Assembly: GCA_031402635.1 (NCBI GenBank)
Contig: JANNSM010000051.1
Span: forward strand, 1 to 34,694
Length of the DNA: 34,694 bases
Origin: Bacteroidota bacterium
GTDB lineage: Bacteria; Bacteroidota; Bacteroidia; Chitinophagales; BACL12
Reading direction: 5' to 3'
Below, piece by piece: positions 1 through 34,694 of this stretch. The notes below the pieces were generated by a model. That model was not told the origin of the DNA. It saw only the letters and a program-made list of their open reading frames with translations, and did no database searches. A program made the position numbers and the translations under genes. Every line of letters starts with the position of its first letter. The stretch's first letter is position 1.

Positions 1-2
1 AG

Positions 3-128
3 GGAACCGCCAATCTTGATTTGGTACTTCAATTGGCCAGCGGTGCCAAAGGCCATGATCTGGAGGGTTACCGGGCTGATTTTATCCGCATGGCGGGCAG
101 TTCGCGTGCCGTGATGGCAGGGCGTTAA
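3..128 (+). CDS. 3' end of a YfbK-like vWA/DUF3520 protein (partial, runs in from window edge)
   Basis: Hand translation from base 3: GTANLDLVLQLASGAKGHDLEGYRADFIRMAGSSRAVMAGR*. The LA..A.G.D..GYR..FI pattern is typical of the YfbK/DUF3520 C-terminus. Confidence 0.7.
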   Translation, partial: GTANLDLVLQLASGAKGHDLEGYRADFIRMAGSSRAVMAGR

Positions 129-207
129 CCTTAGATCCGACCATTGGGTAATGCTTCAGGTCAGCGCCGGCGGCAACAGGAAAATTTTGTGAAAGAGGTA
201 ATAAGGC

Positions 208-245
208 GAAGAGGCGTTTCCTCCAGGGGAAGCGCCTCTTCTTTT
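208..245 (+). terminator. Rho-independent terminator
   Basis: GAAGAGGCG...CGCCTCTTC stem followed by TTTT, downstream of the YfbK-like gene. Confidence 0.7.
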
Positions 246-368
246 AGTGCATTCACGCTTGAATTTTCAGATTGTCGGCCAGGTCTCGGCTAAGTGATGG
301 GGCTTTCCACAAGTATCCCGTGTACACTTGTTCCGACTGCTAGCGGATTGCCCGCTATTTTCGCACTT

Positions 369-2408
369 ATGCGCGAATGGATCGCCGCCATTTTCAGGGG
401 ACTTTTTTTCTTGCTGTTGCCTGCATCGTTGCATGCACAGACCGCACCAGGCGGTCAGGGCCAATGGCTTTGGAAAATTCGCTCGGGTGCACAAGAGTCT
501 TCTTCTTATTTATTCGCGGTGCTTCATCATGCAGATCCGGCTTTTTCTGCGGCATTTGAGCAGATTACTCCTGTTTTTCAACGCTGTGGATTTTATGCAG
601 GAGTCTGGCCGGCCGATGCGGTAAGCCGCAATGAATTGATGGGTTTGATTCTCCGCGAGGATCAACAGACGATCAGAAAAGAATATCGAAAGCCGGGTTA
701 TTCAGCATTGGATCAACTGGTCCCGGAACGCCTGGGAGACGACTTGCTTTCGTATGTCAGTTGGCAACCCATCTACCTCCGTCGCTTACTTCAGGACGCA
801 GGCCGCAAAAATCAGGGGCAGATTTTCTGGGAAGATGGGCTCCATTATCTGGCCAGGAGTTTGGCAATGCCGGTTCATTTGATCAATTCTCCGGAAACCA
901 TTAGTGAATTAATCAATGATATTCCCCTGGAAGAACAGTTGGAGCTTGTCAGGAAATACGGAGAAATGGCCGGTCGTCAGGACTCTGTGCTGGATCAATA
1001 CGCCGGTTTTTATGTGACCGGTGACTGGGATGGCTTGGCCACGCTTTGCCGCGAAACAGAGGGCGAAGCCGCCGCCTTGCGACTGCTGGATGGTCTGGCA
1101 CTGAGTACCGCGACAGGCATCCTGGAATCGGCGTCTGTGCCGGGTGGATTTTACACCATTCCCGCAGAACTTCTCGGCGGGTCTGACGGGGTATTGAACA
1201 AGCTGAATCAACTGGGCGTTGAACTGGAGCCCGTTCCTGTTTCACAATTTATTACCGATCTCAAAGCCGCTTTGCCCGCTTGGATGATTGAAGAGGCCGG
1301 CTTGACCGCCAATCCTGCTTCTGAACCGCAAGTGGCAACCCATATTGCCATTGTTTCTGAAAATGTTTCTGAAAATGCTAACCAGGAGGGAGTTAATCCT
1401 TTGTTCACCAGTCTGGATGCCTGGAAGGCGACCCCCCAACTTCCCCACACCGCAGATCCGTTTTCAGACTTTGTTGAATACCGTGATCTGGACACTTCGT
1501 TCTCGCGACAATGGATCCGGTATCAGCCCCGCGAGAAAGACTTTACGGTCAGACTTCCTTTTACGCCGGAAATCGTTTCCAACACGTTTCGCGCTGAAGG
1601 TGGGACCGTCGAAGTTCAAATCTACCTGCTGAACGACCCGTTGAGTGAATTGTATTACCTCATCAGCCGCAATCAATACCCGTCTCCTTTCGAACTTTCC
1701 GATCCCGCCCAGTTTTTTAGTAATGCTGTTGAAGGAACACGCGTTAAGTTCGATGGCTTGGTTTTAGCAGACCGGCCGGTTTCAACACCTTTATATCGGG
1801 GCCGGGAATTTGTGCTTTCGCTTCCAGACGCACGTTATCTGCGCGGCAGAATTTTACTGGTCAATAACAACCTGTTCCAGATCGTCACGATTGGTAATTT
1901 GCAGACCGCCTGGAGTGACCAGGCCGAAGTATTTCTCCGGTCCTTTGCCTTGCCAAGAGGAAATGTGCGCACGTGGGCTCATGTCTCCGGTGCCCGTTTC
2001 CGTGCGCGTATGCCTTTAGATCCGGTTGTTGCCCGGCGAGTCATTCAAACTCCTGGCGGACCGGTACAAGTTGATCTGTGGTCGTTGGATGACCCAATCA
2101 GCAATATCACCTATTTCATCAGCACCAGTCACTATCCGCCCGAGGTTGCAAAATCAAAAAAAGAATTTCTCGAAAGAATTGTTTCCGGGACGGTATCCAA
2201 TTTGAACGGTACGCTCTCCAATGAAGAAAAAATCAAGACAGGCAGACACCAGGGTCGTTACGTAGAAATTCAAACGCCTGAAAAAAAATACCGGATCCGG
2301 TTTTTTCTTGAAGGGAGTGATCTTTATCAAATCATGTCCGGAGCTGAAGGGGATAAGGTAAACAGCGCTGACGTTGAATATTACTTCAAGTCCTTCGCTT
2401 TTCAGTGA
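369..2408 (+). CDS. Secreted TraB/GumN-family-like protein with two repeated C-terminal domains
   Basis: Likely start MREWIAA at 369 with a signal peptide (LHA|Q). The LWKI..SYLFAVLH motif is TraB/GumN-like. Two similar F.vR.P..P...GR.....Y.i.......LyQi modules follow at the C-terminus. Confidence 0.65.
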   Translation: MREWIAAIFRGLFFLLLPASLHAQTAPGGQGQWLWKIRSGAQESSSYLFAVLHHADPAFSAAFEQITPVFQRCGFYAGVWPADAVSRNELMGLILREDQQTIRKEYRKPGYSALDQLVPERLGDDLLSYVSWQPIYLRRLLQDAGRKNQGQIFWEDGLHYLARSLAMPVHLINSPETISELINDIPLEEQLELVRKYGEMAGRQDSVLDQYAGFYVTGDWDGLATLCRETEGEAAALRLLDGLALSTATGILESASVPGGFYTIPAELLGGSDGVLNKLNQLGVELEPVPVSQFITDLKAALPAWMIEEAGLTANPASEPQVATHIAIVSENVSENANQEGVNPLFTSLDAWKATPQLPHTADPFSDFVEYRDLDTSFSRQWIRYQPREKDFTVRLPFTPEIVSNTFRAEGGTVEVQIYLLNDPLSELYYLISRNQYPSPFELSDPAQFFSNAVEGTRVKFDGLVLADRPVSTPLYRGREFVLSLPDARYLRGRILLVNNNLFQIVTIGNLQTAWSDQAEVFLRSFALPRGNVRTWAHVSGARFRARMPLDPVVARRVIQTPGGPVQVDLWSLDDPISNITYFISTSHYPPEVAKSKKEFLERIVSGTVSNLNGTLSNEEKIKTGRHQGRYVEIQTPEKKYRIRFFLEGSDLYQIMSGAEGDKVNSADVEYYFKSFAFQ

Positions 2409-2426
2409 AATTAATGGAGCCTGCGT

Positions 2427-3365
2427 TCATGGTGTTTCCCGGAGGAAATGATCAATGCGCTTAACAACCTGATCGGAATTGCCTAGTGCATGACCAAGAC
2501 CGGGTAAGATTTCCGCGCGAATCAAACCCGGCAAGTGCCCTTCCGCCCTTTTTCGCAACCGCTCTGCATCAAAGAGTGCGTCCTGTTCCCCGCAAAGCAG
2601 TATCGATGGGTTGCGGACCGCTTGCAATTCCCGGCTGGGAAAAAGATATGGAAATTGGGCACCCGGGCTAAAATGCCGGAAAGTAATGTGGAACATGTCC
2701 ACGATTTTGTCTAGCTGATCCGGGGTAAAACGATCGCTACTGCCCAGAATATTTGACTGAACAAAATGTTTAATGTTCAGGCGGCTGGGTCGCAGGATTG
2801 CTCTGCTAAATGCAGACACCATTCGGGGTCGAATGTGCAATCCGGTAAACCCGGCCGGCCCCATAAAGATGGCTTTTCGGATTCGCTCCGGCGCTACCTG
2901 AGCCATTTTAACGATCAGGAATCCACCAAACGACATCCCAACAATCGCGCACGAATCAACACCCAATTTATCGAGCAACTCGCTTAACCAAATACCATAA
3001 CCCAGGCCTCGCACCGGAGGGCTCAACGGGCTGCTGTTATTGGGTTGCCCGATTACATCTACCAGATAAATTCTGTAATCCCCGGCCAGGCTTTGAAGGC
3101 TACCCGTAATTTCCCACATCATCCCGTTTCCTGACCATCCGTGTAGAAAAAGTACCGGAGGTCCGTCAGATTTGCCCCCCACAGCTACCCGGGTATTACC
3201 ATAACAAGTATCAATGTCCAGCAGATCATAGGCTGTCCTGCTCTGCTGGTGAATGCCGTGATACCATTCCTGAAACGCTTTCCGGCCTGATTCAGACCTG
3301 AATTTTGAACGGTGGTGTTTCAATTCTGGCCGGGAAACTTGCCCTAAAGGTTTGCCGGGCCACAT
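2427..3365 (-). CDS. Alpha/beta fold hydrolase
   Basis: FLHG oxyanion motif, GMSFGG nucleophile elbow, GEQD acid and GH catalytic His. Confidence 0.9.
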   Translation of the reverse strand: MWPGKPLGQVSRPELKHHRSKFRSESGRKAFQEWYHGIHQQSRTAYDLLDIDTCYGNTRVAVGGKSDGPPVLFLHGWSGNGMMWEITGSLQSLAGDYRIYLVDVIGQPNNSSPLSPPVRGLGYGIWLSELLDKLGVDSCAIVGMSFGGFLIVKMAQVAPERIRKAIFMGPAGFTGLHIRPRMVSAFSRAILRPSRLNIKHFVQSNILGSSDRFTPDQLDKIVDMFHITFRHFSPGAQFPYLFPSRELQAVRNPSILLCGEQDALFDAERLRKRAEGHLPGLIRAEILPGLGHALGNSDQVVKRIDHFLRETP

Positions 3366-3389
3366 AAAGCGGTTAATTTTCCACTAGAC

Positions 3390-3734
3390 ATGAAAAAGAT
3401 ATCCTCCCTGTTTGCGTTGATGTTTTGTGCAGCCCTGGTGTTCGCACAATTGAATAATCCGTCGCCCATGATTGATTCTATAGGATTTGCTGATAAAATT
3501 ATCGGAAAGGTTATTCTGATCGGCGATACCTGGGCTATTGAATCCGCCGAAAATGGCCATTTGCAGCGATATGTTCCAATCGGAGATGACAATTCCTGGA
3601 AATCAGAAGGTCAGGAAATTGTTTTTAGCGGTGTCATTGGTAAGCCCGATCCAAACGTCAGAATGATAGGCAATCCGCTTGAAGTCCGGGAATGGAGAAA
3701 ACTATACAGGGCTCAACCGACCGATGAACATTGA
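3390..3734 (+). CDS. Small secreted hypothetical protein
   Basis: 114 aa ORF with signal peptide MKKISSLFALMFCAALVFA|Q. Confidence 0.7.
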   Translation: MKKISSLFALMFCAALVFAQLNNPSPMIDSIGFADKIIGKVILIGDTWAIESAENGHLQRYVPIGDDNSWKSEGQEIVFSGVIGKPDPNVRMIGNPLEVREWRKLYRAQPTDEH

Positions 3735-3840
3735 ACCAAACAACCCTGAAGTGAACCAATACCTTTAAGTGGTTGTTATACTATTGATCGTTTGTTAGTA
3801 AAGCGATCAACCTTTTTTTCGTAGTGCGTATTATTAGTTT

Positions 3841-3876
3841 GGGGACGGCAAATTGATTTTGCCGTCCTTTTTTTTT
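3841..3876 (+). terminator. Rho-independent terminator
   Basis: GGACGGCAAA/TTTGCCGTCC stem followed by a long T-run, between convergent genes. Confidence 0.8.
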
Positions 3877-3925
3877 AGAACGGTCTGAGCCTAACCGAGA
3901 TCATCTGTTCAAAACAGAAAGGGGG

Positions 3926-5782
3926 TTACCTGACCAACTGGAACAGGGATGCCTTGTAAACTGTATCCGGCGTTTTCAATTCCATCCAGTACACCCCGGA
4001 AGGCCAGGAAACACTTTGGCTGATTTCCAGATAAGTAGTCCCGGCTGGATTATCCAGATGCTCCTTATGCATCAAACGTCCGTCAGCAGACCAGATCTGC
4101 AGGATTCCGGAAGTAAGATTGCCATCTGTAAATTGGACAATTAACGGACCCTGCACCGGATTGCTTTGAGGAGTGATCCCCGCTTCGCGGAACAATGGCA
4201 TGGTCACCGTATAGACATCAGTGCCGAAAGATGTTGCTTGACCGCAACCGGTAAAGATTCTCCAGTCATAGGTCTCACCAGGTTCCAGCGTATCCAGTGT
4301 CAGTACATTGGTCAGGGAATTCTGACTATTCCAGACACTTGTTCCGCTAATCCGCGTCTGCAGCAAGTAGCCTCTTGCGCCGGGTTGCTCTTCCCAATTG
4401 AATTCTAAGGTGTTAGGTCCGCCAATATTGGCCGTTGGATTGGTGGGAATTCGGCAATACAATTGTTTGAGCAAAAAGAAGTTGCCTGTGCGCAGTCCGT
4501 CAACGGATTTGTTCCTCGCACCAATCAGTAAATCAGCAAGTCCGTCGCTATCAACATCGCCTGGAGAATTGACAGCACAACTAAAGAAATCGCTTGGGGC
4601 TAACTTGATTCCCAGGCCCCCGCTTGTTTCACTGATTTTATCGAAAAAAACGGGTATTCCATCCGATTGCAGGTATAGGATATACACCGCCCCTTTGTCT
4701 AAGATGCCGTCATTGCTGTCGTCGTCACCCGGGGAGCTGACGGCAAGCTCAGGGATACCGTCATTATTTAAATCATCAATTTTTGCCAAAGCGAAACCAA
4801 AGGCATCCCCCGGATCCAGCACGGTGCTCAAAAGCGGCAAATCCACACTGATCTCGATGTTTCGATTTACGACCCCTCCGGCGGTAAAACTCAACAGATG
4901 AACGCGACCCCGGGTATCTGCACCCCAGGCGCCTACGGCCAAAACACCGGTTCCCGGGCCACCCAAATCGCCAAGCCAGGCCATACCTGAACCGAAAAAG
5001 TCGCCGTTGTTGATGCGGCCGTTGAGAATCGGCTCCGATGGGTTTATGACCCGATAACTCAATACCAAACCGGCATTGTCCAGGTAAAGCAAGTAAAGTG
5101 CTCCGCCTGTATTGATCCCTCCTACGTTGTCATACGGTGCACTGACCATGATATCTGTTACGCCATTTCCGTCAACATCGCCGACCGAAGCAATAGCACT
5201 GCCAAAACGACTCAGGGAAGGAATCAACCCTGTTGGCAAGCCCCCAAAGCCATTGGTAATGCGCGTATAAAACCGCACCCCCCCAACAGAATCAAGAAAA
5301 CAGATATAGATTGCTCCGAGTTCCAGACCTCCGTCAACAATGGTTTGGGGTGCGCCGATTGCAAGTTCTGGAAGACCATCTCCGTCCAGATCACCAATAT
5401 TGGACATAGCATCGCCAAATACGCCGAATTCTGACAATTCCGGGATTTGATCCGGTCCGATCACTCCAACCGGCTGGATCTGGCCATTTGGCCTAACATT
5501 TAGTAACCAGGCTTTGCCGGCATTTTCAAGGCCCGGCAACACACCATCTGCGCTGCGTAGGCCCGCACCGATCAGGATACCCGCAGGTAGCCCCGGAAAA
5601 CTGCCCAGAGAAGCAAATGATGCCCCGAGGCGGTCGCCGTCCTGCAACACGCTATCAGCAATTGCATCCCGGACATTGAAGACCTTTTTTGCCGTAATCC
5701 TGAAAGGCTGTTGTGCGTGCACAACGCTCACCAGGCTTACCAAGGTGAGCACACAACAGAAAAGAAGCGTAAATCGTCGCAT
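3926..5782 (-). CDS. FG-GAP/integrin-alpha beta-propeller protein with FN3 domain and T9SS C-terminal sorting domain
   Basis: Start MRRFTLL at 5782 with a signal peptide (VHA|Q). Repeated FG...GDxDGDGxxELAxGAP motifs, an FN3-like LEPGETYDWRI segment and a C-terminal NPV...GR...PSGVYWM.L T9SS-type tail. Confidence 0.85.
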   Translation of the reverse strand: MRRFTLLFCCVLTLVSLVSVVHAQQPFRITAKKVFNVRDAIADSVLQDGDRLGASFASLGSFPGLPAGILIGAGLRSADGVLPGLENAGKAWLLNVRPNGQIQPVGVIGPDQIPELSEFGVFGDAMSNIGDLDGDGLPELAIGAPQTIVDGGLELGAIYICFLDSVGGVRFYTRITNGFGGLPTGLIPSLSRFGSAIASVGDVDGNGVTDIMVSAPYDNVGGINTGGALYLLYLDNAGLVLSYRVINPSEPILNGRINNGDFFGSGMAWLGDLGGPGTGVLAVGAWGADTRGRVHLLSFTAGGVVNRNIEISVDLPLLSTVLDPGDAFGFALAKIDDLNNDGIPELAVSSPGDDDSNDGILDKGAVYILYLQSDGIPVFFDKISETSGGLGIKLAPSDFFSCAVNSPGDVDSDGLADLLIGARNKSVDGLRTGNFFLLKQLYCRIPTNPTANIGGPNTLEFNWEEQPGARGYLLQTRISGTSVWNSQNSLTNVLTLDTLEPGETYDWRIFTGCGQATSFGTDVYTVTMPLFREAGITPQSNPVQGPLIVQFTDGNLTSGILQIWSADGRLMHKEHLDNPAGTTYLEISQSVSWPSGVYWMELKTPDTVYKASLFQLVR

Positions 5783-5895
5783 AAATACAGATTGAAGAAA
5801 ATGGATTACGCCGCAGAAGACCCTGTTTCCTGACCAAAACAACTATCTAAGTTAGGTAAAAATCGAGAATAAATGCACGATAGGGGCCTAAATCT

Positions 5896-7041
5896 TCAGG
5901 TTAATTCTCCTACTCCCGATGAAATACTAATGGGGAAAATGCCGGGGTCAATCCCAGTAGCTGTCTTGTAAACTTCCGCTACCTGACTGGTAAAAGAGCT
6001 GATTTGCTTTTCCAGAACCAATGCTACCGCGCATCCGCCAAAACCTGCGCCGGTCATTCTTGCACCGCAGCAACCCGGATAGGAGTTGGCGGCATCGACA
6101 AGGATATCCATTTCCAGACAACTCACGGCAAAGTCATCCCGAAGCGAAGCATGGGAGGCTTTGAGCAAGTTTCCCAATTCAACAGGATTGCCCGTCTCCA
6201 GCGAGGCTGCAGCCGCCAATACCCGTTGAGATTCCGAATAAACATGGCGGGCAACAGCCTGCAAAGCCGGATCTGCCAATTGCCCCGGCATTTCGGGCTG
6301 GTTAATCATCGCCAGTTTGTCCAGCCCAAGCAAACCGGCTGCCTTTTCGCAAGCCAGACGCCTGTCATTATAGGCAGATCCGGCCAATTCCCGGGGTTTT
6401 CGGGAATCCAGGATGACCCAGCGGTAGCCGGAAAGCTCAGCGGGGATTTCCCGGTGAGTCAGTTTTGAACAATCCACAAGGAGTGCCCGACCCGAAACTC
6501 CATGGGCAATGGCATAGGGGTCCATAATTCCGCATTGAACGCCCAGGTAACGGGATTCGACGGATTGGGCCAGCAAAGCCAGCCTGGTTTTGTCCGGTGT
6601 TTTGCCCGAAAGGGAGGTGGTCATCCAGGCAAAAATCATCTCCAGGGCTGCAGACGAGGAGAGCCCTGAGCCTTCGGGCAGATCAGAAGACAAGAGCACT
6701 TCCGCCCCAGGCAAACTCAGGCCTGACTCCGCATGCAAGGCGAGGACACCGGCAACATGGTTCCCCCAACCATGAATCTGACCCGGCCCGGGTATGGGAT
6801 CAAGAGGAATTTCTACCCTATCCGGATGATTGCCTGAAATCAGCCCCCAGCAGCGCTCTTCGCGCTGCCGGATCACCGCATGAATTCCCCGGTTAATGGC
6901 TGCCGGGAGGACCAGCCCACCGTTGTAATCAAGGTGTTCTCCAATGAGGTTGACACGGCCCGGGGCGAAAAAATGCCGCAGTGATTGACGGTTTTCCGTG
7001 CCAAAATGCCGGAAGAAAAGTGCTTCAATAGCTGGTTTCAA
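5896..7041 (-). CDS. galK: Galactokinase
   Basis: GRVNLIGEHLDYNGG, GSGLSSSAALE, CGIMD and GARMTGAGFGGC GHMP-kinase motifs. TTG start. Confidence 0.95.
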   Translation of the reverse strand: MKPAIEALFFRHFGTENRQSLRHFFAPGRVNLIGEHLDYNGGLVLPAAINRGIHAVIRQREERCWGLISGNHPDRVEIPLDPIPGPGQIHGWGNHVAGVLALHAESGLSLPGAEVLLSSDLPEGSGLSSSAALEMIFAWMTTSLSGKTPDKTRLALLAQSVESRYLGVQCGIMDPYAIAHGVSGRALLVDCSKLTHREIPAELSGYRWVILDSRKPRELAGSAYNDRRLACEKAAGLLGLDKLAMINQPEMPGQLADPALQAVARHVYSESQRVLAAAASLETGNPVELGNLLKASHASLRDDFAVSCLEMDILVDAANSYPGCCGARMTGAGFGGCAVALVLEKQISSFTSQVAEVYKTATGIDPGIFPISISSGVGELT

Positions 7042-7109
7042 GGGAATTTTATAGACTGAAAAAAGAATTCAGATCAGGTATTCTGAAAATCCGTACAGGC
7101 AATTGCAGG

Positions 7110-7123
7110 CAAATTAGTATTTT
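7110..7123 (+). repeat. attL core (CAAATTAGTATTTT)
   Basis: Exact copy at 30621-30634. Lies 84 bp upstream of the integrase ORF. Confidence 0.85.
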
Positions 7124-7207
7124 TTCATCATGATTAGCCACAGACCACTGGTAACGTGGTTTTGGGCCAATTAACTCAGTTTAGCCCGAGTCACTAATGC
7201 GTCAATC

Positions 7208-8365
7208 TTGAAGAAAAAAAATAAATCGAAAATAGGATCTGCTCGAGCCAAGGCTCCTTCGTTTTTTCGTCCGGCCAGGGTCGTTAATGGAACATTCCTG
7301 TACGTCGTTTTTTATGTAGCATATCCGTCCAATGGTGAACTCCAGCGCTTCCGTAAACGCTGTAACCTTTCGGGGTATTCAAAACGAGACCAAAAGCGCT
7401 TTGCCGAAGACTACGCCATGATGATCAACGACAAGTTGCGTCAGGGCTGGACCCCATGGGACGAAGATGCACAGGCGCCGGGAGATGTACCAATCGGCAT
7501 GCTCCTGGACCTATACCTGGACAGTAAGAAATTGCGTATTCGCGGCAGCTCTTTGAAAACCATAACCAATTTGATTTCCAGGATTCGCGAGCAGATTGAA
7601 CTTCGGCAAATAGATAAGTGGCTGTGTAGTGCCTTCACCCAAGTGCACGCACAGCAAATAGCTGACCGGTTCCTCATGGGAAAGGGCATGTCGCCTGTCC
7701 ACTTTAATGCGTGTATCAATCAGTGTCGGGCAGTGTTCGCTTATGCAATTGATCGAGGTGCGATTTCTTCAAACCCATTTTCGAAAATTCGGAAAATACC
7801 AGTCCGAAGCAAGAAACGTCGGCTTTTCGAGCAGGACGAATTAGACCGGCTCATGGCGTATTCAATGGAATGTGTGCCATGGTATCATCTGGCCTGCCAG
7901 CTTGCCTATCGTTGTTTTATTCGCCCAAAAGAATTGGTCTGTCTTCAGGTAGGCGATATTGACCTGGAGCATGGATTGGTAGTCGTCAAGCCCGAGCACG
8001 GTAAAACGGGAAAGAAGCGCCAAATTATTCTACCCTATTCGCTCTGGGATTTGTTTAAGACAATGGGCTTGGCCGGCTTCCCGCCAGATCATCACGTGTT
8101 CAGCAACGCTAATTATAGCCCGGGCAAGAAGCGTAGCAATCAATTTCGCCTAGGTAGTTACTTCAGCAAATTTGTGCGGCCAGCGTTGGGATTCGATACG
8201 GCGCTGGTTTTTTATAGTCTCAAGGATACCGGCATTACCCATTTCCTGCAACAGGGCGGATCCATTGGGGATGCACAGTACCAAGCCGGCCACAGTAACG
8301 CATCCATGACCGCTCAGTATATTGGTACCAACAAAGCGACCATTGAAGCACTACGAAGTTTTTAG
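7208..8365 (+). CDS. Tyrosine recombinase/phage integrase
   Basis: N-terminal arm-binding-like region (..IN.KL..GW.P), SAM-like core ending NPF. Catalytic positions R (IRPKEL), K (HGKTGK), YSLKDTG, AGHS and TAQY. Confidence 0.92.
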   Translation: MKKKNKSKIGSARAKAPSFFRPARVVNGTFLYVVFYVAYPSNGELQRFRKRCNLSGYSKRDQKRFAEDYAMMINDKLRQGWTPWDEDAQAPGDVPIGMLLDLYLDSKKLRIRGSSLKTITNLISRIREQIELRQIDKWLCSAFTQVHAQQIADRFLMGKGMSPVHFNACINQCRAVFAYAIDRGAISSNPFSKIRKIPVRSKKRRLFEQDELDRLMAYSMECVPWYHLACQLAYRCFIRPKELVCLQVGDIDLEHGLVVVKPEHGKTGKKRQIILPYSLWDLFKTMGLAGFPPDHHVFSNANYSPGKKRSNQFRLGSYFSKFVRPALGFDTALVFYSLKDTGITHFLQQGGSIGDAQYQAGHSNASMTAQYIGTNKATIEALRSF

Positions 8366-8429
8366 CTAAACAATTTTACATACCTTACCATATGAGATAA
8401 CTTTTTACATTCGCCAAAACCCTAGCCCA

Positions 8430-8789
8430 ATGAAACCTCTAATTACGCTTACCTTAACCCTAGTTTTTTTTGTAGGTCTGAGCTCTTGCACGGTTGCTAA
8501 AATAAGTGGCAGGGGAGCCGTCCCTTTTCTGTTAAACCAGCCTGCTGAACAAATGGAACTTACCGAGCATATACGGGTGAAAAAGAACAGTAATTTTGAC
8601 TATACTTCCTCCTTTGATGTTTCCGAAGTGATGGCTAATAAGGTTGCAGAGAAAAAACCCGACGCGATCATCAACACCACTATCACTATAAAAAGAAGCA
8701 TTGACAACTTTTTCATCAACCTCTTCACCCTCGGGCTTGCCCGCTCCAGAAAAATTGTTGTAGAGGCGGATTTTATGTTGGAAAATTAG
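8430..8789 (+). CDS. Small lipoprotein, Bor/TRL-like (accessory)
   Basis: Lipobox LSS-C. The C-terminal FINLFTLGL resembles the Bor family motif. Confidence 0.6.
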   Translation: MKPLITLTLTLVFFVGLSSCTVAKISGRGAVPFLLNQPAEQMELTEHIRVKKNSNFDYTSSFDVSEVMANKVAEKKPDAIINTTITIKRSIDNFFINLFTLGLARSRKIVVEADFMLEN

Positions 8790-8815
8790 AGAAAACTAAA
8801 GCCATATCAAATGGG

Positions 8816-8843
8816 AAAAACCCTGAGCGTTGGCGGTCAGGGT
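8816..8843 (-). terminator. Terminator for the leftward small-gene cluster
   Basis: ACCCTGA/TCAGGGT stem with an A-run on its left, which is a U-tract on the minus strand. Confidence 0.55.
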
Positions 8844-8860
8844 GCAGCGACCTATCTACT

Positions 8861-9094
8861 TCAGACGAAAATTTCTATTGTCAAATTACTATCTGCATTT
8901 ATTGAAATTCTGTAAGATAAACCTGCATGGTTTCCAAATTCTTCCAATAAATCTTGCATCTCATCTTGGTCAATGTATCTACCCATATTTAGTATGACCT
9001 TGCCGGGTATGTCTACCCTCATTGATAAAAAAAGACACTCCATGCGGTTTGTGGTTGCCAATGCTTTCAAGTTATCTATTAACTGTTTTTTCAT
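8861..9094 (-). CDS. Hypothetical protein (77 aa)
   Basis: ATG start immediately after the stop of the upstream ORF. Confidence 0.6.
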   Translation of the reverse strand: MKKQLIDNLKALATTNRMECLFLSMRVDIPGKVILNMGRYIDQDEMQDLLEEFGNHAGLSYRISINADSNLTIEIFV

Positions 9095-9095
9095 T

Positions 9096-9791
9096 TTATT
9101 TCAACTTAAGAAGCCCTAAGTCTGCTTGTTCCAACGCCGCCAATCGTTGCATGTCTGCCATAGCGTCCTTGTTATTTTCAAAAAAACGGCATGGGGCCAC
9201 TTTGTGCGGAGAACTCTTCGCATAAATAAGCTGCGCTGCCAATGCCGTATTGTGAAACAACTCTAAGGCCCGTCCTCCCCTGCCTGCCAATGCCACTACC
9301 CAACCGGCACGGCAATGTGTGGTCCCGCAATAAGCACCTTCTTCGTTGGTTGATCCATCGCTGTGCCAGCTACTCATATTAAGCGCACCCTCTTGGCTTG
9401 CGGCTTCGAGCACCTTGATGTGGATTTTGTCAATCACGGGTATGTCTGATGATGGGGATATGCCATTGCACACATTAGTCATATCGGTGCAGTCGGTGCG
9501 GTCGGTGCAGCGGGAGCAGCGGGAGCAGTCGTAGCAGTCGGAGCAGTCGGAGCAGTAGGAGCAGCGGGAGCAGCGGGAGCAGCGGGAGCAGCGGGAGCAG
9601 TCGGTGCAGTCGGTGCAGTCGGTGCAGTCGGTGCAGTCGGTGCAGTCGGTGCAGTCGGTGCAGTCGGAGCAGTTAATACAATTGCGACAATCATCAAGAC
9701 TATCCATCGCCTTTTGCGCAGCATCAAGCGAACCAAAGTAGTCAATGTGGCAACGATTGCCCTTTAAATCTTCAACGAATTGTGGTTGCAT
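9096..9791 (-). CDS. Cys-rich CxD/CxR tripeptide-repeat protein with C-terminal CGTTHCRAGW domain
   Basis: 231 aa. 21 tandem C-[ST/Y]-[D/R/Y] units (one with R in place of C), then a LNMSSWH...CGTTHCRAGW domain. Confidence 0.8.
   Translation of the reverse strand: MQPQFVEDLKGNRCHIDYFGSLDAAQKAMDSLDDCRNCINCSDCTDCTDCTDCTDCTDCTDCTDCSRCSRCSRCSRCSYCSDCSDCYDCSRCSRCTDRTDCTDMTNVCNGISPSSDIPVIDKIHIKVLEAASQEGALNMSSWHSDGSTNEEGAYCGTTHCRAGWVVALAGRGGRALELFHNTALAAQLIYAKSSPHKVAPCRFFENNKDAMADMQRLAALEQADLGLLKLK
9483..9671. repeat. 9-bp tandem repeat, 21 units
   Basis: Plus-strand units GTCGGTGCA, GCGGGAGCA and GTCGGAGCA, in blocks of 7 and 4 identical copies. Confidence 0.95.
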
Positions 9792-9800
9792 TTTTTGTTT

Positions 9801-9917
9801 TTAGTACTCCTTGTTAAATAGTGTGATTTGCGATCCGTCACGTTGTTTTCGCGAGGACAGTTTCAGCTGCTTACGGATTTCGTGGCCGATAAAATGGATG
9901 CGATACGCTCTCTCCAC
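9801..9917 (-). CDS. Possible 38-aa basic protein (not in ORF track)
   Basis: GTG start 1 nt after the upstream stop. Translation VERAYRIHFIGHEIRKQLKLSSRKQRDGSQITLFNKEY* fills the gap between neighbours. Confidence 0.4.
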   Translation of the reverse strand: MERAYRIHFIGHEIRKQLKLSSRKQRDGSQITLFNKEY

Positions 9918-9918
9918 T

Positions 9919-10203
9919 TCAGGATTCAGCGCCTCGCGTTATATACTCAACCCGATCAATCTTATACTTCACCACGCTTCTTTCTTTTGGAAATGTGCGA
10001 CTGTTCATGACCACAACTCCGCCCTCAATCGGCTCGTCCCAAATTAATAACTGGCACCAGTAAGCGCGACCGGCGCCAGGACCCGTGTTCACAATTTCCA
10101 GTACTGCCCCGCTGCCCACCGGCGCTACAGTACAGTCCAGATACTGAAGTGATGGATCCCCGCTACGTAAGTGTATCCTGGTAAGGGTGGCTGATTTACT
10201 CAT
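9919..10203 (-). CDS. Hypothetical protein (94 aa)
   Basis: ATG start, co-directional and tightly packed. Confidence 0.55.
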   Translation of the reverse strand: MSKSATLTRIHLRSGDPSLQYLDCTVAPVGSGAVLEIVNTGPGAGRAYWCQLLIWDEPIEGGVVVMNSRTFPKERSVVKYKIDRVEYITRGAES

Positions 10204-10206
10204 GTT

Positions 10207-10281
10207 TTACAAGCTGATAAGGCAACACAGCAAGGCTGCCAAAATGGTAGAAAGAAAAAGTGCTACAAGCGCCACTCTCAT
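10207..10281 (-). CDS. 24-aa hydrophobic microprotein (not in ORF track)
   Basis: MRVALVALFLSTILAALLCCLISL*. ATGA overlap with the upstream stop. Confidence 0.5.
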   Translation of the reverse strand: MRVALVALFLSTILAALLCCLISL

Positions 10282-10607
10282 GGGTAACGAACATTGTCAT
10301 TTCCACAAGCAGGGAGTCTGCGGCAGTATTGCATCAGATAATCAGCGTTATAGTATAACCGGATTCGGTAGGGCCGTTCCTTCTCGGTGTAATCACTTGC
10401 ATACCGAGTGATAAAGTCCTTCACGGCCTTCCAAAAATCTACCTTGTTATCCGCCCACACAGGCCCGAAGTGTTGGCAAATCAGCTCCCACTCGCCAACA
10501 TTTAGGCCAAAAACAGTTGCTGTGCGGATCGCCGCATTCCTGGCATCTAAAACCGAAGGGTTTTCTAAAACCGGCGTTGCCGGCCTGCCCACAACATCGG
10601 TGCTCAT
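10278..10607 (-). CDS. Hypothetical protein (109 aa)
   Basis: ATGA coupling to the upstream gene. Confidence 0.6.
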   Translation of the reverse strand: MSTDVVGRPATPVLENPSVLDARNAAIRTATVFGLNVGEWELICQHFGPVWADNKVDFWKAVKDFITRYASDYTEKERPYRIRLYYNADYLMQYCRRLPACGNDNVRYP

Positions 10608-10894
10608 GCTTGTGCCTTGAATTGACTAAAGGCGATTTTGATATCACTCATGAAAGCACCGATGGGCATCGGATTACCCAAAAACTCTAGCCGTGGGGCT
10701 TGTGGAAACCTTACTCTGACCACCAACGGTTCAGCATCTGCATCTTTGATAATGGCTATCGTGTGGCTGGTAGTAATATGTTCTCCAACAATGGTGCGTT
10801 CATCGTGTTGCCAGAAAATGAAATTCTTCTCGAGTAGATACATCACCATTTTTTGCACCAGGTCATTTGGGTTGAGTTGATCTAGATTGCTCAT
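10604..10894 (-). CDS. Hypothetical protein
   Basis: Likely ATG start at 10894 (MSNLDQ), preceded by an A-rich leader. Confidence 0.6.
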   Translation of the reverse strand: MSNLDQLNPNDLVQKMVMYLLEKNFIFWQHDERTIVGEHITTSHTIAIIKDADAEPLVVRVRFPQAPRLEFLGNPMPIGAFMSDIKIAFSQFKAQA

Positions 10895-10954
10895 TTTATG
10901 CTGTTTAGTGTTCAATATTACTCATGTTTTGTGTAAATTGTTACAATACTGCAC

Positions 10955-10985
10955 AAAAAAAATCCCCGAAGTTGCCTTCGGGGAT
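10955..10985 (-). terminator. Terminator closing the morphogenesis operon
   Basis: Minus strand ATCCCCGAAG-GCAA-CTTCGGGGAT followed by a T-run, 20 nt after the last structural ORF. Confidence 0.85.
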
Positions 10986-11005
10986 CCACCATGAATTCAC
11001 AATAA

Positions 11006-11203
11006 CTACGTTCCCGAGCAACCGCATGGCTTTTTTTGCCATGGCCACCGCGAAGGTGACCGCTCGAGCTCGCGCAATCTCTTTTCGTGGCTAAGTGCAA
11101 GCCTGACTACCTCCTGAAGGGCGCGATCCTCCCGGCTTCGAGCCAAAAGCAGTAGAATAATGCCAAGGGAAATCAATACAGCTGGAGCAATGTAGCGGGT
11201 CAT
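11006..11203 (-). CDS. Small membrane protein (N-terminal TM plus coiled coil)
   Basis: YIAPAVLISLGIILLLLA TM, helical tail ending CGCSGT. Confidence 0.65.
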   Translation of the reverse strand: MTRYIAPAVLISLGIILLLLARSREDRALQEVVRLALSHEKRLRELERSPSRWPWQKKPCGCSGT

Positions 11204-11217
11204 GGTAGGGACTTTTT

Positions 11218-11475
11218 TTACCGTTTAATCAGAACGTAAGCACTCACAATTGCGGCAACAACAAAAATGACAACACCAGCAGTTATCCAAATAGACGACT
11301 GATCAATTTCCTGCTGTTGAGCAACCAGCGCTGTGCTCCACGGAGACATGTAGCCCTGGTGCGTGGGGTCTGATCTGCCCAGGCTAAGGCCGTCCAGAAA
11401 AGTGAAAACATCACCAACCGCATCGGCTATTGCGGAGACCGGATCTAAAGGCACAGCGTTGGCTCCCTCTACCAT
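11218..11475 (-). CDS. Tail-anchored membrane protein
   Basis: Acidic N-terminus, C-terminal TM followed by KR. Confidence 0.75.
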   Translation of the reverse strand: MVEGANAVPLDPVSAIADAVGDVFTFLDGLSLGRSDPTHQGYMSPWSTALVAQQQEIDQSSIWITAGVVIFVVAAIVSAYVLIKR

Positions 11476-11477
11476 GG

Positions 11478-11846
11478 TTACTTTTTTAGAAAGGCATAAG
11501 CCATCAGGCCCACAGCAATCAGCACTCCCAGACCCACTCCAAGGTAAAGCAGTGTGGAATCCTCGGAGGGCTCTAGTAGTGTGCTGTTGGACAGAATCAG
11601 CGCCTGGCTTTCCGGAAGGCCCATGATGCCGCCGCCGGAGTATGGATCCGCATCAATACCATAATAGCCGATTGTGATATCATCACCAACGTAGTTTTCC
11701 AAATAGTCGGTAGCGTCAGCTGGCGGATCATCGGTTAAGCATGCAGCACGGCAACCTTCAAAAAGTTCCGGAAAGGCAGACAGTCCCGATTCGCATCGTC
11801 GGATGCAATCGCATTTTGTTTTACCCCGTAAACACATGGCTGCCAT
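11478..11846 (-). CDS. Tail-anchored membrane protein with 6-Cys N-terminal domain
   Basis: Cys at positions 5, 12, 14, 18, 32 and 36. C-terminal TM followed by KK. Confidence 0.75.
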   Translation of the reverse strand: MAAMCLRGKTKCDCIRRCESGLSAFPELFEGCRAACLTDDPPADATDYLENYVGDDITIGYYGIDADPYSGGGIMGLPESQALILSNSTLLEPSEDSTLLYLGVGLGVLIAVGLMAYAFLKK

Positions 11847-11862
11847 GATTGAATTGGTGGTT

Positions 11863-12225
11863 TTATGCGGCCTGCCGGCGGCTCAAAAAGTGCTTATTGA
11901 GGTACACATACAGTTCAAAGCCAATGGCCATGGTGTCTTCAATCAGGATTTCAGTTTCTGATTTTGACAGCTGCAAGCGCTCCTGAATCTTGCTGATCAG
12001 CTCCAGCTTTTCCTGCTCATCCAGATCGCGGAATTCCGCCCAGGCGGTTTCCCATTCTTCTTTGGTTTTTGGAGCTTCCGCCTGAGCCGGTAAGAAGTTG
12101 AAAATGTCGTCCCAAGTAAACTTGGAATCCTTGAAGGTTTTGTCGAAGGCCATTCCAATGGCCACAAAAAAGAACAGGACGCGCGTGATCACGCCGGTGC
12201 CAAGCTTAGTTGTCTGAGGGGGCAT
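11863..12225 (-). CDS. Hypothetical protein with N-terminal hydrophobic segment (120 aa)
   Basis: Likely start MPPQTT at 12225, which avoids a long overlap with the upstream gene. Confidence 0.65.
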   Translation of the reverse strand: MPPQTTKLGTGVITRVLFFFVAIGMAFDKTFKDSKFTWDDIFNFLPAQAEAPKTKEEWETAWAEFRDLDEQEKLELISKIQERLQLSKSETEILIEDTMAIGFELYVYLNKHFLSRRQAA

Positions 12226-12244
12226 GTAAAAGGGGTTTAAGTGG

Positions 12245-12664
12245 TTAAGAAGTTCTAGCAGCTTGCTCATGACATCGAAGAGCCGCCATTTTTTGTTCCA
12301 GGCGTTCCATTTTTTGTGAAAGATTATCGCCAAGTTTTTCTACTGCCCTGAGGTGTGGCTCGCCCGATCGCGACATGGTCATTTCAAGGCGCTCGATAGC
12401 GTCCGTATTGGAAATGATCACCTTGCTGATCAACTCCTGCTGTTCCTGGTAGATCTGCCGGGTTCGTTCCGCTTCTCCGCTCGTTCGCTTGATCGCCCAC
12501 CAGCTAAAACCAATCATGGTAAAAAACATGACCACAAAGCCGGCCATGACGATGCCTGTTCCATCGTTTTGCTGTGCACTGGCCACCATGGCTGCAGCAG
12601 CATTTGCTGCAGAAGTTGTAATGGCCTCTACCACGGCCGGTGTTGCAGCAATCAAGCTATCCAT
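12245..12664 (-). CDS. Single-TM plus coiled-coil protein, possibly holin-like
   Basis: TM GIVMAGFVVMFFTMIGFSWWAI followed by a long heptad region. This layout is seen in BhlA-type holins. Confidence 0.55.
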   Translation of the reverse strand: MDSLIAATPAVVEAITTSAANAAAAMVASAQQNDGTGIVMAGFVVMFFTMIGFSWWAIKRTSGEAERTRQIYQEQQELISKVIISNTDAIERLEMTMSRSGEPHLRAVEKLGDNLSQKMERLEQKMAALRCHEQAARTS

Positions 12665-12927
12665 TACTTTCGGGCGATTACAAAAACCAAGACGACCAGA
12701 AGCAACACGACCAGGCCAATGCCAATGTAAACCCCAGTGAAGCTCTGCGCCGAAGCAGGGCCGGTGACGCCGGGCCCGTAACTCGATGTGGGTGCATAGC
12801 TGCCGGTAGCCGCGCCAAAAACACTCTCAAACGTATCAGTGCCAAGGTCCAGGAGCACACCCAGATCCGGAAGGGTAAACCCGTCATCGCCAAAAAATCC
12901 TCCGCTCGTAACCGTTGATTCTTCCAT
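12664..12927 (-). CDS. Tail-anchored membrane protein (87 aa)
   Basis: Start MEESTV at 12927 (TGATG overlap). G/S/T-rich acidic region, C-terminal TM followed by RK. Confidence 0.75.
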   Translation of the reverse strand: MEESTVTSGGFFGDDGFTLPDLGVLLDLGTDTFESVFGAATGSYAPTSSYGPGVTGPASAQSFTGVYIGIGLVVLLLVVLVFVIARK

Positions 12928-13142
12928 CAGGAAATTTTGTAAACTAGATAAATGAGAAGCAGCGCAATCAGGATGAAAAGCGCAAGTCGCCAAATCAGGT
13001 AAGGATCTTCATACTGTTCTACTTCACCCGTGTTTAAGTACAGCTCATCCCAAAGCGCCCACATCTCCGCCTGATCAGGCGTAGAGCTGTAGCTTGCGCT
13101 GTCATCTATTGGTACGGTGAAGTATGCAGGATTCAGGTCCAT
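12927..13142 (-). CDS. Tail-anchored membrane protein (71 aa)
   Basis: Acidic N-terminus, C-terminal TM, TGATG coupling. Confidence 0.75.
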   Translation of the reverse strand: MDLNPAYFTVPIDDSASYSSTPDQAEMWALWDELYLNTGEVEQYEDPYLIWRLALFILIALLLIYLVYKIS

Positions 13143-14458
13143 CAGTTGTTGACTTTTTTTGATGGCCAGCGCTTTGCTGTCAGCAGCTCAATGATCCCTG
13201 CAGATCCCGCAGGAATAGACCCCTTAAAACGGGCAACTTTATGAACCATATCCGCATCATAGTACCGGATATTGTTGCCTTTGAGGCTGACGGCAACCGC
13301 GTCTGAGCCTTTGTTGGCAAACAGAGCATAGCGTTTACCGGCAACCTCAAAAACCTCCAGGTACAATGATTCGGGCCTGTTCTTCAGGGTTGTGGAGACG
13401 TAACGGCCTTCCCGAAAAACTTTGCCGAAATCATCCCACAAGTCCGTGAGTACCGTGGTGGTCCACTCTCCCTTTCTTGCATTAAGACCGATAAGGTTAG
13501 CCGTGCCAACAGCAAAGCCCTGTTGATATGCCGCTCCACTGACCGTTTCGCCGCGCTCTGATCGCAGCCTGGCCATCACTAGTAGAAAAGCTGCACAACG
13601 TGGCAAGAGATCGGCCGTGAGCTCGTCCTGGTCTTTGTAGTTCCACTCCTGGAAGCAGATTTGGACTTCAGGGCCGTAAAGGACTTGGTAATCGTCCAGG
13701 AGCTCCCCATAGAAAGTGTACCAATCTGTGGGGTATTCCGGGAATAGCTTGTGCGTCGTTACGATGCGAGCCGGAAGCCTTCCGGCCAGCACAGAAGCTG
13801 ATACTGCGCTCGATACGTTTTGATGCTTCTGGATTAGCCTGCTGTCTTGGGTGTAGCGTTGTACCTCGGGCTTGCCTGACTGGATCCAGAATAACTCACG
13901 ATAAGCGGGATTGTCAGAATATACCCGCTCAGCCCACTGGACGTAATCATTCCCGTCTCGCCAGGTTTCTGGTATGTGATTTGGTGGTTCGTTGCCTATC
14001 GTTATGCGTCCGGTTCGAGCGGTAACCCATTCACCTACTTGGTCCGTCGGCAATTGTGGTGGCCACGTAAAATCGTGCCTTACGCTTTCGGGTAAGTTGG
14101 GGAAAACTTCTGCAAGCAGATATCGGATGTTGGTATCTGCGGTGCTGGTGATTTTGAAAGAATTACTACCTGCCGGATGGCGGATAAACGATTTCTCCAG
14201 GGTTAGCCACCTTTCCTTTTGATCGCTTTCGGGCAGCGCAAATCCTTGTCCATCGGTATTTCGTGGGTTTCGAATGCTCAGGCCAAACAGTGGACTCATG
14301 TTGCCCGCCGGACCCTTCGGGGATCCAACCGAAACCGTTACTTCGCCATTTCGCTGTTGAATTACAGATTCCTCAGAAGGCGAGGTTTTGTCTGCGGTTG
14401 GATTCCCGCAGGATACGGCCATGGTCACGGCCAAAAGGGAATGGAGTAAATTCTTCAT
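13142..14458 (-). CDS. Lipoprotein with clan GH-A-like glycoside hydrolase domain
   Basis: Lipobox AVS-C. IRHPAGS resembles the R.PGG motif, IGNEP is the acid/base motif and FQEWNY the nucleophile motif. Beta-rich C-terminal domain. Confidence 0.7.
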   Translation of the reverse strand: MKNLLHSLLAVTMAVSCGNPTADKTSPSEESVIQQRNGEVTVSVGSPKGPAGNMSPLFGLSIRNPRNTDGQGFALPESDQKERWLTLEKSFIRHPAGSNSFKITSTADTNIRYLLAEVFPNLPESVRHDFTWPPQLPTDQVGEWVTARTGRITIGNEPPNHIPETWRDGNDYVQWAERVYSDNPAYRELFWIQSGKPEVQRYTQDSRLIQKHQNVSSAVSASVLAGRLPARIVTTHKLFPEYPTDWYTFYGELLDDYQVLYGPEVQICFQEWNYKDQDELTADLLPRCAAFLLVMARLRSERGETVSGAAYQQGFAVGTANLIGLNARKGEWTTTVLTDLWDDFGKVFREGRYVSTTLKNRPESLYLEVFEVAGKRYALFANKGSDAVAVSLKGNNIRYYDADMVHKVARFKGSIPAGSAGIIELLTAKRWPSKKVNN

Positions 14459-14461
14459 AGT

Positions 14462-15547
14462 TTATTGTTTAATCATCAGGATGCCAGGTGCGTTGAGGGG
14501 GGCCGCGCCGGCGCCGGTGGTTTGGTAATATTTTCCGGCAGTAAGGCCACCAAGACCGGCTGCAACGTCATCAGCATATGCCGGTGGGGAATTGTTTATA
14601 AAAATGTCTTGAAGATCAGTCCAATGAACACTTGCCCCGTCGGAGGTTAAAACATCGCCAGGGCTTCCGGGGTTAAAACCAGGCCTTATTGTAATGCTAT
14701 CCGACTCAATCTTTAGAAGCTCGACTGAATAAATATTTACTAAGCTGTCAGAGAATATATCAACGATACCCCTGTTGTTTTTTCTTGCATCTATTTCAAC
14801 ATTATCTCGACTAAATATTTGAACCTGACTTTTGCCAACAGCATTGCTTAGTGGATTGGTAAAGCTGTTGAGGCTGTCAATCATGATGATCTTGTAGAAT
14901 GATGTTCCATTCTTTGACCTACTTATGTTTACTTTCCCAGAGTCCAATGAGATTGTTGCTACGTGACCTATGCTCGGATTGAAATAACTTGCCCCGGCAG
15001 CCTTAAAATCTTTTGCTATTACGTTACTGATAAACTCTCCAGTCAGTGGATTAAGGGCTATGCTTCCTGCGCCGGGCCCATTCAAATCATGGACGCCTGA
15101 TAATATCAGCCAACCGCCTTCATCAATGTATGAACCCGCAAGGTTGGCCCCTAATGGGCCAAAATCATCGGTCATGATAAGTGAGCCAGTGGTGTCATTC
15201 TGAAACACAAGCGAACTGTCAACAGTTACAACCCTATTGGCAACAGAGCCATTCTCGGTGTAGATGGTCGGGCCGCTCGATGGCGGCCAAGTAGTTCCAT
15301 TGATCGCCAGCGGAACAGAACCGCTCTCGATGCGGGCGCTGTCCTGGCATATGGAAAACTTAAGCGTATCAGACCCCAGGACGGCATAGAAGGCGGCACA
15401 GCCGTCCACCAGATCGGTATTCTCCATGAGCAGCCGTGCGGTTCCGGAAAAATCTCTCTTCCAGCTCACGCCGGGACCGGATTGAGCGACCGCCATTAAG
15501 CCACCAAATACGATAAGTATAGATACTATTATCTTTTTCATGCTCAT
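14462..15547 (-). CDS. Putative spike/receptor-binding protein with Sec signal peptide
   Basis: MKKIIVSILIVFGGLMAVA|Q. Beta-strand-rich G/S/D body, GDVLTSDG..V.W fibre-like motif, C-terminal YADDVAAGLGGLTAGKYY motif. Confidence 0.55.
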   Translation of the reverse strand: MSMKKIIVSILIVFGGLMAVAQSGPGVSWKRDFSGTARLLMENTDLVDGCAAFYAVLGSDTLKFSICQDSARIESGSVPLAINGTTWPPSSGPTIYTENGSVANRVVTVDSSLVFQNDTTGSLIMTDDFGPLGANLAGSYIDEGGWLILSGVHDLNGPGAGSIALNPLTGEFISNVIAKDFKAAGASYFNPSIGHVATISLDSGKVNISRSKNGTSFYKIIMIDSLNSFTNPLSNAVGKSQVQIFSRDNVEIDARKNNRGIVDIFSDSLVNIYSVELLKIESDSITIRPGFNPGSPGDVLTSDGASVHWTDLQDIFINNSPPAYADDVAAGLGGLTAGKYYQTTGAGAAPLNAPGILMIKQ

Positions 15548-15852
15548 TCAAATGTTTGTAGCGCCAACCATAAACCCGCTTCGTACTTCCAAACCGCTAA
15601 AATGCCAGAGCGATATCCAAACCCTGCATCGCCGTTCTCGTCTGTTCCCGCATCAAGGTTCCCCGGACCTTTGAACTTCAGAAAAAAGCCGTCTGGCACA
15701 CCGTCTGTAAGGCTGACCTTCGAACCTATTAATTCATTCAGCGTGTCCCGATGGTCGGCAGCTCGAATGCCGGCACCGGTACTCGGGTTGCCCGTTCCAG
15801 AAGGAAGATTTGTTGCGACCAGGTCATTCAGTTGTGCGTCTGTCAGTGCCAT
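15544..15852 (-). CDS. Putative spike adaptor/short fibre protein (102 aa)
   Basis: N-terminal L...NLP...I.AA..R..L pattern resembles phage fibre attachment domains. Translationally coupled on both sides. Confidence 0.45.
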   Translation of the reverse strand: MALTDAQLNDLVATNLPSGTGNPSTGAGIRAADHRDTLNELIGSKVSLTDGVPDGFFLKFKGPGNLDAGTDENGDAGFGYRSGILAVWKYEAGLWLALQTFE

Positions 15853-16340
15853 TAGGTTCCTTGGTCAGTGATAGAATAGTCTGATACGGAGTAATCCAGG
15901 ATGGAATAATCGAAAAGATTAAATGGCGTCAGCATATCCACCTTAAACAGAACAAACGTTCCGGTTACTACCAATCGGCCTGTGCCATTGCCAGCGATTG
16001 CCGATGATGCCTGCAGGTACACTGGCTGATTGATGTAGTCCTCGATTGGATCCGGATTATCTGGAGGGACTGCGGTTGTAAGTTCTAGGGAGCCGTTGAC
16101 AAGAGTTGCCGGATAAACCAAGGCCGCACTGCCCGATAAGCCATAGGTGACTTCCAGTGGCCCGGCAGTGGTGTATGCGATGTTGCCTGGAAGCAACCAG
16201 GCATCCAGCCGGATTAGGTGAGTATATCGCTCATCACCCGGTGAATTCAGCAGCATGACCGGTGTGGTGAATAGTGATCTAACCTGGGCTGCGCTCAGTT
16301 GAATCGTAAAGGATTGATATCGTGTAGTGCCCCGGATCAT
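15852..16340 (-). CDS. Small beta-rich structural protein, paralog B (vertex/penton or single jelly-roll candidate)
   Basis: Aligns end to end with 16337-16753 and has an extra DYS-repeat tail. Confidence 0.6.
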   Translation of the reverse strand: MIRGTTRYQSFTIQLSAAQVRSLFTTPVMLLNSPGDERYTHLIRLDAWLLPGNIAYTTAGPLEVTYGLSGSAALVYPATLVNGSLELTTAVPPDNPDPIEDYINQPVYLQASSAIAGNGTGRLVVTGTFVLFKVDMLTPFNLFDYSILDYSVSDYSITDQGT

Positions 16341-16753
16341 ACTTTAAACACGATGAAGCTTCCGTAAAGAGTAACCGTTCCGTTTCCCAAAGTAGGGGCG
16401 GCACCATCACTGGTCAACACCAGAGGCTGTGTGATGAAATTTGGCTCGTCAGCTGTTCCGTTCTGCTGCCCAAGGGCGAGCGCATCTACTGTGCCCTCCA
16501 GAAAGGATCCCGGCCAAAGAATCAGCCCGTTGGTGAAATCCGCACCGTAAACGAGCATCACGTCATTGGGGCTGACATAAGGTGTGTTACCCGCCATGAG
16601 GGCCATGTCCACGCGCAGCAAGTGGATATAGGAATCCGCTTCCGGCCGGGCAATCAACTGTACTGGCTCTGCATCCAGTGCCTGCAATTGAGCTGCCGAA
16701 ATGGTGGCTCGAAAGGTCATAAATTGGCCAGTAAAAGCGGTTTGTACTGCCAT
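16337..16753 (-). CDS. Small beta-rich structural protein, paralog A (vertex/penton or single jelly-roll candidate)
   Basis: SAAQL.AL...PV.LI..P...GNG...L motif, 138 aa. Confidence 0.6.
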   Translation of the reverse strand: MAVQTAFTGQFMTFRATISAAQLQALDAEPVQLIARPEADSYIHLLRVDMALMAGNTPYVSPNDVMLVYGADFTNGLILWPGSFLEGTVDALALGQQNGTADEPNFITQPLVLTSDGAAPTLGNGTVTLYGSFIVFKV

Positions 16754-16756
16754 TGT

Positions 16757-16912
16757 CTAGAAGGCTTTGGAAACAGCAAATCCGAGCACCATGGCCAGGA
16801 AAATTCCGACGAACAGTGCTGCTCCCAGTCCAATCAGCGTGCTTGTTGGAATAGTAGCCTCAAAGCGAATCGGTGCGTCTCCACTTAAGATGCTCGTGAA
16901 TTCGTCTTCCAT
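16757..16912 (-). CDS. 51-aa tail-anchored membrane protein (not in ORF track)
   Basis: MEDEFTSILSGDAPIRFEATIPTSTLIGLGAALFVGIFLAMVLGFAVSKAF*. Ends 3 nt before the next ATG. Confidence 0.75.
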   Translation of the reverse strand: MEDEFTSILSGDAPIRFEATIPTSTLIGLGAALFVGIFLAMVLGFAVSKAF

Positions 16913-16988
16913 TTGAAAGCGAGATAACCGGTTAGTGCCACCAACAACGCCACAGCGATCACTGCGCCAATGCTGAGGGCATAATCAA

Positions 16989-17657
16989 TCAGTGCAGACT
17001 TTTTTTTTCCTGGTTGATCGCTACCAGGTCCATGCCCGCCAGGGGCTCTGTGTAGGGCTGTGGTAATTCCGGAAAGTGCTCCAGGCGGTTCAGCCATCCG
17101 TTGAGGAACACTGCTTGTGACGGATCCGGTTGGAAGCGCCAGCTGCGGAATAATTCCGCGTAACCATTGGATTCGGGAAGCTGAGCGGCTCGAAACTGGT
17201 ACCAGGCGCTCCGGCTTTCCCGGTAGTCGTTGTGGACCTTGGCCTTGTCGGCTATGTTTGTTGCGCCGAGGGTTTTGTTGCCGAATATTCCGTCCACGAT
17301 CAGCGTTGCGCCGTTTACGTTTAATGCTGTTTGAAACAGCTTGACCGCCGTTCCCGGATGATTGACTTTCGCGTCCACCAGAATATTGGCCAGCGCCTGA
17401 TCGGCGATTTTGTCTGCCTTCACGCTGTCCCAAAACCAAGTTTTATAGATCTCATCGGCTTCGCTTTTTGTCAGGTTTCGCATGTCCGTTGCTGAAACCG
17501 AATACCCGCGCCAGGCTTCAAGAGTCTGTGCAGATATCCCCCAGTTTGTTCCCGCTAGCTCACCAAGGCTATTGTAGTTGCCTCGATCAGACGTGTGATT
17601 CTGATAGCCACCTTCGGCTTCAGCGAGCAGCGGAATGAATGCGTTAAAGCTGGCCAT
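16989..17657 (-). CDS. GH108 family muramidase (lysozyme) with peptidoglycan-binding C-terminal part; possible -1 frameshift extension to 16885
   Basis: EGGY.N...D.G...T.WGI, D..VN, DG..G.KTL and F..GW..R motifs. Confidence 0.9.
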   Translation of the reverse strand: MASFNAFIPLLAEAEGGYQNHTSDRGNYNSLGELAGTNWGISAQTLEAWRGYSVSATDMRNLTKSEADEIYKTWFWDSVKADKIADQALANILVDAKVNHPGTAVKLFQTALNVNGATLIVDGIFGNKTLGATNIADKAKVHNDYRESRSAWYQFRAAQLPESNGYAELFRSWRFQPDPSQAVFLNGWLNRLEHFPELPQPYTEPLAGMDLVAINQEKKSLH

Positions 17658-17665
17658 TGATCAGG

Positions 17666-17806
17666 TTAGGGTGCCGGCTGTGCGGTCACATCACCGCTCG
17701 ATGCGGTTTTGGAGGAATCAATCATGCCCTGGATGTAGTTGGCCAGCAGAACGGCCACAATGCCTACGGCCAGAGTAATCAGATAGGGAGCGATTTTTTT
17801 GAACAT
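17666..17806 (-). CDS. 46-aa membrane protein (not in ORF track)
   Basis: MFKKIAPYLITLAVGIVAVLLANYIQGMIDSSKTASSGDVTAQPAP*. Confidence 0.75.
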   Translation of the reverse strand: MFKKIAPYLITLAVGIVAVLLANYIQGMIDSSKTASSGDVTAQPAP

Positions 17807-17820
17807 GGGATTGGTTTTGG

Positions 17821-18234
17821 TTAAAGACTTAATCGTGTCAACCGGTCATAGACCTCGTTGCGTAGTGAAATGGATGAAGGCCAAATCAGCCATTCGTTGC
17901 CGACAAAGCTTCGAATGGTGGGATGCTCCTGGTCTCCGTAAATCATCCGAAAGGCATTGTTCACTTCGATGAACTCTGCATCGGTTAAATCCAGGATCAT
18001 ATTCATGGCAGCCTGAAATGCGCCATAGCTTGTCGGGCCTTCCAGGGCAAGCCGGAGCTCGGTTGCAATGTTGTTAGCGTCAAATGTGGGACCGATCAGT
18101 GGGTTTCCTTCATAATCCTGCGGCACGTAACCGGCAGGCTCGGTATACACAAATTGGTAAACCAGATAAAGAACAATGGCGATAGCTGCTGCGCCAATAA
18201 TCCATGCTTGATACTTTTTCCAAAATGTGCTCAT
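17821..18234 (-). CDS. N-terminally anchored membrane protein (137 aa)
   Basis: N-terminal TM followed by a helical domain. ATGA coupling. Confidence 0.75.
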   Translation of the reverse strand: MSTFWKKYQAWIIGAAAIAIVLYLVYQFVYTEPAGYVPQDYEGNPLIGPTFDANNIATELRLALEGPTSYGAFQAAMNMILDLTDAEFIEVNNAFRMIYGDQEHPTIRSFVGNEWLIWPSSISLRNEVYDRLTRLSL

Positions 18235-18344
18235 ACCGGAATCTGGTTGAAAACGTAATCGTCACTTTTTTGAGTGGCTTGATTAACCACATACCAAACC
18301 ACTAGCAGCACCAGGCCGCCAAGGATCCAATACCGATACTTCAT
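18231..18344 (-). CDS. 37-aa membrane protein (not in ORF track)
   Basis: MKYRYWILGGLVLLVVWYVVNQATQKSDDYVFNQIPV*. TAATG and ATGA overlaps on the two sides. Confidence 0.8.
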   Translation of the reverse strand: MKYRYWILGGLVLLVVWYVVNQATQKSDDYVFNQIPV

Positions 18345-18436
18345 TAAAGCACCCATTCGAGCAGCGGAAGATTTTTAAGACCGTACCATGCCAGCACAAT
18401 CAGGATTAACAGAATGAACCAGGGAACAGGAATCAT
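18344..18436 (-). CDS. 30-aa membrane protein (not in ORF track)
   Basis: MIPVPWFILLILIVLAWYGLKNLPLLEWVL*. TAATG overlap with the next gene. Confidence 0.75.
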   Translation of the reverse strand: MIPVPWFILLILIVLAWYGLKNLPLLEWVL

Positions 18437-18442
18437 GGGCAG

Positions 18443-18757
18443 TTATTTAGCAGAGTATTTTGTGTACACCGCATACTTACCATTTGAGGATCGTCCATTG
18501 CCCTTGTGTTTTCCCGTACGGGCAGTGGAAGCGCTGGCAAGATGAACGGACAGCGAGCCATGCTTCAGCGATTTTTTTCGCTTGACATAGAATGCCTTCA
18601 GTTTCTCCGCGCCGGCTTTTAGCGGAAACACATGTTGCAGCTCCAGTCGTTTCCCGCCAACAGTTTTATATGTCGGCCACGATGACGGCTTTTTGCTCGC
18701 CGGGCGCTTGGCCGCTGTCTTCTTTTTGCCCGGCTTGGGTTTATTGGTGTTGGCCAT
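18443..18757 (-). CDS. Highly basic protein (possible genome-condensing/core protein)
   Basis: 104 aa, very K/R-rich with almost no acidic residues, inside the structural operon. Confidence 0.65.
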   Translation of the reverse strand: MANTNKPKPGKKKTAAKRPASKKPSSWPTYKTVGGKRLELQHVFPLKAGAEKLKAFYVKRKKSLKHGSLSVHLASASTARTGKHKGNGRSSNGKYAVYTKYSAK

Positions 18758-18759
18758 GA

Positions 18760-18831
18760 TTATCGTCTTGCGATCAGGTAGGTGACTACTACGGCTACCA
18801 GGATCCAGTAAACGGGAATGCGATTGTTCAC
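18760..18831 (-). CDS. 23-aa membrane microprotein (not in ORF track)
   Basis: GTG start, MNNRIPVYWILVAVVVTYLIARR*. Ends 2 nt before the next ATG. Confidence 0.65.
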   Translation of the reverse strand: MNNRIPVYWILVAVVVTYLIARR

Positions 18832-18843
18832 TTCCTTCGATTT

Positions 18844-19161
18844 TTACGGGTAATCAATTATGTCCCAATCCTCTTCGTTCTCCATCCACCACATTGCCTC
18901 CACGGGCAGTTGGGCTTCCACGGTGCGGTTGGCTTTGGCTGCCTGTTCGTTGACGTGCAGCATCCAGTCCGGATCGGCACTGATCATGTCAATTCGCTTT
19001 TGCAGATATGGCTGAAAGGCCGGATCCAGGCGGGAGACTGGCATGCCTGGTCCCATGGGCACGGTCTCTGGCTCCGTTTCTGAAAATCCCAGAACCCAAA
19101 CGGCCGCCACCACTGCGCAAAGCACGAAGAAGCCCAGAAGGAACAGGATCGTTTTGCTCAT
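18844..19161 (-). CDS. N-terminally anchored membrane protein (105 aa)
   Basis: N-terminal TM, ATGA coupling. Confidence 0.75.
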   Translation of the reverse strand: MSKTILFLLGFFVLCAVVAAVWVLGFSETEPETVPMGPGMPVSRLDPAFQPYLQKRIDMISADPDWMLHVNEQAAKANRTVEAQLPVEAMWWMENEEDWDIIDYP

Positions 19162-19385
19162 TTTACGGTCACCGTTAACACCTCCAATTCATCGCGTCTT
19201 TTCCCGGGAGTGGACGACATTAAGTCGTTGGCATTGTAGGTTACATACTGGCTCCCATCAATGGTTTTCGGTGGCATAGGCAGCTCGCTCGTGTAGTAAA
19301 CATCCTCCTGTGTTGTGTACCACCAAATGGCCACACCCAGCAGGATTGAAACCAAAACCACCGGTATGATCACCTTCCAATTCAT
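19158..19385 (-). CDS. N-terminally anchored membrane protein (75 aa)
   Basis: N-terminal TM, ATGA coupling. Confidence 0.75.
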   Translation of the reverse strand: MNWKVIIPVVLVSILLGVAIWWYTTQEDVYYTSELPMPPKTIDGSQYVTYNANDLMSSTPGKRRDELEVLTVTVK

Positions 19386-19633
19386 GCACCAAGATTAGTT
19401 GGTATGCCATTTTTATCCACGCCACTGTATGCACTCAAATCAGTACCGCCATAACCAGCAAGAACACCGGATTGGATGGAAACGGCCGTTGCGTCCACAA
19501 GAAGCAGATTTGGATCGCTACGTCCTGAATCCTCGCCTGCTTCATAGGAAGACGGCGGAGCGTAAATCAGAAAGTACCAGGCTGCCACTGCCAAGGCGAT
19601 TGCACCGAGTATCCACCAGTGTGTGCTTTTCAT
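19382..19633 (-). CDS. N-terminally anchored membrane protein (83 aa)
   Basis: N-terminal TM WWILGAIALAVAAWYFLIY. Confidence 0.75.
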   Translation of the reverse strand: MKSTHWWILGAIALAVAAWYFLIYAPPSSYEAGEDSGRSDPNLLLVDATAVSIQSGVLAGYGGTDLSAYSGVDKNGIPTNLGA

Positions 19634-19635
19634 GC

Positions 19636-19917
19636 CTACTTGTTAAGGGTCTGAATGAGGTAAGGCTTTAGTTTGACCGTATAGTTTCCGGCCTGGTCAT
19701 TGAAGGGCACCTTAATGGCCTGTCGCAGCAAATCTGCTCTCTGGTTGTTCCATAGCTCGGTGAGCGCCTCCACAACCTGATCACTGTTAAGCTCCACCTG
19801 CTCAGGCAAAATGCCCAACTCAAAAAGCCTTTTTGAAACAGCTACCGGATTGTTGTCAGCAATCACGGTGATGGCAAATTCCACCTGCTTGAGCTGCATG
19901 CCGGGAGATTGGATCAT
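19636..19917 (-). CDS. Small soluble helical protein (93 aa)
   Basis: First gene after the capsid candidate, tightly packed. Confidence 0.65.
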   Translation of the reverse strand: MIQSPGMQLKQVEFAITVIADNNPVAVSKRLFELGILPEQVELNSDQVVEALTELWNNQRADLLRQAIKVPFNDQAGNYTVKLKPYLIQTLNK

Positions 19918-19930
19918 GGCTTGAGCTTTG

Positions 19931-19961
19931 GCCCCCCTGGCGTGTACTTAACCAGGGGGGC
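19931..19961. terminator. Strong GC hairpin downstream of the capsid candidate (stabiliser or partial terminator)
   Basis: GCCCCCCTGG-N11-CCAGGGGGGC perfect 10-bp stem. No U-tract on the coding strand. Confidence 0.55.
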
Positions 19962-19996
19962 TCTCTCTTGGTTTTATTTCGCAGGGCTGCCGCTTA

Positions 19997-20641
19997 CTAG
20001 GTCAAGCGGGACAGAACGGCTTTGATGAAGAACAACAGGTTCACCGTCTGGGATGGATTAATCCGCAGGCGAAGCGCTGTGTTGCCGTCCAGGATCACGT
20101 TGCAGGGCAGTGTCAACAAATCGCTTTGAAACTGCGTGTTGCGCTGTGCCATCGCCGGGGTAATGGTGTCCGTGTTGCGGCTGCCATCCAAGTCAATTCG
20201 GTCAAAGCGCACGTTATTGAATGCGCTGTCGCTGGCTTTGTAGTTGAAGCCGACAAACTGAATCGGGTTGGCCTCCACGGACTTCTTCACTGCATTGTAG
20301 GGTGCTGTGACTCCGGTCACGGTGATGTTGGCGTTCTGAACGTATGCCTCCGTGTCGGTGATAAAACCGAAAGCGTCAAAAAGGATGATGTCGTAAGCCG
20401 TCACTGCGGATGCGTTCACAATGGAAACCTCGAAAGTATCGGGGCTTGGACGCATCGGCGGCAGCATCGTGTTCTGATTGGGATCGTTCCGCTTGAATGA
20501 AACCGGTACCGGTACGGAGGGAACGCTGTTGCCGTTCTGGCTCGCCGCGCCAAGGCGGCCGCGAATCCTGCCGGCATTGTTCTGGAGCTGACCTGCAAAT
20601 TGCCGGCCACGCCCACGCTGCGACATCACTTCATTTGCCAT
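19997..20641 (-). CDS. Putative major capsid protein (basic N-terminal arm plus ~150-aa beta-rich domain)
   Basis: Two genes downstream of the packaging ATPase, with its own promoter and a 3' hairpin. R/G-rich N-arm and alternating hydrophobic beta-strand pattern. Fold is inferred. Confidence 0.55.
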   Translation of the reverse strand: MANEVMSQRGRGRQFAGQLQNNAGRIRGRLGAASQNGNSVPSVPVPVSFKRNDPNQNTMLPPMRPSPDTFEVSIVNASAVTAYDIILFDAFGFITDTEAYVQNANITVTGVTAPYNAVKKSVEANPIQFVGFNYKASDSAFNNVRFDRIDLDGSRNTDTITPAMAQRNTQFQSDLLTLPCNVILDGNTALRLRINPSQTVNLLFFIKAVLSRLT

Positions 20642-20691
20642 GAATAACTGTAATTGGTTTGGAATTGATCGAAGTTTGATCAGTGTGGGCC

Positions 20692-20724
20692 CAAACCTAT
20701 AACCACGGCAGGACGCAACACAAC
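20692..20724 (-). promoter_or_regulatory. Bacteroidota sigma-A type promoter for the structural operon
   Basis: Minus strand GTTG-N21-TAGGTTTG, against the consensus TTTG-N19-21-TAnnTTTG. About 50 nt upstream of the ATG at 20641. Confidence 0.6.
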
Positions 20725-20762
20725 ACGATGTATGTTTTTAACCGGAGTGTTCTATAAATACG

Positions 20763-21206
20763 CTACTCGATAGTATTCAAATAATCAAGGCCAATACGAA
20801 CTGACTTTTGCACCTGCTTAGCGGCCATCGGATCAAGTGCCTTCAGATCATTTTTTCGAACCCGGCAGGTTTCCCCGGTTTCGAACCATACAAAAACCTC
20901 CTTTGGACTCTTTGGCCGTCTGCTGGTAACTAACCAGCACGGGAGTCCTACGAACTGACGATTTCTACTGTCTCCCATGTACCGATACTGCCTGCCCAAC
21001 TTGGGTTTGGGCTCAGGAATACTGATTTGAATGCTGTATCCAGTGCGTTGAAGCTCGCGGATCCACGTCCAGACGCGCACCGTGTACCATGCATTAGCCG
21101 GTACAATAACCGTGTGATTTTTAGAGGAGATTTTAACGCCGGCTTTGCGAAGGCTGTAATGCAAGTCATAACGGCGCTGATTGGCTGTAGTGGCATGTGA
21201 CGGCAT
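20763..21206 (-). CDS. Basic hypothetical protein (147 aa)
   Basis: Starts 2 nt after the ATPase stop. RRYDLHYSLRKAG N-terminus. Confidence 0.65.
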   Translation of the reverse strand: MPSHATTANQRRYDLHYSLRKAGVKISSKNHTVIVPANAWYTVRVWTWIRELQRTGYSIQISIPEPKPKLGRQYRYMGDSRNRQFVGLPCWLVTSRRPKSPKEVFVWFETGETCRVRKNDLKALDPMAAKQVQKSVRIGLDYLNTIE

Positions 21207-21208
21207 GG

Positions 21209-21835
21209 CTAGCGGATAATTTCGTGATAATGAGGATTGGCTTGTGAGAGACGCTGGATCCTGTCGTGGGCGGCCAGTACTTGTGTTGGGTTGGCCAACA
21301 TTCGCTTGCGATCATCAATTGGTCTGGCGATCCGGAATAGCACGATGTCAGTGGAAAACTGAAAGAACTTCGGCGGCACATCCTGAAATGAATGCGCTAC
21401 CACGAAAATGTCCAGCATATACTGTCGTCTTCTGATCAGCAGTTGGTGGAGCTCGTCTTCCAGGTTTGCTTTCAGGTAAGTCCTGCAATCGTCAAAGACT
21501 AAGATGCCATTTCGATAGAAGTTTCTTAAGAGCCTGAGTGTGGCATCATCGTGCTGAGCCCAGTTTATCCTACGGATTCCCTGAAACGCCATCATTTCCG
21601 ACCGGTCGGCCGGATCAATTTCCTTAAATGATTGCCAAACACGTTCCGCATTTTCAAAGTCAACAACCAATACCCGGCGGAAGCCTTTGACGGCCTGTAC
21701 TACTTTAAAAAGGTAGGTTGTCTTACCGGTACCATTGGTGCCAATCACGAGTGCCTGGCGCGTTGTCCTGGGCTTTTCTTGCTGCACCTCTGCCACGGGT
21801 TTCGTTCTGGACTTGCGCTTACTCGGCTGTGGCAT
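21209..21835 (-). CDS. FtsK/HerA-superfamily (A32-like) genome-packaging ATPase
   Basis: Walker A GTNGTGKTT, Walker B ILVFDD, then RRRQ (arginine finger) and IFVVAH strand, then IVLFR. 208 aa, no TM and no nuclease domain. Confidence 0.8.
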   Translation of the reverse strand: MPQPSKRKSRTKPVAEVQQEKPRTTRQALVIGTNGTGKTTYLFKVVQAVKGFRRVLVVDFENAERVWQSFKEIDPADRSEMMAFQGIRRINWAQHDDATLRLLRNFYRNGILVFDDCRTYLKANLEDELHQLLIRRRQYMLDIFVVAHSFQDVPPKFFQFSTDIVLFRIARPIDDRKRMLANPTQVLAAHDRIQRLSQANPHYHEIIR

Positions 21836-22310
21836 CAGTTATCTTAACTTTTGAAGTGCGACGCTGCCAGGCAAGCAGGAGTAGTGGGGTATAGCTGACC
21901 AGGAGTAATCCGATGAAATAAGTTTCCGCACTAAACCGGCTTTCCCACTTATGCATGACCTTCTCGAGCAGCCGCGCGAGCTCTTTGCGCCGCTTTTCTT
22001 TAAGCGTGTACCGCTCGTAATCATGCGAGCGATCAATAGCGCCGCAGGCCATCCCAAATCCTGTATCCAGGATGTACATCAGCGTTTCAGCCTCGAGCTC
22101 AAGCCCCTCGAACTTGGGCTCTCCACTTTCTGTCTGATCATCTAAAGAATCTTCATCGGCTGTTGGGGAATCGAAGAGCTCCGGTTCGCGCTTTAGTTCA
22201 TCGGCCAAATCCTCTGGCTCAATAATGATCGGATCGGTATTCCCATAGATTTCATCAATGCTCGGCTTGCCTTTGTCGGCCGTCCGATCGTTGTGCTTTT
22301 CAGTACTCAT
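21819..22310 (-). CDS. Acidic protein with C-terminal TM, directly upstream of the ATPase (possible packaging-vertex membrane protein)
   Basis: Likely start MSTEKH at 22310. D/E-rich N-half and TM YFIGLLLVSYTPLLLLAW. Confidence 0.65.
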   Translation of the reverse strand: MSTEKHNDRTADKGKPSIDEIYGNTDPIIIEPEDLADELKREPELFDSPTADEDSLDDQTESGEPKFEGLELEAETLMYILDTGFGMACGAIDRSHDYERYTLKEKRRKELARLLEKVMHKWESRFSAETYFIGLLLVSYTPLLLLAWQRRTSKVKITDATAE

Positions 22311-22668
22311 CCGGAGTGCTTTTGGGTTTGGAGGACGGTGCAAGGGATTGTGGAGCTGCTTCTTCGGGTGGCGCGATGAGTCGCCCTGGAATGCTTTTAA
22401 CCGTGTATGGTTCACCCAGTGTTCTGCGGATCTGACCGGTTTCACTCACGGTTACTACGTACAGGCAAATCTTATCTGCATTAACAACCGTGTTTAGGGC
22501 AATGTGGTGCTCTCCAGGTTGCAGATTGTCTAATTCCAACTTTCTGAGCCAGGCTACCAGGTGTGGCTCTGCGTGCTCCAGGAGCGGAGCAAGGTCAGCA
22601 GGACCGATGTTGCCTTTTAAGATTTTAGGGGCCAGTCCCATCAGGATAGCCGGTATGCTCTTACTCAT
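22300..22668 (-). CDS. Hypothetical protein (122 aa)
   Basis: ATGA coupling, same operon. Confidence 0.65.
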   Translation of the reverse strand: MSKSIPAILMGLAPKILKGNIGPADLAPLLEHAEPHLVAWLRKLELDNLQPGEHHIALNTVVNADKICLYVVTVSETGQIRRTLGEPYTVKSIPGRLIAPPEEAAPQSLAPSSKPKSTPDEY

Positions 22669-22946
22669 GTTTCGTGTTTTGGTAGGATGAATCGGTAAAC
22701 CTTGCCGTTCTGAGCGGTGGGAACCAATTCCATGCGCAAATGCCCAAGGGCCTGGTAAGTTCTGCCGATGCGGATAATGTTGCGTCGCAGGAGTTGTCGC
22801 TGGTAGCCGCTCATGCGCTCACCGCGACGGATCATCATATGGGCGGTCAGCTCGGCCGTGGTCATTGGCTTAGGGGAGCCATCCAGGATCTCTTTAATCA
22901 GCAGGGCTAAACGAAGGCTGTAATTACCCTTATGCTCGACGCTCAT
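22665..22946 (-). CDS. Winged-helix-like DNA-binding protein
   Basis: Helix, PMTTAEL, helix, G-hL, beta-hairpin (KVYRF) pattern. Confidence 0.5.
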   Translation of the reverse strand: MSVEHKGNYSLRLALLIKEILDGSPKPMTTAELTAHMMIRRGERMSGYQRQLLRRNIIRIGRTYQALGHLRMELVPTAQNGKVYRFILPKHET

Positions 22947-23013
22947 GGGTCAAAAATACCCCGAGAAACTCTTTAAAGGAGTATTTTGAGCATTACATGA
23001 TTAATTTTGAGCA

Positions 23014-23481
23014 ATGTTGCGCACACAAAACATTAAAATCGCCGTCAACAAGGGTGCCCGGGTGACCCTGGTTCTGGCCATTCCGCGCTTCCTGGGGCCT
23101 TCGGAATTCTTTAAAACAACGCTACTGAGCCAGAATAAAGAACTGGCTGAACGCCACATGGAGGTGATCCGCGAGGTGGTAGAAAACAGAGCATCCTGGA
23201 GAACCACTAAAAAAGGAGCCTTGGTTTTCTTCCCAAAATCGGTGCCCCAGACCTCGGCCATCATGAAAGCTATTCCGGATCCAGAAATGGAGGACTCAAC
23301 TCCGGAGGTTGAAAAGTCCGCGCGAAAATCACCTAAAAAACCACCGGTGATTGCAGATCCAGTGCCGGACGCTCCTGCAGAATCTTCGGGACCATCCCCG
23401 CCTAAAGCCGATCCACCCCAGGATAAAGATCCAAAGCTTGATAAGGGCTGGTGGTCTCCCTTTAAACCATTCGATTCCTAA
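23014..23481 (+). CDS. Hypothetical protein with P-rich disordered C-terminus
   Basis: 155 aa ORF divergent from the packaging operon, ending in an aromatic GWWSPF motif. Confidence 0.6.
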   Translation: MLRTQNIKIAVNKGARVTLVLAIPRFLGPSEFFKTTLLSQNKELAERHMEVIREVVENRASWRTTKKGALVFFPKSVPQTSAIMKAIPDPEMEDSTPEVEKSARKSPKKPPVIADPVPDAPAESSGPSPPKADPPQDKDPKLDKGWWSPFKPFDS

Positions 23482-23498
23482 CCACTTAATTAATCCAC

Positions 23499-23831
23499 AT
23501 GGCCATCAAAAACAGCAATGGAATTCGGCAAACGAAACCCTCCAGAGTAGCTAAAATCCGAAAAGCGGCACTTGCTAATCCGGGAATGACCAAAGAAGAG
23601 CGTGCGCCCTATACCCATCTTACCAAAGAGCAAAGTGAATCTTCGCCTGGCCTTGCGCCGACATTCGCAGAAACCAGAGAGGAAAAGCGTGAGCTGTACC
23701 AACTCATCGCACAGGCACCTTCTGTGGATGTATTGGTAAGGTGTGGAGACAGCATTTGGCACATTAAAAACGCTCCGCCAAATCCACATATTCTCAGGGC
23801 TTTAGGCGCCGACTATGAGCGCACCCAGTAA
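23499..23831 (+). CDS. Hypothetical protein (110 aa)
   Basis: ATG start 17 nt after the previous stop, followed by a terminator. Confidence 0.6.
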   Translation: MAIKNSNGIRQTKPSRVAKIRKAALANPGMTKEERAPYTHLTKEQSESSPGLAPTFAETREEKRELYQLIAQAPSVDVLVRCGDSIWHIKNAPPNPHILRALGADYERTQ

Positions 23832-23854
23832 TTGGCGGTTTCGGTGCAGTTTAG

Positions 23855-23883
23855 AAAACCCCGGTCTATTTGGCCGGGGTTTT
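23855..23883. terminator. Bidirectional terminator
   Basis: AAAACCCCGGT-CTATTT-GGCCGGGGTTTT between convergent genes. Confidence 0.8.
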
Positions 23884-24790
23884 ATTCAGACGAACCTGTG
23901 ACATATGCGTTGCCCAGGTTGTTTTCAACAATTTTTACAGCATCAGTGCTAGCAAAAGTGAGCATATAGGCGTGATGAATTGAAAGCACCAAGTCTTGTA
24001 ATGTGTTGTCCTGCTCCAGTGCCTGAACCTTTAGTTTAAGCTTGTCGCGGCAGTAGTCTATGCCCAAATGACGACTATGGCTCTTCGTCTCTCTGTGGTC
24101 ACACAATAACTCTGATGCTGTGGTGGCCAAGTCAGACGCATTTGGCAGACTAGCAAACATTACTTGCTCTAGGTTTTCCTTGGTCGCTGATCTAGACCAC
24201 TCTACCGCTGATTGACACCCTACGACCAATGTAAGGGGGAACCGGCTGATAAGGACTTGCGCTAGGGCAACTAAATCCGGATCGCTTTTCGCCAGATTTT
24301 GAACGCTTTCAAACTCCTCAAGTATCGCCATGGCTGCAGCATAACCCTGGCCTGGTATAAAAATTTGTGGGTCTATTGGCCCGAGACTCGACTGCTTACC
24401 CATCCATATTTCCTTACTGGCACAGGCTATCGAAGTACCGGCGGACATTGCGATTTGTGGTACAAATGTCCTTATGTCAGAATTGAACATTTGCTTTAAA
24501 TACTGCATTATAGATTCTGAGGCTGCAATGTCGCCCCCTAGTGTATGTAGGATTAAATCCAAGCCGCGGTCACGGTTCTGAAGACCATGAACAACCGACA
24601 TAAATGCATTCATATCGGCATCTAATATCTGGCATGCAGGATCATGGCTTTTACTTAAAAACCCAGCATAATAACAAATTGTGTGGCGCCCAGTATAGCT
24701 CGATAATTGACCAATGTAATCTTTCCTAACCTGGTCATGCGGCAAGGGAATTGATCTTGCTCTCTCAACAATTTCATTCCAACTAGGCAT
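23882..24790 (-). CDS. ClpP-fold serine protease, SDH family (accessory)
   Basis: Start MPSWNEI at 24790. LDLILHT.GG, AMSAGT, S.LGPIDPQ and SH.R motifs. Confidence 0.85.
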   Translation of the reverse strand: MPSWNEIVERARSIPLPHDQVRKDYIGQLSSYTGRHTICYYAGFLSKSHDPACQILDADMNAFMSVVHGLQNRDRGLDLILHTLGGDIAASESIMQYLKQMFNSDIRTFVPQIAMSAGTSIACASKEIWMGKQSSLGPIDPQIFIPGQGYAAAMAILEEFESVQNLAKSDPDLVALAQVLISRFPLTLVVGCQSAVEWSRSATKENLEQVMFASLPNASDLATTASELLCDHRETKSHSRHLGIDYCRDKLKLKVQALEQDNTLQDLVLSIHHAYMLTFASTDAVKIVENNLGNAYVTGSSE

Positions 24791-24965
24791 TTTTATATGA
24801 AATTGGTTGAGTGGTGTTGGAAAGCCAGTACTTGGCTTTTTTTGTTGACTTAGGCACGGGCTTAAACCGTAGAAACTTTGACAGTAACTCAATCCTGTTG
24901 GTCTCAGATTCTATGCCCAGGTCCTTAAAAATTTGATTAATCTCCTCTGCTGTTGTTCTTTTCAT
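24783..24965 (-). CDS. Small basic protein coupled to the SDH protease (60 aa)
   Basis: ATG start, overlaps the protease start by 8 nt. Confidence 0.5.
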   Translation of the reverse strand: MKRTTAEEINQIFKDLGIESETNRIELLSKFLRFKPVPKSTKKAKYWLSNTTQPISYKNA

Positions 24966-25380
24966 GACGCTTTCGTGGGTTTACGGGAAATATACTGTCG
25001 AAGATGCAATTTTAAAATACACCATGATGAAGGTTGAAGGGTGAGCAACCTTATCCCGCTAGGGCCGTGCTCTTCACCATAGCATACCCTTGCTACGAAA
25101 TTAGGTCAATTGAAAACATAACGCCAGTGGTTTACTCATTTTCGCTCAACCTATGACTTATTCTTAGCAAATTTTAACCAATTCTGTTCACTAATAAACG
25201 CACATCCGGCATCAATGTTTATTCCATCAGCGACAAAACGGAAGACGGCGTGTGTTTACATTGGATGAACACCACCATCCGGTACCAGAAAGGATTGTTC
25301 TCCAACACTTAAAAATGCTGGGTATAGACCGCAAACAGTTTCTTGAAGAATATGCAGCGTGCTAAAGCCATCCACATCAA

Positions 25381-25408
25381 AGAAACCCGCCCCACCAGGT
25401 GGGTTTCT
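25381..25408. other. Hairpin/inverted repeat next to the origin
   Basis: AGAAACCCGCC-CCACCA-GGTGGGTTTCT. Confidence 0.5.
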
Positions 25409-25480
25409 TGTTCCAAATTCCAGCCGAATCAAAATTCTTCGCAAATTTTTCTGACAGAGAAGGTTTTTATCCCAAATCCT

Positions 25481-25740
25481 CTGGGACACTGGGACAGCTT
25501 GTAATTTGTTGATTATCAGTAAAGTAATTACCCCTTTCCTGTCCCTGTCCCACTGGGACAGGAAATTCAAACTTCTGGGACAGCCATCTATTTTGGGTTA
25601 TCTCTGGGACAAAAAGACCTTTTCTGGGACACAGGGACAGATTCGGGACAGTTAAAATGTTGATTATCAATGCTCTTATATTCTTTGTCCCACTGTCCCA
25701 ATACTTTTAGTTAAAAGTTAGGATAGAAATAAAAAAAGGG
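25481..25740. repeat. Putative replication origin: GGGACA iteron array
   Basis: 8 forward and 4 inverted GGGACA/TGTCCC copies in 25483-25699, two TTGATTATCA boxes and an AT-rich flank. Confidence 0.75.
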
Positions 25741-25766
25741 AAAGGTATAGAAGAGGGCACTCAAAC

Positions 25767-25797
25767 AAAAAACCCCGGTTTTGGGCCGGGGTTTTTT
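25767..25797. terminator. Terminator (bidirectional form)
   Basis: AAAAAACCCCGGT-TTTG-GGCCGGGGTTTTTT, downstream of 25818-26081. Confidence 0.8.
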
Positions 25798-25817
25798 GAG
25801 CTGAGCTGTGGGACAAC

Positions 25818-26081
25818 TTAAGCGGCATGCATGAGCTTTTTGAGCTCCACAAGCTCTTTGGTAAGCCGTAGCTCGGTCAGTGCATGACGCAAGTCCTGGA
25901 TGCTGTCCAGGTAATCAATGCGCTGCAGCTCGGAGCCCACAGCGCCCGTCACTTGCTCTACGGCAAAACACAGACCTTCCTCCAGTGTTTCAGCCTTCTG
26001 CTCCAGCAGACGCACCATGCGGCCGTAGAGGGCTAGCAATTTCGGATCGGTTTCGGCGGCCATCAGTTCAAAGTCAATCAT
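25818..26081 (-). CDS. Small helical hypothetical protein downstream of the structured RNA
   Basis: 87 aa, ATG immediately after the U-tract of the RNA element. Confidence 0.6.
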   Translation of the reverse strand: MIDFELMAAETDPKLLALYGRMVRLLEQKAETLEEGLCFAVEQVTGAVGSELQRIDYLDSIQDLRHALTELRLTKELVELKKLMHAA

Positions 26082-26085
26082 GGAT

Positions 26086-26215
26086 AAAAAAGAAACGGCT
26101 GCCCGATGACAGGTGTGCTATGGCCGGTAACAGCCACCGCCCCCCTTTCGGGATTGGGCGCACCACATCGGACAGCCAGATCTTGAAATAAAGTTTCACG
26201 TTACCGGTTTTAGCA
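26086..26215 (-). ncRNA. c4/CI-like structured regulatory RNA or leader
   Basis: 12-bp closing stem (26097-26108 with 26166-26177), internal CCC-GAAA-GGG and TGGCT/GGCCA hairpins, U-tract. Loop sequence is complementary to upstream 26200-26215. Confidence 0.6.
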
Positions 26216-26266
26216 TCGCTAAAGTTGAACAATACCCGCCTACTTGTCAAGTATTAAGGTAAAAAT

Positions 26267-26974
26267 TCATTTATAGCCTGCCAAAATCGGAAAGGAGTGT
26301 TGCTTTATATTCCGGTTCAAGCCCGGGTTGTTTTTTCCTCCTGCAGCGTTTTCTAATGACGTAATGCCGGTTCTGTAGCCTGGCCGCTCCAGCTCGCGAT
26401 GAAACACCAGCTCTCCGGTGCGCAGATCCAGCAGCCCCGGCAGGAATAACACACTTTTCGGTTGCCAGCGAGCTCCTGCCGGCTCGCGCGACGAAAACCC
26501 CATCTGCGTCCCGGTCAGCGGATGGCTGGCCATAGCGCCAAACAAAGCGTCATGGCACACGCCTGGCCAGATACCCGGCAGCGTATCTCCTAGAGCATTG
26601 ACCGAGTTACAGCCCAACCGGTAGGTATCAGCATCCGGATTGTAGCGCTTTACCCGGTAGACTACATAAACGCGGACCATGGAATCCACGGCCACCTGTG
26701 GTCCGCCCATGTCCAGAAACAAATTCAACGAAGGCAGTCCTTTTCCTGATACCGGGCCAGCCCATCCGTAAGCCGGCCATCCGTCAGCCAGGATGTCCTG
26801 GTGGCCATAACAAGGAGTTGACGGTTTGACTTTCGCAGCAACTGGCGGACGAGTTTCCGCGCATCGTTTTAGTCCAAACAACAACCCAGCCAGGAGTCCA
26901 TAAACGAGCAGAAATACTCCTGCATTGAACAAGCCGGCTAACCGGTGCCGAACACGCTGGTGGCGTTTTTGCAT
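26267..26974 (-). CDS. Membrane-anchored hypothetical protein (235 aa)
   Basis: Basic N-terminus, one TM, then a G/P-rich soluble domain. Confidence 0.55.
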   Translation of the reverse strand: MQKRHQRVRHRLAGLFNAGVFLLVYGLLAGLLFGLKRCAETRPPVAAKVKPSTPCYGHQDILADGWPAYGWAGPVSGKGLPSLNLFLDMGGPQVAVDSMVRVYVVYRVKRYNPDADTYRLGCNSVNALGDTLPGIWPGVCHDALFGAMASHPLTGTQMGFSSREPAGARWQPKSVLFLPGLLDLRTGELVFHRELERPGYRTGITSLENAAGGKNNPGLNRNIKQHSFPILAGYK

Positions 26975-27183
26975 CTAAAAAAATATAATTCTCGGTTTGC
27001 AAGGTGGCTAAAATTGTGCCACAAAGCATCATTATTGAGCTAAAGTAAGCAGTGATTGAAATATTAACGCCCCTGCACGCCACTGTATTTTCTCAGTCGA
27101 GGGCATTCTTTCTCTGGTATTGCACCCCTGCGGATGATCGAAATAATGGCATTCGCCATTTGATATTTTGGCTTATGTATAAG

Positions 27184-29061
27184 TTAAAATGGAGTGGTGG
27201 GGGTGGCAATATTTTCTGCTGGGATTCCGGCATCACTATCGCTTCCAGCCGAACCGGTAATGGTAATCATATCAACCCGCGTGCTATCCATGGTAGGTCT
27301 CCTGCGATCTCGCTTATCAGCATTTGAGACATGTGCATTGACTTCGTGGCCGCTTACTTGCGCCCATTGAGCCATCCAACTGCGGAGCTTTTTCTGGTTC
27401 ATCCCACCCCGATAATTTTTGGTCTCCTGATTCTGCTGGACGAACTCTTCCAGCAAGCCAACAACAGGCATACCATTTTTGTCTGTGTAACTCTTTAATG
27501 GATATGCTTTGCCAGGTTCCAGGTCTTCGAAAAAATCAATGGCGCTTTCCGGAATGTCGTCGCTCAGCTTTCTGGATTTGTAGCTCTCGACGGGAGCTTC
27601 CACCAGTCCCCAGCGCATGTAACGCTGGATGGCCAAAACACAGACGTTATAAAATCGCATCCACTCCTGATCGTCCCAGTCGTCATAGAGCATCATGCCG
27701 AACTCATGCCAGGGGGTGTGGGCTTTGCAGAAATACTCTGCAAACTCCACGACGTAGATCCGCCGGTCAAACGTGTTGCCGGATCCGCGCAAGGTGTAGT
27801 TGGTATCCATCCACACCTTGGGTGAATCTGCAAACTGCAGCACTACTTCATTCTTGTATAGCTCCCGCACCGTCCATCCTTCCGTGAGGTTGTTTAAAAA
27901 CAAATGCATAGGAAAGTTCTTGTCCAGATCGGGAATCCAGACATGCTCATGCAGCCGGCTCAGGCGAGCAAAGGCAGCAGGAGATTTGATGTCTATGGTT
28001 CTGCCAGGTGCATAAAATTGGTTGCGCACTTTACCAATACTTTGACCAACCAGTCCCTTTCCCGTTCCTCCGTTGGCCTCGAGGCCATCGCGCTGTAAAC
28101 TGCGATCAACACCCAGGACCAATTTTGTTACCCGTGGATCCTTCCACCGGTAGAGGCTGTATCCTAGCGCTGTCAACATGCCAGCAAGCCGTTTACCGGC
28201 CAGGGTGCCACGTATGTCGCTGTCATCCAGGACAAAATGTTTAACGTCCCTTGGCAGATCCATGAGCGCCTTGGCATCGCGGCCATTTACGCACAGATTA
28301 ATAAATCGAAAAAACTGACTCTGCTCCACCTCTTCAATCGGCAGCTGCTTAAAATCATAGTCTAGAATCTGATGTTTCCAAACCAGTCCAGACACCGATT
28401 CATTATTCCTGATCTCAGCAGATTTTTCGCTGATGGTCAGTACACCATTGCGAAAGCACAGGTAACTGCTGGTCGCATCATCCCGGAGGATATCCTTGTC
28501 CAGGTATGGCAAATGCCTTAACGCTGCGTTGCCAAACATGGTAGCGTCCTTACGTACCAGCATCCGAAAGGCCGCCGAATCCCCAACCTCCTGAACATGT
28601 GTTCTTACAAAGTCAGAAAGGGCAAAACAGGCGCGCTGATCGCCAATTTTTTCAATGCTCTTGCCCCGGATCTGAATCAAGTCGTAAAAACCTCCTGAAG
28701 GATCCAGAATGCGCCGAAATCCGGCTTCCTTTAAAAAGTCGTGGTAGCGCCCTTCATCCAGCTCTGCATATTGGCGCCGAGTTTTCTGGTCATACTCCAT
28801 CTGCCAGAATTCTGACGCGGAGTAACGCTTGCTCTTATGGTGGAATGCAATTTGCCTGAGCTGGCCACTTGGCTTGTCGTACTCGTATTCGATGCCCAGA
28901 TAAACAAAACGGTTTTCCTTAAGGTGTTTACCGTCACCGTAGAGCTGAAATACTTCGCTAACAGGCATCGGCGGATCTGTTCTCGCCTCATTGATATCAT
29001 CCAAGAAAATGGGCTGTTCGAGCTGGCCCAATGCCCACTTCTTGTTTATAGGTTCAGGCAT
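27184..29061 (-). CDS. SF3/D5-like replicative helicase (primase-helicase family, no evident primase domain)
   Basis: Y..FRNGVL D5-N-like motif, Walker A NGGTGKG, PKVWMDTNY motif C, DRRIYVVEF arginine finger. Confidence 0.8.
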   Translation of the reverse strand: MPEPINKKWALGQLEQPIFLDDINEARTDPPMPVSEVFQLYGDGKHLKENRFVYLGIEYEYDKPSGQLRQIAFHHKSKRYSASEFWQMEYDQKTRRQYAELDEGRYHDFLKEAGFRRILDPSGGFYDLIQIRGKSIEKIGDQRACFALSDFVRTHVQEVGDSAAFRMLVRKDATMFGNAALRHLPYLDKDILRDDATSSYLCFRNGVLTISEKSAEIRNNESVSGLVWKHQILDYDFKQLPIEEVEQSQFFRFINLCVNGRDAKALMDLPRDVKHFVLDDSDIRGTLAGKRLAGMLTALGYSLYRWKDPRVTKLVLGVDRSLQRDGLEANGGTGKGLVGQSIGKVRNQFYAPGRTIDIKSPAAFARLSRLHEHVWIPDLDKNFPMHLFLNNLTEGWTVRELYKNEVVLQFADSPKVWMDTNYTLRGSGNTFDRRIYVVEFAEYFCKAHTPWHEFGMMLYDDWDDQEWMRFYNVCVLAIQRYMRWGLVEAPVESYKSRKLSDDIPESAIDFFEDLEPGKAYPLKSYTDKNGMPVVGLLEEFVQQNQETKNYRGGMNQKKLRSWMAQWAQVSGHEVNAHVSNADKRDRRRPTMDSTRVDMITITGSAGSDSDAGIPAENIATPTTPF

Positions 29062-29522
29062 TTATGGACACTTTTTATAAAGCCATCTGTCATTTCATTG
29101 CTGATTTGCAGACATACCAGTGACAGCATGCCACGCTGGGTTGCCGGCAAAAATTGGGAACCAAGCGCCTGAGCGGATGCACGGGAAAATTCAGTGGCGA
29201 AATGGGCACGTGAATACGATCGAATGCGCTTGTTTAGGACATTAAAGGCAGAATCACCGTCAGGGGGATGGATCCGACATGTCTCCACCAGATTAACCGC
29301 CAGGGGATGAACAGGATTCGATAACTGCGCTGGCTCCCCGGTATTCTGGTTGTCCTGTTCAATCTGATAATTAAAAAAGTCTATCAGTACAGAAAGCTGC
29401 TCCTTTTGAAGCCGTCCGAATTCTTGATTGTGGTCGGGCCTCGAGCAGTAGCGCTCCAGGCTCTTGGCCATGTCCAAAAGCGCATTTCTGGCTGCACTGG
29501 CTAAGCGCTCCTGATCGGCCAT
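29046..29522 (-). CDS. Hypothetical protein (158 aa), early operon
   Basis: Likely start MADQE at 29522 (TGATG overlap). Confidence 0.6.
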   Translation of the reverse strand: MADQERLASAARNALLDMAKSLERYCSRPDHNQEFGRLQKEQLSVLIDFFNYQIEQDNQNTGEPAQLSNPVHPLAVNLVETCRIHPPDGDSAFNVLNKRIRSYSRAHFATEFSRASAQALGSQFLPATQRGMLSLVCLQISNEMTDGFIKSVHKCLNL

Positions 29523-29797
29523 CAGTTCACGGCCAGTAAGCGTGACGAAATGGGCACAAGGCTGTCCAGGGCACCCTTCGGGGCATCTGCCGGCAGAGAA
29601 GCCGTCAGGCTCCACAGAAGCTCCTCATAGAGCTCTAGGGCACCGATGTACCGAATGTTGCCAACCCGCTTCCGATGCTCCCGGTTACGAACGTGAGCCA
29701 TGGCTACGGTCAGTTCAATAAGCCTCCGGTAGCGCATAAAGGTGAGCGCACGGAGCTCCTGAATCTGGTCAACCCTTAGCGGCAATCTTCTTTCCAC
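29522..29797 (-). CDS. Hypothetical protein, early operon
   Basis: Fills the space between the Cro-like gene and the next ORF. Start uncertain. Confidence 0.55.
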   Translation of the reverse strand: MERRLPLRVDQIQELRALTFMRYRRLIELTVAMAHVRNREHRKRVGNIRYIGALELYEELLWSLTASLPADAPKGALDSLVPISSRLLAVN

Positions 29798-30065
29798 GGC
29801 TTGGGCTTTTGGGTTTGCGGATCAGCTCTTCCATGGTGCAGCCAAAAACCTTCGCTGCTGCAGCCAGGTATTCACCTTTCATGGCATTGCGACCATCGCT
29901 GAAAGTCGTCCGCATGAGTCTGTTCAGGGTGTGTTGACCAATGCCCATTTCCTTCATCAGCGCCGTTTTTGTGGCGCTGAAATCCTTCATTGGAACGGAC
30001 TGGAGTCGCTCGTAAAGAGCATACTTAAGTTGACTGGCATCGGGAATACGTTGCTTGTTGGTCAT
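29769..30065 (-). CDS. Cro-like XRE HTH protein
   Basis: LMKEMGIGQHTLNRL...AAKVFGCTMEELI XRE pattern, divergent from the repressor. Confidence 0.75.
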   Translation of the reverse strand: MTNKQRIPDASQLKYALYERLQSVPMKDFSATKTALMKEMGIGQHTLNRLMRTTFSDGRNAMKGEYLAAAAKVFGCTMEELIRKPKSPSRGKKIAAKG

Positions 30066-30091
30066 TTTGGTATCATTTTAGTGTTGTTATA

Positions 30092-30126
30092 GAGCAGATT
30101 AATGCACGACCTGTGCAGTGCTGCTC
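30092..30126. promoter_or_regulatory. Inverted repeat in the CI/Cro intergenic region (operator candidate)
   Basis: GAGCAG...TGCAC-GACCT-GTGCA...CTGCTC. Confidence 0.45.
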
Positions 30127-30152
30127 AATTTTGTAGCAATAATAGTGTAATT

Positions 30153-30569
30153 ATGACAGCCAAGCAACGGAGATTGAAAATACACCACGGAAAGCGTCTG
30201 GAGCAACTCCTAAAGGCAATGGATATTTCCGTATCGGAATTGCACCGAAAAACCAACGTAACCCGCAACACCATTGTGGCCAAACTCAAGGCCGAAGAGA
30301 TAGAGGATAAATACATCCTTGCGTTCTCAGAAGCACTTGGTATTGATCCCACCTATTTTGCAGGTTCCGAAAGCCCGGATTCTTATGCAGCCGTTTCTCT
30401 GACCATTGCAAAAGAGAAAATTGCCCTCCTGCACAAGGAAATTGAAGACCTGAAAGCGCAGAACGTGTTACTGAGCAATCAGTTATCCATCAACGCCAGG
30501 TTCATAGAAGAATTAGAAAGGCAACTGCTTGACTACGTCAAAAGCGCGTCATTAGGTATCGAAAAATAG
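30153..30569 (+). CDS. CI-like XRE HTH repressor with C-terminal coiled coil
   Basis: Start MTAKQ at 30153. G.RL..LL....SVSEL......RNTI...ALGIDPTYF pattern, leucine-heptad tail, no S24 peptidase domain. Confidence 0.8.
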   Translation: MTAKQRRLKIHHGKRLEQLLKAMDISVSELHRKTNVTRNTIVAKLKAEEIEDKYILAFSEALGIDPTYFAGSESPDSYAAVSLTIAKEKIALLHKEIEDLKAQNVLLSNQLSINARFIEELERQLLDYVKSASLGIEK

Positions 30570-30620
30570 GCTAAAACTATCCGGTAACTACTTGATTATC
30601 AATTAATATTGATTGAAAAT

Positions 30621-30634
30621 CAAATTAGTATTTT
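30621..30634 (+). repeat. attR core (CAAATTAGTATTTT)
   Basis: Exact copy of 7110-7123, 19 nt before the GH1 ATG. Confidence 0.85.
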
Positions 30635-30653
30635 ACCGGTTCAGGCAAACGGT

Positions 30654-31835
30654 ATGGATCTTCAATTTCCTAAAGGTTTTATCTGGGGAACGTCAACGGC
30701 GGCCGCTCAAATTGAAAGCGCCTTTGACCATCAATGGAAGGGCATTCAGTGCCGGACGGGGGAGTATTTTGAGCAAACCACCGATCACGAAAAACGGAGA
30801 GAGGAAGACCTGGAGATCATCTGCTCCCTTGGGCAGGCTTACCGCATGAGCCTTGACTGGTCCCGGCTGCAACGCGCTGCCTACGCAGATTTTAATCCGG
30901 AAGTGGTGCAGGAATACATCGAGTTTCTGCAAGCGCTAAAATCCCGGAACATGCATGTGATGATGGTGCTTCACCATTTTGCGGAACCGCTATGGTTTGC
31001 CCATGAAGGAGGCTTTTCCAATCGTTCCGCAATTCCGGTTTTTGTTGACTTCTGCCGTAAAATGGTTGATGCTTTCGGGGCCTATGTTGACAGTTGGAAC
31101 ACGTTCAACGAGCCCGGGGGTTATATGATGATGGGCTATTTTTTGGGAATCTTTCCCCCGTATAAAAAGAATTTTTTAACGGTACTGAAGGTGCTCCGCA
31201 ATATGAGCAAGGCCCACAACCAGGTTTACGATGTCCTGAAAGAAGCCTACCCGGAAAAGCCGGTGGGAATTTCAAAACACACCATGCTCTATCAGCGCGA
31301 AGGGCTGCTGGGCTGGTTTACCGAGCAATTTAGCAACCGGTTTTATCTCGGTTATATCACCGACCAATTTCACAAAAAGGCGGATTTTCTTGGAATGAGT
31401 TACTATGGGCGCGTGCCGCTCAAACCGATGCCGGTTTCAGAAATAGACACACCTGGCCTGTTGTCCAGGCGCGGGGTCCGGCATGATGATATGTGGGAGT
31501 ACCATCCGGAAGGCATTGCCACCATCATTCGGCGATACCACAAACGATACGGACTGCCAATCTGGATAACAGAAAACGGATTGTGTACAGACGATGATAA
31601 TTTTCGCATAGAAAGCATCCGGGATTATCTGAAAGCGATACACGGTTGTATTCTGCAAGGAATAGACATCAAGGCCTATTTTCATTGGACTGCCTGGGAC
31701 AATTTTGAGTGGTTTTTGGGACCGACTTATCGCTTCGGCCTTTACCACACTGACTTCAAGACTATGGAGAGAACCCCCAAAGGTTCAGCCGCCTATTTTG
31801 CGGAAATAGCCCGCAACAATTTGGTGCAGGTTTGA
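30654..31835 (+). CDS. Glycoside hydrolase family 1 (beta-glucosidase/galactosidase)
   Basis: FPKGFIWGTSTAAAQIE signature, TFNEP acid/base, ITENG nucleophile, DNFEW. Start MDLQFP at 30654. Confidence 0.93.
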   Translation: MDLQFPKGFIWGTSTAAAQIESAFDHQWKGIQCRTGEYFEQTTDHEKRREEDLEIICSLGQAYRMSLDWSRLQRAAYADFNPEVVQEYIEFLQALKSRNMHVMMVLHHFAEPLWFAHEGGFSNRSAIPVFVDFCRKMVDAFGAYVDSWNTFNEPGGYMMMGYFLGIFPPYKKNFLTVLKVLRNMSKAHNQVYDVLKEAYPEKPVGISKHTMLYQREGLLGWFTEQFSNRFYLGYITDQFHKKADFLGMSYYGRVPLKPMPVSEIDTPGLLSRRGVRHDDMWEYHPEGIATIIRRYHKRYGLPIWITENGLCTDDDNFRIESIRDYLKAIHGCILQGIDIKAYFHWTAWDNFEWFLGPTYRFGLYHTDFKTMERTPKGSAAYFAEIARNNLVQV

Positions 31836-32090
31836 TGCGAATGATGTACACCTGCTAAATGCATTGCAGGCACAAAAAAAATTCTCGCCTTTTATGGCCT
31901 GGCAGGCAACCCCTCCGTTGTTTTTCCGGTATTGACTACAAATACCGGAAGCCGGCTTGACGCTCTCCCATCGACAAGTCCATTCCCAACTTCCGGTATC
32001 CGCCGTTGTCTCCCATGTTTTATTTGGCTTTCAGTATATATACATAATTCCACCTCGAAGGCTGCGCCTTAAAACTTATCCATCCGCTTA

Positions 32091-32137
32091 CGTGCCGCGT
32101 TCCTGCCATTGATGCCGGATCGCGGCACGGGCTTTTT
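32091..32137 (+). terminator. Hairpin, probable terminator between convergent genes
   Basis: CGTGCCGCG...CGCGGCACG stem followed by GGCTTTTT. Confidence 0.45.
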
Positions 32138-32196
32138 AAGGCCGTAAAGAAAAAGAGTTGGAGAACTTCCTGCCGGTTGTGGAACTCACAAAAGAA

Positions 32197-33393
32197 TCAC
32201 ACCAGTTCAAAAACCGTTATTTCCGGACGCATACCGACCCTGCCGGGATAGAATGTATATCCGAAACCCCGGTTAACATAGAGATATTGCTGGGCCTGCT
32301 TGTACAAACCGGCCCATTCCCTGTAAAAATATTGTCCCGGGCTCCAGCGCCAGTTTCCAATTTCAAGACCAAATTGAAATCCGTGTGTATGGCCGGCAAA
32401 CATGGCATTGATGTCATGATAATCTGGCAAAACCTGAGCTTTCCAATGGCTTGGATCGTGGGAGAGTAGCAAACGCAGATCGGCCTTCCCGGTGCCCCGG
32501 TGGGCGCTCTTCAGATCGCCATACTTGGGAAAACGTCCGAACGCGCTCCAATTCTCAATCCCGATTACGGCCAGGGTTGCTTTACCGATTCGCAACAACT
32601 CGTGCTCGTTCATCAGCAACCGCCAGCCTAGCCGACGGTGCATATCCATCAGGTCTTCAAAATTCCTGACCTTTTGGTCGGGATGCTTCCAGGCCACATA
32701 ATCGCCATAATCGTGATTCCCCGTGATGGAAAAGACGCCGTGTGGAGCTTGTAGCCGGCTCAAAATCGGGAGGTAGGGCTCTGCCTCCGAAGCAACCATG
32801 TTGACCAGATCTCCGGTGAAGAAGATAACGTCCGGGGTCAGTGCGTTGATCTGATCTATCGCCTTGGAGACGCGGTCCGGGCGGGTGAGGCTTCCTGTAT
32901 GCAGGTCTGAAATCTGCACAATACGGAGCCCCTGCAAGTCGGGATGCAGATTGTCAAACGCTAAGGGAACTTGCCTGAATTCATAGCGATACGCATTTCT
33001 AAACATACCATACATCAAAAGGAAAAATGGCACGCCGCCCGTGACGATGCCAGACATACTCACCCCTGGCGCCCTCATGACATGTTCCCAGCCGGCGATT
33101 AGCAACACTGCCCGGAAGAGATCTTCCAGAACCAGAAAGATGATCAGGATGAACTTTCCGAGAAATGCACTGAGGAAAACAGGGGGGAAATAGAGCATTA
33201 GCGCTTTGGGCCAACGATGCCGGTCAATGATCATGCTTGCGAAAATTCCACCAACTACAAGGGCTGTGAAACCCCAGTACAATGCCATAATCACCGGGAA
33301 AACAGCTAAACCGGCTAGCGCTGTTTTCAAACCCTGAAATGCATAAGCATCAACGGCTAAGAGCAGCACAACCAGTGTTATTCTTGGAAGCAT
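32197..33393 (-). CDS. Membrane-anchored metallophosphoesterase (YkuE/YaeI-like)
   Basis: N-terminal TMs, then SDLH, TGDLVN, GNHDYG, SHDP and GHTHG motifs. Confidence 0.92.
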   Translation of the reverse strand: MLPRITLVVLLLAVDAYAFQGLKTALAGLAVFPVIMALYWGFTALVVGGIFASMIIDRHRWPKALMLYFPPVFLSAFLGKFILIIFLVLEDLFRAVLLIAGWEHVMRAPGVSMSGIVTGGVPFFLLMYGMFRNAYRYEFRQVPLAFDNLHPDLQGLRIVQISDLHTGSLTRPDRVSKAIDQINALTPDVIFFTGDLVNMVASEAEPYLPILSRLQAPHGVFSITGNHDYGDYVAWKHPDQKVRNFEDLMDMHRRLGWRLLMNEHELLRIGKATLAVIGIENWSAFGRFPKYGDLKSAHRGTGKADLRLLLSHDPSHWKAQVLPDYHDINAMFAGHTHGFQFGLEIGNWRWSPGQYFYREWAGLYKQAQQYLYVNRGFGYTFYPGRVGMRPEITVFELV

Positions 33394-33649
33394 GACCAGG
33401 GTTAACAGAAAAGGTCCGACTTGTGTTTAGCCGCCCTGAAGAGGACAACCGCCGGTGAACCGTTGCCAAAGCCAATGAGAATTGTGTTTTGGCGGGAAAA
33501 TAGATTCTCACGCCCGATGGTCCGGCGGCGGAAAATTACTTCCGCCCGGCATTCATCGCAAGCAGCTTGGTATATTTGAACGATTTGTCTTTGCGAAAGA
33601 CCTAATAAAGGGTGCTTTTAGGAAAGGCTCCTTCAAACAATTCCCTGCG

Positions 33650-34694
33650 ATGAATTCTATGCTCGTCCCAACTATGCTGCTCCGGCAGCTATACACAACA
33701 AACAGCCTGAAAAATGTTGAAGGCGGAGTCCGCTTTTCGATTAAAAACCGGCTTCAGGAAACCAAACTGACCTCCATTGACGAAATCACCATTGGGGGTG
33801 ATCAGATCCTGCAAGATCACATTCGCCTGGAATTTGGAACCGGCGAAAGCATGCCAGCTTCGGCCGTGACCGTGGATAATCCGGTTTCCTTTCCCCTCAA
33901 AGGCACCTTTGACATCATCTGTTCGGTTCCACACTTGCCCGAGGGTCGTCACGATATCGGCATAGCCTTCAGCACACAAAGCTTCGGCACCCTGAAATTC
34001 AACGTCTCGGATGGATTGGCGCTGGAAGTGCTGGACCGGACTAAAATTCCCCGCGACCTGGAAGATGATTACAGCCCCCAGGCTATCAATTCCCGGCAGG
34101 TTTTTGTGGAGCAGTACGCCGGGCGTAAACTGGAACACATCAAGCAATATTCATTTGATCCGCACCTGACCAAAGGAAACTGCGAGCATTTTACCGGGGT
34201 GGCGCAAATTCCACTGGGCATAGCTGGTCCGCTAAGGGTGAATGGGGAATATGCAAATGGTGACTTTGTGGTGCCGATGTGCACATCAGAGGGTACGCTG
34301 GTTGCCAGCTATAACCGGGGAATCAAAGTGCTCAACGCATGCGGAGGAGTTAAAACCACAATCGTTCGGGATGCCATGCAGCGCGCGCCGGTATTCATTT
34401 TTGAAGATGCCCGCGGAGCGCGTGACTTTGTGGACTGGGTAAAAGACCATTTCGCAAAGATTGCCGAAGAAGCCGAATCCACGACGAGGATCGGGCGGTT
34501 GCAATACATTGATCCCTACCTTTCCAACAAATTTGCATACCTGCGATTTAACTATTCCACCGGCGATGCAGCCGGGCAAAATATGGTGGGAAGGGCAACG
34601 TTTGCGGCCAGTTCCTGGATATTGGATAACTACAAGGAAAACAAAATTGAACACTTCTTTCTTGAATCCAACCTGGCCACCGATAAAAAGGCTT
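33650..34694 (+). CDS. Hydroxymethylglutaryl-CoA reductase (class I-like), partial, not in ORF track
   Basis: Hand translation contains GNCEHFTGVAQIPLGIAGPL, PMCTSEGTLVASYNRG, GDAAGQNMV and ESNLATDKKA. Open to the window end. Start at 33650 or 33659. Confidence 0.9.
   Translation, partial: MNSMLVPTMLLRQLYTTNSLKNVEGGVRFSIKNRLQETKLTSIDEITIGGDQILQDHIRLEFGTGESMPASAVTVDNPVSFPLKGTFDIICSVPHLPEGRHDIGIAFSTQSFGTLKFNVSDGLALEVLDRTKIPRDLEDDYSPQAINSRQVFVEQYAGRKLEHIKQYSFDPHLTKGNCEHFTGVAQIPLGIAGPLRVNGEYANGDFVVPMCTSEGTLVASYNRGIKVLNACGGVKTTIVRDAMQRAPVFIFEDARGARDFVDWVKDHFAKIAEEAESTTRIGRLQYIDPYLSNKFAYLRFNYSTGDAAGQNMVGRATFAASSWILDNYKENKIEHFFLESNLATDKKA

Follow-up and report, generated by a model that had tools for sequence, protein, structure and literature searches.

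A −1-frame transmembrane tail behind an A-rich run suggests that an endolysin-like muramidase gene of Bacteroidota encodes soluble and membrane-anchored lysins

Results

A GH108 muramidase gene ends at a run of nine A's

The DNA analysed here, referred to as the window, is the whole 34,694-nt contig JANNSM010000051.1 (C51) of a Bacteroidota genome bin, GCA_031402635.1 (G000; 3.25 Mb, 504 contigs). The bin comprises 3,247,587 bases at 52.3% GC and is 94% complete. We focused on one gene on the minus strand and the short region that follows it, in which we distinguish the following features.

16989-17657, minus strand: zero-frame lysin ORF, 222 aa, a GH108 muramidase with a PG_binding_3 domain; the proposed soluble isoform
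17000-17008, minus strand: A9 slippery run (T9 on the plus strand), containing an in-phase A_AAA_AAA at 17001-17007 with the zero-frame codons GAA AAA AAA
16885-17001, minus strand: −1-frame tail of 38 codons plus TAA (16885-16887), with a K-rich junction, one predicted transmembrane (TM) helix and a basic C-terminus
16925-16991, minus strand: possible stimulatory RNA hairpin, weakly indicated, beginning 8 nt past the run

The product of the gene, hereafter the lysin, carries two Pfam domains: (i) Glyco_hydro_108 (GH108; PF05838) at residues 11-100, with an E-value of 6.7e-22 and 78.3 bits against a cutoff of 21.2; and (ii) PG_binding_3 (PF09374) at residues 104-193, following the catalytic domain, with an E-value of 1.1e-9 and 38.8 bits against a cutoff of 24.6. 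Both characters of a GH108/PG_binding_3 phage lysin are therefore present, namely two domains above cutoff and their expected order. The PHROG match of the lysin is phrog_315, endolysin (8.8e-31). Residues E15-G16-G17-Y18 are invariant or nearly so across 62 homologs, and this EGGY motif has a catalytic role. We considered the possibility that the protein is a SAR endolysin and rejected it, because the GH108 domain already starts at residue 11, and the only hydrophobic segment lies at the C-terminal end, outside the zero frame.

The 3' end of the gene reads CAG GAA AAA AAA AGT CTG CAC TGA, and its stop codon (16989-16991) falls 8 nt past the A9 run. The −1 frame stays open beyond this point. 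Its predicted TM helix comprises about 26 hydrophobic residues at approximately 16915-16992, and the best 17-residue Kyte-Doolittle mean of the tail is 2.58. A preliminary description of the locus had proposed that a −1 shift on the run converts a 222-aa soluble muramidase into a 257-aa anchored one. Coordinates and translation agree with that description as regards the run and the open −1 frame with its TM helix, and both sizes were reproduced by translation: a slip on A_AAA_AAA joins 219 zero-frame residues to the 38 residues of the tail.

Two further statements about the tail fared less well. The tail had been said to fill an otherwise empty gap of 76 nt; the distance from the lysin end to the ATG of the next ORF (16912) is indeed 76 nt, but the last 26 nt of the tail also overlap that ORF (16757-16912). 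The tail had also been said to have no ATG of its own, which is not strictly correct for the window: its −1 frame contains an ATG within the lysin coding sequence, 117 nt before the most hydrophobic 17-residue segment. We return to possible start codons below.

Assembly error and chance as explanations

A homopolymer is a natural place to suspect a sequencing or assembly error. If the true run were A10, the gene would encode a single 257-aa anchored protein, and an undercall of one base would look identical to the arrangement described above. We compared the region 16600-17700 with Logan contigs from two sequencing runs that belong to a single study; at depths of 14.4 and 25.2, these contigs covered it with no differences and no gaps. 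Two further assemblies thus give A9, these being contigs rather than reads and from runs that may be source samples of the bin. Because the evidence consists of contigs, minor variants in tract length would stay hidden. In addition, 12 loci from other assemblies have the same frame relation between lysin and helix, including sites with only A6 or A7 (see below). Based on the two further A9 assemblies and the 12 other loci, we rejected an assembly error, which we consider very improbable.

To gauge chance, we used as a baseline the 3888 stop-to-stop ORFs of at least 150 codons in G000. A TM-like −1 stretch extends across the stop in 153 of them, and an in-phase A_AAA_AAN is present within the last 60 nt in 67. 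Both features, with the TM-like −1 stretch open from the heptamer, occur together in four, the lysin included. Because the combination is found at 4 of 3888 ORF ends, we rejected a chance ORF as the explanation of the tail. Long A/T runs (at least 9) number 51 in G000, and KKK triplets in its long ORFs are written AAA AAA AAA in 4 of 92 cases, even though AAA accounts for 64% of Lys codons.

Relatives of the lysin commonly end in a TM segment

A search of 5.8 billion proteins identified 103 homologs of the lysin. A hydrophobicity scan places an in-frame TM segment at the C-terminus of 66 of them, which indicates that the usual architecture of this branch is an enzyme, a wall-binding domain and a C-terminal anchor. 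About 13 homologs, picked by eye, stop soon after an [E/Q]KK(K) motif and have no TM segment. The closest relatives of the lysin, P0003-P0005 (45-60% identity), are among these TM-less proteins, and all three protein sequences end in the form ...LNxEKK....

A blastn search against phages gave no match, and single-protein scans of viral contigs found no relative; one metagenome scan and one genome-contig scan returned relatives only at 28-48% identity. Among cultured phages, relatives in 58 records share at most 35% identity with the lysin. Two of these phages were inspected, and both have a holin upstream of a soluble lysin, followed downstream by a spanin in one and by a hypothetical protein in the other.

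The −1 arrangement recurs at other lysin loci

We assembled lysin loci from IMG/VR, JGI metagenomes, GTDB genomes and targeted genome searches, and read the ends of the lysin ORFs in all frames. Of 89 loci matched by tblastn, 11 were duplicates and one was truncated, leaving 77 that could be evaluated. At 13 of these (from 12 assemblies), a TM helix is encoded in the −1 frame immediately after an in-phase A_AAA_AAN: the window, L007, L021, L024, L027, L028, L075-L080 and L089. An out-of-frame TM helix behind a poly-A run is therefore kept in homologs, at 12 loci besides the window. On both points that the preliminary description had singled out as decisive, the fate of this helix in homologs and A9 as against A10 in the window, the outcome favours its proposal. 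The helix is in frame at 17 loci and in the +1 frame at one, L029, which has A10 and a TM-like stretch in +1; this locus was assigned by hand, as a separate ATG-started downstream gene had suggested −1. The remaining 46 loci either have no adjacent helix or are followed by an independent gene that starts at an ATG. A candidate second +1 case, L051/L052, was rejected, its hydrophobic +1 stretch being the off-frame of an ATG-started lipoprotein gene.

Across the 13 −1 loci, the run is A9 at four, A10 at five, A11 at one, A7 at one and A6 at two, and the zero-frame stop follows 3-35 nt past the run. The three loci with short runs read TCA AAA AAC twice and GAA AAA AAG once, in exact phase; the genome that carries one of the three consists of a single contig. 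The site, the open −1 tail and their conservation across relatives are thus plain features of these sequences. The 13 loci are not independent, since 7 of them come from one genus. A single-genus sample gave matches in 13 of 301 genomes, and the eight small lysin copies of that genus comprise seven in −1, one in +1 and none in frame. In AT-rich Flavobacteriia, moreover, a juxtamembrane KKK is easily spelled A9, so the presence of a run may partly reflect codon usage.

Variation among the runs raises the question of whether the frame relation is a product of mutation in DNA. L068, from a single-contig genome, has A10 at the junction with the helix in frame; together with L029, also A10 and in +1, it shows that the DNA tract itself does vary in length. 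Runs of at least 9 are hypermutable as well as slippage-prone (PMC1088944), and contigs would hide minor variants. The tract could then be a site of phase variation, or of indels that inactivate a prophage, with the in-frame anchored lysin as the functional protein and the assemblies recording an out-of-frame state. We think this unlikely for several reasons. Loci with a tract are distributed as 13 in −1 against one in +1 and one in frame, and all eight small copies in the one genus are out of frame. Replication slippage is rare at runs as short as A6 or A7, yet the three loci with such runs keep a diverged, open and hydrophobic −1 tail. Finally, lysin bodies are intact at all 13 −1 loci, and decay would not keep hitting one frame.

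The tail as a probable extension of the lysin

Alternatively, the tail could be a gene in its own right, encoding a holin-like small membrane protein. Its translation would rely on reinitiation or on a non-canonical start codon, and the A-rich run would serve as a Bacteroidota-style leader. A-rich leaders favour initiation in Bacteroidota, and in the window the lysin has small TM ORFs on either side. Potential start codons exist at some loci: a −1-frame ATG upstream of the helix in the window and, alone among the other 12, in L079 (39 nt upstream), and a GTG or TTG at the helix start in L007 and L028. Against this, 9 of the 13 tails lack any ATG, GTG or TTG upstream of the helix. At five of the 13 loci a stop codon right where the run begins bounds the −1 frame, which can consequently be entered only there. 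The equivalent helix is also the in-frame C-terminus of the lysin at 17 loci and in 66 of the 103 proteins, and the tail of the window itself resembles the in-frame C-terminal TM tail of the homolog P0010 (68% over 19 aa, E-value 8e-5), a match that 1 of 200 shuffles equalled in score. A separate gene is, in our estimation, improbable.

The divergence of the tails likewise bears on their relation to the lysin. For tail pairs within clusters, pS ranges from 0.36 to 0.82, with a closer pair, L027-L077, at 0.11. Despite this near-saturated divergence, the tails are open and hydrophobic at all 13 loci, and pN/pS is below 1 in 14 of 15 tail pairs, which are short, saturated and uncorrected. A quick ML tree of 48 domains places the −1 state in at least five clusters, separated by in-frame relatives. 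The state changes 5 times on this tree, compared to a mean of 11.6 after shuffling (0 of 500 shuffles as low), and the well-supported branches require at least two changes. Taken together, these patterns suggest that the −1 tail is under selection as an extension of the lysin.

Signals for a possible shift at the run

An in-phase X_XXY_YYZ heptamer, in the form A_AAA_AAN, is present at all 13 −1 loci. Any long run contains such a heptamer trivially, whereas at the three A6/A7 loci its presence is informative. Runs of only A6 or A7 make slippage by RNA polymerase or during replication unlikely, and ribosomal −1 frameshifting is therefore plausible at those loci. The other ten, including the window, have at least nine A's (A9-A11), so transcriptional slippage may contribute in the window. 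In many bacteria, selection against slippage can be recognised once runs reach nine A/T, a length also used for the slippage in Thermus dnaX (PMC1088944). Were slippage transcriptional, the +1 and in-frame variants of the tract could still give both forms. The only Lys tRNA found among the 37 tRNAs of G000 is tRNA-Lys(UUU), and a single Lys tRNA has been linked to shift-prone A-rich heptamers (PMC5009743).

We also looked for downstream stimulators. In the window, the segment 16925-16999 (minus strand) folds at −27.7 kcal/mol with a z-score of −2.0, and 6 of 200 dinucleotide shuffles are equally stable. A general downstream stimulatory structure is not supported across the −1 loci, as z is above −1 at 9 of 13. 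The three short-run loci have in common a 6-7 bp hairpin beginning 6 nt past the run, without covariation, and folding found no downstream structure in the long-run AT-rich loci. A search of Rfam returned no family at E ≤1 except a chance lncRNA match. Neither an SD-like stimulator nor a strong hairpin was found.

The surrounding element

The lysin lies in an operon with many small TM ORFs. The window also encodes a 208-aa ATPase, which matches the terminase-like family phrog_2666 (8.6e-15), and a 214-aa ORF for which we obtained an AF2 model with a pLDDT of 52.8; the top PDB fold matches of this model are single-jelly-roll coat proteins, none at E ≤0.001. These features weakly suggest that the element may be a membrane-containing tailless phage. 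Homolog searches for two window ORFs returned two relatives each besides the window's own protein. When the gene neighbourhood of the window was compared with those of the other lysin loci, one weak match emerged and no more. The putatively recoded loci that we inspected lie in different modules of roughly 15-20 kb; at L092 the module encodes a giant protein that combines ArdC-like, primase and ATPase parts, and ORFs of comparable size are present at L093 and L094.

Protein P7 of PRD1 is a membrane-bound virion lytic enzyme. By analogy, recoding could be real and the anchored isoform could be an enzyme of an internal virion membrane that acts in DNA entry. The many small TM ORFs, the terminase-like ATPase and the low-confidence resemblance of the 214-aa ORF to single-jelly-roll coat proteins would be in keeping with such a virion. 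The model of that ORF is poor, however, and the other putatively recoded loci are in different elements that do not have the neighbours found in the window. In addition, the Pfam search of the lysin passed GH108 and PG_binding_3 only, and no transglycosylase family, the type of domain expected of a P7-like enzyme. We regard a P7-like virion enzyme as unlikely.

Discussion

We consider it probable that conserved programmed −1 recoding, through ribosomal frameshifting and perhaps also transcriptional slippage at runs of at least 9, gives rise to a soluble and an anchored lysin from one gene. By standard decoding, the gene would yield the 222-aa soluble muramidase that ends shortly past the A9 run. 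Some expression events would move to the −1 frame on A_AAA_AAA, either through ribosomal −1 frameshifting or through RNA polymerase adding an A at runs of at least 9. The shift would append 38 residues, comprising the C-terminal TM helix, to give the 257-aa anchored lysin. The preliminary description had proposed this outcome for a single gene; the layout behind it now extends to 12 further loci, and from sequence we infer that both products are made and that they are made in some ratio.

What might two forms be for? By analogy with endolysins that carry a C-terminal TM domain (TMD), we suggest that a minor anchored form may reach or perturb the membrane and so trigger or localise lysis, the soluble form accounting for bulk wall degradation. 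For the anchored form, a lysis role like that of the phage enzymes M4Lys and Enc34 ORF39 (see below) seems to us no less plausible than a virion entry role like that of PRD1 P7. More tentatively, the efficiency of the −1 shift where enzyme and anchor meet might set the ratio of harmless soluble lysin to anchored lysin that inserts itself, and so act as a single-gene, holin-independent lysis clock throughout this family in Bacteroidota mobile elements, in which the site would have drifted between A6/A7 heptamers and A9-A11 runs, and between anchor-adding and anchor-removing polarity. We offer this broader proposal as a possibility that we ourselves doubt more than we credit.

If recoding does occur here, it would have several consequences: (i) it would be the first recoding event in an endolysin gene that our literature searches have encountered; (ii) it would join two open topics, holin- and Sec-free access to the wall by endolysins with a C-terminal TMD, and the timing of phage lysis; (iii) it would offer two naturally occurring isoforms, one with a TMD and one lacking it, for testing how TMD-endolysins reach the wall; and (iv) it would mean that Bacteroidota, in which translation signals are unlike those of E. 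coli, have a clean and conserved frameshift or slippage cassette of their own. It also matters for annotation. Pipelines call a short soluble lysin followed by an empty gap, and the anchored isoform would consequently be absent from protein databases.

In the literature searched, we found no published frameshift or slippage in an endolysin gene. The papers retrieved that mention both frameshifting and endolysins concern the frameshifts of tail chaperones (e.g., PMC3091744). Endolysin, lysozyme and holin are not mentioned in the searched passages of a review of recoding (PMC5009743), nor are endolysin, lysozyme, muramidase or lysin in the main text of the GeneTack survey (PMC3711429). The family may already be included in the list of 9A/9T genes that accompanies PMC1088944 or in the GeneTack cluster tables. 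Both programmed −1 recoding and TMD-endolysins have precedents; what appears to be new is that the two are combined, and conserved in this form, across elements of Bacteroidota.

The closest parallel for the recoding itself is dnaX, in which E. coli uses a −1 frameshift at A_AAA_AAG and Thermus thermophilus uses transcriptional slippage on A9 (PMC5009743, PMC1088944). As in the proposed scheme for the lysin, a late A-rich heptamer or A9 run in dnaX leads to two proteins, tau and gamma, with a common N-terminus and different C-termini, and relatives carry either a short heptamer or a long run at that position. The gene families differ, and so does the polarity: the shifted product of dnaX is the shorter one, whereas that of the lysin would gain an anchor. 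The in-frame relatives L068, L071 and L073 have a dnaX-like polarity, as each has a slippery heptamer in the linker at which a −1 shift would truncate the protein. The lysin also differs from dnaX in having no SD-like or strong hairpin stimulator, and its recoding is predicted from sequence. Among phage genes, lambda G/GT and P2 E/E+E' resemble the scheme proposed for the lysin in that a conserved −1 shift lengthens the C-terminus of a phage protein. Such frameshifts in tail assembly chaperones set a fixed ratio and often proceed without a downstream structure (PMC3091744). Tail chaperones are assembly proteins, however, whereas the lysin is a lysis enzyme and its extension would be a TM helix.

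Other lytic enzymes share individual aspects of the arrangement. PRD1 P7 degrades the wall while bound to a membrane, as the anchored lysin might do in what is possibly a tailless phage; P7 belongs to another catalytic family, and the context of the window is not common to the other putatively recoded loci. Lambda S105 and S107 are two products of one lysis gene made through alternative starts. These isoforms, like those of mycobacteriophage Ms6 lysA, differ at the N-terminus as a result of alternative initiation, whereas those of the lysin would differ at the C-terminus as a result of recoding. Ms6 lysA resembles the arrangement proposed here in that one lysis gene gives two isoforms that behave differently (PMC3111421).

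In mode of action, we liken the lysin to M4Lys and Enc34 ORF39. M4Lys, from Salmonella phage BSPM4, lyses E. coli without holin or Sec, and does so only with its TMD (PMC7143992). Enc34 ORF39 acts like M4Lys, in an arrangement that has been described as limited to Chivirus-like phages and as having an unknown export route (PMC8943055). These enzymes and the predicted anchored form of the lysin have in common an N-terminal peptidoglycan hydrolase and a C-terminal TM domain, and the zero-frame and −1 products of the lysin would correspond to the delta-TMD and full-length versions of M4Lys and Enc34 ORF39, respectively. The components are different: M4Lys and Enc34 ORF39 combine a PHA02564-type domain with a two-helix TMD, whereas the lysin combines GH108 with a single helix and belongs to elements of Bacteroidota hosts. 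For this reason, the comparison is one of probable mode of action, and we do not class the lysin as a member of their group. A further difference lies in how the anchor is encoded. In M4Lys and Enc34 ORF39 it is in frame and part of the protein from the outset, whereas in the −1 subset of the lysins it can be reached only by a shift of frame.

Genes surrounding the lysin

We compiled the genes that lie near the GH108 lysin in the window, all of them on the same strand.

15852-16340 and 16337-16753, minus strand: paralogous ORF pair, next after the lysin and the 51-aa TM ORF in the downstream direction
17666-19633, minus strand: run of small single-TM ORFs, in the operon upstream of the lysin
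19997-20641, minus strand: protein of 214 aa whose N-terminal arm is basic and disordered and whose body is beta-rich
21209-21835, minus strand: Walker-type ATPase of 208 aa, matching phrog_2666 'terminase large subunit' (8.6e-15)
23882-24892, minus strand: 336-aa ORF encoding a serine protease domain of the ClpP-like SDH type (PF01972, 5.4e-15)

Viral coat proteins of the single-jelly-roll type are the nearest matches of a low-confidence AF2 model of the 214-aa protein (best E 3.3e-3). This protein, the ATPase, and the small TM ORFs may jointly mark a tailless, possibly membrane-containing Bacteroidota phage. The 336-aa ORF may encode a prohead or scaffold protease, or may be a host gene at the edge of the element. 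The two ORFs downstream of the lysin are paralogs of each other, aligning over 131 aa at 28% identity (E 1e-19), and both lack matches in Pfam and PHROG.

A9 runs and slippery gene ends in the host genome

Three consecutive lysines written as A9 are strongly avoided in long ORFs of the host genome bin, G000: 4 of 92 such triplets are coded this way, versus approximately 24 expected from an AAA usage of 0.64. An in-phase A_AAA_AAN followed by a TM-like stretch in the -1 frame is also present at three other ORF ends of this bin (on contigs C24, C116, and C177), and at least one of these looks to be a lipoprotein gene lying downstream. The window has a second T9/A9 run at 3868-3876, about 50 nt past the stop codon of an ORF on the minus strand (3926..5842).

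Related lysins and their frame arrangements

A Tenacibaculum genome (G1111) carries two diverged lysin copies on separate contigs (L024/L088 and L089), and both have an A10 run and a helix in the -1 frame. In the regions around three recoded Flavobacteriia lysins (L092-L094, around L076, L089, and L075), the lysin sits amid many small TM ORFs and adjoins a large ORF of 1016-1502 aa. The large ORF of L092 (1185 aa) combines an ArdC-like anti-restriction part (3.6e-67) with primase (4.4e-25) and ATPase parts; the large neighbors of the other recoded lysins have no PHROG matches. At another locus, L034, a tandem 7-nt repeat of about eight copies immediately follows the lysin stop codon.

The sole exception to the -1 pattern is L029 (the same locus as L081), which combines an A10 run with a +1-frame TM-like stretch and a zero-frame extension of 35 codons; possible explanations are a broken copy or a variant that depends on slippage. 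A different architecture is found at three loci of the same genus (L083-L085), where the GH108 domain also occurs within open frames of 929-936 codons, with no recoding site adjacent to the GH108 frames.

In three further relatives (L068, L071, and L073), the TM helix is in frame and the linker contains a slippery heptamer (A10, A7, A_AAA_AAG). A -1 shift in these linkers would reach a stop after 3-18 codons and would yield a truncated soluble lysin. These three loci share a polarity like that of dnaX, in which the shifted product is the shorter one, opposite to the loci where the anchor lies in the -1 frame.
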